Source: a virus
Lineage: Duplodnaviria; Heunggongvirae; Uroviricota; Caudoviricetes
DNA length: 64,000 bases
IMG/VR virus record: IMGVR_UViG_3300030332_001481
Span: 67,486-131,485 of that record
Direction: 5' to 3' (one strand)
Part shown: piece by piece, positions 1 to 64,000 of the stretch
How the letters are laid out: every line of letters begins with the position of its first letter
How positions within the stretch are numbered: the first letter of the stretch is position 1
Notes under the pieces: generated by a model
Databases searched by the model: none
What the model was told of the DNA's origin: nothing
What the model saw: only the letters and a program-made list of their open reading frames with translations
Translations under genes and position numbers: made by a program

Positions 1-135
1 GACGAGGTCATGTACCGAAAGCACAAGGGTACAGTCGAGCGTTTTAGCACTCACACGGTGAGGGTGAAGTGCAAGGGTGACAAGGCCGCCATGTCGGTCT
101 CTGCCTATTACCGAGTAAGCGGCACCAGTGGTTAA
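1..135 (+). CDS. 3' end of a hypothetical protein; upstream part lies outside the window
   Basis: Open frame 1 from the window edge to TAA at 133-135; overlaps the next start (GTGGTTAA). Confidence 0.3.
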   Translation, partial: DEVMYRKHKGTVERFSTHTVRVKCKGDKAAMSVSAYYRVSGTSG

Positions 136-505
136 GCGCAACCGGATTGCGTCTGTGGCGATCACCGCCACCAAGGACTGGGACAGAGACATCAAGGTGG
201 GATCTCGTGTTCTGGTCAAGGCCGACCCTTTTCCACACGTGTACGAAGTCACTAGCTGTGAGAGTCGGTTCCTAGGCGAGCATGACCTGTGGAACTACCC
301 CTCCCTCATGCAGAAGGGATTCGAGGCTGGGGATGAGATCTCGCCCCTCTTGGTGTTGGTTCGGTCTCGCCTTGCTCCCTCGTGGAACCGTGATGACGGT
401 GCCGTGTTTACTCGCAAAATGGACGCACAGTTTGTGCACCTGCTAACGCCTGCTGATGTGCAGGCAGTGATCGACAACCTCAACGAACTGATGGCAGAGC
501 TATGA
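128..505 (+). CDS. hypothetical protein (GTG start)
   Basis: 125-aa ORF; its stop overlaps the next ATG (ATGA at 502-505). Confidence 0.5.
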   Translation: MVKRNRIASVAITATKDWDRDIKVGSRVLVKADPFPHVYEVTSCESRFLGEHDLWNYPSLMQKGFEAGDEISPLLVLVRSRLAPSWNRDDGAVFTRKMDAQFVHLLTPADVQAVIDNLNELMAEL

Positions 506-1434
506 GCGGAAACTTCGACCGAGACGCGAGTACGATCCTCCTGTGTGTGAGTGGTAGCCGTAGCTATGGTACCGCTACACCTGCATCTGACTACGACTAC
601 CGAGGTGTTTGCATTCCTCCTGCTGAGTACTTTCTTGGGTACTTCGCAAAGTTCGAGCAGTTCACCGAGTCAGAGCCTGATGACAAGGTCGTCTACGACA
701 TCAGGAAGTTTTTCACGCTTGCGGAGAAGGCAAACCCTAACGTGGTCGAGTCGCTGTTTGTGCGCGACTGCGATATCGTCGAGCTGACCACCCTTGGGGA
801 AGTACTGCTCGAAAATCGTGACCTTTTCCTCTCCCAGCGGGTCTTTAGTACATTCACGGGATACGCCCACGCCCAGCTGAAGCGTCTTCAGTCGCATCGC
901 GGTTGGCTGCTCAACCCTCCAGGTGACAAGCCACGCAGGGAGGACTACGGGCTCCCTGAGATGTCGAAAGCAGACCAGCGACAGCTGCAGGGTCAGATCC
1001 AGTCAGTTGAGAGCAAGAACTACGAAATCTCCGATAACATGATGTACTACATCACACAGGAGAAGGCGTACTCCAGTGCGCTCAAGAACTGGCACAGCTA
1101 CCAGCAGTGGAAGAAGAATCGGAACCCTGATCGCGCTGCCATGGAGGCGAAGTTCGGATTTGACGGGAAGCACGCCTCGCACCTCATCCGTCTAAGCCGT
1201 AGCTGTATCGAGGTACTGCAGGGCAAGGGCCTGCGGGTGTACCGTGATGACGCCGAGGAGCTTCTAGCCATTCGTAATGGTGCCTGGAGCTACGACCGTT
1301 TGATGGAGGAATCCAGTAAACTCTACGCAGAGGCCAAGCAAGCGTTGGAGGTTAGTCCTATTCCGAAGCAGCCAGACCTTACGAAGCTGGACAACCTGTG
1401 CATGCGATTGGTTCGCAAGCACCTTAACCTGTAA
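502..1434 (+). CDS. Pol-beta superfamily nucleotidyltransferase-like protein
   Basis: GS-x(9-13)-DxD signature CVSGSRSYGTATPASDYDY near the N-terminus; 310 aa. Confidence 0.55.
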   Translation: MSGNFDRDASTILLCVSGSRSYGTATPASDYDYRGVCIPPAEYFLGYFAKFEQFTESEPDDKVVYDIRKFFTLAEKANPNVVESLFVRDCDIVELTTLGEVLLENRDLFLSQRVFSTFTGYAHAQLKRLQSHRGWLLNPPGDKPRREDYGLPEMSKADQRQLQGQIQSVESKNYEISDNMMYYITQEKAYSSALKNWHSYQQWKKNRNPDRAAMEAKFGFDGKHASHLIRLSRSCIEVLQGKGLRVYRDDAEELLAIRNGAWSYDRLMEESSKLYAEAKQALEVSPIPKQPDLTKLDNLCMRLVRKHLNL

Positions 1435-1519
1435 ACAGGTTATGTACCTGGTACGGCACACTGTTCAGTAGTGCCAGAGAGACCCTCGCCGTTTGACGGC
1501 AGAAAGACAACACCTAGTT

Positions 1520-2257
1520 ATGACTAACCCGAATTACACTCACATCGAGATCATTCTCGACCGCTCTGGTTCTATGGGAAATGTGTGGTCCGACACCCTT
1601 GGTGGCCTCAACCATCTTCTGGAGGATCAGAAGAAGATTGAGGGCAAGGCCACGGTGAGCCTGCGCGTCTTCGATCACGAGTACGAGACCCTCTTTGAGA
1701 TGTCGCCCTTGGCCGAGGTGCAGAAGATCACCAACGAGATGGTGCATCCTCGTGGTGGCACCGCCCTACTCGACGCTGTCGGCAGGACCACCACCTCCCT
1801 GGGCGCCCACCTTTCCGGCATGAAGGAGGAGGAGCGCCCCGGTAACGTCATTGTTGCCATCCTCACCGATGGCTACGAGAACGCGTCTAAGGAGTTCACC
1901 TCCACGTCGGTGCAGACGATGGTGAAGGACCAGGAGGACAAGTACTCCTGGAACTTCATCTACATCGGCGCTGACGTGAACGACTTCGCCAACGAAGCGG
2001 TCAACCTGGGCATCAAGGCAGGGAACGCTCTGAGGTACACCAAGGGCTCTGTGGGTAACTCCGCTGCGTACAACGCACTTGGAGGCGCTCTGCGCATGAC
2101 GCGCAGCCTCGGCACGCAGGGTCAGACCGTAGGATCGGTGGCCTTCTACGCCAATGCTGGCGACGCAGAGAACGTGGACGATGCTCTGATTCAGCACAGC
2201 GTGGCCATTGGGAACTCTTCCTCGACTTCCCTCGAAGACAAGCCCGACCCCGTCTGA
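1520..2257 (+). CDS. von Willebrand factor type A (vWA) domain protein
   Basis: MIDAS motif DRSGSM, then GGTALLDAV and ILTDGYEN. Confidence 0.7.
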   Translation: MTNPNYTHIEIILDRSGSMGNVWSDTLGGLNHLLEDQKKIEGKATVSLRVFDHEYETLFEMSPLAEVQKITNEMVHPRGGTALLDAVGRTTTSLGAHLSGMKEEERPGNVIVAILTDGYENASKEFTSTSVQTMVKDQEDKYSWNFIYIGADVNDFANEAVNLGIKAGNALRYTKGSVGNSAAYNALGGALRMTRSLGTQGQTVGSVAFYANAGDAENVDDALIQHSVAIGNSSSTSLEDKPDPV

Positions 2258-2314
2258 GGACAGGCAGCGCCAACCCTGGCCACACTGGTGAGTATCGAAC
2301 GTTAGGAGGACTAC

Positions 2315-3283
2315 GTGGCGTTTACACATCAGTGTGGCCATTGCAATTCCGTCTTCGAGTCCGATCGAAAGACTTCAAAGTACTGTCAGCACCCCTGTGC
2401 TGTGGCGGCCCGGACGGCCGCACGTCAGGCAAAGAAAAAGACCGTCACCAAAGTATGCCCATGGTGTAGTGACGAGTTCTCAGTCCCTCAGACAATGATG
2501 GGGATGAGGAAGGCGTATTGTTCCCGTAAGTGCGCGTCAGCGGCTGTCGCGGCTAAGAGAAAGCTGGAGCCTCTTCGTACACCCTGTAAGGTGTGCAACG
2601 AAATCTTCGAGCATCCACGCACATCCCCCAACAGAGTGGTATGTGGGGAGGCGTGCAAGAACGAGCTGAAGCGGCAGCAGCACGCAGAGAAGCGTGCCCA
2701 GAAGGTTGCGGTCATGGCTCCTTGTGCTCATTGTGGGACTGACTTTGAGGTCATTCCTACCCGGAAAAAGTACTGCAGCAAGGCGTGCGCAAATCAGGCT
2801 ATTTGTGTGGACAAGAAGAGCCTAGCTACCCAGACGAAGACATGTAAGTGCATTCTCTGCGACTGCCAGGTGACGGTCACGAAGTACCACAAGAATTCTG
2901 TTGTGCTATGCAGCGAGCACGAGCAGATGCGCCGCCGGAAGAAGTACCGCAAGAGAGTGCTTCGCGACATGCTCACACATTTCGAGCAGCTGCCTGATGG
3001 CAGCTACGGTAAGTTTCTTGAGTTTGAGTGTTCGCCTCCGTACAGTGGGTACATGGCGGTCGCCATCAAGGCGAACAACTCGAATACTAGCATGTCACTC
3101 CTCACCATTGTTCTAGCCCACCAGAGCAGAAACCCGGACCGGGCTATCCTCCTTGACTACTCCCAGTTCCTTCTAGAGACCAAGCTAGGACGCCGTCTGT
3201 CGCCAGAGGAGTCCGTGGGTTTCGTCGACGGTGATTGGAAGAACTTCAACGTTCAAAATCTACGTGTCGAGTGCCACCTATAG
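2315..3283 (+). CDS. Cys-rich protein with repeated zinc-ribbon-like units and a degenerate HNH-like C-terminus
   Basis: Four repeats of K-Y-C-x2-3-C-A; C-terminal FVDGDWKNFNVQNLRVEC; GTG start with RBS TAGGAGGA upstream. Confidence 0.5.
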   Translation: MAFTHQCGHCNSVFESDRKTSKYCQHPCAVAARTAARQAKKKTVTKVCPWCSDEFSVPQTMMGMRKAYCSRKCASAAVAAKRKLEPLRTPCKVCNEIFEHPRTSPNRVVCGEACKNELKRQQHAEKRAQKVAVMAPCAHCGTDFEVIPTRKKYCSKACANQAICVDKKSLATQTKTCKCILCDCQVTVTKYHKNSVVLCSEHEQMRRRKKYRKRVLRDMLTHFEQLPDGSYGKFLEFECSPPYSGYMAVAIKANNSNTSMSLLTIVLAHQSRNPDRAILLDYSQFLLETKLGRRLSPEESVGFVDGDWKNFNVQNLRVECHL

Positions 3284-3290
3284 GTGTAGA

Positions 3291-3551
3291 ATGTCTACTG
3301 AAGCAACTGAAGCATATGCGAGATTCCGGAGACGGGTGGCTGAACATGTCAGCGCTTGGTTCGATTCCTTACCCGAGGACCAACGGGACCAGCTCATCGC
3401 TGGCATCGTGTCTCTTGATGGCTCAAACGTGACCCCACGTGAAGTCGTGAAAGAAATCCAGAACGGGACGGCCCTAGGGGACGCGCTGCTGGAGCAGGCG
3501 ATGACTCTTGCATCCTTGGACTCTTTTAGCTCCAACACCTGGAAGGCGTAA
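3291..3551 (+). CDS. hypothetical protein
   Basis: ATG-initiated 86-aa ORF between neighbouring genes. Confidence 0.4.
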   Translation: MSTEATEAYARFRRRVAEHVSAWFDSLPEDQRDQLIAGIVSLDGSNVTPREVVKEIQNGTALGDALLEQAMTLASLDSFSSNTWKA

Positions 3552-3562
3552 AGGTCCTAGTT

Positions 3563-4072
3563 ATGTCAGTAATGAAGCTACGGTACTACCCCGACCCCAT
3601 CCTCAACGCTCCAGTCGATGACGTGGAGACGTTTGACGACGACCTGTCCAAGTTCGTCATGGATATGGCTGAGACCCTCTATTCCACCAAGGTGGGAGTC
3701 GGACTCGCGGCACCACAGGTAGGCAGGAGCCTGAATCTCTTCATCATGGATGTGTCTGATCCGAACGAGCCTGACGAGCTTCATGTTCTGATCAACCCTA
3801 GCATCACAGCATCGTCTGACGCGATGCTGGTGGCGGAAGAGGGGTGCCTCTCTTTCCCTGGCGTCGTAGAGAAGGTTCGTCGTCACGTGTGGGTGGAGGT
3901 GGACTACCTCAATGAAGAAGGGGAGCCACAGTCCACGAGATTCGCAGGCCTTGCGGCTCACGTGGTGCAGCACGAGTACGACCACCTCCACGAGAAGACC
4001 CTGGCGGACCGCGTCTCCCGTCAGACGCGGAGAGGGATGCTCAAGCGGGTCAAGCGCGCTCTCAAGAAGTGA
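3563..4072 (+). CDS. def: peptide deformylase
   Basis: All three PDF motifs: GVGLAAPQVG, EGCLSFPG, HEYDHL. Confidence 0.85.
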   Translation: MSVMKLRYYPDPILNAPVDDVETFDDDLSKFVMDMAETLYSTKVGVGLAAPQVGRSLNLFIMDVSDPNEPDELHVLINPSITASSDAMLVAEEGCLSFPGVVEKVRRHVWVEVDYLNEEGEPQSTRFAGLAAHVVQHEYDHLHEKTLADRVSRQTRRGMLKRVKRALKK

Positions 4073-4145
4073 CCGCGCTTCTCGATCTTATCTGAAAGGT
4101 GAGAGCTAGCGCACACCGCGCCGGCTACAGCCTAGGATAAGATAG

Positions 4146-4487
4146 GTGAAGACGACAAAATCTGCGCGTAAGAAGAACATCGAAAACAAAAAGCGAGCCA
4201 TTGTTGAGTACCTCAGTCAATGCTCGTGCGAGGACTGCGGCGAGGCTGACCCGCTAGTACTTGAGTTCACCCGCTCAGTTGTCATCCCCTATAATCCACG
4301 ACTCCGACGCAAAGCACCCAAGAAGTCCGGCAATGGGATCTACGATCTCGTACAGTCTGACTGCAATATGGAAAAGCTACAGCAGGAGATGAAGAGTTGT
4401 TCAGTTGTGTGTTCTAACTGCGCCTCACGCAGGGATCACCGCAACGACCAGTCCTATCGGTGGAAGTATCTCCGCAAGAGTGCGTAG
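4146..4487 (+). CDS. Cys-rich hypothetical protein (possible degenerate HNH or zinc ribbon)
   Basis: CSCEDCGE ... CSVVCSNC motifs; GTG start. Confidence 0.4.
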   Translation: MKTTKSARKKNIENKKRAIVEYLSQCSCEDCGEADPLVLEFTRSVVIPYNPRLRRKAPKKSGNGIYDLVQSDCNMEKLQQEMKSCSVVCSNCASRRDHRNDQSYRWKYLRKSA

Positions 4488-4556
4488 TCAAGTCGAGTAG
4501 ACTATGCTCAAAGATCTGAAGATCTCGTTTATCTTCAATAGGTGCCTGCCTTCCTC

Positions 4557-5195
4557 ATGCCCTCGGAGATACGTCGGGGCGATCTTCTAGAAGTAGGCGA
4601 CGTAAAGCGGCGGGTAAGACGCATAGTTCGTGAGGGCCCGGTTTACGTCGCTCACTTCTACCGGTACAATGGTGGGTTCACCCACACGGACATGGACGTA
4701 TCGGTTCGACTTGGTACTCATCCAGTCAAGGTTTTTCTGTCGGGTCACCGGGCCCAAAGTCTGGGGTTTGGCTGGCCTCTTCCGGAAGATAGGACCTTCT
4801 TCTCTCGCGGTGTGCAGTCCTACTACACCGCCATGGCAAGGGCGCAGCGCCGACAGCAGCTAGAGCGTGAGAGAGCCCAGAAAGCCCGTGAGAAAGCGCA
4901 AGAAAAGGCACAGAGGGCAGCTGAAGCTCGCTGGTACAGGGAGTTCTACCGCCGAAAGCACGCATACAAGCGGGAGTACACCTCCAGGTACAAGCGCAAG
5001 CGGGAAGAGCGCGCAGCCCTATACAGGACGCTTGGTGTACGAGTGGGCGCTTCCCTCAAGAATGTGAAGAAGGCATACCGTAAGCTGGCCCGGGAGTGGC
5101 ACCCGGACAGGAATAAGTCACCCGAGGCAGAAGCCAAGTTCATCGAGATATCAAAGGCTTACACAGCCATCCTTGCTGAGAAATCCAAGAAGTAG
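4557..5195 (+). CDS. J-domain (DnaJ-like) protein with a basic coiled-coil N-terminal region
   Basis: C-terminal J domain [16 protein letters not shown] ... [13 protein letters not shown] (HPD motif). Confidence 0.65.
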
Positions 5196-5212
5196 CCCCG
5201 TTATATAGAGGC

Positions 5213-5917
5213 ATGGCCAGCGACAAGTCTCGAAACTCTTATCAGAAGGACTACCAGAAGAAGCGTTATCACTCCCGTAGGCAGGAGGCGATCGACATTC
5301 TGGGTGGGAAGTGTTCTTCCTGCGGATCGACTAAGAAGCTAGAGTTCGATCACAAGGACCCCAAGAAGAAGAACTTCGCGGTCACAAAGCTCTGGTCCAC
5401 GCCGGAGAAGGAGTTCAAGGGAGAGGTCAAGAAGTGCCGCCTGCTGTGTAACTCCTGTCACAAGAAGAACACTGCAAAGCAGCGGGAGAGTGGGGAAGTA
5501 AAGTCGGTACCTGGCAAGAAGTCCTACGATGATAGTGGCCGCAAGAAAAAGAGTGCAGCCGCTCGGCTGCTGAAGGTGGCAGAGGCTCTCGACTTCTCCG
5601 CTGCAGTGGCCTCCCTCACTCCCCTTGTAAAGTCGTTGGCGGCCGACTACGGTATCGACGAGTTCGCCCAGTCAGACTTCGACAAGAGCAAGATGCTCAC
5701 CGAGCCTGTCCTGGTGTGGAACTGCTTCAAGCGGGACGGTGGAGGCCACCAGGGTCTGGTTACGGTGTACTCCCCAGATAGCCACAGCAAGGCTGCGGCA
5801 GAGATTTTCGCACGACTCAAAAGTCGTGCACCCAAGTCCGGATGTAAAGTCGACTACGAAGACGACTGGTCTGAGCCAGGTCTCGTAGGTAAGACACTGA
5901 GTCTGCTAATCGAATAG
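5213..5917 (+). CDS. HNH endonuclease-like basic protein
   Basis: CSSCGS...EFDHKDP...LLCNSCH HNH-type motif; Lys-rich. Confidence 0.55.
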   Translation: MASDKSRNSYQKDYQKKRYHSRRQEAIDILGGKCSSCGSTKKLEFDHKDPKKKNFAVTKLWSTPEKEFKGEVKKCRLLCNSCHKKNTAKQRESGEVKSVPGKKSYDDSGRKKKSAAARLLKVAEALDFSAAVASLTPLVKSLAADYGIDEFAQSDFDKSKMLTEPVLVWNCFKRDGGGHQGLVTVYSPDSHSKAAAEIFARLKSRAPKSGCKVDYEDDWSEPGLVGKTLSLLIE

Positions 5918-5947
5918 CAGCTTCCTCCGCGAAGCTGCGGAGGAAGA

Positions 5948-6769
5948 ATGAGCGACAAGCTAGTCATCTACCACGGATCGTGTACCGATGGGTTCACTGC
6001 CGCATGGGTAGCTCGTACCGCCCTCGGGCCTGACGTTGAGTACGTCGAGGGAAGATATCAGACATCGCAGGAGCTGAATGTCGAGGGCAAGGATGTCCTC
6101 GTGTTCGACTTCAGCTTCCCCCGTAAGGACACGCTACGGCTGGCAGCTGCGGCTAGGTCTTTTAAGGTCATCGACCACCACGACTCCGCAGAGAAGGACG
6201 TGGGTGACCTAAAGTTCTGTTACTTCGATCAGACGAAGTCGGGAGCCATGCTGGCCTGGGACCACTTCTACGACGAGGAGCCCCCTCTCCTGGTCAAGTA
6301 CGTCCAGGACAGGGACTTGTGGCACCACGCCCTTCCGCACACTCGTGAGATCAGCGCCCTCATCAACTCCTACGAGCGGACCTGGGAGAACTGGTCAGCA
6401 CTCAGCTCTCAGCTTGACATGAGCTTCGCCAGCAGTGTCAGGGAGGGCTCAGCCCTGCTCCGGCAGCGTCGGCGTAACATTGCGTCCCTGACGAAGCACG
6501 CTCAGCTCATGACGTTCGCGGGCTACGACGAAGTCCCGGTCGTCAACACTCCCGGTTTCTTTGTTTCCGAGCTGTGCCATGATCTCGCCGAGACTGCGAA
6601 GCACCACTTTGCTGTGGGGTGGAGTCAAGGGAGTGACGGTCGGTTCAAGTATTCTCTTCGATCGGTTGGAGACATGGATGTCTCTGCGCTTTGTTTCAAG
6701 TTTGGTGGCGGTGGGCACAAGCACTCCGCTGGTTTCGTGAGTAACTCAGCTCCCTGGGAGATTGTCTGA
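5948..6769 (+). CDS. DHH/DHHA1-family phosphoesterase (NrnA/RecJ-like)
   Basis: Motifs DGFTAA, VFDFSF, IDHHDS (DHH), GGGHKHSAGF (DHHA1 GGGH). Confidence 0.65.
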   Translation: MSDKLVIYHGSCTDGFTAAWVARTALGPDVEYVEGRYQTSQELNVEGKDVLVFDFSFPRKDTLRLAAAARSFKVIDHHDSAEKDVGDLKFCYFDQTKSGAMLAWDHFYDEEPPLLVKYVQDRDLWHHALPHTREISALINSYERTWENWSALSSQLDMSFASSVREGSALLRQRRRNIASLTKHAQLMTFAGYDEVPVVNTPGFFVSELCHDLAETAKHHFAVGWSQGSDGRFKYSLRSVGDMDVSALCFKFGGGGHKHSAGFVSNSAPWEIV

Positions 6770-9020
6770 TATGTCTGCTATTGATCCTCTTCGCTACATG
6801 CAGCTACGGGCTGTGGCAGCTACTCTCTCCCCCGAAACACTGGGGGAGCTTCTCGACCACGCAACCGCCGTTTCTGACGTAGGATGTGCACTAGCACAGA
6901 CTGCGGACAACCTTCGTACTGTGGTCTCCCGTCTCGCCGCCGAGAATCAGAACACGAACAAGCGAAGAAACCCGCTGGCGACCGAGTTCGGCGCAGAGCA
7001 AGACCTACACAGCACCGTACAGAACACCTTTATCGGGGTGGCTTACCGCAGTTTCAGTACGTTGAGCAGCTTCATGACGGAACTGAACTCCGTCATCGAA
7101 TCTGTGGCTCCCTCTGGAATGCTTCTCGACTCCGGGATCGATATCCAGGACTTGTCCAAGGCCTCGGCGGAGGAACTGACTCGCTACCACATGGAGATGC
7201 AGATCAACGGATCCCATCTCCAGAAGCTAGATCAGGCCCTTCTGCAGCTTGGTGCCATCCAGTCCGCGGTCTTCCGCTGTTTGAACAGCATCATCGACGA
7301 TCTAGAGGGGTACTACGTGTACCTCCTGAAGCGACACACGGATAAGAACATCAAGATCCATGTGTCTCCGGTGATGACTGACATCGCGGAGCAGATTTAC
7401 CAGAACATCGATTCCCACGGTGAGGTCAAGGGCAGCACCGACCTGGATGAGATCAGTGCGTTCTCTCGCCGCAAGGCGATGGTTTTGGTAGAGGCTTTCC
7501 GAGACGAAGAGCTGAGGGGGTGGCTCACTTCCCCGGAGAAGTTCATCCGTCCGGTCGTTGACGCCTTCTCTCTGCTGTGGCTCTACGCCGGCAAGATCAG
7601 TCGCACGCTGGGCGACACCGTTACGGCCTATGAGACCCAGTTTGGGCGCACTCCTCCCAAGGTAACGCAGAACGAGTTCTCCTCGCTCGTGGCCTTCCTG
7701 GAGAAGGACCTCGACTTCAACAACATCTCGTATCGGGAAAACGCCGGTCTGCAGACTCGTGAAGAGCTTATGCAGGCGGAGTTTTCGGACGAAACCACGG
7801 CAGAGATCTGTCGGTTGCTGGCGTCTCCGGACGTCTCTGCTGAAGCTATCGTCACCTACGTGCTAGAGCGCAAGAAGGAGCTACACGGCAAGCTCCAGGG
7901 TGAGAACAGCTTCTACAAGTGCGAGATTGGATCGGGCAACTCGTTCACGGGTGTCGCACCCGGTGGCCTGACCATCGTTCCCGGCGAGCGCCCGGTGGTC
8001 AACCTGGATGAGATTCGCGGCAGCGGGTTCAACGAGGTCAAGAACTTCATCCAGCAGATCAGCTTCTCCTCACAGTTCCGCGACCTGTTCGTAGCAACCA
8101 GCCCCAGCCGCTCAGCCGACAAGAACAACGTCCTCCTCATCGGGCCTCCTGGCTGCGGCAAGACGGAGATTCTCCGCTCTGTGGGAGGCGACACGAACTC
8201 CATCGGTATCTTCGCCCAGGGGTCAGACTTCATGACCTGCTGGTACGGGGAGGCAGAGAAGAACCCCAAGCGCCTCTTTGACGGTGCAGTGAAGATCCAG
8301 AAGGAGTCACGCAAGCAGGTGCACATTCTCCTCGATGAGATTGACTCTGTTCTCTCTACGTCCGGCAGTGGCGGAGCTGCGGGTAAGGCGAACCTGTCAC
8401 GGGAGTTCCAGATTCTCATGGACGGAGTGGTTCGGTACCCTGGCATCACTGTGTGGGGCGCCACCAACTTCCCGGAGTTGATCCCGAAGGCGATGATTCG
8501 TCGCTTCGCCAAGGTGCTCATTGTCGGGCGTCTGACGCAGGCTGACCGCGTTGACCTGCTCAAGCACTTCGCTGGGTTCCTGCCGCTGGCAAAGATCTCA
8601 GACGACCACTGGGAGGACATGGCGAAGCGGCTCGACGGGGCTACCGGAGACGTGATCCGCAAGGTCATCGACATGGTCTGGAGCGAGCGCATGGCCAAGG
8701 GGGTCCGGGACAACGCCGAGAAGGCCCAGGAGCTGGTGCAGTGGCTCAACACGACTTGGGACGATGAGATCGACAAGGCCCTGCCCCAGAAGTTCGACGT
8801 GGGGTCGTTCACTCCCTCCCAGCGCAAGGAGCTTCACCGCCGCTTGATCAAGATGGGGGTGGTGGTCACGCCCAAGGACATCGAGAAGTCCGTGGACTAC
8901 CACCTCGGCAACATCGCCATCATCGACGACATCAAGACTGCCGTGTGCGTCTACCAGACAGCCGATGAGCTGGTGCGTGACCGGAACCGGGTAGACCTGA
9001 TCGCCGACGCGGCGGAGTAG
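6762..9020 (+). CDS. AAA+ ATPase with a large N-terminal domain
   Basis: Walker A GPPGCGKTE, Walker B ILLDEIDS, sensor-1 GATNFP, Arg residues IRRF; 752 aa. Confidence 0.7.
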   Translation: MSDMSAIDPLRYMQLRAVAATLSPETLGELLDHATAVSDVGCALAQTADNLRTVVSRLAAENQNTNKRRNPLATEFGAEQDLHSTVQNTFIGVAYRSFSTLSSFMTELNSVIESVAPSGMLLDSGIDIQDLSKASAEELTRYHMEMQINGSHLQKLDQALLQLGAIQSAVFRCLNSIIDDLEGYYVYLLKRHTDKNIKIHVSPVMTDIAEQIYQNIDSHGEVKGSTDLDEISAFSRRKAMVLVEAFRDEELRGWLTSPEKFIRPVVDAFSLLWLYAGKISRTLGDTVTAYETQFGRTPPKVTQNEFSSLVAFLEKDLDFNNISYRENAGLQTREELMQAEFSDETTAEICRLLASPDVSAEAIVTYVLERKKELHGKLQGENSFYKCEIGSGNSFTGVAPGGLTIVPGERPVVNLDEIRGSGFNEVKNFIQQISFSSQFRDLFVATSPSRSADKNNVLLIGPPGCGKTEILRSVGGDTNSIGIFAQGSDFMTCWYGEAEKNPKRLFDGAVKIQKESRKQVHILLDEIDSVLSTSGSGGAAGKANLSREFQILMDGVVRYPGITVWGATNFPELIPKAMIRRFAKVLIVGRLTQADRVDLLKHFAGFLPLAKISDDHWEDMAKRLDGATGDVIRKVIDMVWSERMAKGVRDNAEKAQELVQWLNTTWDDEIDKALPQKFDVGSFTPSQRKELHRRLIKMGVVVTPKDIEKSVDYHLGNIAIIDDIKTAVCVYQTADELVRDRNRVDLIADAAE

Positions 9021-9022
9021 AA

Positions 9023-9676
9023 CTAGCCTCCGTCTCGAACATTCATGAGAAAGGCAAACGGCTGAGGGTGTGTTTGAAACACCACAGCCGTTATGTCTTT
9101 GGGCTCAATGGTCTGCAGCATGTGCCCTACCCGAGGGTACATGATGGAGCGCTTCTCTTCGTCGTCGTGGGCCAGGCCCAGAGCGTGCCCTAGCTCATGA
9201 AGGCACGTGGGGAGTAGAAGGTAGTACGCCAAGTCCGAGTCCAGCTGAATGCGGGCGTAGATCATTTCACCCGAGACTCGTGCTCTCGTGCTCGTGTTTC
9301 CCAGCGCCCTGGTCCCTGTGAGCGGGTTTATCCCCAGGTCCTCTTCCGTAACCCTCACCTCTCCGTAAAAGAGGACTCCAGGCGTACCAGGGGCCTCCTC
9401 TGCGACTACGAAGAGGCGAACCCCCGCTGACTCGTTCCAAATGCGAGCAGCTGCCCTCATATTCCGCTTGTACTCGTCTGGTAGACGCGGGTCGAGGCGT
9501 ACCAGCAGGGGAAACGCGCCAGGCCGCCACTGGCGAGGACCTGAGCCTGGAAGCTGCCGCAGTTCGGAAGCCAGCTCCGGGGGTATTTGACGAAGGCGGG
9601 GTCGTTCTGGATGCACTGGTCTGCTACAGGCACAAGAGCCTAGTGTAAAGGTCAGTAACGCAACCAGCAGCCTCAC
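9023..9676 (-). CDS. metzincin-type Zn metalloprotease, probable lipoprotein
   Basis: HELGHALGLAHDDE plus a Met-turn SIMYP; N-terminal signal with lipobox LGSCAC. Confidence 0.7.
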   Translation of the reverse strand: MRLLVALLTFTLGSCACSRPVHPERPRLRQIPPELASELRQLPGSGPRQWRPGAFPLLVRLDPRLPDEYKRNMRAAARIWNESAGVRLFVVAEEAPGTPGVLFYGEVRVTEEDLGINPLTGTRALGNTSTRARVSGEMIYARIQLDSDLAYYLLLPTCLHELGHALGLAHDDEEKRSIMYPRVGHMLQTIEPKDITAVVFQTHPQPFAFLMNVRDGG

Positions 9677-9721
9677 TTCACTATCACCTCATCCATCACC
9701 ACATAATGTGAGATTCCTCCC

Positions 9722-10009
9722 ATGTTTTCCAACAACGATTTCCGTAAAGCAGCCGAAGAGGCCTACAACGCCTACGCAAAAGAGGCCAACTGGAAGAACT
9801 ACCAGGGTCTTCCGATGCCGCACTGGCTCCAACTACCTGACCACATTCAGCGTAGCTGGATCGCGGCTGTCACTGCAGGATCAGACTACCTCGGCTACAG
9901 CAGAGAGTCGTGCTGCAACTGTTCCGAGCAGTTTTTACCTGGTGAAGTTGTTTATTGCGCTGCTTGCATGGAATTTACGCAGTCTCTTGTAGCGGAGTGC
10001 GAGTGCTAA
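9722..10009 (+). CDS. hypothetical protein
   Basis: 95-aa ORF with a Cys cluster. Confidence 0.4.
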   Translation: MFSNNDFRKAAEEAYNAYAKEANWKNYQGLPMPHWLQLPDHIQRSWIAAVTAGSDYLGYSRESCCNCSEQFLPGEVVYCAACMEFTQSLVAECEC

Positions 10010-10056
10010 CGAAGGGCTACCTCAAATGGATCGATCTTCGGAGCATTGAAGTAGAT

Positions 10057-10398
10057 ATGACTACGCGTCTGGAACGGCTGTCCCGCTTCATCGGTACAGA
10101 AATCACTCAGCTCCCTGGTGACATCTACGACAACCTGGTGTCCTACCGGATTTTGGGCTTCAAGCCGTGGAATCTGGAACACCGCACCATCATCGTGAGC
10201 GTAGAGGCTCTCAATGACGCGGTGAACGAGGGACCACTACGCCAAATCATGAATCTACCCAAAAAAGGGGAGACAGTGAACCTGAACTTCCCGCTCACGC
10301 ACATCGAGGAGCTACTCCACACGGGCAAGATGACCATCAACTCTGCAATGCACACCGAGGTGTGGATGGTAGGTACAGGTAGCGATGAAGTACTTTGA
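10057..10398 (+). CDS. hypothetical protein
   Basis: ATG at 10057 inside the tracked ORF avoids overlap with the upstream gene. Confidence 0.4.
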   Translation: MTTRLERLSRFIGTEITQLPGDIYDNLVSYRILGFKPWNLEHRTIIVSVEALNDAVNEGPLRQIMNLPKKGETVNLNFPLTHIEELLHTGKMTINSAMHTEVWMVGTGSDEVL

Positions 10399-10744
10399 GC
10401 TGAAGAAGGACCACCTCACTCTCCTCAAAGAAGTTTCGTGGGATTGGAATGACTGCGCATTCGGGGCTCCGGCGATAGACTGCAAGCGCCCTTTTGGAAA
10501 CTCAGGCTACCAGGTCTACCATGATATCAACGCCGCTTTGGGAGGTCGATGGGACGTCTCCTTGGACGAAGACGGCGACTTCAGCGAGGAAGCTGAGCAC
10601 GAGATTCTAGATCTGTACACGGAGCTTATGGTGGCCTTACAGGTCATCTTCACGGCCCAGAGCCTCGAACCGGGTGTTTACCAGACAGACTCAGAGTGGC
10701 CGCACCAAGAGATCTGGAGCAAAAGCCCTACAAAAGAAAGCTAG
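10385..10744 (+). CDS. hypothetical protein
   Basis: 119-aa ORF. Confidence 0.45.
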   Translation: MKYFELKKDHLTLLKEVSWDWNDCAFGAPAIDCKRPFGNSGYQVYHDINAALGGRWDVSLDEDGDFSEEAEHEILDLYTELMVALQVIFTAQSLEPGVYQTDSEWPHQEIWSKSPTKES

Positions 10745-10745
10745 T

Positions 10746-11852
10746 ATGATTGATCTGACTACGTGGGAGTTCATCAAGAGCTTGTCACTCCGCGACACCA
10801 AGAGCCTGAGTCAAAAGGCCCTTAAGTGTGCGGAGGAGTGCGGTGAGCTTGCAAAGGCAGTCCTGCCGTACGAGGACGCTCCTGGTACGTTGCACAGGTT
10901 CGGAAACCGCGCAGCTGTGCTTGAGGAGTGTGTGGACACCATCCTGACCGCTGTCTCCATTGCCTACGACATTGGTGCGTCCCACGAGGAGATCAATGAC
11001 GAGCTTCTTCGAAAGTCTCGCTACTGGGGGGACATCCAGTCTGTGGAGAATACCATCGAGTGGCCCCTGCCTTTCGAAATCCATGTGACTGTGGACGCGT
11101 CGACCTTCAACTGGCCTCTGTTGGAAGTCTCTGACGCGGATAGAGTTGTCGCTGCGTTTCGTGAGGCGTGCGCAGAGGTAGGAGTCAAGCCCCTCCTCCT
11201 TGACCTTGATCTGCACGACGCAGGATCCCTGAAGGACCTGATGACCTCGTCGGTCCACATGGGAAGCAACTCCAGCGCGTACGCAGAGCTTTGTCGCATC
11301 TCTGAGTCTTTGAGCAAACAAGGCTTCATCGTTCTACGCGAGAAGATTGAAACCGTCCCCTGGCACCCAGCTGCCCCCTCTCACAGGAACGAGGGGAGCA
11401 CGATGCCGCCTCATTGCTACTTTGAGAGTCACATCCCAGTACTATGCCCACGGGACCGGGAAGGTGACCTGCGTGAACTGTGCTCCAGTGCTGGAGTTCA
11501 CATGTCACGGAACGCCTTCAAGAAGGTCGACGACAACTGCAACGTCATTATGGTGACGATGCGGAATAGCGATACTATGCGGGAGGAGTTCGACCGTGCG
11601 CTGGCTGAGGTGACAGCGACTCTAGAAAACGCGGACTTCGACCTAGGAAAGGTCATCACGGAGTTCAGCGTCTTCGACACTCGACAGAGCTATGACAGCT
11701 CGTGGATCGCGGCACGATCGGCTTCTCCGGAACGTAGTTCCTTCATGCAAGGAGTCGAAAAGGCGCGTGACAGTCTTAGGAGTAAGGGATTCAAGATAGA
11801 ACTGTTTGACACATTGGAGAGGGTGAATGATACAAGCGAGGAGGACGCGTGA
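10746..11852 (+). CDS. MazG-like nucleotide pyrophosphohydrolase domain protein with a C-terminal extension
   Basis: EExGEL-type motif AEECGELAKAV ... ECVDTILTAVSIAYD; ATG immediately after the upstream stop. Confidence 0.55.
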   Translation: MIDLTTWEFIKSLSLRDTKSLSQKALKCAEECGELAKAVLPYEDAPGTLHRFGNRAAVLEECVDTILTAVSIAYDIGASHEEINDELLRKSRYWGDIQSVENTIEWPLPFEIHVTVDASTFNWPLLEVSDADRVVAAFREACAEVGVKPLLLDLDLHDAGSLKDLMTSSVHMGSNSSAYAELCRISESLSKQGFIVLREKIETVPWHPAAPSHRNEGSTMPPHCYFESHIPVLCPRDREGDLRELCSSAGVHMSRNAFKKVDDNCNVIMVTMRNSDTMREEFDRALAEVTATLENADFDLGKVITEFSVFDTRQSYDSSWIAARSASPERSSFMQGVEKARDSLRSKGFKIELFDTLERVNDTSEEDA

Positions 11853-11860
11853 CTGACCTG
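11840..11860 (+). repeat. 21-nt direct repeat copy 1 (GGAGGACGCGTGACTGACCTG) containing RBS, GTG start and the upstream stop
   Basis: Identical to 12135-12155; the two copies precisely bracket the gene 11849-12151. Confidence 0.8.
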
Positions 11861-12151
11861 GACAGAGAAGGAGAGATGGACGAGAAGAAGCATGAGCCGC
11901 TGATCGTCGATGTCACGGAGGAAGACATTGCCATCGGAAGAGAGTGCGACTGCATGAGGTGCCCTATCGCCCGCGCAGTCAACCGCGCCTACCCACCAGG
12001 CGGATACCGCGTGCATGAGGGCGAGATCGACCTCGATGGACTGACCTGGGGCCTCCCAGACGAGGCTTGCGATTTTGTCTTCGCGTTCGACATCGGCGAC
12101 AGCGTGGAGCCGTTCACCTTCACGGCGCAGCCGCGGAGGACGCGTGACTGA
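11849..12151 (+). CDS. hypothetical protein (MTDL N-terminus)
   Basis: GTG start inside GGAGGACGCGTGACTGACCTG; bounded by 21-nt direct repeats. Confidence 0.45.
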   Translation: MTDLDREGEMDEKKHEPLIVDVTEEDIAIGRECDCMRCPIARAVNRAYPPGGYRVHEGEIDLDGLTWGLPDEACDFVFAFDIGDSVEPFTFTAQPRRTRD

Positions 12152-12155
12152 CCTG
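12135..12155 (+). repeat. 21-nt direct repeat copy 2 (GGAGGACGCGTGACTGACCTG)
   Basis: Identical to 11840-11860. Confidence 0.8.
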
Positions 12156-12632
12156 TCCGACATTACCGCCGAGGACCTGCGGAGGTACCTGCGAGCGGAG
12201 GGGTGGGAGGCCGTCGACACCTACGGACTCGGCGACGTCTGGCGCCACCCGAGCGGCAAGCCGCCTTGCGCGGTGACCGTGCCCTTCCACGCCGACGACT
12301 ACGAGGACCGGATGCAGATCGATAACGCGATCGCCGCCGTCGCCCAGATTGAGCGGCGTCCGAGTGTTGCTGAGCAGTTGATCGCCGACGTGCGCAGGCT
12401 GCGAGACGAGGCGCAGGCCCCGCCCGAGCCGGCTGCCGACGTGCGCACGGTGACGCGCTGCGAGGACTGCCCGGCGTCGTACGTGACCCTGGACCCACTC
12501 TGCGGTCCGGAGCGGTGGTGCGGCCTGGACGACGCGCGAGCCCCGTCGGAGGGCATCCCGCCCGACTGGTGCCCCCTCCGACGGGGGCCGGTGACGCTGC
12601 GACTGGAGGTGAACGGTGGCGGCCAACCATGA
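12144..12632 (+). CDS. hypothetical protein (MTDL N-terminus), GC-rich
   Basis: GTG start in the second copy of the 21-nt repeat with an RBS-like GGAGGA; region about 70% GC. Confidence 0.45.
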   Translation: MTDLSDITAEDLRRYLRAEGWEAVDTYGLGDVWRHPSGKPPCAVTVPFHADDYEDRMQIDNAIAAVAQIERRPSVAEQLIADVRRLRDEAQAPPEPAADVRTVTRCEDCPASYVTLDPLCGPERWCGLDDARAPSEGIPPDWCPLRRGPVTLRLEVNGGGQP

Positions 12633-12937
12633 CTGACCGCGAGCGTAAGGTATGGGATTTAGGCGAAGTTATTGACTTCGCCCATCTGGCCAAGAGCCGG
12701 GGGTTGTCTATCTCCACAGGACCTGGCGACGTGTTCCTGTCGGTGTACAGCGTCGAAGGGGATTGGTCGTACCATATCCGCTTCTGGCATGACGGTAGGG
12801 TTGACACCTTGGCTGGAGAGTTCCTAAAGGGACTAAAACCCGTGTGGATGCTCCCAGAGCCAGAAGAGTGGCGTTGCTTTTTCGGCCTCAACACGCTCGA
12901 TCAAGACGCCCTGATTTCAACCAGCACGAAAGGTTAA
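12629..12937 (+). CDS. hypothetical protein (MTDR N-terminus)
   Basis: ATGACTGACCGC start overlapping the upstream TGA. Confidence 0.45.
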   Translation: MTDRERKVWDLGEVIDFAHLAKSRGLSISTGPGDVFLSVYSVEGDWSYHIRFWHDGRVDTLAGEFLKGLKPVWMLPEPEEWRCFFGLNTLDQDALISTSTKG

Positions 12938-12938
12938 C

Positions 12939-13352
12939 ATGAGCAAGAGAAAGTTTAAGTACTTCACCCTCACCTCCAACGTTGAGTTGGCTGTCGACTT
13001 CTACGGCAAGCCCACAGCACAGGAGCAGCGAACGCTTGAGTCAAAGTGGGTCACAGCAACTAAGCTGACATCAGAGCTAGATGACGCGCTTTGTGAGCTG
13101 TACAGAGGTCTTAGTTACACTGAGGTTCACGCGGTGTACACCGAGCTAGACAAGTCAGATCGAGAAAAGCCCCGTCTGTCCATGACCTTCAAAATCTACG
13201 GTGAGCGGCCTCAAACCGCGGAAGAGAAGGAGCGGTGGAAGGCCGAACAGGAGGAGGAAGTCGATTTGCAGGTCACAAGAGACATGCAGGAGCTGCGTGA
13301 AATCAAGGAGAGGAACCCCGAGCTACTGGCGCAGGTACTCAACGAAGGCTGA
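12939..13352 (+). CDS. hypothetical protein
   Basis: 137-aa ORF. Confidence 0.5.
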   Translation: MSKRKFKYFTLTSNVELAVDFYGKPTAQEQRTLESKWVTATKLTSELDDALCELYRGLSYTEVHAVYTELDKSDREKPRLSMTFKIYGERPQTAEEKERWKAEQEEEVDLQVTRDMQELREIKERNPELLAQVLNEG

Positions 13353-13376
13353 ACATGGATTCCGAGGGGAAATGAA

Positions 13377-13448
13377 TGACCCTGCGGAGACTCGAACTCC
13401 GTTCCAGAGGGTGAAAGCCTCTGATCCTAGCCTATAGACGACAGGGCC
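13377..13448 (-). tRNA. tRNA-Glu (anticodon TTC)
   Basis: Cloverleaf read by eye; anticodon loop CTTTCAC; T loop GAGTTCGAGTCTC; Glu-like D arm TCGTCTATAGGCTAGGA. Confidence 0.7.
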
Positions 13449-13450
13449 GT

Positions 13451-13523
13451 CGCTCCCACAGGGAGTTGAACCCTGGTTTCCCGGCTGAGAACCGGGTGTC
13501 CTTGGCCTCTAGACGATGGGAGC
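13451..13523 (-). tRNA. tRNA-Glu (anticodon CTC)
   Basis: Anticodon stem CCCGG/CCGGG with loop TTCTCAG; Glu-like D arm. Confidence 0.6.
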
Positions 13524-13527
13524 TTAG

Positions 13528-13610
13528 CGGAAGGAGGAGGAGTCGAACCCCTGTGTTTTACCACCTCCGGTGTTCAAAGCCGGCGGCCCACCACTGAGCC
13601 TTCACCTTCC
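13528..13610 (-). tRNA. tRNA-Ser (anticodon TGA), type II; imperfect
   Basis: Ser-like acceptor GGAAGG, long variable arm, loop TTTGAAC with a C.A mismatch at 31-39, T loop TTCGACT; U7.U66 mismatch. Confidence 0.5.
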
Positions 13611-13617
13611 TTACGAG

Positions 13618-13702
13618 CGGTAGTCGGAGGTCTCGATCCCCAGTGCCCTGCAGCACCGCTCCGATTAGCAATCGGGCTTGATCCCTGATCAATTCGACTA
13701 CC
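13618..13702 (-). tRNA. tRNA-Ser (anticodon GCT), type II
   Basis: Anticodon loop TTGCTAA, long variable arm, acceptor GGTAGTC/GACTACC. Confidence 0.6.
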
Positions 13703-13708
13703 AGAAAG

Positions 13709-13793
13709 TGGAAGGAGACGGAATCGAACCGCAACGCTGTTACACGTCCAGCCGCTTTCCAAGCGGTACCTATCCCAGATAGGATCACCTTCC
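13709..13793 (-). tRNA. tRNA-Ser (anticodon GGA), type II
   Basis: Anticodon loop TTGGAAA, long variable arm, T loop TTCGATT. Confidence 0.6.
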
Positions 13794-13973
13794 GAGCACT
13801 TGTTCTTGCTTTTGTGGTCCCGCTCAAGCTCCACTCCATCCAGAGTACCAGTCCAGACTTCGCTTCACAGCTTGACACTGCTTTGTCTTCAGGTGATCAA
13901 TCCTTCGCAACAACGCAGCGCCTCGGCTCTTTTGGTACCAGCCTCAGGCGGGTCCACAAAAGCAAGAACTAAA
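13794..13973 (-). other. 180-nt structured spacer inside the tRNA array, closed by 22-bp inverted repeats; no tRNA fold recognised
   Basis: CTTGTTCTTGCTTTTGTGGTCCCGC (13797-13821) pairs with GCGGGTCCACAAAAGCAAGAAC (13946-13967) across about 125 nt. Confidence 0.4.
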
Positions 13974-14046
13974 TCGGGGAGACCGGATTCGAACCGATGT
14001 CCCATGCTCCCAAAGCATGTGCTAAACCAGCCTCAGCTACACCCCG
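13974..14046 (-). tRNA. tRNA-Pro (anticodon TGG)
   Basis: Anticodon stem CATGC/GCATG with loop TTTGGGA; T arm ATCGG-TTCGAAT-CCGGT. Confidence 0.65.
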
Positions 14047-14078
14047 ATATTTGGCGGCCTTAGGGTGGCCGCCGACCC
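14047..14078 (-). terminator. GC hairpin just downstream of the minus-strand HNH gene (possible terminator)
   Basis: GGCGGCC-TTAGGGT-GGCCGCC hairpin followed on the minus strand by AAATAT. Confidence 0.3.
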
Positions 14079-14079
14079 T

Positions 14080-14643
14080 TTAGGAACCCTCGTCTAGAGT
14101 TCCGTGCCAGTAGCACCAGTTGGCCCACTGTTCAGGCAACGTCGATTGCGGATCGATGTGGAACCGCACCACGGGCAAGCTATTGGGCTTTACAGGCTTA
14201 CTGAGCAGCCGCATGTTTGCTTGAGCAGGGGTCTGGTTGCCCTTAGTGCTGTTGCACTTTTGGCATGCCATGACAATGTTCTCCCAGGTAGTCTTACCTC
14301 CCTGGGCCCTCGGAATTACGTGGTCGTAGGTGAGACGCTTAAGTGTGTGCTTCGTACCGCAGTACTGGCACCTGTACTTGTCTCGGGTGGCAACGTTGAT
14401 TCGAGAGAACTTGACGCTGCGGCGACGAGCCACTTTGCGCAGCAGACGAACTACTGCGGGCATTTTGATGGTAATAGAGATTGAGCGGATGTCTTCGTCG
14501 TACTCCTCCAAGATCTCTACCTTGCCTTGGAACAACATCGTCACCGCTCTCTGCCAAGAGACGACTCGATGAGGTGAGTACGACTGATCGAGCACGAGCG
14601 TCCTCATTTCAGTCTCCTGGTTAATCAAATAAGCTGTCACCAA
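14080..14643 (-). CDS. HNH endonuclease
   Basis: [44 protein letters not shown]. Confidence 0.75.
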
Positions 14644-14666
14644 CCCACCCTGTAAAGAGGTAAGCT

Positions 14667-15041
14667 ATGCGACCTATTCCGACTCTGAGTGGCACCTGCG
14701 TACAGTGCGAGCGATATACGATGGTCCACGACGACGACACGTGCGATGCGTGCGTATCCCGCATCCCGCCTCCCCCACGGAATCCAGGAAGGGTTCAAGT
14801 GATCCTGTCCTACACTTTCCTGGGGAGTCTTGGACTTGGGGTTTTAGCAGCCGTGCTGTACTGCTGCGCGGCCACCGTCCGGTGGGGCTTCGGCGAGCAG
14901 GTGAGCAGCCCAGCAGTATTTGGGCTTGTCATTTGGTTTGTGCTGTTCGTTGTATCCGTTGTATATGCAGCTGATGTAGTGTGTGCGCACCTGGGTAACT
15001 CTTCGAGAGAAGGCCGTGCCACTCGACCCAAAGAGTTCTGA
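14667..15041 (+). CDS. putative small membrane protein with an N-terminal zinc ribbon
   Basis: CVQCERY...CDAC, then two hydrophobic helices. Confidence 0.35.
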   Translation: MRPIPTLSGTCVQCERYTMVHDDDTCDACVSRIPPPPRNPGRVQVILSYTFLGSLGLGVLAAVLYCCAATVRWGFGEQVSSPAVFGLVIWFVLFVVSVVYAADVVCAHLGNSSREGRATRPKEF

Positions 15042-15042
15042 T

Positions 15043-15100
15043 GGTAGCCGCGGTCGGATTCGAACCGACACTGTTCCTGAAACTAGCGTCTGTTCTCAGA
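15043..15100 (-). other. tRNA 3'-half-like sequence (variable, T arm, acceptor 3' strand, encoded CCA) flanking the IS right end
   Basis: GTCGG-TTCGAAT-CCGAC-CGCGGCT-A-CCA; no matching 5' acceptor strand found nearby. Confidence 0.4.
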
Positions 15101-15236
15101 GTCTTACCTGACATTCTCATGCCGGTGCTCTGTTGACGCTTCACTCGGGCTGGTTTCGCCATCTGCCGTAAGGCAGTTGGCCAGAGCCTTCCCGTCCACG
15201 TCCTGCAACCGAGGAACCCCCGGCCGTAAGTTTATT
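15069..15236 (-). ncRNA. TnpB-associated omega RNA (right-end element RNA): scaffold 15090-15236 overlapping the tnpB 3' end, guide-like flank 15069-15089
   Basis: 147-nt block near-identical to a second copy at 29663-29809, with an internal GNRA-loop hairpin. Confidence 0.55.
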
Positions 15237-16321
15237 GCTGCGTTGAGGTCACGGTCACAGTTGAATCCGCAGACTTCGCAGTTGAAAGTTCGCTCACTGA
15301 GCGTTAGCGATCCATTTACGGCTCCACAAGAGGAGCACGTTTTTGACGACGGGTAAAATCGGTCATGCACGAATACTTCTGACCCGTACCACTTGGCCTT
15401 GTATTCGAGCTGCCTACGTACCTCAAAAAACGAAACGTCATGAATCGCCTTGGACAGCCGTCTGTTCTTTACCATACCACTGACATTGAGGTCTTCGATC
15501 CCAATGTGACCGTACGACTTAGACACGATAGACGTCATCTTGTGAAGTGCGTCTCTGCGCTGGCAAGAGATTCGGTAATACAGACGTGCAACCGCTGCCC
15601 TTTTTCTTTTGTACCTATTTGACCCCTTCACTGACCTGCTCAGTGACTGTTGGAGTCTTCTTAGTTTCCTTTCACTGTTTCTTAGTGCTCTAGGGTTAGA
15701 GAACACGGTTCCGTCAGACAGGGTTGCCAGTGTCTTTATTCCTAGGTCGACTCCGACCGAGTCTCCGTGGTTCTTGGGGACCTCGATGTCCTCCTCGACC
15801 TGGAATGAGACAAACCAGTGACCTGCCCTTTCAGATACCGTTGCAGATAGGATCCTGCCCTTGATTTTGGGCGTCTCTTTTAGCCTGATGCGTCCGAGTC
15901 TCGGGAGCTGAACATGCCGATCAAGTACCTTGATCACACCGTATAGCTTGAACGTGCCCAGGCCCTTCTTTTTACTCTTGAAGCGCGGAAATCTTGCCCT
16001 CTTCGAGAAGAAGTTGTCGTATGCTCGGTCCAGGTCGCGTAGTGCTTCCTGCATTGCACACTTGGACACCTCGTACATCCACGGGAACTCTGTCTTCTTG
16101 AGGGCATTGAGCTGCTTGTGCTGTGTCATCGCCTTGGATGACTTGTACTTAGGCAGTTCTTCCCCGGCGGCCTCCTTGGCCTTGTACTCAGCGTATTCGT
16201 CAATGCGGCGTCGAAGGCCCCAGTTAAAAGCGAAGCGCGCAGCACCACAATGGCGAACGAGATGTCCTCGTTGCTTGTTGTTAGGTCGCATCTCGACCTT
16301 GTAAGCGCGATTAATCCTCAT
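15104..16321 (-). CDS. tnpB: TnpB (OrfB) RNA-guided endonuclease of the IS200/IS605 family
   Basis: C-terminal RuvC-like split with zinc finger: SKTCSSCG...CEVCGFNCDRDLNAAINL; N-terminal region typical of OrfB. Confidence 0.85.
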   Translation of the reverse strand: MRINRAYKVEMRPNNKQRGHLVRHCGAARFAFNWGLRRRIDEYAEYKAKEAAGEELPKYKSSKAMTQHKQLNALKKTEFPWMYEVSKCAMQEALRDLDRAYDNFFSKRARFPRFKSKKKGLGTFKLYGVIKVLDRHVQLPRLGRIRLKETPKIKGRILSATVSERAGHWFVSFQVEEDIEVPKNHGDSVGVDLGIKTLATLSDGTVFSNPRALRNSERKLRRLQQSLSRSVKGSNRYKRKRAAVARLYYRISCQRRDALHKMTSIVSKSYGHIGIEDLNVSGMVKNRRLSKAIHDVSFFEVRRQLEYKAKWYGSEVFVHDRFYPSSKTCSSCGAVNGSLTLSERTFNCEVCGFNCDRDLNAAINLRPGVPRLQDVDGKALANCLTADGETSPSEASTEHRHENVR

Positions 16322-16350
16322 CACCTGAGGTACTCAGTTTACATGGTAAA

Positions 16351-16422
16351 CGTCCCCACGTGGATTCGAACCACGATTTTCGACTTAGGAGGTCGAAGTT
16401 CTATCCATTGAACTATAGGGAC
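16351..16422 (-). tRNA. tRNA-Arg (anticodon CCT)
   Basis: Anticodon stem TCGAC/GTCGA with loop CTCCTAA; T arm CGTGG-TTCGAAT-CCACG. Confidence 0.7.
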
Positions 16423-16428
16423 AACTAG

Positions 16429-16501
16429 CGATCGCGATAGGAATCGAACCTACAACCGCCCGGTTCGTAGCCGGGTGCTCATCCTGTTGAGCTTCGCGAT
16501 C
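16429..16501 (-). tRNA. tRNA-Arg (anticodon ACG)
   Basis: Anticodon stem CCCGG/CCGGG with loop CTACGAA; acceptor GATCGCG/CGCGATC. Confidence 0.75.
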
Positions 16502-16505
16502 CAAG

Positions 16506-16575
16506 AGGCGCAGGTGAGAATCGAACTCGACCTTCGCGGATTTGCAGTCCGCGTCCTTCCCAGAAGGACCGCGCC
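16506..16575 (-). tRNA. tRNA-Cys (anticodon GCA)
   Basis: Acceptor GGCGCGG, discriminator U, anticodon stem GCGGA/TCCGC with loop CTGCAAA; T stem imperfect. Confidence 0.55.
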
Positions 16576-16578
16576 GAA

Positions 16579-16650
16579 AGCGGGTAGTCGGAATCGAACC
16601 GACTTATCCAGGGTGGAAGCCTGGCGCATCGCCATCAATGCTTTACCCGC
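16579..16650 (-). tRNA. tRNA-Gly (anticodon TCC)
   Basis: Acceptor GCGGGTA/TACCCGC, anticodon stem CCAGG/CCTGG with loop CTTCCAC. Confidence 0.75.
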
Positions 16651-16656
16651 GAGAAG

Positions 16657-16740
16657 TGGGCCCTGATGGAATCGAACCACATAGCCAATTGGCACCTGTG
16701 TTACAGACAGGGGACCGTCCCAGCGATCTATTCAGAACCC
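16657..16740 (-). tRNA. tRNA-Tyr (anticodon GTA), type II; non-canonical 5' region
   Basis: Anticodon stem CCTGT/ACAGG with loop CTGTAAC, long variable arm; acceptor needs two G.U pairs; D region atypical. Confidence 0.45.
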
Positions 16741-16745
16741 GAAAG

Positions 16746-16818
16746 TGGAGCTGAGGGGAATCGAACCCCTGACCCCCTGTCTGCCAGACAGGTGCTCTCC
16801 CAACTGAGCTACAGCCCC
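16746..16818 (-). tRNA. tRNA-Ala (anticodon GGC)
   Basis: G3.U70 present; anticodon stem CCTGT/ACAGG with loop CTGGCAG. Confidence 0.75.
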
Positions 16819-16825
16819 AATTGTG

Positions 16826-16893
16826 TCGTTCGAGTGGGACTCGAACCCACGGCCTCTTGCATGCTAGCGCTCTCCCAGCTGAGCTACCGAACG
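16826..16893 (-). pseudogene. tRNA-like element with canonical D and T arms but a truncated anticodon/variable region; acceptor pairing extends to an 11-bp inverted repeat
   Basis: Only 17 nt (CTAGCATGCAAGAGGCC) lie between the D arm and the T arm, and no 5-bp/7-nt/5-bp arm can be drawn there. Confidence 0.35.
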
Positions 16894-16898
16894 ACACA

Positions 16899-16971
16899 TG
16901 TACCCGGACGGAATTGAACCGACATCCAGCGGACCACAACCGCGTGCTCTAGCCGTTGAGCTACAGGTACC
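16899..16971 (-). tRNA. tRNA-His (anticodon GTG) with genome-encoded G-1 and A73
   Basis: Anticodon loop TTGTGGT; an extra 5' G precedes the GTACCTG acceptor; discriminator A. Confidence 0.7.
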
Positions 16972-16975
16972 ACAA

Positions 16976-17048
16976 AGCTCCGAGCCGGACTCGAACCGGC
17001 CGTCTCCCACGTACCAAGCGGGTGAAGCGCCACCTCTTCTTTCGGAGC
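16976..17048 (-). tRNA. tRNA-Thr (anticodon GGT)
   Basis: Acceptor GCTCCGA/TCGGAGC, anticodon loop TTGGTAC. Confidence 0.7.
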
Positions 17049-17055
17049 AATACTA

Positions 17056-17127
17056 TTGGTCCACTGGGAATCGAACCCAGATTTCTCGCGTATCAGACGA
17101 GTGCCCTAACCATTAGACGATGGACCA
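17056..17127 (-). tRNA. tRNA-Ile (anticodon GAT)
   Basis: Anticodon stem CTCGT/GCGAG with loop CTGATAC; U1-A72. Confidence 0.7.
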
Positions 17128-17132
17128 GTGAG

Positions 17133-17215
17133 TGGTGGAGGAGGGACTCGAACCCACAATTCCCGAAGGAGCCGGATTTACAGTCCGGTGCCGCTACCTG
17201 TGCGACGTCTCCACC
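17133..17215 (-). tRNA. tRNA-Tyr (anticodon GTA), type II
   Basis: Anticodon stem CCGGA/TCCGG with loop CTGTAAA; long variable arm; acceptor GGTGGAG/CTCCACC. Confidence 0.7.
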
Positions 17216-17218
17216 CCA

Positions 17219-17291
17219 TGCTCGGAGTCGGAATTGAACCGACGACACCCTGATCTTCAATCAAGTGCTCTACCTGCTGAGCTATCCGAGC
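17219..17291 (-). tRNA. tRNA-Phe (anticodon GAA)
   Basis: Acceptor GCTCGGA/TCCGAGC, anticodon loop TTGAAGA; Phe-like overall. Confidence 0.75.
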
Positions 17292-17306
17292 CTGTAAAAT
17301 CAAGCC

Positions 17307-17567
17307 ATGACTGACTATTACGACTTTGAGTTTCCCGTGAAGCTCGATCGAAGCAGAACATCAATAGATGTTCTCACTCCGCTGAACGAGATGCATGGGT
17401 ACGTCCCGTCCTGGGATCCAGTAGACCAACAGTCTGACCATGTCAGAGCAGTCCGGACCGCGAAGGCCCAGCTCAACTCCAGCTACATCGGGGCCTTCCG
17501 CCTCCACAAGGACGGCACCATTACTCTACGGTCCCTACGGGAATCGAACCCGCCCACACCTGGATGA
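17307..17567 (+). CDS. possible small protein (MTDYYDF N-terminus) in the gap between tRNAs; 3' end overlaps tRNA-Asp on the opposite strand
   Basis: ATGACTGAC start typical of this genome; 230-nt tRNA-free gap. Confidence 0.3.
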   Translation: MTDYYDFEFPVKLDRSRTSIDVLTPLNEMHGYVPSWDPVDQQSDHVRAVRTAKAQLNSSYIGAFRLHKDGTITLRSLRESNPPTPG

Positions 17568-17601
17568 CAACCAGGCTGCCTTCCCAGCAGCATCAAGGAC
17601 C
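17529..17601 (-). tRNA. tRNA-Asp (anticodon GTC)
   Basis: Anticodon stem CCTGG/CCAGG with loop TTGTCAT; T arm GCGGG-TTCGATT-CCCGT; discriminator G. Confidence 0.7.
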
Positions 17602-17604
17602 TAA

Positions 17605-17676
17605 CAGGCCACCGAGGAATCGAACCCCGCAGACGGTCGGATTTGGAGTCCAACCCGGTTACCCAGACCGTGACCT
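17605..17676 (-). tRNA. tRNA-Trp (anticodon CCA); atypical D arm and 7-nt variable loop
   Basis: A1-U72, anticodon loop CTCCAAA. Confidence 0.55.
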
Positions 17677-17680
17677 ATGA

Positions 17681-17751
17681 TGGAGGCGGTAGGAATCGAA
17701 CCGTACTACCCTACTGGATACCATCCAGTGCTCGCCTTGAGCTTCACCTCC
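17681..17751 (-). tRNA. tRNA-like gene; anticodon uncertain (possibly GGT); irregular T region
   Basis: Acceptor GGAGGTG/CGCCTCC, GGTTCGATTCC T-loop signature, hairpin ACTGG-ATGGTAT-CCAGT. Confidence 0.35.
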
Positions 17752-17755
17752 ATAG

Positions 17756-17831
17756 CTGGCCCCCTGGGACTCGAACCCAGAACCCTTCCGTTAACAGCGG
17801 AATGCTCTAACCAAAATTGAGCTAGGGACCA
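17756..17831 (-). tRNA. tRNA-Asn (anticodon GTT)
   Basis: U1-A72, anticodon stem TTCCG/CGGAA with loop CTGTTAA. Confidence 0.7.
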
Positions 17832-17904
17832 ATACTTGGGGAGGATGGTGCCTCCCCTCGGAATCCATATTCAGTTGTCATTGTGTGGGTCTGGGCAGAT
17901 CCCA

Positions 17905-17950
17905 GACCAGAAACGAAAAGAGCCGCCGGGTCCTTCGACCGGGCGGCTCA
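17905..17950 (-). terminator. hairpin plus T-tract (on the minus strand) upstream of the tRNA array; possible terminator, possibly bidirectional
   Basis: GAGCCGCCGGG...CCGGGCGGCTC stem; the minus-strand read continues with CTTTTCGTTT. Confidence 0.4.
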
Positions 17951-18326
17951 TCAAGGTTGACCTGTTATGACCTGGTCAGGTGTTGATGGGACCGCCCTTG
18001 GTACCGAGGTGATTATCGGAGGAGGTGGTAATGGGGCTGCACGCATACGGCATAAACGCACCACGCCACTCGCTTCCGGCCGATTCGGCCTGGAGCAGTG
18101 AGAGCGCCTCGATGCGCTGCGTGTTGGTGACGTTTGCCATGATGTGGGGTAGTATGCGGTGTCTTGTCGCTATGTCAAGCGGGAAGTCGATTTTTCTCGA
18201 TCGTCCTTGACTGGTGTCAGGTAGCTGCTACTCTCGGTTTCCCTTCGCAGCGGCGTATGGGACAGATAACCTGAAAAACGAAAAGTCTAATGCACGTCGA
18301 AATCGACCTGTAAACGAGACGTATAA

Positions 18327-18400
18327 GGAGAGGTGGCCGAGTGGTCGAAGGCGCACGCCTGGAAAGTGTGTGTACCTAACCGGTAATCCCACCCTCTCCG
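18327..18400 (+). tRNA. tRNA-Ser(GGA)-like element lacking a T arm (degenerate or armless tRNA)
   Basis: Acceptor GGAGAGG/CCTCTCC, Ser-type D arm TGGCCGAGTGGTCGAAGGCG, anticodon arm CACGC-CTGGAAA-GTGTG, variable arm TACCTAACCGGTA, then only ATCCCAC before the acceptor. Confidence 0.4.
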
Positions 18401-18434
18401 TTTCGCGACTCAGTACGAATGGTAGGTCCTGCAC

Positions 18435-19058
18435 ATGGAGCACGAGATCAGCATCAGATTCGAAGGTGGGTCGCAGGCCGAGGCACGCGAGCTACTGGCT
18501 GAAGCCCTCAAGCAGCTTGAGGATGACGGGGTAGTAGCTGACTGGGGGATTGCAGCCGTGTTTCCTTGGGATGAGCGCCCTTCCCGGGCTCTCATGTTCG
18601 TCTCGTCGTTCAATGGCGACGTCACGCAGGCCCTCATGAAGCTCAATCTCATCCAAGGGATCGAGCGCCTCCATGTCGTCCCGACTCGGTGGCCTACCAA
18701 GAAAGTAGCTTCTCTTGGAGACGCTCAACTTGGAGACGCTCAACTTGATGACGTTATGAGGTATGTCACCTCAGCCTGTGATGAGGAGCCGGTGAAGACA
18801 ACGGGTGTCTTGGTCGACTGGCTGTACGACCTGCTCATGGGTGGTCGAATCGACCTCATGCAGCGGACGCTCCAAGCTCTGGACGCCGAAGTGCTACCAC
18901 TGCGGGCGCTCACCGGGACACTCTTGGTCACGAGGTCTGCAGCTGAGGATCTAGGATCGGCCAGGCGTGATCTGCTCGCTCAGCTTGAGACTGCCCTGCG
19001 TGTTCGTGAGGGTCTGTCCCCGGAGCGCGTGGCGGAAACCATTGAACGAGTGCGGTGA
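18435..19058 (+). CDS. hypothetical protein; contains a 15-nt tandem duplication
   Basis: 207-aa ORF. Confidence 0.5.
   Translation: MEHEISIRFEGGSQAEARELLAEALKQLEDDGVVADWGIAAVFPWDERPSRALMFVSSFNGDVTQALMKLNLIQGIERLHVVPTRWPTKKVASLGDAQLGDAQLDDVMRYVTSACDEEPVKTTGVLVDWLYDLLMGGRIDLMQRTLQALDAEVLPLRALTGTLLVTRSAAEDLGSARRDLLAQLETALRVREGLSPERVAETIERVR
18714..18743 (+). repeat. 15-nt perfect tandem duplication (TTGGAGACGCTCAAC x2) inside a CDS
   Basis: Encodes LGDAQLGDAQ. Confidence 0.6.
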
Positions 19059-19060
19059 GT

Positions 19061-19110
19061 GAAAACGAAAGGCCGGTGTGACTCCCCCGAGTCACACCGG
19101 CCTTTCTACT
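19061..19110. terminator. bidirectional rho-independent terminator between convergent genes
   Basis: 14-bp stem GGCCGGTGTGACTC/GAGTCACACCGGCC, loop CCCC, A-tract upstream and TTTCT downstream. Confidence 0.7.
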
Positions 19111-19127
19111 ACACCCCCAGAACCGGG

Positions 19128-19358
19128 CTAGGACCGCATCCTGCTCAGCTGGTCCTTGACCCTAAGCTTTTCGCGCTTGAGTGCGGTGAGCCGGACCTGC
19201 TCGGTCGGCGTCAGCCCCGCACGTGCGGTCAGCTCAGAGACCTGCGCGTCGATGTTGGCGTGGCGCTGGGCGAGCCACTCCTTCTGGCGGTACTGCTTGG
19301 TCGTGTTCACGGTCCTCCTACTACGCTGCCTTGTCATGCTTGGTCGGGTCCAGGTCAC
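19128..19358 (-). CDS. hypothetical basic protein
   Basis: 76-aa ORF convergent with the upstream + gene. Confidence 0.45.
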   Translation of the reverse strand: MTWTRPSMTRQRSRRTVNTTKQYRQKEWLAQRHANIDAQVSELTARAGLTPTEQVRLTALKREKLRVKDQLSRMRS

Positions 19359-19596
19359 AGATGAAGGGCTTGCCGTCCCTTACCCTGATCTGCACCAGCT
19401 TGCCGTCGCTCACCTGGATGGTAGGCGACCCTGCGATCTTCCGCAGCACCCGCAAGCTGGCGAGGTAGTCCTTCTCCGCACGCTGCAGGCGCGCTTCGCA
19501 CATCTGCACCAGCTCGTACGCCTCCAGCACCGCCTTCTCCCGGTTGCTGATGGACTCCTTCACCTTGTTGAGCTTGTTCTTGATCTGAGACTCCAT
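19321..19596 (-). CDS. hypothetical coiled-coil protein
   Basis: ORF continuing upstream of the 19128 gene on the minus strand. Confidence 0.45.
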   Translation of the reverse strand: MESQIKNKLNKVKESISNREKAVLEAYELVQMCEARLQRAEKDYLASLRVLRKIAGSPTIQVSDGKLVQIRVRDGKPFICDLDPTKHDKAA

Positions 19597-19992
19597 GGTG
19601 TTTCTCTCCTCTGCGGACTCCACGTGTCCGCTTTCGTTCTTGAGGACACTTGGTCCTCCTTCTACCTATGACCACTGGTCACTGTCGCAATAACTGAACG
19701 TTTGTACTAGGCCCTTCCCGCGTGGCACTCTGACTGACGTTCCGCTGCTGCTCACGTAAGCAGCACCCGTACCACACCTGGGTGTAAGGGTCCCCCTGAT
19801 TTCTCCCTCCTGATGCGGATTATTTCGCGACACTTGGTAATTTCCGTCACAGACATGCTGTCACACCGATGCTGGAGATAGCTCTATCTGTGTCGCCCTC
19901 ACGGTTACTGAACATGTGTCATTGTGCCACGTAGTGGGCCTCCCGTGAACCACTGGACACACTGCTCTTCGTACTTACTATACACCAACGAC

Positions 19993-20277
19993 ATGCGAAA
20001 TTCGACCACAAACCTCTACCTGCAGCCCGGTGAAGCATGCGTTTTCAGCGTGAGGGGTAGCGTCAGGTATGGCAGGGTCACTGAACGTCACGAAGATGAT
20101 AGAGGTCTCTCTATTGCCTATGAAGTCAGTACCCCACACGGGTCTCGCTTCATAGTTTCTTACTCGGAGATCCGCCGAGCCACGCAGCGAGAGCGACCTC
20201 TTCTCTCGTGGTACGAGCATCATGCCCGCTCCCTGTGTAAACCAATGTACGGCGGCCGACTGTCGGACTTTGCCTGA
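19993..20277 (+). CDS. hypothetical protein
   Basis: ATG-initiated part of the tracked ORF. Confidence 0.3.
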   Translation: MRNSTTNLYLQPGEACVFSVRGSVRYGRVTERHEDDRGLSIAYEVSTPHGSRFIVSYSEIRRATQRERPLLSWYEHHARSLCKPMYGGRLSDFA

Positions 20278-20324
20278 CCTCGCCGGCCCATTGTTCCTCA
20301 ACAAATCGGATTACTTAGTCAATC

Positions 20325-20780
20325 ATGGACAACTGGAAGAAGTGGCACGCCACTACCAACTACATCGTCGACATCAGCGAATCTGGCGACATTGTAAAAG
20401 ACACCCGTCTGTGGAACTTTGCTACCTTTACCTCCGAGGGGAAGACGCTGGGTGAGTTCCTCTCCTACCTATACTCACAGCAGCCCGCTGTTCGAGTGCT
20501 GGAGATCGAGGAGTTCGACGTGGTGGATGACGAGTCCATCCCGCGGATCGAACTCGACGGGTGGTGGGAGTACGAGGGAGAGGCCATCGATCCTTTGGTC
20601 GAGGCTCGCGTCTCGGCCCTCGTTGCCCTTCGACGGTACGAGGAGCTGGCGGCTCGGTACACAGAGGAAGAGGTGAAGGAGGCCAGCTCCTTGGCTACGG
20701 ACTTCATCTACGAATGGGAGGCGGACAGTTCCCTCGTCTACGACGTAGCTGACTGGTTGTTCAAGACACGGTGTGCCTGA
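20325..20780 (+). CDS. hypothetical acidic protein
   Basis: 151-aa ORF. Confidence 0.5.
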   Translation: MDNWKKWHATTNYIVDISESGDIVKDTRLWNFATFTSEGKTLGEFLSYLYSQQPAVRVLEIEEFDVVDDESIPRIELDGWWEYEGEAIDPLVEARVSALVALRRYEELAARYTEEEVKEASSLATDFIYEWEADSSLVYDVADWLFKTRCA

Positions 20781-20805
20781 CTTGCTTCTCCTTATCTAGT
20801 AGGGG

Positions 20806-21429
20806 ATGGCAGAGGAACACACAACTGGGGACCACATTAGGGCCAAGGCCACCATCAAGATGTTGGGGGGCCAGGCTTCTAACTTGATCAACGTGATGAA
20901 CTCAGTGATCGAGTTCGTTCACGCCGACTCGAAGGCGAGGTACAGTCCGCTTCGCCTCATGGATCCACTGTTCCGTGCCGTTGCGATGATGAAGATAAGT
21001 GACGCGGACCACTACTTTGGTAAGGGTTTGAGCACGAACAGCATCGTCAACGCCGTCGCCTCCGACCTGAGGCGCAACGCAGGTGGGAGGATCTCCTCCT
21101 CGAAGAACCAGACGGCCGCTGCCCGCCGTCAGCTCGTTGCAGCTCGTGGTTGTATCGAGAGGATCCAGGTGCAGGCTTCCAAAGCCGCGCCGGATAACAA
21201 CCCCTCTGATGCCGGTCAGGGCAACCCCAGTCAGTGGCTGGAGAAGTACATCACCAAGCGCGACGAGGTTCAGTCCTTCTCCCTCAAGGAGCTGAGTAAG
21301 TTCTTCGGGCACTGGGCCAAGTTCGCCGACATCATTGGGTTCGACAGGCAGTCCCGTCGAAACCTGCGTAAGATCAGCAAGCGTCTCCTCACCGCCAACA
21401 AGCGTCTTCGACGCAGCCGCAAGCTGTAG
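20806..21429 (+). CDS. hypothetical protein
   Basis: 207-aa ORF with a basic C-terminus. Confidence 0.5.
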   Translation: MAEEHTTGDHIRAKATIKMLGGQASNLINVMNSVIEFVHADSKARYSPLRLMDPLFRAVAMMKISDADHYFGKGLSTNSIVNAVASDLRRNAGGRISSSKNQTAAARRQLVAARGCIERIQVQASKAAPDNNPSDAGQGNPSQWLEKYITKRDEVQSFSLKELSKFFGHWAKFADIIGFDRQSRRNLRKISKRLLTANKRLRRSRKL

Positions 21430-21446
21430 TCACAGAAAGAATAATC

Positions 21447-21755
21447 ATGTCTGACGAGTCAAAGCCCAAGGGCAACGTTTTCAGTCTCGATGAAGCGCGA
21501 AACCGCGTCAACACTGCAGACGGCAAGTACGTGAAGTTCCCGCTCATCAACGATGACGCCGTGGACTGGATCATGGCCACGGATGAGGGAATGGTTCTGG
21601 TGATGCCTCCCGACTACGACGCCAACGATCCTGATCGTATGCCGGCGTTCGCCATCGACACGGACAGTGCTCGAAGCTTCGCCCTTGCACTCATCGAGGC
21701 GGCAGTGGTAGCGGACACCATCGTAGAATACGGTGAAGATCCAGACTCCGACTAA
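21447..21755 (+). CDS. hypothetical acidic protein
   Basis: 102-aa ORF. Confidence 0.5.
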   Translation: MSDESKPKGNVFSLDEARNRVNTADGKYVKFPLINDDAVDWIMATDEGMVLVMPPDYDANDPDRMPAFAIDTDSARSFALALIEAAVVADTIVEYGEDPDSD

Positions 21756-21797
21756 TCGGTATCAACGTCAACTTATCTGACCCCCATCTGAGTAATC

Positions 21798-22154
21798 ATG
21801 ATCTGCCCAAGCTGCGGCGACTCTCAGGCCTATATCGGCCTGACTCAAGTTCTTTGTCCCAATGACGAGTGCTCTCATTTCGATGAGACACAACTGTCAC
21901 TTTCAGTTGGCGATAACGACGAAGAGGAGCAGCAGCCTTGGGAGGACATGGTCACCCCAGAAGACTGGGATGCTTTCTACGCCGACATAGCGCAGCAGTT
22001 AGATCAGCTGTTTCTGTGGGACACAAGTCCAGATCCAGTTCGGCCTCGGCATAAGTTGAATAATGAGTTGACCGATGATTCGAGTAGTTCTTGTACTGGT
22101 TGTAACTGCCCTATGTGCAGGCGCGTGTTCCCCCGCCACCTCTACCCCTACTGA
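21798..22154 (+). CDS. hypothetical protein with CxxC zinc-ribbon motifs
   Basis: CPSCGD...CPNDEC; CTGCNCPMC. Confidence 0.45.
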   Translation: MICPSCGDSQAYIGLTQVLCPNDECSHFDETQLSLSVGDNDEEEQQPWEDMVTPEDWDAFYADIAQQLDQLFLWDTSPDPVRPRHKLNNELTDDSSSSCTGCNCPMCRRVFPRHLYPY

Positions 22155-22256
22155 GGTGTGCCGACCGAGCCGGTGCCTTCCGGACGAGCAGTGGAACGCT
22201 GACAGCTGTCGCTGTGAGCTGCGCCCCGACGCGCATGATTGAGTGAATGACTAATC

Positions 22257-22514
22257 ATGAGTACGTTAATCAGCCGTGTGCAGAACCTCTGCGTGCAGAT
22301 GCATGGAGAGCTGCACGTGCCCGGGTTCGAGCTTCACCTGTGGCGTGATATCACGGGCAAGGAGTTCTTACCCGGCATGACCTTCACTGACCGGGCCGAC
22401 CTTCTCTACGTTGCTAGAACGGAGAAGCGCTGGGTCATGTGGGAGACGGACAGGTACGTCTACGTCCCCATGGACAAGTGGCGCCAGATCGATAAGGAAC
22501 TAGGGAATGTATAG
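22257..22514 (+). CDS. hypothetical protein
   Basis: 85-aa ORF. Confidence 0.45.
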   Translation: MSTLISRVQNLCVQMHGELHVPGFELHLWRDITGKEFLPGMTFTDRADLLYVARTEKRWVMWETDRYVYVPMDKWRQIDKELGNV

Positions 22515-22590
22515 CCTGCGAGACCGCCGCTTCCACGAGAGCCTGGAAGCTTTGGGATGCCCCACCGAGGAAGAGGCCGACGAGCCTTCC

Positions 22591-23064
22591 TCACCTACAG
22601 AGACGGGAGAGGGCCAGGGCAACCCTGCGGAGCCTGTAAAGCCTTTTAACTCCGGCAGCGGCACGGCGTAGCCGGGCCATACGGAACTTCTTCTTGAGGT
22701 CCAGGGCGTGCTGCACGTCACGTGGAGTCAGCTCGTCGCCCTTGGGCTGCTTGGGGCTGTCCTTCTCGTAGATCGTCTTGAAGACGAAGTGTGGCTTTCC
22801 TCGGGAGTCGATCTCCCAGTTGAAGGCGGCCTTAGCTCCATCGCTGAGGTAGCGCCAGCTCGTCTCCGGCAGGAACTTCACGGCGGTTCCCAGCTGCCGG
22901 TTCATCTGCTCGGCGAAGTCGCGCATGTTCTTCTTTTCGAACTCGCGAGAGGTGGACCGCTGCTTGTGGCGCCTGTCGATGTGGTCGCGCTGCTCCAGGC
23001 GTCGCTCCTGGTCCCACTTCCGCTCTGCGTGCCTCTTGGCCCCACCTGTAGGTAAGTTGTTCAT
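22591..23064 (-). CDS. hypothetical basic protein
   Basis: 157-aa ORF at the downstream end of the minus-strand tail-fibre block. Confidence 0.45.
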   Translation of the reverse strand: MNNLPTGGAKRHAERKWDQERRLEQRDHIDRRHKQRSTSREFEKKNMRDFAEQMNRQLGTAVKFLPETSWRYLSDGAKAAFNWEIDSRGKPHFVFKTIYEKDSPKQPKGDELTPRDVQHALDLKKKFRMARLRRAAAGVKRLYRLRRVALALSRLCR

Positions 23065-23073
23065 TTACTTGCC

Positions 23074-24813
23074 TTAATTCCCACGAATCCATCCGTCGCG
23101 TCCTTGTCGTCCATCCGTGGCAAGGACCGCTGGGATGGCATCACCAGCAGCTGTGAGAAGAGTACCGAAATCTCCTTGCTGCATTACCGTTCCAGTAATG
23201 CCTCCCTTTCGGACCCCAATTTGAGTCCCGGCAGCAAACCCGCTAAACGATGTACCTGTTCGCCTGCAGGAGATCACACCTCCGTTGGTTACTACCATCC
23301 CCCCAGTAGGTGCTGCTGTACTTGTAACTCCCTCAAAAGTAGTACTGGCCACTGACGCGCGACCTGGCTCTGCGTTTTGGCCACTGCCATTGGCTGATAC
23401 CACCAGACAATACCCTGCGTTGGTTTTACGTATCACACAGCGCGCACCAAGGTCTAAGCTGGAACCACCTCGTACCAAAAGACAACTGGCATCTGCTGCA
23501 TTGGTTTCGTTAGTTATGAGTGGAGGTGTTGAAGCAGAGGCGAAAATTCCGTTGATGGAAACATTCGCGAACCCTTTTATTTCGAAGCAATCGGTGCTGG
23601 TGGTTGTTTTGATACGACCCCCTCGCATCCTAAAGTGAGTGCCCTGCACCAAGAAGACGGAGTTGGCGGAGTTGGAGTTTAAGAAACCCTCCCACTGCGT
23701 ACGGACCCCACTTAGAGGATGCGCACCTATCGAAACAAGTCCATACCCGCTCCATGCTTGGAGTTCCGATGCAAGACCCAGGCTCACAGGCAAAGTGCTA
23801 AACTTGGCACTACTATCGGAAAGGCCCAGGGCGACTGACGAGTCGCCCACTTGGAACGCTGAGGAGCTAGGCGGGTTCGCTAAACGACAACCGTAGAAAC
23901 TAACATCTGTGTTACGCAGAGCCAATGCCCCAATAAATAAACCAGGTTCGTGAGAAAAATCTAAGTTCGTAAAGGTAAGCCTATTCTCCCCATAGTTGAC
24001 GGTGTCAGTTACATCTACAACCCCCGATCCTTTGACGTTGAAAAACCCAGCGGTAACAGTAGTATTAAAGCTCTCTGGCATGTTAATTGTAACCGCAGGT
24101 CGTACTATTCGATAGGAATCTCCATCTGCAGGAGCATTGTTGTAGTAGTATGCTGGTGTAATCGTCGTTGTCGTGTTATCGCGTATTTGACGTCGATATC
24201 CCTCTGCATTTCCAGAGGTGAACTCAATGAAGTAATCAATGTACTCATCGACTGCAAGACCCCCTGTTGTTACTACAGCAGCCGCACCTGTACCTGCTTG
24301 TGCCACACCTGTAGCTACCTCAACGAAACCGTCGTCACTTCCTTGCCCCGCTCCATCTCCTATGAACATTAGCGGAGCCTTTAACGTAACTCCCTGTAGA
24401 CTACCAGTTAAGTCATAAGTGCCGTTTCCCAAGTGCACAACTACTGGGTGGTTAATCTGATCTGGGATTAGGTCAAAGACGCGTGCCAGGCTACGTAGCG
24501 GTTGACTTGAGGATTGCCCCTCATTGGTGTCTGATCCTGTGGTAGTCACATAGAGGTCTAAGGGGGCTGAGGTTACACTCAGCCCCCTACCGATAGGTGC
24601 AAACTCAGCACCATCATCAACTAACGTGCTATTTGTCTCCACGCTCCATGAGACTAGACCTCTACCTGCTAACTCAACAAGGGTATCCCGTAGTTCCTCT
24701 ATTTGAGCTACAGTCAGGGTAACCGTCTTTGCTGAACGTCCTCCAAGTTTGCCAATAGATAGCCCAATGCCTAGTGTGGCGCTACCCAAGTTAGTTACTG
24801 TCAGTATAGGCAT
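23074..24813 (-). CDS. tail fibre or receptor-binding-like protein sharing the conserved N-terminal anchor domain
   Basis: N-terminus MPILTVTNL...LTVAQIEEL...LVSWSVE aligns with the N-termini of 24871-26493 and 36241-39726; Gly/Thr/Ser/Asn-rich. Confidence 0.6.
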   Translation of the reverse strand: MPILTVTNLGSATLGIGLSIGKLGGRSAKTVTLTVAQIEELRDTLVELAGRGLVSWSVETNSTLVDDGAEFAPIGRGLSVTSAPLDLYVTTTGSDTNEGQSSSQPLRSLARVFDLIPDQINHPVVVHLGNGTYDLTGSLQGVTLKAPLMFIGDGAGQGSDDGFVEVATGVAQAGTGAAAVVTTGGLAVDEYIDYFIEFTSGNAEGYRRQIRDNTTTTITPAYYYNNAPADGDSYRIVRPAVTINMPESFNTTVTAGFFNVKGSGVVDVTDTVNYGENRLTFTNLDFSHEPGLFIGALALRNTDVSFYGCRLANPPSSSAFQVGDSSVALGLSDSSAKFSTLPVSLGLASELQAWSGYGLVSIGAHPLSGVRTQWEGFLNSNSANSVFLVQGTHFRMRGGRIKTTTSTDCFEIKGFANVSINGIFASASTPPLITNETNAADASCLLVRGGSSLDLGARCVIRKTNAGYCLVVSANGSGQNAEPGRASVASTTFEGVTSTAAPTGGMVVTNGGVISCRRTGTSFSGFAAGTQIGVRKGGITGTVMQQGDFGTLLTAAGDAIPAVLATDGRQGRDGWIRGN

Positions 24814-24870
24814 CGAGGTTTCCTTACTTGAAAATGTTACTTCACATCGTGAATTAAAGTGTGCGTACCG

Positions 24871-26493
24871 TTATACACGGTACACAGCGGACCCATCAGC
24901 TTCTAGGACGTAGTCTCCTACAGTGGTCAAGCTGGAGGCTGGAACCGCTGTAGGAACGGGTCCGATATGGATATCTGCGGTGGTAGTGGTAAAATTTGGT
25001 GTTACTTCTCGTAGGTGAGCCTTTGCCCCATGCTTTAGCTCAATGCCTACATCAGCTGTAACACCTACTTCAACATGAAAGAGCGCTTGGGCCCCTTCGC
25101 CTAAGTATACCCCACTACCATTTTCTGCACGTAGGCTAGTGGCGGTAAGCCGTACTTGACTACCAAAATCTCGGACGGTGATGGCATCACCTGTTAGATG
25201 AGTAATGTGACATGTCAGATCGGGCAGGTATACCTTAGCATTTGCTTCAAATATAGCCCCATTTCTGACCGTCACTCCTTTCTCAAAAATGTTTCCTCCG
25301 CGAAAGTGGACATTAGTCCCCGCTCCATATATGTGAAGTTGAGGAGCAACTAGGCCATAGAAATACATATAACTTGAGTGGTCAATAAATACCTTTCGCT
25401 GCGCATTCAATCCCCATCCAACCCAGTCTTGTCGCCCTCCTCCTAGTCTACGACTAATATTAGAGTATTCCACATATGGTTGTGTTGGATTATCGGTGGT
25501 GGCGCCAAAGATCTGGTCTACTCCTGCAGTGATTGGACCTTGGAATAGTGCTCCAGACGGAGCATCGGCGTTCAGCTCACACCCAAAAAGGCGCACATGG
25601 TGTCCCGCATTTATGTTAAAACTCCCTCCTGCTATCACAAAATTGACCAGGTTTACACCTGGGTATTCCAGATACCTACCTTCAAACCCATAGATGGCCG
25701 AGTAAACCGACTCTCCTGCAGTTATGCGCCACGTTTTTTGCGGAACCAGTTGTGCCATGTCTAATCGAACGGCAGGCTCGATGACACGAAACGCTTGACC
25801 CTGAGCTATGCCTCCACCCTCCCACAGTAGCGCTGGAACAATGTTTTCATCAGTGTGGTACTGAATGGTTCTACGCCAGTTGGCCGAAGGTCCTTCAAGC
25901 ATTTCTATCGTCTTGCCTCGATAGGTGTCGACCCCTAAACCTGCTTCCGAAATCACAGCCACATGACTAGAGCCACTCTGGGCCACCCCCGAGAGGAGCA
26001 GATTGCACCCGTTTCCTAGCGTCCCCCCTGAGTCTGCAACTACGTCTATACTATAGTGGTATACCCTCTGACGGAACTCTGGTGGCTGGTACCCGTTCCC
26101 TCTATGAGGGCCCACATGTATAGTAACAGGATGAGCCACGATGTCAGGTATACGTTTTTCCGCCTCTACCAAGCTTGCCAAAGGTTGAGATCGCGTGCCC
26201 GCATTGCGATCTGCCCCTGTGTGGGCGTTTACCCATAAGGTCAGAGGTCCCTGTGTCTTCGTAGCTAAAGCCTGCGCAGGATGAAACTCTGTTTGCCCTT
26301 CCTCTCCATGCGTGTCAGGCGTCACCTGCCACTCTACGAATCCCTTTAGCTTTAGCTTGTTTAAAGTAGTTTCTACCTGCTCTAACTGGGCTACAGTAAG
26401 GTCTCTTACCAACGACGCACCCGGGTCCAGCGTACCTAGTGAAGACCCAAGCGTGAGGGCACTAGAGGAAGTATTCAAAACTCGAACTAACAT
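24871..26493 (-). CDS. tail fibre or receptor-binding-like protein, N-terminal anchor paralog
   Basis: N-terminus MLVRVLNTS...LTVAQLEQV...FVEWQVT. Confidence 0.6.
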   Translation of the reverse strand: MLVRVLNTSSSALTLGSSLGTLDPGASLVRDLTVAQLEQVETTLNKLKLKGFVEWQVTPDTHGEEGQTEFHPAQALATKTQGPLTLWVNAHTGADRNAGTRSQPLASLVEAEKRIPDIVAHPVTIHVGPHRGNGYQPPEFRQRVYHYSIDVVADSGGTLGNGCNLLLSGVAQSGSSHVAVISEAGLGVDTYRGKTIEMLEGPSANWRRTIQYHTDENIVPALLWEGGGIAQGQAFRVIEPAVRLDMAQLVPQKTWRITAGESVYSAIYGFEGRYLEYPGVNLVNFVIAGGSFNINAGHHVRLFGCELNADAPSGALFQGPITAGVDQIFGATTDNPTQPYVEYSNISRRLGGGRQDWVGWGLNAQRKVFIDHSSYMYFYGLVAPQLHIYGAGTNVHFRGGNIFEKGVTVRNGAIFEANAKVYLPDLTCHITHLTGDAITVRDFGSQVRLTATSLRAENGSGVYLGEGAQALFHVEVGVTADVGIELKHGAKAHLREVTPNFTTTTADIHIGPVPTAVPASSLTTVGDYVLEADGSAVYRV

Positions 26494-26564
26494 CCGCCTT
26501 CTTTCTATACTTTAGTGTAATGCTCATCCATGGTAGGCTACTTACCCTGTAAAACAAGGTCAAC

Positions 26565-26840
26565 ATGACTGATGAATCACATTTGTACGACGACTTCGGA
26601 GCCCCGGTTTCAACCCTGGACAGACTAGGGGAAGAGCGGACCGGGGAGGAACGGATCGAGGATTGGGGCCCTGGCTTTAGGGCCAAGATATGGAAACTCC
26701 TCGCCGAGTTCTCAGATGCCTACGAGCTTCATCGTAACGATGATGCGGCCAAACTAGAGACCCTCCTGGCAGAGACAGAGGCCAAAGTGTTGGAGTTGGA
26801 CCTAGAGTTAGAAGCCAAGGTGGCTGAGCTTGAAGACTAA
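26565..26840 (+). CDS. hypothetical acidic coiled-coil protein (MTDE N-terminus)
   Basis: 91-aa ORF. Confidence 0.45.
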   Translation: MTDESHLYDDFGAPVSTLDRLGEERTGEERIEDWGPGFRAKIWKLLAEFSDAYELHRNDDAAKLETLLAETEAKVLELDLELEAKVAELED

Positions 26841-26893
26841 AGATGGATACTAGGTCGGTAAACTAGAAATTAAGACATGTCAGAGCTTTCGCC

Positions 26894-27355
26894 TCAGGCG
26901 AAAGCCAAAATGCGGTAGGAAGCACCGTTAGTCACAGTTACTACCACGCTTGTAGTAGTATGAGTGCCTTCAGTGATGGTCGGGAACTGTGTTCCCGACC
27001 CACCTACACCGTCATGACCATCAGTGGGGATAACCATGACTACAGAAGGTACAACTCCAAGGCCATGGGCTGTGCTCTGGGCTGTGCCGTCTGCTGCAAC
27101 GTCAGCCGATGCGAACATCTGTAGCTGTGCCGCACCTACATTTGCCTCAAGGGTGTCTGGGACAAGGGGGTCCTCAGACATGAGGACAGAGATTGTGCCG
27201 GCTTCAACCGCCGCGACGAAAGCCGCCGACTGCTCCATCTCATCAGTGGAAATCCCGTCAAATGTAGCAGACTGACCAGCCCTTACGAAGTCCGCGATGG
27301 GGCTTGGTACAAAGTACTGGCTCGTCTGATTGTTGGTAATGGTTACTCTGGCCAT
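26894..27355 (-). CDS. hypothetical protein
   Basis: 153-aa ORF on the minus strand. Confidence 0.45.
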   Translation of the reverse strand: MARVTITNNQTSQYFVPSPIADFVRAGQSATFDGISTDEMEQSAAFVAAVEAGTISVLMSEDPLVPDTLEANVGAAQLQMFASADVAADGTAQSTAHGLGVVPSVVMVIPTDGHDGVGGSGTQFPTITEGTHTTTSVVVTVTNGASYRILAFA

Positions 27356-27498
27356 TTTTCATTTCTCCGTCTAAGGATAGGAACTTCCACTTGGGATAGG
27401 ACCAACCTACCCAGTGGAAGAATATCGGATCAAGTAGAGCTTGCTCCTAAATAACCCCCAGATAAGAGGAAAGGCACCCGTGCAACAAAGGAATCTAA

Positions 27499-27891
27499 AT
27501 GTCTAGCCTTGGCGACACAGTACTCAGCTTTTTTCTTAGCCGGGTTGGCCTGCTTACTACCACTGTAGTTCTCTTCGGGTCCTGCGCCTCGCTCGGCGTA
27601 GTGGAGCACATGGACAGGGAGACGCTGACGGTGCAGGTGACCGACAAAGAGCGGATCGTGGAGGGGAGTGGGAACTCTGTCTCGTCTCGCTACCTCATCT
27701 TTACTGACCGTGAGGTGTTCGAGAACACTGACTCCCTCCTGGAGATGAAGTTTTCTTCGTCGGACCTGCAGGGTCGCCTGAATGTGGGCAGCTGCTACGA
27801 GATCGTCGTATACGGGTGGCGTATGCCGCTAGTGAGCAGCTACCGGAACGTCAGTGACGCGTTCGAAGTGGAGTGCCCAGATGCTGAGTGA
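27499..27891 (+). CDS. hypothetical protein with an N-terminal hydrophobic segment
   Basis: 130-aa ORF. Confidence 0.45.
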   Translation: MSSLGDTVLSFFLSRVGLLTTTVVLFGSCASLGVVEHMDRETLTVQVTDKERIVEGSGNSVSSRYLIFTDREVFENTDSLLEMKFSSSDLQGRLNVGSCYEIVVYGWRMPLVSSYRNVSDAFEVECPDAE

Positions 27892-28210
27892 TGAATCTAA
27901 GAAGCAGTGGATAGAGATGTGGACGCGCACTGGTCTGACAGAGGAGCATGCACTCTCCGTTCTTGACCAGTCTGAAAAGTTGGCGGCGCTTTACGCCTTT
28001 ATGCTTAGGCACAATGAGGACATCGCTCCTAACTACTTCACTGCCCGCTTCTCCTACGAGGCGGACGACTCCAATCCTGATAGCTTCGCGTATGACTTTA
28101 CCATTCAGCGAACTAGCGGACTCTCCCCTGACGAGCGTTGTAAGCAGTTCGAAGAGAAGGTCGCTTCTCTGGAGGCACAGCTGGGCCTCGATTCTGACGA
28201 GGAATTGTGA
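27854..28210 (+). CDS. hypothetical protein
   Basis: 118-aa ORF. Confidence 0.45.
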   Translation: MTRSKWSAQMLSDESKKQWIEMWTRTGLTEEHALSVLDQSEKLAALYAFMLRHNEDIAPNYFTARFSYEADDSNPDSFAYDFTIQRTSGLSPDERCKQFEEKVASLEAQLGLDSDEEL

Positions 28211-28719
28211 ACAATTACGACACAGTAGAGGTGCTGTTCTCCACACTGGAATCGGGTCGGATCTTCCGTTTCACTGAGGGTGGCCGGTGGAATCTGGCAC
28301 TGGGAAATCTGCGGTACATCGATTTGCCCAGGGGGAAAACTATCGACCTACTCCTGAAGCTGGACCCGGTGAGGCGGGTGACTCGCATGAGGGAGACGCA
28401 CCCCGAGACCACGGTCTGTGAGGGGGCCAAGTTTACTGTCTATGCTGTGGAGGAGCGCATCCTAAGGAATGAGGACTACTTAGTGGCTTCGACACCACCT
28501 GCGGGTGTGTTCTGGCGGGTGTGCATACCGTACGGGAACACGGAGTGGCACGTGGGATGTGGTGTCGGGTGGGATCGTGCAAGGGAGGACTGTGTCCGCC
28601 ACGTCAGGGTCAGTGAGGACGATGCGAAGCCTTCACAGCTTGCGCAGGCTTGTATTGACTCTGGGTGGGAGTTCCAAAGCGGTGTGTGGCTATGTCCAGA
28701 TCACAAAGGGGCAGAATGA
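28207..28719 (+). CDS. hypothetical protein
   Basis: 170-aa ORF; 4-nt overlap with the upstream gene. Confidence 0.45.
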   Translation: MNNYDTVEVLFSTLESGRIFRFTEGGRWNLALGNLRYIDLPRGKTIDLLLKLDPVRRVTRMRETHPETTVCEGAKFTVYAVEERILRNEDYLVASTPPAGVFWRVCIPYGNTEWHVGCGVGWDRAREDCVRHVRVSEDDAKPSQLAQACIDSGWEFQSGVWLCPDHKGAE

Positions 28720-29030
28720 CTGAGTACAATGGTGGACCCTACCGGTCCCCAGCACCCCCGTTGGAACCACCTCAGTGTTCTGAGAAGCCCCACGGCTGGC
28801 TCAAGATGACAGCTTTGTGGTTGCTCTCTGGGCTCGTGGGGGTAGGCGCGGTTGCCTCGTGGAATGCCTACGACGCTGCGATGAGCTGCATCTCTGCCTG
28901 TCAGGAGCCTGGCGGGGAGGTGGTGGAGTCCTCGTCAACCGACTCGGTGCGTTGCATCTGCATCAATGACGGCGTCATCACCCGTTACGACCGCCAGTGG
29001 AACGTCGTTTCGGGAATTCGCAACGAGTGA
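28716..29030 (+). CDS. hypothetical protein (MTE N-terminus)
   Basis: ATGACTGAG start overlapping the upstream stop. Confidence 0.4.
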   Translation: MTEYNGGPYRSPAPPLEPPQCSEKPHGWLKMTALWLLSGLVGVGAVASWNAYDAAMSCISACQEPGGEVVESSSTDSVRCICINDGVITRYDRQWNVVSGIRNE

Positions 29031-29246
29031 GTTGACTACTCCATATTTCGTGTTATATGGTGAGGACGATGCTGTTGACCCCGCACAAGCAAACGACACA
29101 GGCGACATTAGTCACTGTGCAGGCCTGCGCGAAGCGAGTCCAGCAAGTCAAAGGCTAGCAGCCAGTAGGTGCCTCCCGAAGAGGTCGTTTCTCTCCACCG
29201 CTGGCTGCGTGCTAACCCTGACCACACTAGGGTGGGTGGCAGGTAA

Positions 29247-29319
29247 GGGACCTTAGCTCAGCGGCTAGAGCATTCGGCCTTTAACCGAGCGGTCGTGGGT
29301 TCGAATCCCACAGGTCCTA
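29247..29319 (+). tRNA. tRNA-Lys (anticodon TTT) with an unusual C33
   Basis: Anticodon stem TTCGG/CCGAG with loop CCTTTAA; T arm GTGGG-TTCGAAT-CCCAC. Confidence 0.55.
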
Positions 29320-29323
29320 ATAC

Positions 29324-29397
29324 GGGTCGCTAGCTCAACTGGTAGTAGCAGCGGATTCTTAATCCGCCGGTTCGGGGTTCAAGTCCCCGGCGACCCA
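29324..29397 (+). tRNA. tRNA-Lys (anticodon CTT)
   Basis: Acceptor GGGTCGC/GCGACCC, anticodon stem GCGGA/TCCGC with loop TTCTTAA. Confidence 0.75.
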
Positions 29398-29453
29398 TTA
29401 CTCTACCCTGTAAAGGGTAGGTACCTGAAAACTAAATCGAGAAGCAAAAATGA

Positions 29454-29526
29454 TCGGGCGTAGTTCAGTTGGTAGAACGACGGCTTCTGGCGCCGTATGT
29501 CGGGGGTTCGATTCCTCCCGCCCGTA
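29454..29526 (+). tRNA. tRNA-Gln (anticodon CTG); positions 1 and 72 are unpaired (U.U)
   Basis: Anticodon stem ACGGC/GCCGT with loop TTCTGGC; acceptor TCGGGCG/CGCCCGT. Confidence 0.6.
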
Positions 29527-29576
29527 TGACACAGGTTGCTCTACACCTACTAAAGTAGAGACGAGACAAGTAGAGA

Positions 29577-29660
29577 GGGGACGTGGCGGAATAGGCAGAC
29601 GCAGGAGACTCAAAATCTCCCGATCGAGAGGTTGTGTGGGTTCGATCCCCACCGTCCCCA
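29577..29660 (+). tRNA. tRNA-Leu (anticodon CAA), type II
   Basis: Acceptor GGGGACG/CGTCCCC, anticodon stem GGAGA/TCTCC with loop CTCAAAA, long variable arm. Confidence 0.75.
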
Positions 29661-29662
29661 CT

Positions 29663-29829
29663 AATAAACTTACGGCCGGGGGTTCCTCGGTTGCAGGACG
29701 TGGACGGGAAGGCTCTGGCCAACTGCCTTACGGCAGATGGCGAAACCAGCCCGAGTGAAGCGTCAACAGATCACCCACACGTGAGTGTGGGGTAAGGCTC
29801 TGAGAACAGTGTAACGGATGAGCTGGATG
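29663..29829 (+). ncRNA. solo omega-RNA-like right-end fragment of an IS605-family element (last ~38 tnpB codons plus scaffold), immediately upstream of tRNA-Val
   Basis: About 105 nt identical to the tnpB 3' end, then a divergent hairpin with compensatory changes (CCCACAC-GTGA-GTGTGGG here, GGCAT-GAGA-ATGTC in copy 1), then the conserved GGTAAG.CTCTGAGAACAG and a unique 20-nt flank. Confidence 0.55.
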
Positions 29830-29897
29830 GATAGCTCAGTTGGTAGAGCGCTGGTTTTACACACCAGTGGTCGTCGGTTCGATCCCGGCTCCATCCA
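29825..29897 (+). tRNA. tRNA-Val (anticodon TAC)
   Basis: Acceptor GGATGGA/TCCATCC, anticodon stem CTGGT/ACCAG with loop TTTACAC. Confidence 0.8.
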
Positions 29898-29983
29898 TAG
29901 GTAGATAGCCTGGCTATACGCAGGTCTACCCGGACAATTAGCGTATAGGTTCGGGGTGGCGCGGACACACAACTGCCACACTC

Positions 29984-30059
29984 GGGGCCTTAGCTCAGTT
30001 GGGAGAGCTCCGGCTTTGCACGCCGGGTATTTGCGAGGGTTCGATTCCCTCAGGCTCCA
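29984..30059 (+). tRNA. tRNA-Ala (anticodon TGC)
   Basis: G3.U70, anticodon stem CCGGC/GCCGG with loop TTTGCAC. Confidence 0.7.
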
Positions 30060-30068
30060 TAAAACCCT

Positions 30069-30854
30069 TTAGTATGATTTGCCTTCGGCGTATCTCTGAC
30101 GGCGGTAGTGTCTGCCTTTACCCCTGTTTTTGCCCTTGTACGTGTCTGTAAGTGCGTGGCAGTTTGAACAGATCAATCTTAGGTTCTCATCCCTATGATC
30201 ATAGGGATCCCCATTGATATGGTCAGCTTCTAGTGGAATATCCACTCCCTGCCACTTCTTTCTGCGGCAGACGTCACATCGTAACGGCCGAGTGTGTAGT
30301 AAATAGTTCCGTAAAGTGCTCGCGGACGGATTACCTTTGCGCACACTTGAAAACGTTCTGTGCAGTGCACTGCACGTACGCGAGCAGAACTTACTAACTG
30401 GAAGTGCTTCGTACGTTGTCCCGCACTGGTTGCACTCCTTGAGGATAATCTTCTTCACCCGCTTAGGGTATTTACTGTTATTGATAGTTGCTGCACAGCT
30501 TTGAGAGCAATAACGCCTGTTATTCGCAGGTAAATCCATGAACTCTGTGCCGCAGTTTCCACAATTTATTGGCGTGCTCTTGCTCCCTCTTATTCTGGAG
30601 ACCAGAATTCCATTATTCTGTGCCCAGACACGAACTGCATTCGCAGATCTTCCTAGTTCGGTGCCAACTTCTTTGTGGGTGGCACCCTTCCGCAATAGGG
30701 AGGCTGCCTTTTCCTTGTCTTCCGTTGTCCATTTTCGCATTATTACGTGCCCAAGTAAGTTAACAGGTAAACTGCGGCCTTTGTACCGCCGATAAGACAG
30801 TTCGAGTCTGTCCTTGGGCTTCAGATAACTCGATGACAGCTGTTTCGCGTCCAA
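30069..30854 (-). CDS. HNH endonuclease with an N-terminal HTH-like region
   Basis: CDVCRRK...EADHINGDPYDHRDENLRLICSNCH. Confidence 0.75.
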   Translation of the reverse strand: MDAKQLSSSYLKPKDRLELSYRRYKGRSLPVNLLGHVIMRKWTTEDKEKAASLLRKGATHKEVGTELGRSANAVRVWAQNNGILVSRIRGSKSTPINCGNCGTEFMDLPANNRRYCSQSCAATINNSKYPKRVKKIILKECNQCGTTYEALPVSKFCSRTCSALHRTFSSVRKGNPSASTLRNYLLHTRPLRCDVCRRKKWQGVDIPLEADHINGDPYDHRDENLRLICSNCHALTDTYKGKNRGKGRHYRRQRYAEGKSY

Positions 30855-30882
30855 TGCGCAGCTGGATCGATAAATGAGATGT

Positions 30883-30955
30883 TCGGGCTTAGTTCAGTTG
30901 GTAGAACGCCAGGTTTTGGTTCTGGATGTCGGGGGTTCAAATCCCTCAGCCCGTG
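30883..30955 (+). tRNA. tRNA-Gln (anticodon TTG); positions 1 and 72 are unpaired (U.U)
   Basis: Anticodon stem CCAGG/TCTGG with loop TTTTGGT; same body as the tRNA at 29454. Confidence 0.6.
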
Positions 30956-31033
30956 TGAAATAGGTCGCTCTATACCTATAAGTATAGACAAGTCCCTCCG
31001 CCCGTTTCAAAACAGGAAGGAAAGGTAGAACTC

Positions 31034-31321
31034 ATGTTTTTGTTCCTCGGCGGAGCCTTGGCCGGTGTACTGTTCATGTGTGCGATCATAATCGCGCACT
31101 ACCTCCGTGGCGAGCACCAGTGGGCGCAACAGCTCTTCAATCAGAACGAGCCCAGCCGCCACTACAGCAGCATCAGGGAGGTCAGGGCCCATTCCACGTC
31201 AGATGACGTGGCTAGTGCCTTACTGTCCGACATGGATAAGATCCGTGGTGACTTCGACCGTGTCGAGGAAGACCTGCGCCGCCACCTAACCCTCTACAAC
31301 CGAAACCCTCAAAAGAGGTAG
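31034..31321 (+). CDS. small membrane protein
   Basis: N-terminal transmembrane helix; 95 aa. Confidence 0.4.
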   Translation: MFLFLGGALAGVLFMCAIIIAHYLRGEHQWAQQLFNQNEPSRHYSSIREVRAHSTSDDVASALLSDMDKIRGDFDRVEEDLRRHLTLYNRNPQKR

Positions 31322-31323
31322 CA

Positions 31324-31527
31324 ATGCGTGCACTTATTCCTTTCCTGTTCAGTCTAGCTGGATTGTGCCTCGGCGCTGCTGGTATGTACATGCTACGCAA
31401 GCTGTGGCTTCGCCTAGTCGACAAGGCAGCCACCAAGAAGTACGTAAAGTCGCTGTCCGACCAGGACATCCTAGCGGAGTACAAGCGACGCGACCTCCAA
31501 GAAATCAACCCCAAGGTCTATCGCTGA
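31324..31527 (+). CDS. small membrane protein
   Basis: N-terminal transmembrane helix; 67 aa. Confidence 0.4.
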   Translation: MRALIPFLFSLAGLCLGAAGMYMLRKLWLRLVDKAATKKYVKSLSDQDILAEYKRRDLQEINPKVYR

Positions 31528-31550
31528 CCTAGTAACCTGAAGAAAGCCTC

Positions 31551-32468
31551 ATGAACAGTTTCAAGTTTCTCATTCCGCTATTCGCCCTGTCCATCGGCTG
31601 CAACCACACCGTGGACTCGGGTCACGTAGGCGTAGCCACGGATTGGGGCACGACAGAGTCGTGGACCTACCACGAGGGCTTCCATTGGATTGGCTTCGGG
31701 ACCGATGTCTACGACATGACTGGGCAGGTCCAGGCTCTCGATTTCGTCGACGAGGACCACATCACGGTTCTGTCGAAGGACCGACTACAGATGGGAATGG
31801 ACCTCAGCGTTCAGTACCAGCTCAATCGCGGCACCGCTCCTCAGGTCTTTCGGTCTTTTTACGACCGTGAGAACGAGGTGGAGCGCTACACCAACCGCGT
31901 CGTAGAGCCTGCTTCTCGTGAAGCTATCCGAAACGTCGTGAGTCGTCTCGACGCCCTAGACGCAGTGCAGCAGCGGGATCACCTTGGTCCGCGTATCCGC
32001 CAGGCTGTGCGCCGCTCGGTGGCCGATCTTCTTGAAGATTCGGGTGTGCCGCGTTACTCCATCCGTATCGTGGGCGTCCAGGTTCGAAACATCACCCTTC
32101 CCGAGCGTCTGCGCGAGTCTATCGCTCGCATTCAGGAGGCCGAGAATCAGGCCATGCAGCGACAGCAGGAGATTCAGGTGGCCCGCCAGGAGGCGGAACG
32201 CAACCGTATTGCGGCTGAGGGGCGTGCTCGGGTGTCCCGCATCAACGCGACTCGCGACGCTGAGGTGACGCGCATCCGTGCTGAGGCCGAGTCCAGTGCC
32301 AACCTCCTGGTCAGCCGCTCTCTCACTCCAGCAGTCTTGGAGGCGCGTCGAATCGACGCTCAGCGTGCTATCCTTACCAACGAGAACACCCGCACTTTCC
32401 TTCTGGGGAGTGGCGGTAACGGTCAGAGCATGCTTCTCGACCTGCGAGGCATTGGAGCTGCGCAGTGA
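31551..32468 (+). CDS. SPFH/band-7 (prohibitin or HflKC-like) domain protein
   Basis: N-terminal signal/anchor, an SPFH-like core, then a long coiled coil QEAENQAMQRQQEIQVARQEAERNRIAAEGRAR. Confidence 0.6.
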   Translation: MNSFKFLIPLFALSIGCNHTVDSGHVGVATDWGTTESWTYHEGFHWIGFGTDVYDMTGQVQALDFVDEDHITVLSKDRLQMGMDLSVQYQLNRGTAPQVFRSFYDRENEVERYTNRVVEPASREAIRNVVSRLDALDAVQQRDHLGPRIRQAVRRSVADLLEDSGVPRYSIRIVGVQVRNITLPERLRESIARIQEAENQAMQRQQEIQVARQEAERNRIAAEGRARVSRINATRDAEVTRIRAEAESSANLLVSRSLTPAVLEARRIDAQRAILTNENTRTFLLGSGGNGQSMLLDLRGIGAAQ

Positions 32469-33442
32469 CGATCTGCTCCAACCGGTTCCCGGCCCATGCT
32501 TCCACTACGGAGGAGGCATGGGCCTACCTGCGTAATAGGGGCATGCAGCTCAGGCCAGAGGGGTACCGGCCCCTAGCAGCCTTCCCCGTTACTCAAGGGA
32601 ACCACACGGTCGCGGTTGCAGTTACCTGGGGTTTTCTCGGCCTCAGGTTCTTCTCAGTGTACTTGCTGAGCGGGTCACGTGGCAAAGGGCTCTACAAGCG
32701 TATCGTGACCCACTCACGTTTCCAGCCACCTTTATATGGCCGGGTTCTCACTGTTCGCGACTGCAACCTCCACCAGTTTCTAGTAGAGAATGATATCCCT
32801 GCACGCGTGGCGCATGGGTATTTCGATTCCGACGCCTACGCGTTCGCCAGCTCTGTACTGACGGACAAGTACGCCAAGAGATCGGGCCGTCACTACATGG
32901 AACACGTAGAGGAAGGGTGCTTCATTCTTGAGTGCTTGTCTTCTGACGTGAGTCTGTCTCCCTACCACATCAGCAATGCGCAAGAGGTACAGGAAGCGTT
33001 TTGCCTGCACGCGGTCCTGCAGCAGGACGAGGGCATCAAGGAGCACCTCATGCGCCTCAGTATGTTCCCGAAGAACATACCAGTCACCGGAAACCGTTTA
33101 GGAGTGCAGCCCTACGTTGTCGGCCTGGCCGTGGAGTACAGGTCCGTGGCCAACGACTACTTGGCACACATGCCGTTGAGAGACCCCAACAAGATCAGGC
33201 TCTCGCCTGTGCCTGAGGTCAACGCCATGCTGATCGCCGACAAGGTTCAGAACTACGCTGATTTCCGCAAGTACGCCTCTCTGGAGACGCACCCCAACTT
33301 CGACCACCTCAACAGCTACTTCCTTAGCTGGTTCGAGGCTCTGGGCATCTCTGGGACGTACCAGCAGTTGGTAGACAAGCTGTCGTACACGTTCCCTCCC
33401 CTCGACTACAGAAACCCCGTAGAAATTCCGGTAGACCTATGA
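32465..33442 (+). CDS. hypothetical protein
   Basis: 325-aa ORF. Confidence 0.5.
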   Translation: MTICSNRFPAHASTTEEAWAYLRNRGMQLRPEGYRPLAAFPVTQGNHTVAVAVTWGFLGLRFFSVYLLSGSRGKGLYKRIVTHSRFQPPLYGRVLTVRDCNLHQFLVENDIPARVAHGYFDSDAYAFASSVLTDKYAKRSGRHYMEHVEEGCFILECLSSDVSLSPYHISNAQEVQEAFCLHAVLQQDEGIKEHLMRLSMFPKNIPVTGNRLGVQPYVVGLAVEYRSVANDYLAHMPLRDPNKIRLSPVPEVNAMLIADKVQNYADFRKYASLETHPNFDHLNSYFLSWFEALGISGTYQQLVDKLSYTFPPLDYRNPVEIPVDL

Positions 33443-33624
33443 AAAACGTCACTGCGACCTTCTCGTACAACGAGATCTGTCAACTCATCACCAGTGTGGA
33501 CGATCGGCTGGCTGACCTCAAGGAACACCCTTATTCCAGGGCAGAAGACCGTCGCAAGTACAAGGATCTGCTCAATCGCTTGCACGACATGCGGCGGGAA
33601 GCACAACAGGAGGACGCAGACTGA
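33439..33624 (+). CDS. hypothetical small protein
   Basis: 61-aa ORF with 4-nt overlaps at both ends. Confidence 0.4.
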   Translation: MKNVTATFSYNEICQLITSVDDRLADLKEHPYSRAEDRRKYKDLLNRLHDMRREAQQEDAD

Positions 33625-33980
33625 TGGCCAAGAAGCTCACCAGGACCGGGTACAAACTCAAGCTCGACAAAGAGTTCGACGGTGACCGCGGAGAAGAGCT
33701 TCAGGCCATTGGCACACTAGTTCGCGTCATGACGTCGGGGGACATTCAGATCCCCCTGACTGACTTGGACGCCTACCCGGCCGACATGCCCGTGATTCGT
33801 CGGATTACGCACTGGCTGGCAGAACTCTTCAACACGAAGTACGGCGGGGGAGATTTCTCCGCCACCGAGCTTCAGGTTCCTGTTGAGCTGGGTCTGGCTG
33901 TTGGGCGGCACCACATCATCTTGGCTCTTGGAGATACGCCTGAGGTGCCGACGCAGTCCAGAGTGATTTTCGACGACTAA
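33624..33980 (+). CDS. hypothetical protein
   Basis: 118-aa ORF. Confidence 0.45.
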   Translation: MAKKLTRTGYKLKLDKEFDGDRGEELQAIGTLVRVMTSGDIQIPLTDLDAYPADMPVIRRITHWLAELFNTKYGGGDFSATELQVPVELGLAVGRHHIILALGDTPEVPTQSRVIFDD

Positions 33981-33996
33981 GGAGCAGGTAGCAGTA

Positions 33997-34509
33997 GTGG
34001 GAAGACGTAGTAAGAAGCGAATCATCAAAGACGAGTCATACTTTGCCGCGCAGGAGCTGCGCAACCACAGGTACTACAGGCTTCTCTTGTCCCTTCTGGA
34101 CGAGCATCCTCACCGTGACGGGTCCTCTCACCTTCACTCGTCGCTGATCGTCAAGGGTGGGTCCATTCTGGGTCGGGGTGTGAACGCCCCGTTTGTCACG
34201 GCGTTCGGGGCTCGGTACGCCTACCACTGCAACTTTCAGCTGCACTCTGAGTTCGCGGCGGTGGCTTCTTGCCGGCGTAAGTCCAACCTGCGTGGTTGCA
34301 CTATCTACAACGCCAAGGTCAACGCCCACGGCAAGCTTCGAAACTCCAAGCCATGCCCCTCGTGCCGCCAGATGCTTTTCAATTACGGCATCAAGAAGGT
34401 CGTGTACAGCACGGACACAGGCATCGAGGTGATGAAGCTCAACGAGGATGCTCTCATCCCCTTGGTAGATACCCGATATTCCGACGAGATTGTCGAGCCA
34501 GCACTGTAA
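33997..34509 (+). CDS. cytidine/deoxycytidylate deaminase-family protein
   Basis: Zn-binding H-x-E (HSEFAAVASC) and PCPSC motifs. Confidence 0.7.
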   Translation: MGRRSKKRIIKDESYFAAQELRNHRYYRLLLSLLDEHPHRDGSSHLHSSLIVKGGSILGRGVNAPFVTAFGARYAYHCNFQLHSEFAAVASCRRKSNLRGCTIYNAKVNAHGKLRNSKPCPSCRQMLFNYGIKKVVYSTDTGIEVMKLNEDALIPLVDTRYSDEIVEPAL

Positions 34510-34552
34510 AGAGATGGCTTAGCGTGCGTAGGCACCGAAAGGAAACAGTACA

Positions 34553-34744
34553 GTGGATACTTCTCTCAACATCATCAACAGTAAGCGCAACTACATCTGG
34601 GGCGTGTTCAACACCTCCACGGGCAACCTTGAGGCTGTGGGCACCACCCGCGAGCAGGCTCGTCAGGCCCGCCGCAACTTCGAGGGCCGCAACTTCACCG
34701 TGCGCAAGGCCACTGTGAGCGTGCCGACCTCGACCGCCGACTGA
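34553..34744 (+). CDS. hypothetical small protein
   Basis: 63-aa ORF. Confidence 0.4.
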   Translation: MDTSLNIINSKRNYIWGVFNTSTGNLEAVGTTREQARQARRNFEGRNFTVRKATVSVPTSTAD

Positions 34745-34757
34745 TCGATCTCGTGTC

Positions 34758-34805
34758 CTGTAAATGAGGGGTGCCCTGTAACCGGGGCACCCCTCATTTA
34801 CGTCC
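34758..34805. terminator. very stable 17-bp GC-rich hairpin after the gene ending at 34744 (terminator-like, no clear U-tract)
   Basis: GTAAATGAGGGGTGCCC...GGGCACCCCTCATTTAC perfect inverted repeat. Confidence 0.4.
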
Positions 34806-34979
34806 AGCCACCTCGGAGGTGACAGTGAGAAAGTGCAAGAAGAAGCCCAGGCGCATCAGCTTGTTGTACCATAGTATCTGGTATGCCTGCAAAACAGTGT
34901 GCCCGGCGGTCTATCTGCCTGCAGCGGTCGCTGTGTACGTCCTGGACAGGATTGACCCGATGCCGGTGGAGGACTGGCG

Positions 34980-35258
34980 GTGATCGACCTGGCTCGTGAG
35001 TGGGATGAAAGAGCCGACAAGCTGCAGAAGGCTCTGCGCCTAGCACTGAGGTCACGCCGTAGGGAGCTTGGTTTCTCTGCTGCCGCCATATCGAGCAGGC
35101 ATGGGAAGACTCCAAACTGGATCAGCGCCATGGAGTGCGCAAAGAGGCGTAAGAAGACTCCTCGGCTGGATACTCTGATGGAGTTGGCTATCGCTCATGA
35201 GATGACTCTGGTCGAGCTGATACAGAAGATTGAACACTTCTACGGTACTCTGAGGTAG
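34980..35258 (+). CDS. putative helix-turn-helix DNA-binding protein
   Basis: 92-aa ORF with an XRE-like HTH stretch. Confidence 0.4.
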   Translation: MIDLAREWDERADKLQKALRLALRSRRRELGFSAAAISSRHGKTPNWISAMECAKRRKKTPRLDTLMELAIAHEMTLVELIQKIEHFYGTLR

Positions 35259-35278
35259 CCGAATGTAAATGCCTATGC

Positions 35279-35641
35279 ATGGCAATTCGCTACCGTCGGG
35301 TAACCGGCGATCATTACGTCATCAGTAATATCAACTACAAGGCTTCAGCACTCAAGGCCACGGACGCAATCGTGGCCCATGAGGACGGGGAGCTGGTGGG
35401 TTTCTTCCGGTACGAGAAGACGCCTACCATGATCAAGGCAAGAGGAACCAACGTCAGGGTCGACAGGCACAGCCGAGGCATCGGCACACGCCTCTGGGAG
35501 TACGCCCTGAGGTCTTTTAAGCGCGAGCAGGGACGAACCCCTGCAGTTCGCGTAGTAACCACGACAGAGGCCGGGGAGCGCTTGGTGTGCCGCATCAAGC
35601 GGCGGCACCCCGACCTTCTAGTGGATGGAGACTTCCTATGA
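35279..35641 (+). CDS. GNAT-family N-acetyltransferase-like protein
   Basis: RHSRGIGTRLWEYAL resembles GNAT motif A. Confidence 0.45.
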   Translation: MAIRYRRVTGDHYVISNINYKASALKATDAIVAHEDGELVGFFRYEKTPTMIKARGTNVRVDRHSRGIGTRLWEYALRSFKREQGRTPAVRVVTTTEAGERLVCRIKRRHPDLLVDGDFL

Positions 35642-35895
35642 GATTTGGAGTCAAACCCATCACCGAGCCGGTGGTGAAGTACCACCTCAAACAGGCCATG
35701 GCGTCACGGCGAAAGCACCGTGACCGAGCCAGGGCCGCTCAGCGCCTGTACGACGCAGACCCCACGATCTACAACAAGCTGCGCCTCATGCAAGCTATCG
35801 AGGCGTCCCGTGGGAGTAGAATCTCAGCACGGAGACTGCACGAGAAGTGGGAGCCGGCGGTGAAGGTTGTGCGCCGTGTAGGTGGCTTCTCGTGA
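35638..35895 (+). CDS. hypothetical protein
   Basis: ATGA overlap with the upstream gene. Confidence 0.4.
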   Translation: MRFGVKPITEPVVKYHLKQAMASRRKHRDRARAAQRLYDADPTIYNKLRLMQAIEASRGSRISARRLHEKWEPAVKVVRRVGGFS

Positions 35896-36113
35896 GGCAA
35901 CTACTTATCTGTACCCACTGTGGTAAGATGAGGTCCTCGCCTTACTCAACGTTGGGTCACGTACTCGTGTGCAGTAAGTGCTGGGAGCCCATCCTCAAAA
36001 CTAGGACAAAATTGTCGAGACGCATCTACCTCAAAAACAAGCAGATGGGGTGGCAACCTGACCGTGACAACACGTTCTATGAGTACCGAGAACTTGACCT
36101 TTCATACACCTAG
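35892..36113 (+). CDS. small zinc-ribbon protein
   Basis: GTGA overlap; CTHCGK...CSKC. Confidence 0.35.
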   Translation: MRQLLICTHCGKMRSSPYSTLGHVLVCSKCWEPILKTRTKLSRRIYLKNKQMGWQPDRDNTFYEYRELDLSYT

Positions 36114-36240
36114 TTCGCCGTCCTGTCTGAGCCTGTCGACCTCATAGGACGCTACTTGGCCTTACCCGCCTCTCCCCTGCCCTAGGATATGGCCTAAGAA
36201 CTCGTTAGTTATGGACTAAACCGTGAGTTCACGAGGGGCC

Positions 36241-39200
36241 ATGCCTAGACTTCAAATTCGAAACCTTACGCGCCAGAGGATCTCCCTGACTCCTCGGGTC
36301 ATTCAGATCCTACGCCCTCTGGAGATTTTGGTTACAGACGTAACTGTGGCTGATCTTGAGGCACTGAGGGCTAGCCTGCAGCAGCACAGAGATCTTGGAT
36401 TGATCACGTATGGGGTTGACTCTTCTGACTCCTTCGCTGACACCGAATTCGTCACACAGCAAGACCTTCTCGATGGTGATTTCATCGAAAGTGCGCGGGC
36501 TGCTACCATTGCGAACCTGACCTTATCAGGGCCACAGACCGTGGATGGGGTGGCTCTTACTCCTGGAGATAGGGTCTTGGTGAAGGACCAAGCGTCGCCT
36601 GCGGAGAACGGCGTTTACATTGTGGCAGAAGGATCGTGGACCAGGTCCTCCAACACGCTTTCTGCAGGCACCCTTCTAGGTGTGAACGAAGGCACCACAC
36701 AAGCAGACACGGTGTGGAAGGTAACCACCGACGGTGAAATCGTTAGCGGCACCACTGCTACTGACTTTAGTCAGGTCACCGGAGGGGGCGGTGGGGGTGG
36801 CGGAGCTGTTAGCTCTGTTTTTAGCCGCACTGGCGCGGTAGTAGCCACGGCAGGAGACTATGACGCGAGCGAAGTAACCTTCGCGCCCGACGGCGATATT
36901 GCCGCTACCACCGTCCAAGCCGCAATCGCAGAAGTACGGGACGATACAGATACCAAGCTAACCGCTAAGGTAACCGGACCTGCAGGCGCTAGTGATAATG
37001 CTCTAGCTCGCTACGACGGCGCTACGGGCCGGCTGGTACAGAACTCAGTTGTGCTGGTTGGAGATACCGGAGCAGTCACAGGTGTAGCTTCAGTAGATCT
37101 TGACCTTGCTGCGGCACCAGCCCATACCGAAGGGCGCCTGTTTTACGACCAAGATGAGCACTGCCTGGCCATCTATAATGACCAGGCAGCAGTTACTCAC
37201 CAGCCAGGACAAGAAGGGCTAATTCGTGTCTACAATGGCACGGGGAGCCCTATTGCGGATGGTACTCCAGTCTACATCGCTGGAGTGCAGCTTGAAGCCG
37301 GCATCGCTCGTCCTTCGGTTGGATTGGCTCAAGCCAACGCGGTAACGACTGCGAGGGTCATTGGGCTGACTACTCAAACTATTGCCAGTGGCTCCTATGG
37401 GTACGTTACCAGTTGGGGACATATAAATGACCTTGACTTGAGTGCGTTCTCTTCAGGGGATGAGCTGTGGCTCAGTGATTCAACCCCTGGTACCTACATC
37501 AACACACCTCCCGCTGTGGGTAACTACGTCGTTCAGCTTGGTTGGGTCACAAACGCGTCACTAACTGGGCGGTTGCTTGTGTCCCTGAACGCGGAGCTGT
37601 CCGAGCAGGAAGGCGTTGCAGCCTCTGCTCCTACTGGTGTTCTTAATGGTGGTGCACTTAGCATAAACGCCAACCCTGCACAGTTTGATGTCACAGCTGG
37701 CAGTGGCGTGATTGTTGATGCCGTCACAGACCCAGAGCATGCCACGATCACCCGAGTGACCTGGTCTGCCTCCTCCGCGAACGCTGTTACGAATCTCGCA
37801 ACCACTGCGTTTACTTGGGTAGGCGTGAATAGTGCTGGCACTCTTATTCAGATTTCAGATCGTGCGCCAACGCCCATCGAAGCTCGTACCACTATTTGGC
37901 TAGGCCGCCTTGGTCACCCTAATAACACCGCTATTTTAGGTGTGGCCAACCGGCCGTTTACCGCAGTACAGACTTCCTTGGGCATACTGGATATCGCGAG
38001 GTCCCTTGGGCCCTTCAATGTCTCTGGGAACGTCTACTCCGCCAACGGTGCAAACCTTAACATCGACCGGAGCGCAGGGACCACGTTCCTCTACGGATCT
38101 AACTTCCAGACAGATAGCAGACAGCCACATCAGATTGATTTCCTTACGGACATCGCTGTTGACTTGGCCTATCGCTATCGCAACGGCAGTGGCGGTTGGA
38201 TTAGTGGTGCCACACGCACGACTATCGACCCAGGACAGTGGGATAACGGTAGTGGAGTACTACAATCTGTATCCCCCGCAGGCAACCGTTGGACAATCCA
38301 GCGTATTCAGTTTTCTACTATCGATGCCACTGTCATCTATTACGGGCAAGTGCAGTACAACTCTCGGGAGGCTGCTTTAGCTGCTATTGAAGATGCTACA
38401 GAAGTAGATCCTGCGCTTGAAGAGACCATCACCCGAGGGTGGTTGGTCGTGCGTGGTGATGCTACTAACCTGAGTGATCCCACACAAGCAACGTTCGTAT
38501 CAGCGGGTAATGGTCCCGGTTCGGCCCAAGTGGCCGGAACAGTTACCGGAGTTACGGATCACGGTGCCCTGGAAGCCAGCTCTCTTTTAGATGATGATCA
38601 TCCGCAATACCTACTAGCAGATGGGAGTCGTAGCCTTTCAGGTGACCTAGATGCAGGCGGTAATGAGATTCAGAACGCCAGCAACCTGTTGAATCTCTAC
38701 CGTGGAGTTCGAGGATTTACCACTGGCAACTACTTAGAGCGTGCTGCGGGCAGTGCGCTGAACGGCAACGCTACGGCTTTTGAGTTCATGGTCGCTGTCT
38801 TAGCGGATAGTCTAGAGGGAGCCTCTGGGTTACGTGAGCTGGTGTCCTGCACCGAACAGTTCATTGGGCCAGGGTATAGCGCAGGGCTTGATGGCGTGCG
38901 CCCTAAGCTTCTGTGTACCGATGGCGGGGGAACTCGCTTTGAAAACTTCACGGGTTTCTGGCACCGTAATAGTGGTGGCAAGCTGTTGACTATCCTGCAT
39001 GGAGGCTATGACGGAACTACTCGTTTCTTGTACCTGAATGGGGTATTGTTCTACTCCGCCTCGCAAACAGGGTACAGTGTAGGCACTCGTCCCTTCCGCC
39101 TTGGAGCTAACGCTGGTGCAACGCCAAACAGCCCTGCCAGTGGGCTAACATTCCTTGGCTTTGCCTTCAAGAGCAATGGCGCCCTAACAAGCACGCAGCG

Positions 39201-39726
39201 TGAAGAAAGTATCCGTACTTTCCTTACTACAAGAACCTTCAGTGGATCACTTTTCACGAGCGGGTACTCGGGGGCTTCTTTAGCTCCAGGAGCTATGCCA
39301 GCTTCCTGGGCTGACGAGATTGGCAGCTTGGACCTCACACTAGTAGGGTCACTGACCGTTGTGGATGACGCTGCCGCAGGCGTGGCGCTGACACAGTTCC
39401 CGGGCCCCGACAGTATTGCAACTGTCAGTGGTAACGCCCTGGTGCGGCCTTTCCAAACTGTGGCTGTGGCAGGGCCTACGACAGTGTCGTCAGGTGTTGT
39501 CTTCTGTGATACAGCTGCCGCAACTATTGCTCTCACCCTTCCCTCTTTTCCTGCATCTGGAACTGAGTACTTCATTGTAGACAATGCCGGTAACGCCGCG
39601 GTCAACAACATCACTGTTAACCGCGCAGGATCCCAGCTGATCAACGGGGCAACTACCGCTACCGTGGCATCTAACTACGGGTCCTTGTCGTTGATCTACG
39701 ACGGCACTAACTGGACTATCCTGTGA
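36241..39726 (+). CDS. large tail fibre-like protein (~1160 aa) with the shared N-terminal anchor domain and a poly-Gly linker
   Basis: N-terminus MPRLQIRNL...VTVADLEAL...LITYGVD; GGGGGGGG tract; Gly/Ser/Thr/Asn-rich. Confidence 0.65.
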   Translation: MPRLQIRNLTRQRISLTPRVIQILRPLEILVTDVTVADLEALRASLQQHRDLGLITYGVDSSDSFADTEFVTQQDLLDGDFIESARAATIANLTLSGPQTVDGVALTPGDRVLVKDQASPAENGVYIVAEGSWTRSSNTLSAGTLLGVNEGTTQADTVWKVTTDGEIVSGTTATDFSQVTGGGGGGGGAVSSVFSRTGAVVATAGDYDASEVTFAPDGDIAATTVQAAIAEVRDDTDTKLTAKVTGPAGASDNALARYDGATGRLVQNSVVLVGDTGAVTGVASVDLDLAAAPAHTEGRLFYDQDEHCLAIYNDQAAVTHQPGQEGLIRVYNGTGSPIADGTPVYIAGVQLEAGIARPSVGLAQANAVTTARVIGLTTQTIASGSYGYVTSWGHINDLDLSAFSSGDELWLSDSTPGTYINTPPAVGNYVVQLGWVTNASLTGRLLVSLNAELSEQEGVAASAPTGVLNGGALSINANPAQFDVTAGSGVIVDAVTDPEHATITRVTWSASSANAVTNLATTAFTWVGVNSAGTLIQISDRAPTPIEARTTIWLGRLGHPNNTAILGVANRPFTAVQTSLGILDIARSLGPFNVSGNVYSANGANLNIDRSAGTTFLYGSNFQTDSRQPHQIDFLTDIAVDLAYRYRNGSGGWISGATRTTIDPGQWDNGSGVLQSVSPAGNRWTIQRIQFSTIDATVIYYGQVQYNSREAALAAIEDATEVDPALEETITRGWLVVRGDATNLSDPTQATFVSAGNGPGSAQVAGTVTGVTDHGALEASSLLDDDHPQYLLADGSRSLSGDLDAGGNEIQNASNLLNLYRGVRGFTTGNYLERAAGSALNGNATAFEFMVAVLADSLEGASGLRELVSCTEQFIGPGYSAGLDGVRPKLLCTDGGGTRFENFTGFWHRNSGGKLLTILHGGYDGTTRFLYLNGVLFYSASQTGYSVGTRPFRLGANAGATPNSPASGLTFLGFAFKSNGALTSTQREESIRTFLTTRTFSGSLFTSGYSGASLAPGAMPASWADEIGSLDLTLVGSLTVVDDAAAGVALTQFPGPDSIATVSGNALVRPFQTVAVAGPTTVSSGVVFCDTAAATIALTLPSFPASGTEYFIVDNAGNAAVNNITVNRAGSQLINGATTATVASNYGSLSLIYDGTNWTIL

Positions 39727-41000
39727 CATTTGACAGGGACTTTCGGGTACTCTCTCGTTCAACTACGACGGGTGTACTCTCGGGCGGGTTACTTGCCTCT
39801 ACAGCATCTCCCACTGCGTTCATGGTAAACGCCGGAGTCGGGGTTATCGTAGACGATTACACATTTCCATTGAATCCTACAATCACTAGAGTTGAATGGG
39901 ATGCACTGGAAGTAGAAGTGGAGGCGATTAGCAGTGCAACTGTTACTGAGGTAGCCATTGCTAGTAATGGTATGGTGATTCAGCAGCAGTCTCCTTTCAC
40001 AGAGGCGCAACATCAAGAGCTGATAGTGCTGGGACGCGTTGTACACTCCGACCTCGCCACAGTGACACTTGTCCTTCCACGGCCGGATCTTGCTTTTGGT
40101 TTGACGAGTGACGTACAGGACTTTATCGCTGCACTAGGTACATTTAACGTAGCGGGCAACACGTTCGGGCCTGCGGCAAATGATCTGACCTTGAGTAAGT
40201 CTAGCGGTAAATCTTGGCGCAAGAACATCAATGCAGCAGTCTCCCCTCAGATACCATCTATTACCAACGATCCTGCTATAGTTAGTGTGCCTTTTCGCTA
40301 CACATATCGAGACGGTACTGGCGGCTGGACTCGTTTCGATGGGGGAGGAGCCTCCCGCACAGCCGTCGTCCCAAACTTGTGGGACGACGGCTCAGGCACG
40401 CTACAAACAGTACCTAACCGACGCTGGTCTATTCAGCCCATTTTCTTCTTTCCCGGGTCTAACGGTGTTTTTATCCAGTTTGGTCAGGAGGTGTACAACA
40501 ACTTAAGCCGTGCCCTCTCTCACGTAGCCCTAGGCGCTCTTGTAGACCCAAATCTACACGAGTCAACCCAAAGAGCTTGGCTAGTAGTGCGAGGGGATGC
40601 TACCGACCTGAGTAGTGCAAATCACGCGCAGTTTGTTTCCTCAGGCAGGTTTGGCATACATGCATCTGGGGGTGCCTTGGATGTGTTAAACATTGGAACT
40701 ACCGTCACGAACATAGCTACAGCTGGCACAACCTTCTTGGACGAAGTAACTAACGAAGTTCTAGTTTTAGTAGATGCTACGCTTGGAGCCGTAACAGCCA
40801 GCCTCCCAGCCCCCTCCAGTAAAAACGAAGGGCACAAAGTCATTGTAAAGGACGAGGTAGGCTTAGCTTCAGTTCTGCAACCGATCACTGTTCAAGTCAC
40901 AGGCGGTAGTTTGATCTCGGGCGTGCTTACTTCGTTGCTGACTAGCGCCTACCAATCTAGTACTTTCATTTCTGACGGGTCTAGTTGGCACGCTGTTTAG
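39723..41000 (+). CDS. tail fibre module, paralog of the central region of the preceding gene
   Basis: RAWLVVRGDATDLSS...QFVSSG and YRDGTGGW...WDDGSGTLQTV...WSIQPI align with segments of 36241-39726; ATGA-type overlap. Confidence 0.6.
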   Translation: MTFDRDFRVLSRSTTTGVLSGGLLASTASPTAFMVNAGVGVIVDDYTFPLNPTITRVEWDALEVEVEAISSATVTEVAIASNGMVIQQQSPFTEAQHQELIVLGRVVHSDLATVTLVLPRPDLAFGLTSDVQDFIAALGTFNVAGNTFGPAANDLTLSKSSGKSWRKNINAAVSPQIPSITNDPAIVSVPFRYTYRDGTGGWTRFDGGGASRTAVVPNLWDDGSGTLQTVPNRRWSIQPIFFFPGSNGVFIQFGQEVYNNLSRALSHVALGALVDPNLHESTQRAWLVVRGDATDLSSANHAQFVSSGRFGIHASGGALDVLNIGTTVTNIATAGTTFLDEVTNEVLVLVDATLGAVTASLPAPSSKNEGHKVIVKDEVGLASVLQPITVQVTGGSLISGVLTSLLTSAYQSSTFISDGSSWHAV

Positions 41001-41060
41001 TCGTTACTAGTAGGGCCTAGAGCTGTAAACAAAACAGTGGGCTTTCACCTGGAAATAATC

Positions 41061-41393
41061 ATGCTAGACTATGACGAGGACCTACTCCCTATCAGGTCCA
41101 ACTTTACTAACGAGCTGTGCTACACCTGCGGGTACTCCCACTCCACTGAGTTTCGCTGCGAGGAGACGATCCGTAAAGAGGACGACATGAAGATCAAGCT
41201 ATCCAAAGAGGCAACGGATGAAGTTCGTCGCCTCAACGAAATCTACGAACACGCCAAGAACTTCGAGCCGGAGTACGAGACGCGAGTAGGCGCCCTTCTT
41301 CCTTACGGAGGTCAAGTCGGGAGCACTCCCAACACATCACCGCCCTCTCCGTCTGATGAGGATCCCATTTCCATTGCCATCGACGAGACCTGA
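41061..41393 (+). CDS. hypothetical protein
   Basis: ATG-initiated 110-aa ORF. Confidence 0.4.
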   Translation: MLDYDEDLLPIRSNFTNELCYTCGYSHSTEFRCEETIRKEDDMKIKLSKEATDEVRRLNEIYEHAKNFEPEYETRVGALLPYGGQVGSTPNTSPPSPSDEDPISIAIDET

Positions 41394-41394
41394 T

Positions 41395-41805
41395 ATGCGG
41401 GAAAGCAGTAAACTACGCTGGGACCAACAGTCCGCACAGTTGTTTTCCAAGACCCACGTCAGAGGATGGAAGAAGAGTGCAGCGGCAGGTAAAGCTGAAC
41501 TGGCAGCCATGTTGCGAAAGATTGGTTCCATTGTGTTTTTCGACTCGGTGGCTCAAGTCCTGACAGGCGTGCCCGACGATGCAGTTGTCTGGTCTACTAG
41601 TGATCGCACATACACTACAAAGCACATGCGTGACCACCTTTCTCGTCGAGACGACACTGCAAAGCAGTTCGCATCGGAGCTACTTGCGGTGTCACGACAG
41701 GTCATCATGAACTCCATTGAGAAGCACGAGGAGAAGGCTGCCGCGAAGCTAGACGATGTCCCTAGCGTCGCCACTGAAGAGCCTGAGCAGGAAAGTGTTA
41801 TCTAG
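41395..41805 (+). CDS. hypothetical protein
   Basis: 136-aa ORF. Confidence 0.45.
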   Translation: MRESSKLRWDQQSAQLFSKTHVRGWKKSAAAGKAELAAMLRKIGSIVFFDSVAQVLTGVPDDAVVWSTSDRTYTTKHMRDHLSRRDDTAKQFASELLAVSRQVIMNSIEKHEEKAAAKLDDVPSVATEEPEQESVI

Positions 41806-41907
41806 GGAGTAAGATGAGGATCATATTCAACGTCTTAACTTACCCGCTCTACCTAGGAGTTCAACTTCTGGACAGGGCATACCTACGTATCCACGCTCGT
41901 CGTCGGC

Positions 41908-42426
41908 GTGGTAGGCCCAAAGGATAACGCTGTGGAGTCGGAGACCGTCAGCTCTCAGTGTCCTTGTTGCGGCTTTGCTTCCATCTATACCGACGGTACA
42001 AACCCGTGCTCTGTCTCATGTGCCGTGGGTAAAGCCTACGAGTTGGCGACAGAACACGGGGTCCCTACGGATGTAGCCGCCAAGGTGGCGGCAGATGAAG
42101 CGAAAGAGCAGGGTTTACCTGAGGCCCCAAACTCACGTGACGTGAACGAGAACAAGTACCGGTACGTTGTAGTAAGGGAAGAGAAGCTCTCTCGTTACTG
42201 GAACATTGACAGAGAACTTCTCGCTGCAGGCTTCAACGTGGAGTATATCTGGGTCGTCCAGGATGTCGCAGGTTTCCGTTCTAGGGTCTATAGGTTTGCT
42301 CCATCACTGATGCCCTTGCTGCCAGAGGTCATGCTTGACTTCAAGTCAAAGAAGTTTGATAACTCTACGCTGCGAGGCTGGGCAGGCGGTTTCCCTTACT
42401 GGCATTTTCTCCCCAGCCAGATCTAG
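41908..42426 (+). CDS. hypothetical protein
   Basis: 172-aa ORF. Confidence 0.5.
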   Translation: MVGPKDNAVESETVSSQCPCCGFASIYTDGTNPCSVSCAVGKAYELATEHGVPTDVAAKVAADEAKEQGLPEAPNSRDVNENKYRYVVVREEKLSRYWNIDRELLAAGFNVEYIWVVQDVAGFRSRVYRFAPSLMPLLPEVMLDFKSKKFDNSTLRGWAGGFPYWHFLPSQI

Positions 42427-42482
42427 TTTCAACCTCTGTGTGTCTCCACACACCTGAAAAAGCAGCTCGTTATTTGGTTAGT

Positions 42483-42854
42483 ATGGATACCTTGCGTCCA
42501 AGCGCCGTAAAGGCATCGCGTATCCGAAAGCTACGCGATATCGATAGGTTGAAAAGAGACACGAAGGAGCTGCACGACCAGATAGTAAGTCACTACCGTG
42601 AGCGTAAGCGCATTGCCCGCAACGCCCGGAAGCTCGCTAAAACAGTCCGGAAGCGTTTCCCGGACATGACCGTCACAGGAGAGACACTGACCCTGGAGGA
42701 ATACTACTCCGAGCTTGCGAGTCGACTCTACATCGCCCCCAACGAGAACGCACCCGAGTACGATCCACAGGATCCTATTCACCGTGCGGAGAGCGCACTT
42801 ACTGGTATCTTTGCTTTTCTGGAGAAACTTCTCGACGTACCCTGGATCAGGTGA
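42483..42854 (+). CDS. hypothetical basic protein
   Basis: ATG-initiated 123-aa ORF. Confidence 0.45.
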   Translation: MDTLRPSAVKASRIRKLRDIDRLKRDTKELHDQIVSHYRERKRIARNARKLAKTVRKRFPDMTVTGETLTLEEYYSELASRLYIAPNENAPEYDPQDPIHRAESALTGIFAFLEKLLDVPWIR

Positions 42855-42921
42855 TCGTCGCTGTAAATGACTAAGCACTAACGAATCGTAGTAATCAATC
42901 ACGACTCGTAATGATTAATCC

Positions 42922-42955
42922 GAAAGGGGCCCCTGAGGGCCCCTTTCACTTTAAG
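42922..42955 (+). terminator. rho-independent terminator-like hairpin after the gene ending at 42854
   Basis: 11-bp stem GAAAGGGGCCC/GGGCCCCTTTC, loop CTGA, weak T-rich tail. Confidence 0.45.
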
Positions 42956-42993
42956 TGAGCGCAGCCCTCACACAGTGTAAACAAGGACTTATC

Positions 42994-43476
42994 ATGCTAG
43001 TAGACGCACAGGGAAAGCCCCTCTCATCTGGGTCCACCGACCCGAACAACCCCGACAACCTCCAGGTCACGGAGTCCGACGGGGAGTGGATCTCCGAGAC
43101 CATCCAGGACATCATGCCTGGCATCCTCGGCGAGGAGTGGCTGGAGGAGGGAGTGCAGGACACCAAGGGTGGCGCCGCGCTCAACCGCTTCCGGCAGCGT
43201 GGAACCAACCTCGTCGTGATGGTCTCCATCCGTCCCATTCGACTTGCAGCTGACCCCAGCGCCAAGAAGGTGGCGTACACGGTCACCGTTGCGAGGGACG
43301 AGGACGGGAAGATCCGAAAGCCCAACACCGCGGACATCAATCGTGCACGGTCTACGTTCTTCTCTCGTGACCTCACCGAGACAGAGCGGCAGTACGAGGG
43401 CACCATTGGTGACTCCAAGGCTCATCACATCATGGCGGTGATCGACTGGTCACCCATCGTCGTAAAGGGGGCGTGA
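42994..43476 (+). CDS. hypothetical protein
   Basis: 160-aa ORF. Confidence 0.5.
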   Translation: MLVDAQGKPLSSGSTDPNNPDNLQVTESDGEWISETIQDIMPGILGEEWLEEGVQDTKGGAALNRFRQRGTNLVVMVSIRPIRLAADPSAKKVAYTVTVARDEDGKIRKPNTADINRARSTFFSRDLTETERQYEGTIGDSKAHHIMAVIDWSPIVVKGA

Positions 43477-43479
43477 CAC

Positions 43480-43893
43480 ATGACCGACAGATACCTGACA
43501 ACTCAGACTATCCAGCAAATGCTTTCACAGTACCCTGCAATGAAGCCTGAGAAGCCGAAGCCCACTACGCGTGAGGTGGTGTGGGGCCTCCTACTGATGC
43601 TGGTAGGCGCACCGCTGAGCCTCTACCTCGACATCCTGACTATCTACCTACTGTGGGGATGGTTTGTTGTCCCATTGGGTGTGGTGGCTATCTCGTTCAT
43701 GCATGCTTGTGGTCTGGTTGTGCTGATGAACTTCCTGAAGTACTCCGTTGCGGACTACATGAAGTCTGAAAAAGCAGCGGGTGATTCTGTGGATTCACCC
43801 ACGCAGTACCTACAGAAGGTTTTGGGGTACCGTATCCTTGCCAGCTGCTCCTGTATGGCTTTCGGTTACGCTTTCTTCTACTTCATGTCGTGA
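43480..43893 (+). CDS. integral membrane protein (MTDR N-terminus)
   Basis: Three or four hydrophobic helices. Confidence 0.5.
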   Translation: MTDRYLTTQTIQQMLSQYPAMKPEKPKPTTREVVWGLLLMLVGAPLSLYLDILTIYLLWGWFVVPLGVVAISFMHACGLVVLMNFLKYSVADYMKSEKAAGDSVDSPTQYLQKVLGYRILASCSCMAFGYAFFYFMS

Positions 43894-43899
43894 GGGTCC

Positions 43900-44175
43900 A
43901 TGCCTTTCTTAGACTCCAAGGTGTACTACTGGGTCTGTGACGTCTCTCCTTGTGTTCACACATCTGAATACATCTACACGACAAGGTCTGAGATCGTACC
44001 CACTGGGTGGTCCAAGATCTGGATGGAAGGCGATCACCGCAAGGTCATCTGCCCCAGGTGCACCCTCCTAGCCAAAGAAGGTAGGCTCGGCCGTGGATCC
44101 ATGGGGCAGATCATCATTCTACCTGAGGAGGAGGCAAATAGCTCCGACCTGACCATTGAGGTAGTGAATGGCTGA
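43900..44175 (+). CDS. small zinc-ribbon protein
   Basis: CDVSPC...CPRC. Confidence 0.4.
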   Translation: MPFLDSKVYYWVCDVSPCVHTSEYIYTTRSEIVPTGWSKIWMEGDHRKVICPRCTLLAKEGRLGRGSMGQIIILPEEEANSSDLTIEVVNG

Positions 44176-44599
44176 CTGTAGGGAATGCGGGACGCCCAAC
44201 GTGTACAACTCGGGCTTCTCGTACGAGTGTTCCAACCGCAAGTGCAGTTGGTTCACAGACGATCAGCTGGAGGCTGTTGAAGCTCTTCGTCCGCGTGACA
44301 CTGCTCTCACACTGTGGCGCATTGAGTACCAAGGAGCTAGGTACTACTGCTGCTTAAAGCACGCAACTCCACTCGAAGCCACAGACCTCATCCACCGGGT
44401 GGATGGTACCAAGCTATCATTGTCATGGGAGCATATGTCTCCTTTGTCGGAAGAGTACGCACGTAACCAGGACATCCTCATCTCGTTCGACGAACCCATC
44501 GTCACCTTATGGGAACTGTTTCAAGAAACCAACTGGCCTGCCGTGCTTCACTGCTCTGATTGGCGGCCGTCAAGAAAGGGACGCACACATGCTCCTTGA
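44168..44599 (+). CDS. hypothetical protein
   Basis: 143-aa ORF with an N-terminal CxxC pair. Confidence 0.45.
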   Translation: MADCRECGTPNVYNSGFSYECSNRKCSWFTDDQLEAVEALRPRDTALTLWRIEYQGARYYCCLKHATPLEATDLIHRVDGTKLSLSWEHMSPLSEEYARNQDILISFDEPIVTLWELFQETNWPAVLHCSDWRPSRKGRTHAP

Positions 44600-45431
44600 T
44601 ATGAGATGGCGTCTAGAGACGCAGTACCTTGATTCCTTGCGCTACGTACTTGACCACGGGTCGGTAGAGACCGACCGTACAGGTACGGGCACGATGGACG
44701 TAACAGGGTACCAGTATCGCTGTACCCTACAGAAGGAGTTCCCGATCATCACCACGAAGAAGGTTCACTATCGCGGCATCGCGGCAGAGCTTCTGTGGAT
44801 GATGCGAGGGCAGACAAACATCAAGCCCCTGCAGGACCAGAAGATCAAGATCTGGGACGAGTGGGCTGATTCCAACGGCGACCTGGGACCTGTGTACGGG
44901 TACACCTGGCGTAAATGGAACGCTGGAGGCCCGGACCAGTTAAAAGACACTCTGACTGCTCTCCGTGCCAAGAGTGACTCGCGGCGCATCATTGTGTCTG
45001 CGTGGAACCCTTCCTTGCTCCCACTGCAAGCTCTTCCCCCGTGTCACCTCATGTACTTCTTCCGTGTAAAGCAGGGGAAGTATTTGGACACTCATGTCAT
45101 CCAGCGCTCTGCCGATGCGTTCCTGGGTCTGCCGTACAACTTTGCGAGCTACGCAACGCTGGCGCACATCATGGCTGGCCTCTCCGGTTTGATTCCGGAT
45201 ACCTACGTTCACACGGTGAACTCGCTGCACATCTACTCGAACCACATGGATCAGGTAAAGGAGCAGCTTTCCCGGAACGCAATCACCTCACCCGTGCCGT
45301 CACTTCGCATCGACTGCGAGATGAACGAGAGCATGGACTTGGACGACTTCCTCAAGTCTGTAAAGACTGAGGACCTGCAGCTTCAGAACTACAATCATCA
45401 CAAGGCAATCAAGGCTCCCGTAGCTGTCTAA
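44589..45431 (+). CDS. thyA: thymidylate synthase
   Basis: RTGTGT, GDLGPVYGYTWRKW, IVSAWNP, PPCHLMYFF, DTHVIQRSADAFLGLPYN. Confidence 0.9.
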   Translation: MLLDMRWRLETQYLDSLRYVLDHGSVETDRTGTGTMDVTGYQYRCTLQKEFPIITTKKVHYRGIAAELLWMMRGQTNIKPLQDQKIKIWDEWADSNGDLGPVYGYTWRKWNAGGPDQLKDTLTALRAKSDSRRIIVSAWNPSLLPLQALPPCHLMYFFRVKQGKYLDTHVIQRSADAFLGLPYNFASYATLAHIMAGLSGLIPDTYVHTVNSLHIYSNHMDQVKEQLSRNAITSPVPSLRIDCEMNESMDLDDFLKSVKTEDLQLQNYNHHKAIKAPVAV

Positions 45432-45441
45432 AGGAAAAGTA

Positions 45442-46185
<744 letters not shown>

Positions 46186-46289
46186 ACTACGTCGGGGGCT
46201 AGGAGGGCGCATCTCCTAGTTTTTACTCGACAAGGGCAGGTGGGCAATGATGCTCGCCTGCCCTTTCCTTTTCAACCCTGGCCATACTG

Positions 46290-46802
46290 GTGAGCATGCA
46301 CCACCTCGAATCCCTCTTCGCCGCTATCAGCTGCGTGAGCGCCACCAACAGTGGGCCACGTGAGTTCAACCTCAAGCGACCTGTGCGGGACATCCGTACC
46401 AGCATTGGGGAGGACCTCCTGCGTGCAGCCGTGGACATCATCAACAGCCGTGATACGCCTGTGGCTCACTTCCGTGTACTGCGGCACGATCCCTATTCCC
46501 CCGAGAAGTTCGACGAGCTGAGGAGCCTCGCACCGTCGCACGGGATAATGGAATTGAACTCGAACCTGTCGATCCTTCCCGGGTCCCGGAGTAAGAGCTA
46601 CATCCAATACACGGACGCGAATGATGTCCCCGTTCGTTACTGGGTCAACTTTGGGTCCATGCCTGAAGACATGGATCACGCCTACCGCATCTACAACAGT
46701 CGCATCCATATCCTGGTAGAGCTGACCCTCTCGGTGTTGGCCAACAAAAAGCTACCGTTGTGGAAGGAGCTGGAGGAGTCTGGAGGTCTTACCCCGAGCT
46801 AG
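46290..46802 (+). CDS. hypothetical protein
   Basis: 170-aa ORF. Confidence 0.45.
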   Translation: MSMHHLESLFAAISCVSATNSGPREFNLKRPVRDIRTSIGEDLLRAAVDIINSRDTPVAHFRVLRHDPYSPEKFDELRSLAPSHGIMELNSNLSILPGSRSKSYIQYTDANDVPVRYWVNFGSMPEDMDHAYRIYNSRIHILVELTLSVLANKKLPLWKELEESGGLTPS

Positions 46803-46867
46803 ATGCCCAACCCTGGCCATACTAAACAGGGAAGCCGGTGGTGACGAGCCGCCAGAAAGAACATATC

Positions 46868-47671
46868 ATGAGTATTTTCAAGGTCCTAGCCGCGGTGGTA
46901 ACGGCCCTCGCGTCGGCCTCGACAGCCATCGCACAGCCCATGACGCAGCACGATCGGGAGAACCTGGCCCGGCACTACTACACCGCAGGTGTTCAGGCAT
47001 ACGAGGCGGAGAACTGGCTCCTGTGCGCCGAGCGCTTCGAGCAGAGCTTCACGCTCGTCTTTGCCCCTGAGATCCTGTACAACATCGGCCGGTGCTACGA
47101 ACGGTACATCGGTGAGCAGGAGGGCGAGGTTGCCTACCAGCTGTACGACAGGGCGATCGCGGCCTTCACCCGCTACCTTACGGATAGTCCCGATGCTGCC
47201 GACGCCGACGACATCCGGGAGGGCATCCTCAGGCTTCGCGCTGCCCGGCCCGATCCTGGTCTCCAACGTGCCCCACACGTCCCCGATCCGGAACCCGAGG
47301 AAGTGGCTGCCCCGCCCGAGGAGGAAGTCATACTCCCTTCCCCTCAGCCGGAGGTAACCGTGGACCCTGTCATCTCTCCGGTTCTCACCGTGGAGCCCGC
47401 GCCTCCTGGGCCTGAGTTCATCCTCACGCCCATCGCCGGAGCCACTACGGCAGCCGCTCTTGTTGCCGCCATCGCACTCGGAGTCGCTGCCCAGAACAGG
47501 TTCAACGATCTTGAGCGTATCTGTGCTCAAGGGCCTGATGGATGCAGCGACGCAGACATCGCGGGGATGCACTCCATGGCGGACTCCGCCAACATTCTCT
47601 ACATCACCGCTGGCGTTCTTGGTGCCGGTACCGGTGCCCTCTTCGCCCTTGAATACACTGGAGTATTCTGA
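46868..47671 (+). CDS. secreted or membrane-anchored protein with an N-terminal signal peptide, Pro/Glu-rich linker and C-terminal TM segment
   Basis: MSIFKVLAAVVTALASASTAIAQ signal; PEPEEVAAPPEEE; C-terminal hydrophobic helix. Confidence 0.5.
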   Translation: MSIFKVLAAVVTALASASTAIAQPMTQHDRENLARHYYTAGVQAYEAENWLLCAERFEQSFTLVFAPEILYNIGRCYERYIGEQEGEVAYQLYDRAIAAFTRYLTDSPDAADADDIREGILRLRAARPDPGLQRAPHVPDPEPEEVAAPPEEEVILPSPQPEVTVDPVISPVLTVEPAPPGPEFILTPIAGATTAAALVAAIALGVAAQNRFNDLERICAQGPDGCSDADIAGMHSMADSANILYITAGVLGAGTGALFALEYTGVF

Positions 47672-48303
47672 TGACCCGCTTCGCACTCGCACTCTTTGCG
47701 CTCCTCCTGGGAGCCTGCTCTTTCGACACCAGTTCTTTCCAGCACGACTCTGCGGTCACAGTTGATGCTCATACGTTTATCGACGGAAGTTCGCCTGCGG
47801 ACACAGGAACCAACGACGGAGGAGCGCCGGATGGTGGTGACCTAGGAGATGGTGGTGGCACTATCACAGACGCTAGCCATGATGGCGGAAGTACTCCTGA
47901 CAGTGGGAGTTCCGACGCAGAGTTGCCTCGTGACTCTGGTATGGATTCCGGTAGCGAGGTACTGGACGCTGGAGGTGTCATCTGCACCCCCACCGGAACT
48001 TATCAGTTCCGGTCCCTAGTCGACCCCTTCAGCGCTTGTGGAAGTTCCTGGGATGCAAGTCACCACAACGACACAGCCCTTTCCGGTACCTCCCTTGTAT
48101 TCATGGGGTCTCAGGGGCCTTTTCTTCCGGCGACCATCTCTCAGACTAATGTCTGCGAGTGGCGCGGTACGTTGCGTGTGAACATTAGCTTTGGACCTAG
48201 CTTCAGTTGTATAGTCACACTACGCGCAGCACAAATGGAGGTGTCATGTACTGAAGATGCCTCTCGACGTGCTCCGTGTGAGTGGGTCCTTGAGAAGGTC
48301 TAG
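47671..48303 (+). CDS. putative lipoprotein, Gly/Asp/Ser-rich
   Basis: Signal with lipobox LLLGAC; DGG/DSG-rich low-complexity region. Confidence 0.5.
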   Translation: MTRFALALFALLLGACSFDTSSFQHDSAVTVDAHTFIDGSSPADTGTNDGGAPDGGDLGDGGGTITDASHDGGSTPDSGSSDAELPRDSGMDSGSEVLDAGGVICTPTGTYQFRSLVDPFSACGSSWDASHHNDTALSGTSLVFMGSQGPFLPATISQTNVCEWRGTLRVNISFGPSFSCIVTLRAAQMEVSCTEDASRRAPCEWVLEKV

Positions 48304-48668
48304 TCTTTCGTGTCGTCCTTCTGTGGGCCCTCAAGTTCAGACAACACCTTCCTCTGGCGCACCGCAGGAAACGCACAGGGAGAGTATTTCTTTAGGCGTT
48401 TGTGCCTATTTTTCTTCCACGGATTAGTCTGCATGGCCTCATCGGTTGATTCTTGAGGACTAGTTCCGGGAAGAGTTCCGAACGGATCTACTCTAGCAGG
48501 AAGCCCTACCCTCCGTAAGACGACGGGCAAGTGTTCGTCACAGGTAGTGTAGTTGTTCCCTTTTTCGTCTTGCAGTTTCCATCGGCACTCGTTGGTGCAT
48601 GCTTCATCTGCGCTGTAGTAATAGCATAAGTACTGTGTGGTTCGTATTGTTTTAATGTCGTCTGACAT
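48300..48668 (-). CDS. Cys-rich hypothetical protein
   Basis: 122-aa ORF on the minus strand. Confidence 0.4.
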   Translation of the reverse strand: MSDDIKTIRTTQYLCYYYSADEACTNECRWKLQDEKGNNYTTCDEHLPVVLRRVGLPARVDPFGTLPGTSPQESTDEAMQTNPWKKNRHKRLKKYSPCAFPAVRQRKVLSELEGPQKDDTKD

Positions 48669-48743
48669 CCAGGTCCTTTTAGGCTATTTGCGCCGTTGAG
48701 TTTGGGGAATTCCTTCCCTACCCCTAAATACAAGGAAAGAACG

Positions 48744-49133
48744 ATGACTGTCAGGAGCTTTGGTTCGCTAGACGAGATGATCGCTGCCATGGAAGAGGAT
48801 AAGCGGGCGGCAGACTCTCAGGTGCAGGAGTGGCAAAAGAAGTTGAAAGTTGGGGACTACTTTCTCCGCGTCGAGTGCGGAATCCACATCTTCTGTGAGG
48901 TTCTTGATCCCTCAGTGCCTCCCGATGGGTCGCTAGATCCGGAAGAGGTGGAAGAGATTCGAAAAGAGGCAGAGATATACAAGGAGCCTCACATGACAGG
49001 GTTTAGGTTCTGCCGCTGTTTCAGCTCTGTCTGCCCCGAAGGTGAGGTTGGGGACGTCCATATTTCCACGGCAGGGGCCAAGCTTCGCCAGGAAGAGTTT
49101 CTGACTGCTCGGCAGAACGACTGGCTACTCTAG
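48744..49133 (+). CDS. hypothetical protein (MTV N-terminus)
   Basis: ATGACTGTC start. Confidence 0.45.
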   Translation: MTVRSFGSLDEMIAAMEEDKRAADSQVQEWQKKLKVGDYFLRVECGIHIFCEVLDPSVPPDGSLDPEEVEEIRKEAEIYKEPHMTGFRFCRCFSSVCPEGEVGDVHISTAGAKLRQEEFLTARQNDWLL

Positions 49134-50362
49134 TCGCACGGGTCTCGAATGATGCTCCTCAGGTGGGTAACCATCTCTACTGCATCATTCGACAACTCGA
49201 ACACACTCATACAATCGTCAAAGCCTGACGCGTGGCGTGGGTCTACTACTGCCGCAAGGACCTCCCCTGTGCGGGCGTCACAGATGTCCCGCTCGTCAAT
49301 GGCGGGTAGACTGTAGCGCGCCCTGTGGCTCTGTCCCTCTTCGTCGGTGAAGACAATGATGATCTTGGCAGCCCCCGGGCGCCAGGTGACCCCCAGATCT
49401 CCAGACATCGCCTCCCACACCGCATCATATGTAGGCTCGTCGCCTCCAATCCCGGTGGTTGGGATTATTGCTAGCGCTGCGCCAAACTCGGTGTACCCCG
49501 TCAGGTCATGAATGAGCTGCGGTGCGTGCCTGTCGACCAGCCCCGGAGCGTAGGCCAGGGCGAAGTGCCAGTCCCCCGCCGAGAACTCCTCGGAGAAGCT
49601 ACGAGTGGCCTCTGTTACGGCTCCGATTTCGTCCGACATCGAGCCTGAGATATCGATGATGTAAAGGACATCAAAGCGGGCCGAGGTTGCTGGCTCGCAC
49701 AGTCCCTCTGCGTTCATGACCCCATCGGCGCAGCCGTCGCAGTCATTGTCGATGCCGTCACAGACTAGAGTTCCAACTTCCTCGATCGGCGGAACCTCAC
49801 CACGGCAATCACTCCAACCACCCATCTCACAGGTGGAGACCCCTCGCTCACAGGGGGCGATAACTTCCGCAGGAGAGCCCCCGCCAGAGATACACCACTG
49901 TGCTAGTGGGCCTCTTTCGTCTCCGTCAATGACCCCGTCGCAGTCATTGTCGATGCCGTCGCACTCCTCAGGGACGCAGTTCACTCGACTGCAGTGTCCC
50001 TCTATGCACGCAAAACCGGCTGCGCATTGGTCGTCGAACTCACACCTTGCACCTTCCAGGTCAACTTCGACACAGCGCCCGAACCGACAGTCTTCGCCCT
50101 CCCCGCAGGCTGGGCCATGACCGCATACGCACTCCCCTCCCTCGCAGAAGTCCGCGTTGTCAGGATCACACTGAGCGTCACATGCCCCGCAGTTGTAGAA
50201 GTCCCGGTCTGTAAAGTCAGGTTGGCAGGTGTGGTCAGGCGGCGGAGGCCTTACTGCAACCCCCGCATCGGGCTGGGTTGAGGAAGAATCTGGTAGTGGG
50301 ATTGTTTGGTGCGTACAAGCAGCCAGAAGTACCACGACCTGTGTAGCAATCACCCTTGTCAT
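49130..50362 (-). CDS. secreted protein with Cys-rich CDGIDNDCDG repeats and a C-terminal vWA domain
   Basis: Signal peptide; repeated C-x-D-G-x-D-N-D-C-D-G units; MIDAS DISGSMSDE ... IVFTDEEGQS. Confidence 0.65.
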   Translation of the reverse strand: MTRVIATQVVVLLAACTHQTIPLPDSSSTQPDAGVAVRPPPPDHTCQPDFTDRDFYNCGACDAQCDPDNADFCEGGECVCGHGPACGEGEDCRFGRCVEVDLEGARCEFDDQCAAGFACIEGHCSRVNCVPEECDGIDNDCDGVIDGDERGPLAQWCISGGGSPAEVIAPCERGVSTCEMGGWSDCRGEVPPIEEVGTLVCDGIDNDCDGCADGVMNAEGLCEPATSARFDVLYIIDISGSMSDEIGAVTEATRSFSEEFSAGDWHFALAYAPGLVDRHAPQLIHDLTGYTEFGAALAIIPTTGIGGDEPTYDAVWEAMSGDLGVTWRPGAAKIIIVFTDEEGQSHRARYSLPAIDERDICDARTGEVLAAVVDPRHASGFDDCMSVFELSNDAVEMVTHLRSIIRDPCD

Positions 50363-50450
50363 CTTGTTCCTCAGTTGTGATTTATGTCACAGTCTGAAAA
50401 TAAGCTGTAGAACTACAGCGACTGCAAATCAACGACACGAAAGTCATACC

Positions 50451-51167
50451 ATGGATCTCCCTACTCGCATGAAGCGCTACGAGAGCGCTAGTTCTACTGT
50501 GGTTACACCCCGAACCCCCGTCGTTGTACGTGTGGATGGGCGTTCCTTCTCCCGCTACACCGCACCCCTACGTAAGAGTGGGTTTGCCTCGCTTGAGTTC
50601 CGCACCGTCATGGCTGAGGTGGGGCTGGCAATGGCGAATCAGTGCTCTGATGTTGAGTGCGCCTTCATCCAGTCGGATGAGATCTCGCTCCTGTTCCATT
50701 TCTACAAGGATTTCGAGAGCCTTCCGTGGTTCGGCGGCAAGATCCAGAAGATCGCCTCGGTCACTGCGGGCATCGCTTCCAGTGAGTTCACTGCCCGAAG
50801 CCCCCAGATGTTTTCTGGGGAGATGAGGCCCGCTCACTTCGACTCACGGGTCTTTGTCCTTCCCGAGGCAGAGGTGGAGAACTACTTCATCTCTCGGTTC
50901 CGGGACTGTACTCGGAACTCCGTGCAGATGATGGCCCAGTTCAACTTCTCCCACAAGGAGCTGCAGGGCAAGTCCATCACCGAGCAGCAGGAGATGCTCC
51001 GCAACGCTGGCCGTCCCTGGGAAGCGCTAGACGCGTACCAGAAGTACGGGACTATGATCGTCAAGGACGCGGACACTCGTGAGTGGGTGTCTCACGCAGC
51101 AGGGCCCATCATGAATGACCCGCCCACGCGCAACGCCCTGTTCCAGCGGCTGCTAGCCACTACCTGA
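50451..51167 (+). CDS. Thg1-like protein (tRNA-His guanylyltransferase family, 3'-5' nucleotidyltransferase)
   Basis: VVVRVDGRSFSRYT near the N-terminus, SDEISLLF, then DSRVFVLP...ENYFISRFRDCTRNS; about 238 aa, Thg1-like size and motif order. Confidence 0.6.
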   Translation: MDLPTRMKRYESASSTVVTPRTPVVVRVDGRSFSRYTAPLRKSGFASLEFRTVMAEVGLAMANQCSDVECAFIQSDEISLLFHFYKDFESLPWFGGKIQKIASVTAGIASSEFTARSPQMFSGEMRPAHFDSRVFVLPEAEVENYFISRFRDCTRNSVQMMAQFNFSHKELQGKSITEQQEMLRNAGRPWEALDAYQKYGTMIVKDADTREWVSHAAGPIMNDPPTRNALFQRLLATT

Positions 51168-51174
51168 CAAAGAG

Positions 51175-51206
51175 AAAGGGGTCCTGGTTTCGTCAGGACC
51201 CCTTTC
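51175..51206 (+). terminator. terminator-like hairpin downstream of the Thg1-like gene
   Basis: 12-bp stem AAAGGGGTCCTG/CAGGACCCCTTT. Confidence 0.4.
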
Positions 51207-51290
51207 AAGCAAGTGTCGGGTAAGTTAGGGCCAAGCCCCCAGTAAGATCGTATTGATTAGATAAGCAAGATTTGCCCCCGAGAGATATTC

Positions 51291-51749
51291 ATGGCTGCAC
51301 GTAGAAGCGGAAAGACACCGGCCTCCCAAGGTGGTGGTTGGATACATTCACCCACAAGGTGGGCGATCTACCACCGAGATGACTTCCGCTGCGTCTACTG
51401 CGGGAAATGCGACTCCCTCACCCTGGACCACATCCATCCAGTGGAGGAGGGAGGGGACGACCACCCCTCAAACTTGGTGACTGCGTGCGGTCGCTGCAAT
51501 ACCAAGAAGGGTGCGAAATCCAAGGTGGAGTGGTACCGTGAGCTGCGAAGCCACGGCATTTGCACCGAGAAGGTTCGGCGCCGTATCAAGAGCCAGACGA
51601 AGAAGGCTCTCGACAGAGCCGTAGGACGACTACTCAGCACTCGGGGCGGGTCCCAGCCCAACCCTGGCCATACTAGAGGGCTCATCCCCGCCAAGACCGT
51701 CATCACTGTAACTACCAACCGTGAGCATACTAATGAACTCCAAGCCTGA
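51291..51749 (+). CDS. HNH endonuclease
   Basis: CVYCGKCDSLTLDHIHPVEEGGDDHPSNLVTACGRCNTKKG. Confidence 0.75.
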   Translation: MAARRSGKTPASQGGGWIHSPTRWAIYHRDDFRCVYCGKCDSLTLDHIHPVEEGGDDHPSNLVTACGRCNTKKGAKSKVEWYRELRSHGICTEKVRRRIKSQTKKALDRAVGRLLSTRGGSQPNPGHTRGLIPAKTVITVTTNREHTNELQA

Positions 51750-52449
51750 TCTCTTGTCCGGTCTCAGATTTATCGAGGACGACGACATCCCGCCACTCAT
51801 TCCCGGGCACCACATGAGTTCAACTCAATCATGGAAGATCACGAGTGACAATTCAAGTGGCAATTCGTGCCCTGCGTGCGACCTGGGCTTCGAGCCGGTA
51901 GCCGTCAGTTACCCCTCCATGCATGATCTGCAGTCTCTTCTAGATGAGTATCCCCGCCTCGTAGGAAAAGACTACGCGGTGATCGCGGGACCGTTCGGTA
52001 GCGGTTTCGCCACCTGCACCGACTTTCCTACCGGGGGTCTCGTCTCGCTGCTGGACGAGAACACTGACCCAGACGAAACGAATTGGGTGGAGTCCCTGGA
52101 AATCAATGATCCAGAGGGGGATTGCCTGACGGATGAGGATGAGGACGGAGAGGTCCTCCTTCAAAACGGCCTGTTCATGCTCACCTTGACGTCGTCTGCG
52201 ACCCAGTTTGGGTCCGTTTCTTTCGACACCACGATTCGCCGCCTCACCGACGAGGAGGCTGTCCGTGCTGCTGGTGGAGATATGTGGATCTCGCTGGAGG
52301 ATGAAGAATTTGCTCCCTTTGTGGAGCAGATGACGCAAGACCAGTACGCCATGTTCGTGAAGGAGTTCGCTCTGCTGTCCAATGAGGACGAGAGCTACGA
52401 GCACGTTCTGGCCTCCCTTCGGTCCATGATGCCCGAAGTGGAGGGGTAG
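51733..52449 (+). CDS. hypothetical acidic protein
   Basis: ATG-initiated ORF with a D/E-rich centre. Confidence 0.45.
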   Translation: MNSKPDLLSGLRFIEDDDIPPLIPGHHMSSTQSWKITSDNSSGNSCPACDLGFEPVAVSYPSMHDLQSLLDEYPRLVGKDYAVIAGPFGSGFATCTDFPTGGLVSLLDENTDPDETNWVESLEINDPEGDCLTDEDEDGEVLLQNGLFMLTLTSSATQFGSVSFDTTIRRLTDEEAVRAAGGDMWISLEDEEFAPFVEQMTQDQYAMFVKEFALLSNEDESYEHVLASLRSMMPEVEG

Positions 52450-52450
52450 G

Positions 52451-52678
52451 ATGCAGGCCAAGGCGCGTTTCTGCGGGACCAGCGGTGCCCCGAACTCGTG
52501 GTCTGGTCATGTCATCATCGAAGAAGACGACCGCTCAAAATCAATGACCCTGGAGGCTTGGGGTCATAGTTTGTTCGACGCGAGAGAGCAGCTTGAGGGC
52601 ATGCTCAAACACGTCGCCAGTCATCTGCGGCTCCTGGCCGCAGACGCTATTTCACTCGCTTACCGCGACGTGGCCTGA
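52451..52678 (+). CDS. hypothetical small protein
   Basis: 75-aa ORF. Confidence 0.4.
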   Translation: MQAKARFCGTSGAPNSWSGHVIIEEDDRSKSMTLEAWGHSLFDAREQLEGMLKHVASHLRLLAADAISLAYRDVA

Positions 52679-52698
52679 CGCCACAGAGAGAAACCACC

Positions 52699-54114
52699 AT
52701 GCGTAACATGAAGAATACGTTCCACGGAGTCGACTTCTACTCCTCCACGTTCGATCCCAAGACCGGTGTCATCGTCCGGGATATCGAGGTCACGGAGGGC
52801 ACGGACAGCTTCGACCAATTCGACGTGATGCATGCCACCATCGCTCGTGTGCTTGGTGTGTACGAGAAGGCAATCAATCCGCCGGAAGTACCTGCGTACT
52901 CCAACAAGTACCAGGAGGCGAAGTACATTGTCGAAAAAGACTTCGAGGCGTTTCTCAAGCTGAGAGATGACTGGGAAGAGAGGTACGGAATCAAGCGCGG
53001 CAACGACTGGATTCACCTCCAGGAGGCACGCCAGTCCTACGCATGGTCCCCCGTCCCGGAGACCATCGACGTCAAGATCACCGACTGGTGCAACTTCGGG
53101 TGCGATTTCTGTTACATGTCTTCCACCAAGAAGGGGAAGCATGCACCGCCCGAACTGATCGAGAACATTATCACGGGGTTCGACCAGTCGCCCTACCAGA
53201 TCGCCTTCGGGGGAGGCGAGCCCTGTGCACACCCCGAGTTTCCCCACATTCTGAAGACCACGGCAAAGTTGGGTTCCGTTCCCAACTACACCACCGCAGG
53301 TCACATCTTCCGTGAGGACGTGATCAAGGCGACCAACGAGGACTGCGGCGGTGTGGCCATCACGTACCATGCTTGGGCGGGCCTCAAGAAGTTCGTGGAG
53401 ACGTACACAAAGTGGGACAAGGCACTTCGCCCCGGTCTTCAGCGGAACGTCCACGTCATCGCTGACAACAACGTGGCGGCAAACCTGCTCGATCTCATGA
53501 ACTCGGGTCTGCGTAACCTGAACATCGTTCTCCTGGCCTACTACTCTGACGTGGGCTTCGCGCAGTCTTCGGGACATCCCTCGAAGTACGTGTACAACGA
53601 GATGCTCCCGCGAGTCATCGCCGAGGTGCAGGAGAAGGCCAACTTCCGTATCGCCTTCTCTGAGGGCCTTGTCCCCTACTTCATGTCCCGTGACATCGAG
53701 GGTGTGGGCAAGAAGTACATGACGCGGCAGGAAGGCCTGTTCTCCCTCTACGTGGACGACCAGGGCTTCTGCTCTCACTCTTCGTTCGCTCCGGTCGACA
53801 CTGACCTGTCGAAGGAGAATGAGCAGTCCCTGCCGTACAGGGAGAAGCACCTGCGGAGTGTCAACCTCTACAGCACCTCCATCCAGGAGATCTGGGACCG
53901 CGCCACCTTCGCCCCGTCTTATTCGTTCATGAACGGGTACTCGCTGTGCGACCAGTGCGAGCACCAGTTCGACTGCCACGCTCCTGCCTTCGACCACTTC
54001 ATGATGTGCGGGTTCAACGACCACAACAAGATCCCGTCGAAGAGGCCCGTGGAGTACACGCCTCACCCTGACCTTGAGGGCGGGCTGGTTCAGCTACGAA
54101 AGAAGGGTTCCTGA
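52699..54114 (+). CDS. radical SAM enzyme (471 aa) with an extra C-terminal Cys cluster (possible SPASM/twitch-like)
   Basis: CNFGCDFC (CxxxCxxC) near residue 133; G-rich SAM-binding stretch FGGGEP; C-terminal CDQCEHQFDCH...MMCG. Confidence 0.8.
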   Translation: MRNMKNTFHGVDFYSSTFDPKTGVIVRDIEVTEGTDSFDQFDVMHATIARVLGVYEKAINPPEVPAYSNKYQEAKYIVEKDFEAFLKLRDDWEERYGIKRGNDWIHLQEARQSYAWSPVPETIDVKITDWCNFGCDFCYMSSTKKGKHAPPELIENIITGFDQSPYQIAFGGGEPCAHPEFPHILKTTAKLGSVPNYTTAGHIFREDVIKATNEDCGGVAITYHAWAGLKKFVETYTKWDKALRPGLQRNVHVIADNNVAANLLDLMNSGLRNLNIVLLAYYSDVGFAQSSGHPSKYVYNEMLPRVIAEVQEKANFRIAFSEGLVPYFMSRDIEGVGKKYMTRQEGLFSLYVDDQGFCSHSSFAPVDTDLSKENEQSLPYREKHLRSVNLYSTSIQEIWDRATFAPSYSFMNGYSLCDQCEHQFDCHAPAFDHFMMCGFNDHNKIPSKRPVEYTPHPDLEGGLVQLRKKGS

Positions 54115-54115
54115 T

Positions 54116-54685
54116 ATGTACACCATCTCAGAAGAAGACATCAGCGAGTCTGACCTCGCGGGCCTCCGCCTTCAAAAGAAGATCGTCGAGGTTGGCGACT
54201 GCCTCTTCGTGTTTTCTGCCATGCGCCGCCGCTGCCATAGTTTCTATGTGCGAGCCAAGGTTGACGAAGTCAACTACATCTGGAGCGCTCCTGGGATGCC
54301 CACTGTGTGGCACTACCGGAAGGAGGACGAAGAGGTTTTTACCCACGAGACTGAGGAAACGACCGAAGGCGGCTGGAAGAAACACAGGAGCTTCGGCCTT
54401 GAAGAGTTCCTTCAGCTCAAAGAGACCCATGGATTCAAGCTGGTGAATCAGTTTCCTTGGACCGATTGGCCCATCGGCCACGCCACGTACCTCGGCACCG
54501 ACGGCTTCTTTACCCTTGAGGAAGCTCGGAGTGCCTATGGTCGCTTCTCCAAGCGAAAACTCGGTCGTAGAGTAGACAGGTACATCAAGGATGTCTTCGG
54601 CTTCATCAAGGGGACGTGGGATAGAAACAACCTTGAGTTCCCGTACGTGGACTTCGAATCTTACAGGAGACGTGCCTACGTCTGA
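54116..54685 (+). CDS. hypothetical protein
   Basis: 190-aa ORF immediately downstream of the rSAM gene. Confidence 0.45.
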   Translation: MYTISEEDISESDLAGLRLQKKIVEVGDCLFVFSAMRRRCHSFYVRAKVDEVNYIWSAPGMPTVWHYRKEDEEVFTHETEETTEGGWKKHRSFGLEEFLQLKETHGFKLVNQFPWTDWPIGHATYLGTDGFFTLEEARSAYGRFSKRKLGRRVDRYIKDVFGFIKGTWDRNNLEFPYVDFESYRRRAYV

Positions 54686-54703
54686 GCTTAGAAAGAAGTG
54701 ACG

Positions 54704-55540
54704 ATGAGAGACTTGACCCCCATCACCGTAGAGACCCCCAGGTTCAAGATCGAGGGGATCTCTGTCGGAGGGATGTGTACTTCCATCTCCGTGCCTGCCC
54801 TGAACGTTGTTCTCGACGCCGGGATCTCAGCCCCCAGCATGGCCAAGGGGAACAGCCTATTCTTCAGTCACTTCCACCTGGACCATGTAGGTGGCCTGGG
54901 TACCTATCTGGGGATCCGAGACCTTCGCCGGAACTCCAGCAACCTGTACTGCCTGGAGGGGCAGAGCCGGGCGTGTGCGGACCTGGTCAGCTCCTTCAGG
55001 TCTCTGTCCGAGACGGATCTCAAGGTCGCTGTACACGGCGTGGGGTTTGGTGAATCTGTCAAGTATGACACGGGGCTGTACGCCAAGCCGTTCCGCACGC
55101 TGCATCGGGTCCCTTCCGCGGGGTGGCTCTTCAGCCGCAAGAAGAACAAGCTCAAGCCAGAGTTCATGGGCATGAATCACAAGGACATCGCGAACCTGCG
55201 GAAGTCCGGGACTGCGATCACAGAGACGGTGATCTCCAACGAGCTTGCCTACGCCACGGACACCAAGCTGGAGGCTGTACTAGCGTGCGAGGAGGCCCTC
55301 ACCGCGGATACTCTGATCCTGGAGTGTACCTACGTGTGCAAAGACTTCACTGTGGCTGAGGCGCGAAACAGGTGTCACGTGCACCTCGACGAGATCATCA
55401 TGAACGCGGAGAAGTTCCAGAACCAGAACATCGTGCTCATGCACTTCTCCAACCGCTACGACCGAGACACGATCATCAAGACAGTATCTAAGCGTGTCCC
55501 TGCAGAGTGGCTGCATGGCAAACTACAGTGGCTCGTATAG
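54704..55540 (+). CDS. metallo-beta-lactamase-fold hydrolase, possibly RNase Z/ElaC-like
   Basis: FFSHFHLDHVGGL (HxHxDH) near the N-terminus; later His/Asp residues; about 280 aa, like short-form tRNase Z. Confidence 0.55.
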   Translation: MRDLTPITVETPRFKIEGISVGGMCTSISVPALNVVLDAGISAPSMAKGNSLFFSHFHLDHVGGLGTYLGIRDLRRNSSNLYCLEGQSRACADLVSSFRSLSETDLKVAVHGVGFGESVKYDTGLYAKPFRTLHRVPSAGWLFSRKKNKLKPEFMGMNHKDIANLRKSGTAITETVISNELAYATDTKLEAVLACEEALTADTLILECTYVCKDFTVAEARNRCHVHLDEIIMNAEKFQNQNIVLMHFSNRYDRDTIIKTVSKRVPAEWLHGKLQWLV

Positions 55541-55554
55541 AAAGAGAGCAGACA

Positions 55555-55959
55555 ATGGCAAGAAAGATCAGCATCAACACCGGGTTCGTGACCAACTCCT
55601 CGTCCGTCGTGTACTTCTTCCCCAAGGAAGTACTGGAGGACCCCGAGGTGAAGGCGTTCATGGAGCGCTACGAGATCGGAGAGTACGTGGGCAAGGACCT
55701 GTGGTACCGCAATCGCTGTGACTCCTTTGCCTTCACCCCGGAGCAGAAGGCTCAAATCAAGGGGGGCCTTGACGCAGGGGAGTGGCAGAGCGTCTCTCCC
55801 GAGTACCTGGCCATGTTCGACAACGAGGACGAGATCGTTCTTGTCTACGGAGACGAGTATGAGTCCCTCACGATGGAGCTGTGTGTCATCATTTCCAACG
55901 CGTACTCACGAATGACCGATGGTACCGCTAACTGCGCCAACCGCTTCGACTACAACTAG
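55555..55959 (+). CDS. hypothetical protein
   Basis: 134-aa ORF. Confidence 0.45.
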   Translation: MARKISINTGFVTNSSSVVYFFPKEVLEDPEVKAFMERYEIGEYVGKDLWYRNRCDSFAFTPEQKAQIKGGLDAGEWQSVSPEYLAMFDNEDEIVLVYGDEYESLTMELCVIISNAYSRMTDGTANCANRFDYN

Positions 55960-55968
55960 GAGATAGAT

Positions 55969-56160
55969 ATGGCAACGATCGTAGAGGGACCGCAGCCGCG
56001 CAGGGTGGCTTGCCGGGACTGCAAGGCGGTGATCGAGTACCTGCCCGAGGAGGTCGAGCGCCACGATGGCCGCGATTGGACTGGGGGTCCCGCGGGGTAC
56101 GAGCGTGTAAAGTGCCCACGTCAGGGGTGTCCCGGTCACGGCTATGTGAGATCGTGGTGA
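55969..56160 (+). CDS. small zinc-ribbon protein
   Basis: CRDC...CPRQGC. Confidence 0.4.
   Translation: MATIVEGPQPRRVACRDCKAVIEYLPEEVERHDGRDWTGGPAGYERVKCPRQGCPGHGYVRSW

Positions 56161-64000: not shown

Follow-up and report, generated by a model that had tools for sequence, protein, structure and literature searches.

We analyzed a stretch of 64,000 nucleotides (hereafter the window) from the genome of an uncultured marine jumbo phage of ~388.5 kb, wherein a tnpB module is lodged within a tRNA gene cluster. The last gene of a minus-strand tRNA array, tRNA-Arg(CCT) (16351..16423; placed at 16350-16423 by ARAGORN, and scoring 66.5 bits with the Rfam tRNA model over 16351-16422), lies directly upstream of the tnpB element. 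The downstream neighbor of the element is a minus-strand gene for an HNH endonuclease (14080..14643), recognized by the Pfam HNH and HNH_5 models and by phrog_16726 (5.8e-41), which is probably a separate homing gene. The initial annotation had placed the element between two tRNA arrays; its position in the tRNA cluster holds, but the HNH gene and ORF124, for which we found no Pfam match, separate it from the left array. A megablast comparison of the locus with GenBank phages returned no match, and searches with ORF124, ORF137 and ORF207 gave no relatives from IMG/VR and, from a collection of 5.8 billion proteins, only those of this phage itself.

The tnpB reading frame (15104..16324, minus strand; likely start ATG at 16321, stop TAA at 15106-15104) is matched by the Pfam model OrfB_IS605 (6.5e-31), and also by Cas12f1-like_TNB and HTH_OrfB_IS605. 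The RuvC (OrfB_IS605), zinc-ribbon/TNB and N-terminal HTH domains score 107.5, 82.5 and 52.2 bits, all above the curated Pfam cut-offs of 30.5, 26.3 and 21 bits, respectively. The protein aligns to the ISDra2 TnpB (8exa/8bf8) with E = 1.4e-63, and in this alignment the catalytic positions fall in the motifs GVDLG, IGIEDL and CDRDLNAA, leaving the RuvC D-E-D triad intact; the matched residues of ISDra2 TnpB are D191, E278 and D361. Judged by these sequence features, the ORF is a TnpB of the RNA-guided nuclease type. No TnpA (Y1 HUH transposase) was detected in the window, the HUH motif being absent from stop-to-stop ORFs shorter than 260 aa in a crude regular-expression screen. Hence, within the window, the element lacks the TnpA required of an autonomous IS200/IS605 transposon, and the earlier view of a TnpB without an accompanying TnpA is confirmed by both the Pfam domains and this screen. 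TnpB relatives are encoded by 334 GenBank phage records and by 131 stretches in IMG/VR; the closest relatives of this TnpB, only 57-64% identical, come from unassigned metagenome contigs. As a mobile element, this further phage TnpB is of an ordinary type, and only its setting is somewhat unusual.

With the start at ATG 16321, the leader that separates it from tRNA-Arg(CCT) is 26-29 nt long, in agreement with the ~30 nt estimated previously. As read from the sequence, this leader or candidate left end (16325..16350, minus strand) consists of TTTAC (16350-16346), which is a candidate TAM, followed by CAT-GTAAAC and the hairpin CTGAG-TAC-CTCAG (16337-16325). Its GTAAAC pairs with GTTTAC, forming the palindrome GTTTAC-CAT-GTAAAC at 16351-16337 of the minus strand, so that the proposal of a GTTTAC trailer forming a palindrome with the element end, with a TTAC-like motif preceding the element, is upheld. 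The 28-nt leader folds with z = -2.0, and 5 of 200 shuffles fold equally well. The right end is defined; the candidate left end, with TTTAC and two small hairpins, is the only one in the genome. Two relatives, L098 and L004, have leaders that are just as short; the closest relatives, L099 and L128, display no conserved left end, their similarity commencing only at the ribosome-binding site, and an attempt to derive the TAM from them failed for this reason.

The omega-RNA scaffold and right end of the element (copy 1; 15090..15236, minus strand) shares its first part with the final 133 nt of tnpB and terminates in ...GGTAAGACTCTGAGAACAG. It is 94% identical to a second copy at 29663-29809, with the similarity ending exactly at 15090, and in six relatives the end reads ...AGAAC[AG]G, after which the sequences diverge; thus, two in-genome copies and six relatives support the 3' boundary of the scaffold at 15090. 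RNAalifold predicts 27 pairs for the omega-RNA, 16 of them with compensatory change, and copy 1 folds with z = -2.4. The Rfam model RF03015 (Transposase-2) scores 28.2 bits on copy 1, below its gathering score of 42.7; its extension to 15072 was considered as a right-end boundary and rejected, since the second hairpin is mismatched and the two copies and the relatives indicate 15090. These features show that, as is typical of TnpB, the 3' end of the gene encodes a structured omega-RNA, which is followed by a predicted flank-derived guide. As the scaffold stops at 15090, the guide is predicted to run from 15089 to about 15070 (ACGCTAGTTTCAGGAACAGT, minus strand), which is the 5' end of a tRNA remnant. 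In the ISDra2 reRNA, the guide is likewise taken from the flank, extending for ~16 nt, and the TAM is the TnpA target (PMC8612924). Given that the guide of an IS200/IS605 element is its flank, the predicted guide comprises the first ~16-20 nt of the remnant, namely the D-stem end and the anticodon arm, whereas the T arm, acceptor and CCA are outside the normal guide length. The suggestion that the guide portion of the omega-RNA is tRNA-like thus stands for these first nucleotides, and not for the T arm, acceptor and CCA beyond them. The predicted guide has a 5-nt deletion relative to sister alleles.

The remnant itself (15042..15089, minus strand) comprises a damaged anticodon arm, a T arm (GTCGG-TTCGAAT-CCGAC, 15069-15053), the acceptor 3' strand (CGCGGCT, 15052-15046), the discriminator A73 (15045) and an encoded CCA (15044-15042). 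From the T arm to the CCA (15042-15069) it is perfect, as had been described, and the corresponding 5' half (AGCCGCG followed by a D arm), which the initial annotation had suggested searching for, is absent anywhere in the window. The tRNA-like flank had been drawn as 15043-15100; its tRNA part is real, but 15090-15100 belong to the omega-RNA scaffold, and the tRNA-like sequence begins at 15089. The sequence GGTTCGAATCC is found four times in the window (expected 0.02), in three called tRNAs and in the remnant, and outside the remnant the T-loop 11-mer occurs in the window only in tRNAs. Sister alleles from other marine metagenomes (L082, L084, L088 and L090) have 5 more nucleotides, which restore the full anticodon arm with the anticodon CAG: ACG-CTAGT-TTCAGGA-ACTAG-ACAGT-GTCGG-TTCGAAT-CCGAC-CGCGGCT-A-CCA. 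This longer allele displays a 5-bp anticodon stem, a 7-nt loop with U33 and G37, a 5-nt variable loop, the T arm and the acceptor strand, the combination of a Leu anticodon with a 5-nt variable loop being atypical for a tRNA. We took as a complete tRNA either an ARAGORN call or a score of at least 29 bits with Rfam RF00005. With the Rfam tRNA model, the longer allele reaches 23.8 bits (E = 0.007), the match being confined to model positions 10-63; the allele in the window reaches 13.3 bits and is not called by ARAGORN. The cloverleaf is incomplete, and the remnant is a tRNA fragment rather than a tRNA gene.

Since 5 nucleotides suffice to restore the anticodon arm, the flank is the 3' two-thirds of a real tRNA gene, and one that is decaying, as the 5-nt indel is polymorphic in the population. 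Hence, the flank is not the tRNA mimic that it was initially thought to be, and among the earlier alternatives the remnant of a disrupted tRNA, supported by the 23.8-bit longer allele, fits best. This does not conflict with its reading as a guide portion, for the two are not exclusive of each other. In our reading, the T arm, the acceptor strand and the CCA serve no function and are simply what was left undeleted of a broken tRNA; a pairing of the acceptor with the 3' end of the omega-RNA was considered and dismissed, as none is apparent by inspection and the covariance model aligns no acceptor.

The encoded CCA, which is absent from all of the ~30 tRNAs of the window, is a hint that the remnant may derive from a tRNA gene foreign to the phage. 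It might be a piece of a bacterial (host) chromosome acquired by the phage together with tnpB, in which case the guide would still point to the original site of the element in a bacterial tRNA gene, i.e., the TAM followed by ACGCTAGTTTCAGG. We consider this very unlikely. It would account for the CCA, although CCA alone is expected by chance at 1 in 64, and it is consistent with a tRNA-Leu(TAA) with CCA from a Rhodobacterales MAG (L107), which is identical to the remnant at 28 of the 30 positions of the T arm and acceptor, its two differences amounting to one compensatory T-stem pair. A degenerate acceptor pattern matched 27 tRNAs, mostly Leu and Met, with ~12 of these 27 genomic matches being tRNA-Leu, and none identical to the remnant. 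However, the exact 25-mer of the remnant has no match in 185,579 species genomes, bacterial tRNA-Leu has a long variable arm as against the 5 nt of the remnant, and the closest relatives of the TnpB are too distant, and lie on unassigned contigs, so that no donor can be named. In the JGI metagenomes the 25-mer is found in this phage only, and the anticodon-arm pattern has no match in viral contigs. A planctomycete contig (L105) with a class-I tRNA(CAG) was set aside, as it has no genes in common with the window.

The same genome search bears on the possibility that the tRNA 3' portion is an attP-type site, which would restore a host tRNA on lysogeny independently of TnpB. Phage attachment sites typically cover the 3' portion of a host tRNA, starting at the anticodon or the T loop and ending with the CCA, and the extent of the fragment fits this. 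Against such a role, the neighboring ORFs scanned include no integrase, the matching tRNA end occurs in none of the species genomes, the indel in the anticodon stem is polymorphic, and the start of the fragment coincides exactly with the omega-RNA boundary. Moreover, large tRNA-rich phages, such as this one of 388 kb, are usually lytic. We therefore regard an attP site as extremely improbable, and rejected it on the lack of an integrase and of a host match.

The second copy of the right end (copy 2; 29663..29809, plus strand) is a solo omega-RNA of 147 nt in inverted orientation relative to copy 1, with neither the body of tnpB nor a left end. It begins 2 nt past tRNA-Leu(CAA) (29577..29661, plus strand; called by both ARAGORN and Rfam), and 14 nt beyond its end lies tRNA-Val(TAC) (29824-29898 by ARAGORN, 29825-29897 by Rfam), so that its flank, the would-be guide of 14-15 nt (29810..29824, plus strand; TGTAACGGATGAGC[T]), ends at the 5' end of that tRNA. 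The two copies are identical over positions 1-108, and all 9 differences fall within 109-135, where two hairpin pairs differ on both sides in a compensatory fashion. This is the pattern expected of two diverged functional elements that may have been partly homogenized by recombination. RF03015 has no match to copy 2, which is present in every contig of the population.

Copy 2 could be more than a leftover. It might be a working, trans-acting omega-RNA gene that is transcribed within the tRNA operon and excised by tRNA processing, with RNase Z or RNase E cutting on the tRNA-Leu side and RNase P on the tRNA-Val side, yielding the ~147-nt scaffold with a 14-15-nt guide; a single, domesticated TnpB with two guides would then serve the phage as a weapon against relatives that compete with it, or against other DNA. 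This we consider unlikely, though several observations are consistent with it. Copy 2 is exactly the structured scaffold, set tightly between the two tRNAs; it folds like copy 1 (z = -2.9), and its variable hairpin has compensatory pairs and a perfect 7-bp stem. In consensus scans, the interval between the tRNAs and copy 2 was free of promoter- and terminator-like sites, and one promoter-like site was located upstream of the array, the counts for both promoters and terminators being no better than in shuffles. In two other viral contigs, the same scaffold core occurs with TnpB absent within 12-14 kb. Furthermore, TnpB works with omega-RNA given in trans (10.1101/2023.11.20.567912), and native guides are of ~16 nt (PMC8612924). 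On the other side, neither guide has a target in the window, where a second match is absent both for the copy 1 guide and for the copy 2 flank; tnpB is frameshifted in one lineage of the same phage, which argues for relaxed selection on the protein; the population is nearly clonal, so that nothing can be learned from finding copy 2 conserved in all its contigs; and a simple deletion also leaves a solo right end. A more specific version, in which a natural tRNA/guide-RNA/tRNA cassette has its 14-15-nt guide trimmed by tRNA enzymes and loaded in trans onto TnpB, making a two-guide nuclease directed at the tRNA clusters of competing phages, is in our estimate quite unlikely. In either version, tRNA processing may mature the orphan guide RNA of copy 2.

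Population contigs that carry the flanking genes (12, 9 and 8) all have the same arrangement, and no inversion isomer was found among them. Decay is seen in two lineages whose genomes are ~99.7% identical: in one, the remnant has lost 5 nt, and in the other, tnpB is frameshifted by a 1-nt deletion in an A-run at 15425 that splits the ORF. The comparison with an empty site, which the initial annotation had called for, was run and uncovered no relative without the element in any collection searched. Among 60 IMG/VR loci scanned, 2 have a TnpB that lies within a phage tRNA array, or at its end, in the same orientation as the tRNAs; in one contig, L004, the TnpB gene comes after a tRNA array and is directly followed by a homolog of the HNH gene (35% identity, 1e-29).

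Taken together, we posit that the locus is probably a tnpB-only TnpB/omega-RNA module of the IS200/IS605 type, a selfish, homing-type element whose guide is its right-end flank and whose history involved a deletion and an inversion. In functional terms, TnpB and its omega-RNA would cut element-free DNA with a guide-matching sequence next to the TAM, either at the equivalent locus of a relative infecting the same cell or at the donor joint after excision, and recombinational repair would then copy the element into the cut site. By such cutting and repair copying, the element would behave as a homing endonuclease, like the adjoining HNH gene. Non-restorative homing into co-infecting phages is termed theoretical in a review that cites plasmid data (PMC13565253).

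As to the history, the tnpB element has a normal short leader, yet abuts a 5'-truncated tRNA, while the truncated copy abuts an intact spacer. This odd junction appears to be most simply explained by one deletion and an inversion between the right-end copies, and recombination between them, already raised in the initial annotation, is plausible and arguably the most economical history. One element would have resided in the spacer between tRNA-Arg(CCT) and tRNA-Val, as ...GACG-TTTAC | TGTAACGGATGAGC-tRNA-Val, the empty form of this site being ...GGGGACGTTTAC-TGTAACGGATGAGC-tRNA-Val. A second, related element would have been inserted inside a tRNA(CAG) gene beside tRNA-Leu(CAA), the full tRNA ending in ...CTAGTTTCAGGAACTAGACAGTGTCGGTTCGAATCCGACCGCGGCTA. 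A single deletion would then have stripped the second element of its left end and most of its tnpB, along with the 5' portion of the interrupted tRNA, leaving the 147-nt right end, and recombination between the inverted right ends would have flipped the intervening 14.4-kb segment, exchanging the flanks. With the segment flipped back, both truncations would be adjacent, so that one deletion would explain both, and the CAG remnant would lie next to tRNA-Leu(CAA), comparable to the adjacent isoacceptor pairs of this phage (Glu/Glu, Arg/Arg and Lys/Lys); the paired isoacceptors for Ala, Thr and Gln lie apart, and isoacceptor adjacency is hence not a rule here. Since no element-free genome was found, what we propose for the target site, for its TAM and for the ancestral gene order is inferred.

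The locus offers a clean natural example of a TnpB guide that is the flank only, here a broken tRNA. It also illustrates how phage tRNA clusters gather homing-type nucleases, with the succession of TnpB and HNH after a tRNA array recurring in an unrelated viral contig, and how a jumbo-phage genome may be rearranged through short repeats derived from right ends. Were the RNA of copy 2 indeed processed with the tRNAs and used in trans, the system would stand midway between transposon nucleases with one guide and defense or offense systems with several. It would mark a step from a selfish transposon nuclease towards a CRISPR-like multi-guide weapon. It would then also be a natural counterpart of engineered tRNA-gRNA arrays and point to compact layouts, taken from nature, for multiplexed editing with TnpB.

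Among known systems, the element is closest in kind to the ISDra2 TnpB of Deinococcus radiodurans (PDB 8exa, 8h1j), with which it shares the protein architecture and catalytic triad, as well as a guide RNA whose coding sequence covers the right end and the 3' end of tnpB, its final ~16 nt coming from the flank. The scaffold here is ~147 nt, compared to a total reRNA of ~150 nt in ISDra2, and the candidate TAM is TTTAC, compared to TTGAT. Unlike ISDra2, it resides on a phage replicon, is devoid of a TnpA partner, has a leader of only ~25 nt, and is accompanied by a second, solo guide-RNA copy. In lacking tnpA it resembles the tnpB-only IS200/IS605 elements (the IS1341 group) and the PATEs (mentioned in 10.1101/2023.11.20.567912), non-autonomous derivatives that have lost tnpA but retain tnpB, the ends or both being common. 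Copy 2 itself was rejected as a PATE: a PATE keeps both ends, whereas copy 2 starts inside the 3' coding region of tnpB right after tRNA-Leu and retains only the right end and scaffold, the left-end sequence being absent. By its setting the element may be likened to T4 SegB, a free-standing homing endonuclease that cleaves tRNA genes (PMC13565253): both are nuclease genes in a phage tRNA region that would promote their own inheritance in mixed infections, and an HNH gene adjoins the TnpB gene both here and in L004. Recognition here, unlike the protein-based recognition by SegB, would be RNA-guided, through the TAM and guide. At the RNA level, the conserved GAAGCG...hairpin...GUAAGAC...GAG portion of the Rfam Transposase-2 RNA aligns with the omega-RNA, while the second hairpin of that model is missing here. 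Finally, engineered polycistronic tRNA-gRNA arrays are synthetic CRISPR constructs in which flanking tRNAs let RNase P and RNase Z release the guide; copy 2, with a tRNA on both sides of its predicted guide RNA, would be analogous to these in layout.

The single tnpB gene of the window (15104-16324, minus strand) codes for a TnpB protein recovered with the OrfB_IS605 (6.5e-31), Cas12f1-like_TNB (2.4e-23) and HTH_OrfB_IS605 (4.2e-14) models. Its residues 4-367 align with the ISDra2 TnpB (E = 1.4e-63), and all three RuvC positions are accounted for in this alignment by the motifs GVDLG, IGIEDL and CDRDLNAA. The initial annotation had proposed an IS605-family element lacking TnpA and lying close behind tRNA-Arg; indeed, a crude screen of the window found no HUH-type small ORF, and tRNA-Arg(CCT) ends at 16350/16351 with the tnpB ATG at 16321. 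The leader, which is short as in the TnpB relatives, reads TTTAC-CAT-GTAAAC-TGAG-TAC-CTCAG-GTG-ATG on the minus strand. On reading the sequence, the palindrome GTTTAC/GTAAAC described earlier is real, and it is followed by a second small hairpin (leader fold z = -2.0).

The last 147 nt of the element (15090-15236, minus strand; copy 1) are repeated in inverted orientation at 29663-29809 (copy 2), and the two copies are collinear until ...CTCTGAGAACAG and unrelated beyond. The terminal motif ...GTAAG...AGAAC[AG]G is common to seven loci coding for TnpB proteins 49-64% identical to that of the window (L098, L099, L004, L006, L007, L008 and L128), and the scaffold ends of L099 and L128 are nearly identical, with divergence setting in immediately beyond. 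An RNAalifold consensus of 5 sequences contains 27 pairs, for 16 of which one or more sequences carry compensatory changes, and both window copies fold better than their shuffles (z = -2.4 and -2.9). Given this shared end motif with subsequent divergence and the conserved fold, comparative evidence places the end of the omega-RNA scaffold, and with it the right end, at 15090. A match to the Rfam Transposase-2 family (28.2 bits; gathering score 42.7) extends to 15072, but we rejected this boundary because the extension needs a forced, mismatched second hairpin. As native guides comprise ~16 nt taken from the flank (PMC8612924), a scaffold ending at 15090 predicts a copy 1 guide running from 15089 to ~15070. 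Thus, the earlier reading of the flank as guide holds for its first part, and the predicted guide ends short of the T arm, acceptor and CCA. The window contains no other match to the guide of copy 1 or to that of copy 2, as expected of a self-immune arrangement.

Beyond the predicted guide, the tRNA-like 3' part noticed earlier is readily recognized at 15069-15042 (minus strand) as GTCGG-TTCGAAT-CCGAC-CGCGGCT-A-CCA. Its T-loop 11-mer GGTTCGAATCC occurs 4 times in the window (3 in tRNA genes and 1 here; expected 0.02), and, as had been stated, the 5' half is missing: nowhere in the window is a matching 5' acceptor strand followed by a D arm. Four contigs of the same phage from other marine samples (L082, L084, L088 and L090) carry five additional bases (TAGAC, minus strand) at window position 15072, giving the flank ACG-CTAGT-TTCAGGA-ACTAG-ACAGT-GTCGG-TTCGAAT-CCGAC-CGCGGCT-A-CCA. 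In this longer allele an anticodon stem of 5 bp closes a 7-nt loop (U33, anticodon CAG, G37), and a variable loop of 5 nt, the T arm, the 3' strand of the acceptor, A73 and CCA follow. It matches the Rfam tRNA model over positions 10-63 with 23.8 bits (E = 0.007), versus 13.3 bits for the window allele. As the longer allele restores the anticodon arm and aligns with this model, we identify the flank as a tRNA gene reduced to its 3' two-thirds by the loss of the first ~23 nt; in the window allele, half of the anticodon stem is gone as well. In L082, L084 and L088, those of the four contigs long enough to contain tnpB, the longer remnant is linked to a tnpB split into ORFs of 334 and 88 aa by a 1-nt deletion in an A-run (window equivalent 15425). 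Both tnpB and the remnant thus show loss-of-function polymorphism in a nearly clonal population, which argues for a selfish element beside a dead tRNA and against a functional tRNA mimic. The initial annotation stands as an observation, and in part as an interpretation.

The remnant may derive from a lost tRNA-Leu(CAG)-like gene of the phage, or it may be bacterial DNA brought in together with the element. The exact 25-nt T-arm/acceptor sequence is absent from all 185,579 species genomes and is found in JGI metagenomes in this phage only, and none of the phage's own tRNAs has an encoded CCA. A degenerate acceptor pattern matched 27 tRNAs, ~12 of which are tRNA-Leu(TAA). One of the 27, from a Rhodobacterales MAG, agrees with the remnant at 28/30 positions, CCA included, the 2 mismatches forming a compensatory pair, and the same acceptor is found in a class-I tRNA(CAG) of 74 nt from a Planctomycetota MAG (L105). 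We also observed that the tRNAs at L105 5803-5876 and on another contig (L111 839-913) are 74-75 nt long and combine Leu anticodons (CAG, TAA) with a variable loop of only 5 nt and the GGCCGCG/CGCGGCT-A acceptor of the remnant, features atypical for bacterial tRNA-Leu.

On the plus strand, copy 2 starts 2 bases past the 3' end of the tRNA-Leu(CAA) at 29577-29661, lacks the left end and the tnpB body, and has a flank, TGTAACGGATGAGC, leading into the tRNA-Val at 29824-29898. It lies 14.4 kb from copy 1, with 9 differences, all within positions 109-135 of 147 and clustered in a single hairpin, and its reading frame is open as far as the same TAA. In the terminal hairpin, 2 pairs are substituted on both sides (U-A to C-G; G-C to C-G), 1 pair has changed to a wobble-compatible base and 1 pair is gained. 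Both variants therefore evolved under structural constraint, which implies that two related elements used to be functional; their perfectly matching first 108 nt suggest that recombination homogenised them later. That the orphan omega-RNA is released by tRNA processing with a 14-15-nt guide and acts in trans we consider rather unlikely; for a different TnpB, an omega-RNA has been shown to act in this way (10.1101/2023.11.20.567912). Among the features of the locus, only this orphan framed by two tRNAs might set it apart from the ordinary. The conserved core (GTGGACGGGAAGGCTCTGG...GAAACCGGCCCGAAT[GA]AAGCG) also occurs on two IMG/VR contigs (L129 ~10160-10440 and L130 ~2420-2700), neither of which has a TnpB-like ORF within the 12-14 kb examined; they could represent additional orphan guide RNAs, or a scaffold serving another protein.

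In the present layout the complete element adjoins a 5'-truncated tRNA, and the 5'-truncated element adjoins an intact spacer. We hypothesize that the 14.4-kb segment between the inverted right ends was once in the opposite orientation. The complete element would then occupy an ordinary spacer, with tRNA-Arg(CCT) on one side and tRNA-Val on the other (TTTAC | TGTAACGGATGAGC), and the truncated element would directly adjoin the truncated tRNA(CAG), just past tRNA-Leu(CAA), so that a single deletion would explain both truncations. Isoacceptor pairs are adjacent in this phage for Glu/Glu, Arg/Arg and Lys/Lys, and split for Ala, Thr and Gln. None of the contigs compared has the inversion isomer.

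The ~30 tRNA genes of the window form two clusters (13377-17831, minus strand; 29247-30956, plus strand). Consensus scans gave a promoter-like site upstream of each array; ahead of tnpB and of copy 2 they gave neither such a site nor a terminator-like site on the same strand. Since their counts do not exceed those in shuffles, the scans can do no more than suggest that tnpB and copy 2 are co-transcribed with the tRNAs. Rfam alone detects tRNA-like genes, missed by ARAGORN, at 13710-13793, 16826-16893 and 17681-17751 (minus) and 18327-18400 (plus), and larger minus-strand spacers (16651-16744 and 13611-13709) hold uncalled cloverleaf-like sequences with non-canonical arms; the tRNA complement exceeds, and is odder than, the 26 listed genes. 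The ARAGORN 'tRNA-Pyl' at 63394-63469 (plus), with anticodon CTA, is an amber suppressor tRNA and may point to recoding or suppression of stop codons by the phage. The entire minus-strand tRNA/TnpB cluster is framed, just beyond its first and last tRNA, by a 34-nt inverted repeat (82%; 13337-13370/17853-17886) whose core, ATGGATTCCGAGGGGA, is perfect over 16 nt; the 16-mer match by itself is near chance expectation in 64 kb, and it is the placement of the repeat that is notable. Within the plus-strand array, a Cys-rich ORF of 261 aa (30069-30854, minus; weak HTH_Tnp_1 match, E = 4.7e-4) shares part of its sequence with the called tRNA-Thr(TGT) at 30749-30820. Either call may be in error, or the ORF may be a further mobile or homing gene. 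The window further codes for tail-fibre-like proteins, a thymidylate synthase, a MazG-like protein and, at 45472-45789, an Asp/Glu-rich acidic tract from a long GAGGAC/GAC-rich repeat. The phage to which the window belongs is marine and uncultured. The flanking gene ORF124 has exact copies on 12 metagenome contigs, among them two from independent Tara Oceans assemblies (388,512 and 388,528 bp), and identity between the contigs and the window is ~99.7%; relatives of the flanking genes are absent from IMG/VR and from a large protein collection.

As many as 334 GenBank phage records and at least 131 IMG/VR stretches contain TnpB homologues, and in 2 of the 60 IMG/VR loci scanned (L004 and L011) TnpB lies within a phage tRNA array or at its end, in the orientation of the tRNAs. 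L004, an unrelated viral contig, shares with the window the order tRNA array, TnpB, HNH endonuclease (L004 2889-4843; window 14080-16423), its TnpB being 49% and its HNH protein 35% (1e-29) identical to the window counterparts; in L004, the guide of the omega-RNA and the start codon of the HNH gene overlap. The closest TnpB proteins (57-64% identical) come from metagenome contigs, and some at ~55% from Asgard archaeal MAGs (Promethearchaeati, Freyarchaeum, Ranarchaeia). If the system works like ISDra2 and related elements, TnpB with its omega-RNA would cut TAM-flanked, element-free copies of the flank, and subsequent repair would copy the element in. A review treats TnpA-independent ("non-restorative") homing, with co-infecting phages or plasmids as recipients, as a theoretical possibility; the SegB of T4 is a protein-based precedent within a phage tRNA cluster (PMC13565253).

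Follow-up and report, generated by a model that had tools for sequence, protein, structure and literature searches.

Phage T4 carries within its tRNA cluster the stable RNAs C and D, tRNA-like small RNAs that are expressed and stable and whose function is unknown. The element described here is likewise of tRNA-like character and lies beside phage tRNA genes, but it is known from sequence alone.

Other jumbo phages and T4-like phages are reported to contain tRNA pseudogenes (PMC5852040, PMC1524935). Xanthomonas phage XacN1, with a genome of 385 kb, carries many tRNAs, CUA suppressor tRNAs and one pseudogene (PMC5852040), and in this it resembles the phage under study. Like our element, the pseudogenes of XacN1 and T4-like phages are extra tRNA-like sequences near big tRNA arrays in very large genomes, which homology identifies but which fail the criteria of tRNA-finding programs (PMC5852040, PMC1524935). 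In contrast, the lesion in our element can be defined to the base, and the rest of the sequence is undamaged and of a bacterial type, unlike the other tRNAs of the phage.

Functional tRNAs without a T arm are known only from metazoan mitochondria, where they are served by a dedicated EF-Tu (PMC1636415, PMC4013460). Nematode mitochondrial tRNAs of this kind share with the element a tRNA shape that lacks the T arm. However, these AT-rich tRNAs, found genome-wide, contain a short TV-replacement loop and work together with the dedicated EF-Tu1 (PMC1636415, PMC4013460), whereas the element is a lone GC-rich copy that keeps a variable-arm hairpin and half of a T stem.

Pieces of serine tRNA also occur in phage genomes as attachment (att) sites, as in Rhizobium phage RHph_TM3_3_3. 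In such att fragments a single end of the tRNA is kept in one piece, and an integrase gene lies next to it, whereas the element has both ends, an internal gap and no integrase beside it. In RHph_TM3_3_3 (MN988468), the fragment is an unannotated 5' half of tRNA-Ser(GCU) at 2501-2545 that stops in the anticodon stem, approximately 100 nt from the integrase. It is likely an attP core that uses the tRNA 5' half where the 3' half is usual.

Genomic setting

The window is a stretch of 64,000 nucleotides (positions 67,486 to 131,485 of IMG/VR record IMGVR_UViG_3300030332_001481) from a marine genome of about 388 kb, represented by a 388.5-kb Tara Oceans contig. The source is assigned to the jumbo phages because the window of this contig contains tail-fibre-like genes, a thymidylate synthase gene, a CUA suppressor tRNA, and two arrays with about 29 tRNA genes. 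The element had been described as lying on the strand opposite to the tRNA arrays, which holds for the adjacent array on the minus strand but not for the second array, which is on the plus strand (Table 1).

The element sits in a divergent intergenic region of 294 nt, flanked by a minus-strand ORF of 54 aa and a plus-strand ORFan of 207 aa. Neither ORF matches any family, and the 207-aa protein has no homologue but itself among 5.8 billion proteins. If both are transcribed together, the element would lie in the 5' leader of the 207-aa ORF. A good sigma-70-like promoter precedes the 54-aa ORF and is directed away from the element. No plus-strand promoter upstream of the element reached the threshold of the scan, and no recognizable promoter or terminator delimits a discrete small RNA. 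Also, the intergenic region as a whole does not appear to form a larger structured RNA (z=-2.3, which is unremarkable).

INPHARED contains no relative of the phage, close or distant. Megablast searches of INPHARED with 1.2 kb and 24.6 kb of sequence gave no match, and scans of IMG/VR with two neighbouring proteins found nothing. A 579-aa protein has no INPHARED homologue by tblastn and two remote homologues elsewhere, on contigs that lack synteny, and the AAA protein of the phage has generic AAA matches only.

Anatomy of the element

The element reads GGAGAGG TG GCC GAGTGGTCGAA GGC G CACGC CTGGAAA GTGTG TG TACC TAACC GGTA ATCCCAC CCTCTCC G. Its parts, and the neighbouring features with which it is compared, are listed in Table 1.

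Table 1. Positions of the tRNA-like element, its parts and neighbouring features within the 64,000-nt window
Feature	Position	Strand	Basis
tRNA-Ser(GGA)-derived element, 5' half of T arm absent (probable pseudogene)	18327..18400	+	Sequence, Rfam RF00005, bacterial alignment
5' acceptor strand GGAGAGG; 7/7 pairs with 18393-18399	18327..18333	+	Sequence
D arm GCC / GAGTGGTCGAA / GGC; 3-bp stem, 11-nt class II loop, Ser-type	18336..18352	+	Identical to bacterial core
Anticodon arm CACGC / CTGGAAA / GTGTG; 5-bp stem; GGA at 18361-18363	18354..18370	+	Identical to bacterial core
Variable region TG TACC TAACC GGTA; 4-bp hairpin; 3' end (about 1-2 nt) apparently deleted	18371..18385	+	Sequence
ATCCCAC, T-arm remnant (last two T-loop bases AT, 3' T-stem strand CCCAC)	18386..18392	+	Bacterial alignment
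3' acceptor strand CCTCTCC and discriminator G; no encoded CCA; TTT follows	18393..18400	+	Sequence
Sigma-70-like promoter TTGACA-16-CATACT, directed away from the element toward the 54-aa ORF and minus-strand array	18151..18178	-	Promoter scan
207-aa ORFan, start 35 nt past the element	18435..19058	+	No family; sole homologue is itself
tRNA array adjacent to the element	13377-17831	-	ARAGORN
Phage's own tRNA-Ser(GGA), intact, divergent	13710..13793	-	Rfam match, alignment
HNH endonuclease, inside minus-strand tRNA array	14080-14643	-	Domain match
TnpB (IS605 OrfB and Cas12f1-like TNB domain), inside minus-strand tRNA array	15104-16324	-	Domain matches
Second tRNA array	29247-30956	+	ARAGORN

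The 7-bp acceptor stem, the D arm, and the anticodon arm with its 7-nt loop are all present (7/7, 3/3 and 5/5 pairs), and all 19 of the remaining stem pairs are Watson-Crick or G-U. The features that mark a class II serine tRNA are found as well, namely a long variable arm with a 4-bp hairpin, G73 at 18400 and the serine anticodon GGA. Both tRNA ends are retained, as 59 nt at the 5' end and 15 nt at the 3' end, and they meet at a deletion junction at 18385/18386.

Between the variable hairpin and the 3' acceptor strand there are only seven nucleotides, ATCCCAC. A canonical T arm, with a 5-bp stem and a TΨC loop, is absent, and no alternative T stem can be drawn. Our reading of the sequence thus agrees with the initial annotation that the acceptor, Ser-type D, anticodon (CTGGAAA) and variable arms are intact, and re-reading 18327-18400 for a normal T arm, as had been proposed, found none. 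The same annotation held that ATCCCAC replaces the T stem-loop; the T arm is indeed missing, but the heptanucleotide is a leftover of that arm and not a replacement.

In permissive searches the element scores 34.4 bits with the Rfam tRNA model, whose gathering score is 29; the E-value is 1.9e-4 in 6.5 kb and 6.9e-6 locally. This score depends on a local-end jump over 19 model positions in the variable and T region, and it is the lowest of the RF00005 matches in the region. The element is not among the matches when the whole window is run at the Rfam gathering score with default filters. ARAGORN in bacterial mode never calls it, even at lowered thresholds, and in mitochondrial mode gives only a mispaired call of 68 nt.

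Comparison with bacterial tRNA-Ser(GGA) genes

A search of 185,579 species genomes was conducted with a pattern that spans the D arm to the anticodon arm (34 nt, of which 32 bases are specified). This core is found in at least 120 bacterial genomes, which belong to Rhodobacteraceae, other Alphaproteobacteria, Gammaproteobacteria, and Bacteroidota. Identity inside the 34-nt core is partly built in by the search, but its presence in at least 120 genomes, and the agreement outside it, are not. The best bacterial genes also agree with the element in the acceptor stem and the 3' remnant, and over the aligned columns the element is 94-97% identical to its best matches among those listed, which come from a Rhodobacteraceae genome, a Halieaceae MAG, and an Erythrobacter.

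The matches listed yielded 87 distinct tRNA-Ser(GGA) genes, and the T arm was parsed in 71 of these. Among the matches listed, GGAGAGG is the commonest acceptor type (30 of the 87), variable regions are 16-21 nt long, and the 3' ends follow the form G(N)GGG-TTCGAAT-CCC(N)(N)-acceptor-G. Within the parsed genes from these matches, the T loop is TTCGAAT in 67/71 and TTCAAAT in 4/71, and the 3' T-stem strand is CCCNN, CCCAC included, in 66/71. Because ATCCCAC conforms to the bacterial consensus '..AT CCCNN', it represents the end of the T loop followed by the 3' T-stem strand.

When the element is aligned with the 87 distinct bacterial genes, its best matches included, a single block is missing and the rest is collinear and near-identical. 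The missing block is 11-12 nt long; it starts in the last part of the variable region, runs through the 5' strand of the T stem, and takes in TTCGA from the T loop. Judged from the aligned sequences, the simplest reconstruction of the deletion would be GGTA[CCGTGGGTTCGA]ATCCCAC, with the missing block in brackets.

Compared with tRNA-Ser(GGA) genes of Rhodobacteraceae, Halieaceae and Flavobacteriia, the element has identical or near-identical acceptor, D and anticodon arms, G discriminator, and 3' T-stem strand. Unlike them, it lacks the 5' T-stem strand, TTCGA and CCA, has a variable-arm sequence of its own, and is borne by a phage in non-homologous flanks. A CCA is encoded in 83 of 112 bacterial copies among the matches listed, and in blastn searches of the flanks, homology between this locus and the 120 listed bacterial loci is limited to the tRNA body. 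The exact variable arm has no match in the 185,579 species genomes, nor in the viral and metagenome collections searched. The likeness to bacterial tRNA-Ser(GGA) that had been noticed at the outset is therefore borne out by the core and by the 94-97% identity, and the suggested search for a donor gave clear similarity but no donor with this variable arm. No host can be named because the core pattern spans Alphaproteobacteria, Gammaproteobacteria, and Bacteroidota.

The phage's own tRNA-Ser(GGA) differs from the element in the acceptor, the D arm, the anticodon stem, and position 32, so that the difference between the two that was pointed out earlier is confirmed by alignment. Because this resident gene is intact, the element is redundant. 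The phage also encodes a tRNA-Ser(UGA). A comparison was possible for a few of the resident tRNAs, which have 66-74% identity to their bacterial counterparts, and by such alignments the element is far more bacterial-like than they are. None of the resident tRNAs encodes CCA, as is the case for the element, and no leader motif common to the element and the other phage tRNAs was found. Because the D and anticodon arms equal the bacterial consensus, they weakly hint that the phage may acquire tRNA genes from hosts of Proteobacteria or Bacteroidota type.

The deletion in independent assemblies

The intergenic region with the element is identical, base for base, in contigs from five samples that were assembled with different assemblers (ENA ERZ907665, ERZ2772639 and ERZ27249153, JGI 3300006754, and Logan ERR2752160, whose contig begins within the element). 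The strains in these samples differ at 0-4 positions per 6.6 kb, and none of the differences is in the element. The source contigs of two cluster variants of the 207-aa protein differ at 3-4 positions per 6.6 kb, with none in the element. Because the sequence is identical in five assemblies, the loss of the T arm is real, and an assembly artefact is ruled out.

Only such near-clonal copies were found; no diverged relative is present in any collection searched, and pattern scans of IMG/VR and of JGI metagenome contigs revealed no T-less element elsewhere.

Predicted fold and consequences for translation

RNase P, the CCA-adding enzyme and EF-Tu depend on the stack of acceptor and T stems and on the elbow. 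The minimum-free-energy fold predicted for the element, although such folding is an imperfect guide for tRNAs, is a rod of -34.8 kcal/mol, as compared with -23.7 kcal/mol for a cloverleaf without the T arm. In the rod, the orphaned CCCAC pairs with U8-G9-G10, and the strands of the variable arm pair into the D region. Pairs of the D stem and of the variable stem have an ensemble probability of about 0. When 12 nt are restored, the minimum-free-energy fold becomes a cloverleaf with a T arm. The folding proposed in the initial annotation thus predicts a rod-like misfold that is reversed by the added nucleotides. The stability of the fold of the element corresponds to z=-3.8.

A role for the element in translation appears very unlikely, because the T arm and the elbow are lost and the transcript is predicted to misfold. 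Mitochondrial TV-replacement loops have about 6-12 nt, whereas the corresponding part of the element has 22 nt, made up of a hairpin and half of a T stem. No EF-Tu-like gene is present among the scanned ORFs of the window.

Origin and possible functions

The element is probably a tRNA-Ser(GGA) pseudogene that arose by a short internal deletion. Its homology to a functional tRNA gene family runs clearly from end to end, and the lesion takes away an essential part of the structure. The starting point would have been a second tRNA-Ser(GGA) gene, of bacterial type, in the marine jumbo phage of about 388 kb. A single internal deletion of 11-12 nt would then have disabled this gene by removing the last one or two bases of the variable region, the whole 5' T-stem strand, and the first five T-loop bases. 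With the T arm and the elbow between the D loop and T loop lost, a transcript, if made, would presumably be no substrate for RNase P or the CCA-adding enzyme and no ligand of EF-Tu, and would collapse into a rod-like hairpin. The region appears to be a hotspot where tRNA genes turn over and mobile elements are active, and this activity could plausibly have caused the double-strand break or the slippage that led to the deletion.

Phages usually purge useless DNA, which counts against a pseudogene, as the element is fixed in five sampled populations. Its presence in all five populations says little, because they are near-clonal, with 3-4 SNPs per 6.6 kb. Outside the deletion the element is flawless, as would be expected if the lesion is very recent or if constraint continues. 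Three candidates had been offered in the initial annotation: a captured host tRNA fragment left by integration or recombination, a pseudogene and a functional armless tRNA-like RNA. The internal deletion of 11-12 nt, the predicted misfold, and the redundancy with the resident isoacceptor favour the pseudogene; the integration relic did not hold up, and nothing that we found favours a functional armless RNA. If it is a pseudogene, the matter is one of annotation only, in that the element should not raise the tRNA count to 30, and it provides an example of how tRNA genes turn over by birth and death in a marine megaphage without cultured relatives.

Alternatively, a transcribed T-less tRNA-Ser might be a functional mimic that takes no part in translation, and instead decoys or sponges a host factor that reads the acceptor end, the variable arm or the anticodon loop. 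We regard this as unlikely. The target might be a nucleotidyltransferase toxin of the MenT/AbiE type, an anticodon nuclease, or SerRS, with exclusion from the ribosome as part of the design, and this proposal is equally unlikely. The idea draws on the perfect preservation of the remaining arms, which are identical to those of host-type tRNA-Ser(GGA), whereas the working tRNA-Ser(GGA) of the phage is divergent, including at anticodon-loop position 32. The phage also carries an RNA-repair nucleotidyltransferase of the RlaP type, and phage tRNAs are known as tools of counter-defence (see also PMC10264068, PMC11464382). Moreover, the toxin MenT3 prefers tRNA-Ser and does so via the variable arm; however, it reads the geometry of the variable arm relative to the T arm (PMC11541572), which is lost in the element. 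Such recognition would need the D and variable stems, which are lost in the predicted fold. No conservation evidence supports the idea, no recognizable promoter or terminator would define a separate small RNA, and the contigs of IMG/VR and JGI contain no comparable T-less tRNA-Ser. It is distinctly unlikely that an exact look-alike of the host tRNA is kept deliberately as a decoy for a defence enzyme directed at tRNA-Ser, or to titrate SerRS, while the resident tRNA-Ser(GGA) does the decoding. If true, an expressed and stable tRNA-Ser mimic without a role in translation would be a notable addition to the counter-defence repertoire of phages.

The element might also act in cis, as a tRNA-like fold in the untranslated leader of the 207-aa ORF that processes or stabilizes its mRNA, since it is on the same strand, precedes the ATG at 18435 by 35 nt without an intervening terminator, and has a strongly stable fold (z=-3.8). 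This is very unlikely. The stability is that of a GC-rich former tRNA, and processing of the RNase P type requires the stacked acceptor and T stems and the elbow (a textbook requirement; see also PMC4919913). In addition, an upstream promoter on the plus strand did not reach the scan threshold, and the downstream gene, an ORFan, provides no comparative support.

It is highly improbable that the element is a relic of recombination or integration, either as a piece of host tRNA-Ser(GGA) that is, or stems from, an att site or as the scar left when an element integrated in the T loop was excised imprecisely. T loops are textbook targets of integrases, and temperate phages, such as RHph_TM3_3_3, do carry tRNA-Ser fragments as att sites. 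However, the element is not an att-type fragment, because its flanks have no homology to the listed bacterial loci, no integrase is nearby (or anywhere among the 31 window ORFs scanned, neighbours included), and both tRNA ends are present with only an internal 11-12 nt missing. The window lacks a second copy of either tRNA half, and the missing CCA differs from the 83 of 112 bacterial copies with CCA among the matches listed.

Finally, it is scarcely conceivable that the element accepts serine and serves the ribosome as a true tRNA without a T arm. It keeps identity elements for SerRS, namely the acceptor stem, the discriminator G73, and the long variable arm, but no precedent is known from bacteria or phages, the T arm is required by EF-Tu, RNase P, and the CCA-adding enzyme of bacteria, the cases known so far depend on a specialized EF-Tu (PMC1636415) of which none is among the scanned window ORFs, the architecture is unlike that of mitochondrial TV-replacement loops, and the resident tRNA-Ser(GGA) makes it redundant.

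Mobile elements and tRNA remnants

Decay and rearrangement of tRNA genes appear to be ongoing near the probable pseudogene, because genes for TnpB and an HNH endonuclease, an orphan TnpB end, a headless tRNA fragment, and a degenerate tRNA-Tyr-like sequence are found nearby.

The tnpB insertion directly follows tRNA-Arg(CCU), with a TTTAC junction. A sub-threshold match to the Rfam 'Transposase-2 RNA' model at 15072-15142 (minus strand), at the 3' end of tnpB, is probably an omega RNA. An orphan copy of this tnpB 3' end and omega-RNA region is located between tRNA-Leu(CAA) and tRNA-Val in the second array, where tnpB is absent. The two copies, 29663-29809 (plus strand) and 15090-15236 (minus strand), are 94% identical over 147 nt, and the orphan could be an IS right end or a stand-alone omega RNA.

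A headless 3' fragment of a tRNA at about 15029-15069 (minus strand) abuts the right end of tnpB and consists of a T arm (GTCGG-TTCGAAT-CCGAC), the acceptor strand CGCGGCT, A, and an encoded CCA. No matching 5' half was found. The fragment is ruled out as a partner in trans of the element at 18327, as CGCGGCT is not complementary to GGAGAGG.

Between tRNA-Gly(UCC) and tRNA-Ala(GGC) is a class II sequence that resembles tRNA-Tyr(GUA), at 16651-16744 (minus strand). It has the acceptor GGGTTCT/AGGGCCC, the loop CTGTAAC, a long variable arm, and an imperfect T stem (TGTGG/CCATC). It is called by neither ARAGORN nor Rfam and is possibly a decaying tRNA.

A perfect inverted repeat of 16 nt, ATGGATTCCGAGGGGA, occurs at 13355-13370 (plus strand) and 17853-17868 (minus strand), and thus brackets the minus-strand array. 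The similarity extends to 34 nt at 82%, and the window has two copies of the repeat against 0.03 expected. It is possible that the minus-strand array forms a cassette that can invert or move.

Other tRNAs and RNA-related genes of the phage

Rfam detected three tRNAs that ARAGORN missed, all on the minus strand, at 13710-13793, 16826-16893 and 17681-17751. The first is the resident tRNA-Ser(GGA), which scores 40.7 bits with the tRNA-Sec model, below the gathering score of 47. The others score 47.6 and 36.2 bits, respectively, with the tRNA model, both over threshold, and the match at 17681-17751 shares a few bases with the ARAGORN call of a tRNA-Trp.

A tRNA at 63394-63469 (plus strand) has the anticodon CUA of an amber suppressor, is labelled 'Pyl' by ARAGORN, and scores 56.8 bits with the Rfam tRNA model. 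It resembles the CUA suppressor tRNAs of XacN1, and one may ask whether UAG is read through or recoded in the phage studied here.

The RlaP-type nucleotidyltransferase, which belongs to an RNA-repair pathway, is encoded at 502-1434 (plus strand) and suggests that the phage invests in repair of RNA or tRNA. A gene for a radical SAM protein is located at 52699-54114 (plus strand).

Follow-up and report, generated by a model that had tools for sequence, protein, structure and literature searches.

A complete tnpB-less omega-RNA scaffold in a phage tRNA array as a possible second guide for the resident TnpB

Omega-RNA scaffolds that stand alone, with neither an effector nor a transposase gene beside them, have been described (Altae-Tran 2021, PMC10691335), and stand-alone omega RNAs, there of the PATE-like kind, are also reported by Meers (bioRxiv 10.1101/2023.03.14.532601). 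They function in trans when a compatible effector is present (PMC10691335, citing Altae-Tran 2021). The locus considered here, hereafter copy 2, lies in a window of 64,000 nt (the whole stretch of DNA analysed) from a huge marine phage. It resembles those cases in that a full predicted scaffold lacks an adjacent effector or transposase, and in that a compatible TnpB is encoded elsewhere in the genome, an arrangement that would add a guide without duplication of the nuclease gene. On the other hand, the known stand-alone omega RNAs are mobilised and bounded by both transposon ends, whereas copy 2 lacks a left end as well as its own promoter; unlike them, it fills a spacer between phage tRNA genes, its predicted guide abutting the 5' end of a tRNA. 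While the stand-alone omega RNA is known, its setting within a phage tRNA operon, without left end or own promoter, is new.

The predicted RNA is similar to that of ISDra2, as seen by cryo-EM (PMC10097598), in several respects: the scaffold (about 116-134 nt) overlaps the dispensable C-terminal tail of TnpB, the final stem (stem 4 of ISDra2) precedes the pseudoknot strand, and the pseudoknot forms between the stem 1 loop and the bases immediately 5' of the guide. The two differ in sequence and in transposon family, the clade in the window being IS607-associated, with a stem 1 loop of only 5 nt. In IS607 tnpB elements and IStrons (Zedaveinyte, bioRxiv 10.1101/2023.11.20.567912) the guide likewise follows directly after the element end, which reads ...GAACGG in most relatives; the window differs from them by the lack of tnpA, a terminal AG, the phage tRNA array and the second, gene-less scaffold. 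The Rfam family RF03015 shares with both window copies, over their 3' third, the GAAGCG..AAC motif, the outer stem, a GNRA-capped inner hairpin and GUAAGAC; the second hairpin of that model is absent from the window copies.

In phage T4, the homing endonuclease SegB promotes the spread of the T4 tRNA region (PMC2330249, cited in PMC13565253). The likeness lies in a nuclease system placed in a phage tRNA cluster, whose inheritance it could bias; the difference is that SegB recognises DNA through protein, and homing at copy 2 is a proposal only. The biological roles of stand-alone omega RNAs and of phage TnpB are the question that the copy 2 locus could help to address. Polycistronic tRNA-guide RNA arrays, in which guides are flanked by tRNAs and released by processing enzymes, are engineered; copy 2 would likewise place a guide RNA between tRNAs, and differs from these man-made arrays in that its release via tRNA processing is what we propose.

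Phage setting and the resident tnpB element

The window derives from a 388.5-kb Tara Oceans contig, which we assign to a phage because of its tail-fibre proteins (36223-41000) and HNH endonucleases. Two tRNA arrays are present (Table 1), and since each of them holds one HNH gene, both appear to be collecting points for homing-type elements. Two additional matches to the Rfam tRNA model score above its threshold and are absent from the ARAGORN output (16826-16893, minus strand, 47.6 bits, and 17681-17751, minus strand, 36.2 bits), the latter overlapping the tRNA-Trp called by ARAGORN at 17606-17685. A tRNA with the anticodon CTA (63394-63469, plus strand; 56.8 bits with the Rfam tRNA model) is labelled tRNA-Pyl by ARAGORN; it may act as an amber suppressor, a hint that in this huge phage stop codons are reassigned or late genes recoded.

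Megablast against 50,697 phage records retrieved no relatives of either tRNA-array region, and no close relatives of the phage were found in the phage records or IMG/VR. All other contigs carrying these genes are 99.6-100% identical to the window, and the sequence of copy 2 is identical across three independent Tara assemblies; strain-level contigs of this kind (99.8-100% identical) carry no information on the conservation of copy 2. A scan of JGI metagenomes gave a single match, a contig (L091) that covers the copy 1 locus of a strain variant at 99.6% identity. A search for synteny via the neighbouring Band_7 protein led to relatives with 49-60% identity that are non-syntenic and without a tRNA array, and no diverged phage relatives spanning the copy 2 locus were found.

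The resident tnpB is the single full copy in the window, the only other tblastn match being the fragment within copy 2. Its product aligns with ISDra2 TnpB (E = 1e-63) so that D192, E and D358 correspond to D191, E278 and D361, and by this alignment the catalytic RuvC triad is predicted to be intact. The nearest TnpB proteins (57-64% identical) are metagenomic, and the named relatives (~55% identical) belong to Asgard archaea. In a 60%-identical homologue (P0007, of the element L175/L176), the nearest one to bear a tnpA, an overlapping upstream gene encodes a MerR-HTH/resolvase protein, i.e. a serine-recombinase tnpA, in place of the Y1 TnpA that recognises a subterminal imperfect palindrome at IS200/IS605 right ends. 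Because of this gene and of ends with a GG/AG core, the element is best classified as IS607-type, and its clade, judged from sequence, as IS607-associated rather than classical IS605 with TnpA hairpins, the family whose right-end models an earlier note on this DNA had suggested for a search. Neither a serine recombinase nor a tnpA was found in the window itself (best tblastn match E = 0.036).

The element ends were placed by homology. L175 and L176, two insertions of one element, are shared through ...GGAGAACGG(T) and divergent after it, and the right-end boundary in the window was therefore set at 15090 for copy 1 and 29809 for copy 2. The terminal dinucleotide is that of ...AACGG in most relatives and of ...AACAG in the window copies, L003 and L103. 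The 24 nt preceding the tnpB start codon (16322-16345, minus strand; CATGTAAACTGAGTACCTCAGGTG), a 24-mer unique in the window, contain a CTGAG-TAC-CTCAG hairpin and a segment, GTAAACTGAGTAC, resembling the right-end sequence GTAAGACTCTGAGAAC (15090-15108, minus strand); they may represent a short left end.

The right end of copy 1 adjoins a tRNA without its 5' third, the anticodon arm, T arm, 3' acceptor strand and CCA being kept. In the strain variant L091 (JGI Ga0208790_1009240, 99.6% identical) the corresponding fragment matches positions 12-71 of 71 of the Rfam tRNA model (27.7 bits, E = 2e-4); tRNA-like flanks were assessed by this covariance model, free-energy folding being uninformative. 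L091 retains 5 nt (ACTAG, near window position 15075) that complete the anticodon stem of the fragment and are absent from the window, and it has a 1-nt deletion in a T run (window position 15430) that frameshifts tnpB, giving the proteins P0122 and P0123. The window strain has an intact tnpB and a more decayed tRNA fragment than L091. The nuclease is thus not universally maintained.

Table 1. Coordinates of the features discussed (window positions unless another contig is named)
Feature	Position	Strand	Remarks
tRNA array 1	13377-17831	-	ARAGORN, Rfam
HNH endonuclease gene, array 1	14080-14643	-	PHROGs E = 6e-41
Copy 1 flank	15042-15089	-	Predicted guide ACGCTAGTTTCAGGAACAGT = 15070-15089; runs into 5'-truncated tRNA
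Copy 1, predicted omega-RNA scaffold	15090-15236	-	Overlaps tnpB 3' end and right end
tnpB	15104-16321	-	405 aa; Pfam OrfB_IS605, Cas12f1-like_TNB, HTH_OrfB_IS605
Candidate left end	16322-16350	-	29 nt, from tRNA-Arg(CCT) to tnpB start codon: TTTACCATGTAAACTGAGTACCTCAGGTG
tRNA array 2	29247-30956	+	ARAGORN, Rfam; orientation opposite to array 1
tRNA-Leu(CAA)	29577-29661	+	ARAGORN, Rfam; 3' end 1-2 nt before copy 2
Copy 2, predicted solo omega-RNA scaffold	29663-29809	+	13 nt former tnpB coding plus complete predicted scaffold; ends ...CTGAGAACAG
Stem 1	29676-29690	+	CCGGG-GGTTC-CTCGG; covaries in 18 and 29 homologues, 98% of cells paired
Pseudoknot 5' strand	29682-29685	+	GTTC, loop of stem 1
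Outer stem	29767-29771 with 29798-29802	+	All five pairs covary; encloses variable hairpin and conserved GTAAG
Retained tnpB TAA stop	29790-29792	+	Inside the 29767-29802 region
Pseudoknot 3' strand	29804-29807	+	GAAC, two bases before boundary 29809
Predicted guide of copy 2	29810-29829	+	TGTAACGGATGAGC then TGGATG; 14 nt spacer and 6 nt tRNA-Val start
tRNA-Val(TAC)	29824-29898	+	ARAGORN; Rfam 71.2 bits; begins 14 nt past right end
HNH endonuclease gene, array 2	30069-30740	-	PHROGs E = 7e-22
Gene-less scaffolds, L195 (IMGVR_UViG_3300037714_000278)	3224-4364	-
Gene-less scaffold, L189	3894-4033
Gene-less scaffold, L199	48-187
Gene-less scaffolds, L194	9455-9607 and 11565-11670
Gene-less scaffolds, L196, L200, L201, L197
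Right end fused to truncated tRNA, window	15042-15089	-
Right end fused to truncated tRNA, L091	1452-1504
Right ends fused to truncated tRNAs, L195	3157-3223 and 3599-3648	-

The two scaffold copies compared

Copy 2 aligns with the reverse complement of copy 1 over 147 nt with no gaps and 9 mismatches (93.9% identity, by alignment and BLAST), at positions 109, 114, 115, 118, 120, 123, 127, 128 and 135, as expected of the gene-less right-end/omega-RNA copy of the resident tnpB element that the earlier note had proposed. All nine fall within 27 nt around one hairpin (P about 5e-6 for nine random sites clustering in such a span), the remaining 108 nt upstream and 12 nt downstream being unchanged; the ~105 nt of identity to the tnpB 3' end initially noticed are in fact 108 nt. 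Copy 2 lacks a left end, its homology beginning inside former tnpB coding sequence. As had been read, it still carries the tnpB frame with the TAA stop (in tblastn, 29664-29789 align at 90% identity with TnpB residues 363-404). Only two sites in the window, one in each copy, have the terminal block TAAG(G/A)CTCTGAGAACAG. Past ...CTGAGAACAG the copies are unrelated, copy 1 continuing into ACGCTAGTTTCAGGAACAGT and copy 2, again as described before, into the unique flank TGTAACGGATGAGC and tRNA-Val. The predicted guide segments begin where the copies part, directly after ...GAGAACAG, the equivalent point in L175/L176.

The hairpin differs in sequence between the copies and is paired in both, in agreement with the first description of the locus: CCCACAC-GTGA-GTGTGGG in copy 2 (29774-29791) forms 7/7 pairs, and CCGGCAT-GAGA-ATGTCAGG in the same register of copy 1 forms 6/7, each with a GNRA loop. 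Two base pairs are exchanged with full compensation (G-C to C-G, U-A to C-G). The other differences comprise a G.U to A-U change, a change that closes a C.A mismatch or is located in a bulge, a loop change that retains GNRA (GAGA to GUGA), and an adjacent pair of changes by which G109-C136 is lost and C110-G135 gained. Eight of the nine lie in the region enclosed by the outer stem and fit the structure, and the ninth (G109U) makes the closing pair of this stem a U.C mismatch in copy 2. Nine random substitutions in the span would keep all 7/7 stem pairs with P = 0.006, and the GNRA loop as well with P = 0.0014. All nine differences are thus structurally neutral or compensated (P about 0.001-0.006).

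Neutral drift matching the divergence of the hairpin would predict many changes in the first 108 nt (~18, an estimate rather than a computed test), and since there are none, the comparison rules out simple decay as the origin of copy 2. The compensatory changes had been taken to indicate selection on RNA structure; this holds for some time in the lineage, albeit it does not prove a current function of copy 2, because the changes could have come from a sister element. The pattern leaves two readings, constraint acting on the copy 2 scaffold, or a young copy whose hairpin module was taken over from a sister element.

Several particular origins were considered and set aside. Neither copying of the copy 2 hairpin from elsewhere in the window nor a single template switch fits, as there is no other copy and both arms differ. 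A left end at copy 2, or a deletion via a shared TAAACT, is contradicted by the upstream bases, which do not agree with those at the copy 1 left end. It is also improbable that an old diverged relic was overwritten by gene conversion, since the identity extends to the very edge of the homology.

Covariation of the RNA fold across the family

Past DRDxNAAxN, the last motif conserved in the protein, the homologues of the element keep a conserved nucleotide sequence. In the family, the order of elements is stem 1 (CCGNN-NGUUN-NNCGG), a central region, GAAGC..AAC, the outer stem with the variable hairpin, GUAAGU, and (A/G)GAAC(G/A)G. In a MAFFT alignment of 18 sequences, 97% of cells in stem 1 and the outer stem were paired and 44 cells were changed on both sides; 0/500 shuffles reached the observed values, and slid controls were 34-61% paired. 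A model-guided alignment of 29 sequences, which added the base of the inner hairpin, gave 95% paired cells and 113 double-sided changes. The inner hairpin is present in every homologue (14-45 nt), and its base covaries. The pseudoknot GUUC/GAAC is paired in 100% of cells, its fourth pair covarying as CG/GC/UG/UA. Overall, covariation in the family extends to all three helices as well as the pseudoknot, and the helices are real. For the earlier note, simple decay lacking covariation in other genomes would have counted against its reading; across homologues the variable hairpin is a real covarying helix.

A covariance model (R1) was built from 16 homologues, with the window sequences left out, and used to search the window with filters off. 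It returned exactly two matches in the 64 kb, both full length: copy 1 (65.7 bits, E = 3e-13) and copy 2 (61.9 bits, E = 2e-12; model positions 1-156). The suggested check with covariance models was thus borne out by R1 for both copies. It was not by Rfam RF03015 (Transposase-2 RNA), which matched only below its gathering threshold of 42.7, copy 1 scoring 28.2 bits and copy 2 scoring 21.7 bits. Among 12 homologous loci, too, the best RF03015 score was 32.5 bits, at one locus only. Weak resemblances to RAGATH-32 and RAGATH-18 in Rfam were discounted.

By this model, copy 2 holds the entire predicted scaffold, from the first base of stem 1 through 29809 and with both pseudoknot partners, plus 13 nt, so that the initial designation as a fragment has to be withdrawn. 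In ISDra2 the scaffold begins with stem 1 at -116, further 5' sequence being dispensable, and positions -5..-3 of the omega RNA pair with the stem 1 loop (PMC10097598). The truncation of copy 2, 13 nt before stem 1, would therefore have kept almost exactly the functional unit. The counterpart of the divergent hairpin, stem 4 of ISDra2, is contacted by TnpB mainly via the backbone (PMC10097598), and the hairpin sequence is for this reason probably free to vary. Such a scaffold position, tolerant of any sequence, could be useful in engineering.

Possible roles of copy 2 and the occurrence of solo scaffolds elsewhere

Copy 2 is, as far as can be read from its sequence, a complete omega-RNA scaffold without tnpB and left end, placed in tRNA array 2 and co-oriented with its tRNAs. 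We propose, with a probability of about 0.5, that it serves as a trans-acting spare guide scaffold for the phage's own TnpB. Copy 2 would be transcribed within the tRNA precursor, its RNA ends arising through tRNA processing behind tRNA-Leu and ahead of tRNA-Val, through 5' trimming by TnpB, or through both; TnpB is able to trim its own RNA at this side (PMC10278001; PMC10097598). The only TnpB, whose RuvC residues are intact by alignment and whose gene lies 13.3 kb away, would then take up the product in trans and so gain a second specificity, TGTAACGGATGAGC(TGGATG) beside a suitable adjacent motif. A consensus scan placed a promoter-like site (29032-29061) ahead of array 2 and none belonging to copy 2 itself; between that site and copy 2 it gave a single terminator-like site on the plus strand, at 29171, before the first tRNA. 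With no promoter of its own and no terminator-like site from the first tRNA to copy 2, the tRNA precursor is the simplest RNA route, and expression of copy 2 would depend on read-through of the tRNA operon. A cut by RNase P at 29823/29824 would leave a 14-nt guide, a borderline length: 10-nt guides bind without cleaving, and 16-20 nt are used experimentally (PMC13507860; PMC10097598).

The predicted target sequences are TGTAACGGATGAGCTGGATG for the copy 2 guide and ACGCTAGTTTCAGGAACTAG for that of copy 1, and the target of the former would be the uninterrupted Leu-Val spacer of related phages. Cutting of a co-infecting relative, followed by recombinational repair, would then spread the copy 2 locus with the neighbouring tRNA genes, much as SegB does. 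No target of the copy 2 guide or match to it was found in the window or IMG/VR, and IMG/VR pattern scans (right end plus any hairpin, the copy 2 guide, and the tRNA-like flank of copy 1) gave no match. A likeness of the copy 2 guide to the guide of L195 copy B (15/18) was put down to chance, 4/20 shuffles reaching 15. The locus makes a compact test case, with one TnpB predicted to be intact, two scaffolds distinguished only by a hairpin that is neutral for structure, two different guides, and specific RNA ends predicted from the tRNA operon. If copy 2 is active, a transposon nuclease gains targets without duplication of its gene, tRNA processing becomes a natural mechanism of guide release, and phage tRNA clusters become arenas of RNA-guided homing; if it is inert, it is just a young IS remnant.

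That last outcome is the one we would regard as a real, albeit somewhat improbable, alternative: copy 2 would stem from a second insertion or from a chimera with a sister element, would have lost everything upstream of -147 and would now serve as a passive tRNA spacer, the hairpin differences having arisen while the sister element was active and copy 2 being too young for further decay. The family does evolve as a mosaic (the 3' modules of L174 and L175 are identical and their upstream parts different), copy 2 has no left end, own promoter or identifiable target, the window contains no tnpA, one strain (L091) already has a broken tnpB, the tRNA fragment adjoining copy 1 shows visible decay in that strains differ there by a 5-nt indel, and selfish elements in the form of the HNH genes collect in both tRNA arrays. 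Yet such an origin calls for two coincidences, a deletion end that spares exactly the full scaffold (an end placed at random in a ~1.25-kb element would do so in a few percent of cases) and zero substitutions at 120 constrained positions. Moreover, the R1 score of copy 2 is on a par with that of the active-looking copy 1, and other phages also carry full-length solo scaffolds, in part with promoters dedicated to them, something that debris would not be expected to show. Between a functional stand-alone guide and a relic, the first is favoured only moderately.

Two readings at the level of DNA seem improbable to us. Copies 1 and 2 form a 108-nt perfect inverted repeat (15129-15236, minus strand, and 29663-29770, plus strand, 14.4 kb apart) that might act as a recombination partner, driving inversion or gene conversion and so swapping the hairpin-plus-guide module at tnpB; the identity would then be kept by recombination and not by RNA function. 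Logan unitigs do end inside the repeat, at 29692 and 29741, but breaks of this kind are the outcome of any repeat, all long contigs show a single orientation with no inverted isomer seen, and identity up to the left edge of the homology is unattainable by converting an old diverged copy. Slightly less probable still is a mini-transposon or recombinase site, in which an IS607 serine recombinase, acting on an internal pseudo-left-end (AA followed by TAAACTTACGG) and the right end, would have made an omega-RNA-only circle, and copy 2 could still be mobilised in trans. L175 does have GG followed by TAAACTTGCG at the same internal position, its true left end being GG followed by GTAACAAGC, and the stand-alone omega RNAs described so far are 'evidently mobilized' (PMC10691335). 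The motif similarity is, however, short and lies within a protein-constrained codon stretch; the window, as noted above, encodes no serine recombinase, R1 finds only one such copy in the 64 kb, and a second copy with the same left boundary was not found.

A role of copy 2 as a spare guide can also be viewed against the family at large. A motif scan of IMG/VR yielded 16 loci, in which R1 finds 22 scaffolds, about half of them (~11/22) without a tnpB running into them; gene-less scaffolds of the copy 2 family are common in viral contigs. A TnpB scan (L007), which required exact peptide words, returned none of the contigs with solo scaffolds as carrying a cognate tnpB. The contig L195 has four scaffolds in tandem within 1.2 kb, spaced by 96-290 nt, and each of its complete scaffolds is preceded by a promoter-like TTGACA-17-TAT(A/T)AT, ~12 nt ahead of stem 1, while the 3' flanks differ from one scaffold to the next. 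Copy D of this contig is fused to a tRNA-Thr from tRNA position 4 (Rfam tRNA model 4-67, 46.6 bits), and copy C adjoins a tRNA-Ala-like anticodon arm, as read by eye. Since right ends are in this way fused to truncated tRNA genes (Table 1), the predicted guides would be segments of tRNA genes. The link of the family to phage tRNA clusters and the solo scaffolds with promoters raise the prior for a use of copy 2, albeit they prove nothing at this locus.

On a wider and decidedly speculative view, which we think unlikely, phages with tRNA clusters may run TnpB as a multi-guide system, in which one nuclease and several gene-less omega-RNA units would be used to cut and convert the tRNA regions of competitors. 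Expression of these units would rely on promoters of their own (L195, L189) or on the tRNA operon (the window), and in many cases the guides would correspond to parts of tRNA genes or of the spacers between tRNAs. If true, such a system would parallel SegB, with RNA as the guide, and would form a natural step on the way from single-guide transposon nucleases to CRISPR-like guide arrays.

In L174 (2550-2690) and L175 (2547-2684) the last ~45 nt, with the outer stem, hairpin and terminus, are identical, and the upstream parts differ; this mirror image of the pattern in the window suggests modular exchange within the omega RNA, as far as the sequences go. Relatives of tnpB (45-53% identical) also lie in co-oriented tRNA arrays (L003, 2889-4245; L010; L186, 9816-11393), and in L003 the tnpB start follows tRNA-His by 38 nt, mirroring the 29-nt gap after tRNA-Arg in the window.

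Follow-up and report, generated by a model that had tools for sequence, protein, structure and literature searches.

A Thg1-like protein of a large phage is a candidate enzyme of templated tRNA 5'-end repair and shows no specific link to tRNA-His

A gene for a Thg1-like protein (TLP) in a large tailed phage appears to encode an intact 3'-5' RNA polymerase of the bacterial/archaeal type, and we favor, with reasonable though not strong confidence, template-dependent repair of tRNA 5' ends as its function, within a broader phage toolkit for tRNA end maintenance. A specific link of this protein to tRNA-His is not supported. The analysis covered 64,000 nucleotides of a virus of the Caudoviricetes (IMG/VR record IMGVR_UViG_3300030332_001481, positions 67,486 to 131,485), hereafter called the window, which is part of a large phage with a G+C content of about 56%. 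The original prediction, made from the same sequence, had paired the TLP with a tRNA-His that carries a templated G-1 opposite A73, and had proposed either maintenance of G-1 or repair of cleaved tRNAs. The features that bear on these proposals are collected in Table 1.

Table 1. Genes, tRNA arrays and other elements discussed in the text, with positions counted from the first nucleotide of the window.
Feature	Position	Strand	Evidence and remarks
RlaP-family RNA-repair nucleotidyltransferase	502..1434	+	Pfam PF10127 4e-24; PHROG 388 2.7e-60
tRNA arrays	13377..17831	-	17 ARAGORN tRNAs and 2 Rfam-only tRNA-like genes; spacers 2-5 nt
tRNA-His(GUG), including encoded G-1	16899..16971	-	ARAGORN; Rfam RF00005, 55.7 bits; sequence
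tRNA array	29247..30956	+	8 tRNAs, CCA not encoded
Thg1-like protein (TLP) gene	50451..51167	+	238 aa; alternative start 50469
13-bp GC-rich palindromic hairpin	51174..51206		Terminator-like scan and sequence read; 7 nt past TLP stop codon
tRNase Z homologue (tRNA 3'-end endonuclease)	54698..55540	+	3.5 kb downstream of TLP, same strand
RNA-ligase-like protein (borderline)	58423..59028	+	KLDG (KxDG) motif; PHROG 548 'RNA ligase' 1.5e-11

The assignment of the open reading frame to the Thg1 family, with which the original prediction began, was confirmed. The protein matches Pfam PF04446 (Thg1) over profile positions 3-130 of 130 (2.2e-24; 86.3 bits against a cutoff of 29.2) and PHROG 4717, described as 'tRNA-His guanylyltransferase' (1.1e-61); none of the NCBIfam models was matched. 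When an AF2 model (pLDDT 93.2, pTM 0.88) was compared with the PDB by Foldseek, the 32 best matches were all Thg1/TLP chains, and on this model the protein is predicted to be an intact family member with the polymerase-palm-like Thg1 fold. The residues E11, R27, D29, S75, D76, E77, R133 and N156 are invariant in an alignment of the window protein with 21 metagenomic relatives (22 sequences), and metal-coordinating and NTP-binding roles have been assigned to these residues of Thg1 and the TLPs (PMC3701042). All three active-site carboxylates are thus present, D29, D76 and E77 of the phage protein aligning with D30, D75 and E76 of the Bacillus thuringiensis TLP (BtTLP), which in hTHG1 are D29, D76 and E77 (PMC3701042). 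Judged by these residues, the phage TLP should be catalytically intact and capable of 3'-5' addition.

BtTLP is also the best solved relative of the phage protein, both in sequence (4KGK, 3.6e-34) and in structure (4KGM, TM 0.88-0.92). It is of nearly equal length (245 aa vs 238 aa), and the two share the equivalents of E12, R28 and R131 in addition to the carboxylates. However, they are just ~35-40% identical (31-34% in the structural match), and the window copy is phage-encoded with an activity that is predicted. The TLP of Methanosarcina acetivorans (5AXK-5AXN), a template-dependent archaeal enzyme solved with tRNA-Phe, is farther from the phage protein than is BtTLP (6e-9, TM ~0.8). Eukaryotic Thg1 (yeast and human; 3OTB, 3WBZ) shares the fold and the two-metal active site of the phage protein, but it is remote in sequence, with ~20% identity and 7e-6 to human Thg1 and a TM of ~0.8 to the fungal and human chains, and the phage TLP falls outside its clade. 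Moreover, the G that eukaryotic Thg1 places opposite A73 is non-templated, and the tRNA-His that receives it has no encoded G-1, whereas the window tRNA-His encodes one. Because the match to BtTLP is so much closer than that to human Thg1, we place the phage TLP, as a prediction from sequence and modeled fold, in the bacterial/archaeal-type, template-dependent repair branch and not with eukaryotic Thg1. In that branch, repair of 5'-truncated tRNAs is kinetically favored over N-1 addition, by BtTLP as by other TLPs of bacteria and archaea; in vitro, BtTLP adds G-1 opposite C73 ~50-fold more efficiently than opposite A73, and opposite A73 it prefers U over G by ~40:1 (PMC3061083). By analogy with BtTLP, we infer that the phage TLP would favor Watson-Crick templated addition and 5'-truncated tRNAs.

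The TLP gene stands by itself in the window. With GTG 50229 as its start, the longest frame overlaps the divergent gene upstream; the start at ATG 50451 is backed by the family-conserved L3 and R6, and the resulting N-terminus, MDLPTRMKRYE, fits the family consensus. The public gene call (P0001) begins instead at M7, position 50469, and gives a protein of 232 aa. The divergent upstream neighbor encodes a Cys-rich protein, and the same neighbor flanks the TLP in two other loci (L004 and L009). On the downstream side, the hairpin is, from its sequence, likely a transcription stop that bounds the gene. The TLP gene is therefore an isolated, self-contained cassette, flanked by a divergent gene on one side and the hairpin on the other, with no obvious operon that would join it to other RNA enzymes. 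A megablast search with the 20 kb around it gave zero matches among GenBank phages.

Such isolation, together with neighbors that vary among phages, might be expected of an accessory gene that drifts and matters little, or of an enzyme that acts on the 5' ends of phage or host RNAs other than tRNAs, and at least one eukaryotic TLP has been assigned a function that is neither the maturation of tRNA-His nor mitochondrial editing (PMC5041481). We give these ideas a slight chance, as the catalytic and NTP-binding residues of the TLP are all conserved, the family has been kept across hundreds of large phages, and several tRNA-related genes are found among the TLP neighbors.

The breadth of the family is considerable. 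By tblastn, 151 GenBank phage records contain it; almost without exception these are large or jumbo phages, and they include phages of Bacillus, Mycobacterium, Erwinia, Yersinia, Serratia, Cronobacter, Vibrio, Aeromonas, Xanthomonas and Pseudomonas, as well as Lak phages. Also included are phages of Caulobacter and of Brevundimonas, Agrobacterium and Sinorhizobium, three genera taken to belong to the same alpha-proteobacterial clade as Caulobacter. IMG/VR holds at least 567-581 TLP loci. Most of the GenBank copies already bear the annotation 'tRNA-His guanylyltransferase', and PHROG 4717, the family of the window protein, includes Bacillus phage Bc431v3 gp143, Shewanella phage 1/4 S14_69 and a protein of Caulobacter phage CcrColossus; its carriers are likewise large phages with tRNA and nucleotide-metabolism genes. 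The window TLP differs from these in being at most 40% identical to any GenBank phage copy and at most 50% identical to its nearest metagenomic relatives. The Thg1-family gene of Bc431v3 was noted in 2013 (PMC3601020), and viral sequences were already included in a Thg1 phylogeny of 2011 (PMC3245924); no experimental study of any phage TLP was found in the searchable literature. We regard the window TLP as an ordinary, if divergent, addition to a phage gene family that was known and annotated before.

Besides genes for tail-fibre proteins, thymidylate synthase, DHFR, a MazG-like protein, peptide deformylase, DnaJ, HNH endonucleases, an IS605-type TnpB and a DHH phosphoesterase, the window carries 26 tRNAs found by ARAGORN and two tRNA-like genes found by Rfam only, a total of 26-28. 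CCA is encoded in none of these tRNAs, and many are spaced by just 2-5 nt. The minus-strand arrays are probable substrates of end-processing enzymes, and a tRNase Z homologue fits tRNA arrays without CCA; the one in the window matches rice RNase ZS1 (PDB 7XGT, 1.8e-41), Thermotoga maritima tRNase Z (1WW1, 4.8e-14) and Pfam Lactamase_B_2 (5.9e-10). An RlaP-family nucleotidyltransferase is also present, along with a putative RNA ligase whose assignment is borderline, since it scores slightly below the Pfam RNA_ligase cutoff (8.6e-6; 26.4 bits against 27) and found no match in a PDB sequence search.

It is this combination of the TLP with a tRNase Z, an RlaP and an RNA-ligase-like protein that leads us to suggest a general kit for tRNA end maintenance. 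Related genes are seen beside the TLP elsewhere: in 67 other phage loci, the genes that flank it directly encode PheRS (6), RlaP (2), PTH2 (2), RNA ligases (2), RtcB (1) and YqeY (1), and RlaP homologues lie within 10 kb of the TLP in 8 of 80 IMG/VR loci. A comparison of jumbo phages (Iyer et al. 2021, PMC7824862) assigns Thg1, together with RlaP, PTH2, RNA ligases and the CCA-adding enzyme, to RNA repair and counts Thg1 among the enzymes that restore 5' nucleotides; in the phage studied here, enzyme families of this combination are likewise found in one genome. The window differs from those sets in having a tRNase Z, while no CCA-adding enzyme, polynucleotide kinase/phosphatase or PTH2 was seen in its 64 kb; hence a complete repair pathway is not demonstrated within the window. 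Even so, with its TLP, tRNase Z, RlaP, ligase-like protein and 26-28 CCA-less tRNA genes, this phage would make a reasonable model of such a kit.

In templated repair, the TLP would activate a 5'-monophosphate end with ATP or GTP and then add nucleotides by Watson-Crick pairing with the 3' strand of the acceptor stem. Its substrates would be phage-encoded or host tRNAs that are missing 5' nucleotides, in a role of general repair or quality control, and it may act beside the phage tRNase Z, the RlaP nucleotidyltransferase and the RNA-ligase-like protein, the combined enzymes keeping the tRNA pool usable during infection. The damage could come from host tRNA-cleaving defenses, or from errors in processing the closely spaced tRNA arrays, which have no CCA. 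We know of no defense systems that trim tRNA 5' ends specifically, which counts against this reading.

A different use of templated addition would be 5' editing of the mitochondrial kind, in which the TLP would exchange 5' nucleotides that are mismatched. Editing of this sort is carried out by eukaryotic TLPs in the mitochondria of protists (PMC5041481), and candidate targets exist in the two tRNA-Gln genes of the window (29454-29526 and 30883-30955), both of which have U1 opposite U72. The remaining 24 ARAGORN tRNAs pair at positions 1-3, however, and no nuclease emerged as a candidate for taking off the 5' nucleotide. A weak or open 1:72 pair is in any case normal in bacterial tRNA-Gln. With the 5' mismatch limited to these two genes, we consider editing very improbable and have rejected it in favor of repair.

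The tRNA-His itself was read correctly in the original prediction. ARAGORN, Rfam and a re-reading of the sequence agree on an encoded G-1 and a discriminator A73, and C73 is not found. The body runs on the minus strand from 16970 to 16899, with G-1 at 16971, U at -2, a leader reading UUGUG, and A73 at 16899. The acceptor stem is GUACCUG/CGGGUAC, with a G1:C72 pair, and UGU follows A73, so that CCA is not encoded. As G occupies position -1 in 4 of the 26 tRNAs of the window, the G-1 of tRNA-His is by itself not significant. Compared with known types, the gene has the encoded G-1 and U-2 of canonical bacterial tRNA-His, but A73 in place of C73. It departs from the alpha-proteobacterial type, which is without G-1 (PMC3245924), and from the kind of gene that supplies the substrate of eukaryotic Thg1, in having a G encoded at 16971. 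Its closest cellular match is a Streptomyces contig, which is uninformative as to the host.

Surveys of phage and cellular genomes give this arrangement a context. When IMG/VR was scanned for tRNA-His-like anticodon and T arms and the matches were parsed, the 101 phage tRNA-His genes recovered included 52 with G-1:C73 (46 of them with U-2), 25 with C73 and U-1, and 15 with A73, of which only 3 had G-1. The U-1 form with C73 is that of T4-like coliphages and S-PM2-like cyanophages. It appears that phage tRNA-His falls into classes with G-1:C73, U-1:C73, G-1/A73, and A73 without G-1. A search of IMG/VR with a ...CAC-A73 pattern gave at least 120 loci, and 112 genes with 52 distinct acceptor stems were analyzed among the matches listed; G-1 was present in 97 of these 112 (81 UG, 15 CG, 1 AG), against an expectation of 25% (p ~1e-42 among the matches listed). 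Since G-1 is so frequent and is usually accompanied by U-2, we take it to be a selected feature of the ...CAC-A73 phage class. The window tRNA-His fits a U-2/G-1/G1:C72/A73 class by its features, although the survey pattern, which imposed GUG...CAC at the top of the acceptor stem, would itself miss the GUA...UAC of the window gene.

The same pattern also gave at least 120 loci in bacterial and archaeal genomes sampled at one genome per species, with G-1 in 80 of 105 genes among the matches listed. Many of these G-1/A73 genes, again among the matches listed, occur singly on the chromosomes of Patescibacteria, Planctomycetota and Prevotellaceae/Bacteroidales, and the Lachnospiraceae listed have A73 without G-1. 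An encoded U-2/G-1 facing A73 is therefore a conserved and widespread class of tRNA-His, and no eukaryote-like oddity. This corrects the original prediction, which had called the arrangement eukaryotic or archaeal rather than bacterial: many phages have it, several bacterial phyla have it as their native form, and in eukaryotes G-1 is not encoded (PMC3245924). Because genes served by Thg1 addition do not encode G-1, its conservation in the DNA suggests that here G-1 is used from the transcript and not added afterwards. The common class to which the window tRNA-His belongs probably mirrors the identity rules of the host, with G-1 kept from the primary transcript.

The TLP gene had been described as lying next to the tRNA-His gene; in fact, 33.5 kb and dozens of genes separate the two, which are on opposite strands. 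In two TLP-anchored IMG/VR samples (80 + 79 = 159 loci, +/-10 kb), tRNAs were found near the TLP in 16 of 80 and 25 of 79 loci. These included nine distinct tRNA-His genes, eight of the canonical G-1:C73 type and one, on the contig L050, with G-1/A73, 9 kb from its TLP. Near TLPs, A73 was thus not enriched (1/9 vs 15/101 in the random tRNA-His sample, p = 1), while canonical tRNA-His was over-represented (8/9 vs 52/101, p = 0.04). Searching in the opposite direction by tblastn, we found a TLP near none of 120 random tRNA-His loci; among 120 listed loci of the G-1/A73 class, the TLP was missing from 119, in stretches of 1-15 kb, the single positive being L050. These locus tests gauge proximity only. 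With no enrichment in the 159 loci, and with neighbors that are if anything more canonical, we reject an association of the TLP with A73-type or G-1-less tRNA-His.

Shewanella phage 1/4, whose genome is complete, encodes a CCA-adding enzyme and a peptidyl-tRNA hydrolase besides its TLP, and its tRNAs are tRNA-Gly and tRNA-Arg only, with no tRNA-His. Caulobacter phages carry TLPs, and the tRNA-His of Caulobacter crescentus is without any G-1 (PMC3245924). The class with C73 and U-1 would be the one most in need of G-1 addition, and Escherichia phages are absent among the ten genera listed in the GenBank TLP search. A counter-example is Bacillus phage QCM8, a TLP carrier whose tRNA-His has C1:G72, A73 and no G-1.

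Such cases bear on the possibility, raised in the original prediction, that the TLP maintains G-1. In this scenario, the unpaired G-1/A73 end would cause host RNase P to cut partly at +1, and the TLP would restore the missing G-1; the substrate would be miscleaved phage tRNA-His and perhaps host tRNA-His too. Several observations are in keeping with it. The window tRNA-His has no G-1:C73 pair of the kind that directs RNase P to -1, and in plant mitochondria Thg1 has been proposed to serve as a backup when RNase P miscleaves (PMC3245924). In vivo, BtTLP was able to complement a thg1 deletion in yeast with A73-tRNA-His (PMC3061083). L050 likewise pairs a TLP with a G-1/A73 tRNA-His, and QCM8 has a TLP along with an A73 tRNA-His that lacks G-1. 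Against it stand the distance between the two genes, the template-dependent branch of the TLP with the in vitro preferences of BtTLP for C73 and, opposite A73, for U, the conserved encoding of U-2/G-1, the 119 of 120 class loci without a TLP, the eight canonical tRNA-His genes among nine TLP neighbors, and the presence of TLPs in a phage without tRNA-His and in phages of G-1-less Caulobacter. We therefore consider G-1 maintenance unlikely. Of the functions first proposed, 5'-end repair of cleaved tRNAs is the best supported, and it is the specific tie to tRNA-His that is not supported, on the six lines of evidence just given other than the Caulobacter phages.

There is only a slim chance, in our view, that the TLP of the window and those of L050 or QCM8 have evolved eukaryote-like placement of G-1 opposite A73. 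Should that be true, the window would hold a viral counterpart of Thg1 that secures the histidine identity of an A73-type tRNA-His, and the widespread U-2/G-1/A73 class would point to rules for RNase P and HisRS, as yet undescribed, in phages, Patescibacteria, Planctomycetota and Bacteroidales. For the family at large, the survey cautions against a literal reading of 'tRNA-His guanylyltransferase' in phage annotations.

Two smaller observations concern relatives of the window sequence. In blastn searches for tRNA-His among TLP-carrying GenBank phages, the window tRNA-His gave three matches only, a concatenated A73-class query, run against GenBank phages, found Acinetobacter phages only, and a Bacillus-type query found QCM8 and BC-T25. 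The 232-aa gene call of the window TLP recurs, identical, in three marine metagenome contigs, one of which is from Tara Oceans, and on these contigs the phage is taken to be marine.

C73 with U at -1, and hence no encoded G-1, was found in 25 of the 101 phage tRNA-His genes sampled at random from IMG/VR, and in this class CCA is often present. Examples are the IMG/VR loci L088, L125 and L160, the GenBank entries AP011113.1 (68409-68484, L442) and OP586623.1 (L443), and S-PM2. Members of the class thus occur both in S-PM2-like cyanophages and in coliphages of the T4-like type; neither Synechococcus nor Escherichia phages appear on the list of ten genera from the search for the Thg1-like protein (TLP). 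Among the loci examined, the nearest case to a G-1-less A73 tRNA-His paired with a TLP is Bacillus phage QCM8, a TLP-carrying Tsarbombavirus, whose tRNA-His (KX961630.1 28051-28126, L447) has C1:G72, A73 and C at -1, with no G-1 and no CCA. Among cellular genomes (loci L332-L345 and L369-L401, from Lachnospiraceae and relatives), those of Lachnospiraceae have a tRNA-His with A73, CU at -2/-1 and no G-1, typically encoded inside tRNA arrays, whereas UG occupies these two positions in the A73 tRNA-His genes of Patescibacteria, Planctomycetota and Bacteroidales.

Within the window, RlaP, the RNA-ligase-like protein, the DHH phosphoesterase and the TLP look like an RNA-repair set (Table). The window also encodes a tRNase Z homologue, which fits tRNA genes that lack CCA (none of the 26-28 encodes it) and are separated by spacers of 2-5 nt. 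In the Cys-rich protein, for which Pfam gave no match, reading by eye shows a VWA-like motif, DISGSMS, along with repeats of CDGIDNDCDG, and homologues with 45-46% identity adjoin the TLP gene in two other loci as well (L004 and L009). Elsewhere, a PheRS-like gene with tRNA-synt_2d and FDX-ACB domains is the direct neighbour of the TLP gene in 6 of 67 phage loci from IMG/VR.

Table. Selected genes of the window, in order of position
Feature	Position	Strand	Evidence or remark
RlaP RNA-repair nucleotidyltransferase	502-1434	+	
DHH phosphoesterase	5948-6769	+	
IS605-family TnpB/OrfB transposase	15104-16324	-	PHROG 506, 1e-121
tRNA-like gene without anticodon	16826-16893	-	47.6 bits with Rfam tRNA; not called by ARAGORN
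tRNA-Trp, better model	17677->17605	-	17676->17605 by acceptor-stem register
Second Rfam-only tRNA-like gene	17681-17751	-	36 bits; Thr GGU-like, 4-bp anticodon stem
tRNA-Gln (CUG)	29454-29526	+	
tRNA-Gln (UUG)	30883-30955	+	
Cys-rich protein, 410 aa	49130-50362	-	Divergent from TLP gene
HNH endonuclease	51291-51749	+	Between TLP and tRNase Z
Radical-SAM protein, 471 aa	52699-54114	+	Between TLP and tRNase Z
tRNase Z homologue, phage-encoded	54698-55540	+	PDB 7XGT, 1.8e-41; 1WW1, 4.8e-14
RNA-ligase-like protein	58423-59028	+	KxDG motif; Pfam borderline
Amber-suppressor-type tRNA (CUA)	63394-63469	+	ARAGORN label 'Pyl'; Rfam tRNA, 56.8 bits

The transposase gene separates the two minus-strand tRNA clusters. 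The tRNA-like gene without an anticodon lies 5 nt downstream of tRNA-His; it has intact acceptor, D and T arms but only 2 nt in place of the 7-nt anticodon loop. The 'tRNA-Trp' called by ARAGORN is misregistered, and the better model is the one tabulated. In both tRNA-Gln genes the first position of the acceptor stem is a U1.U72 mismatch; positions 1-3 are paired in every other tRNA that ARAGORN called in the window. Finally, the tRNA with a CUA anticodon could be a sign of readthrough or recoding of TAG somewhere in the phage.
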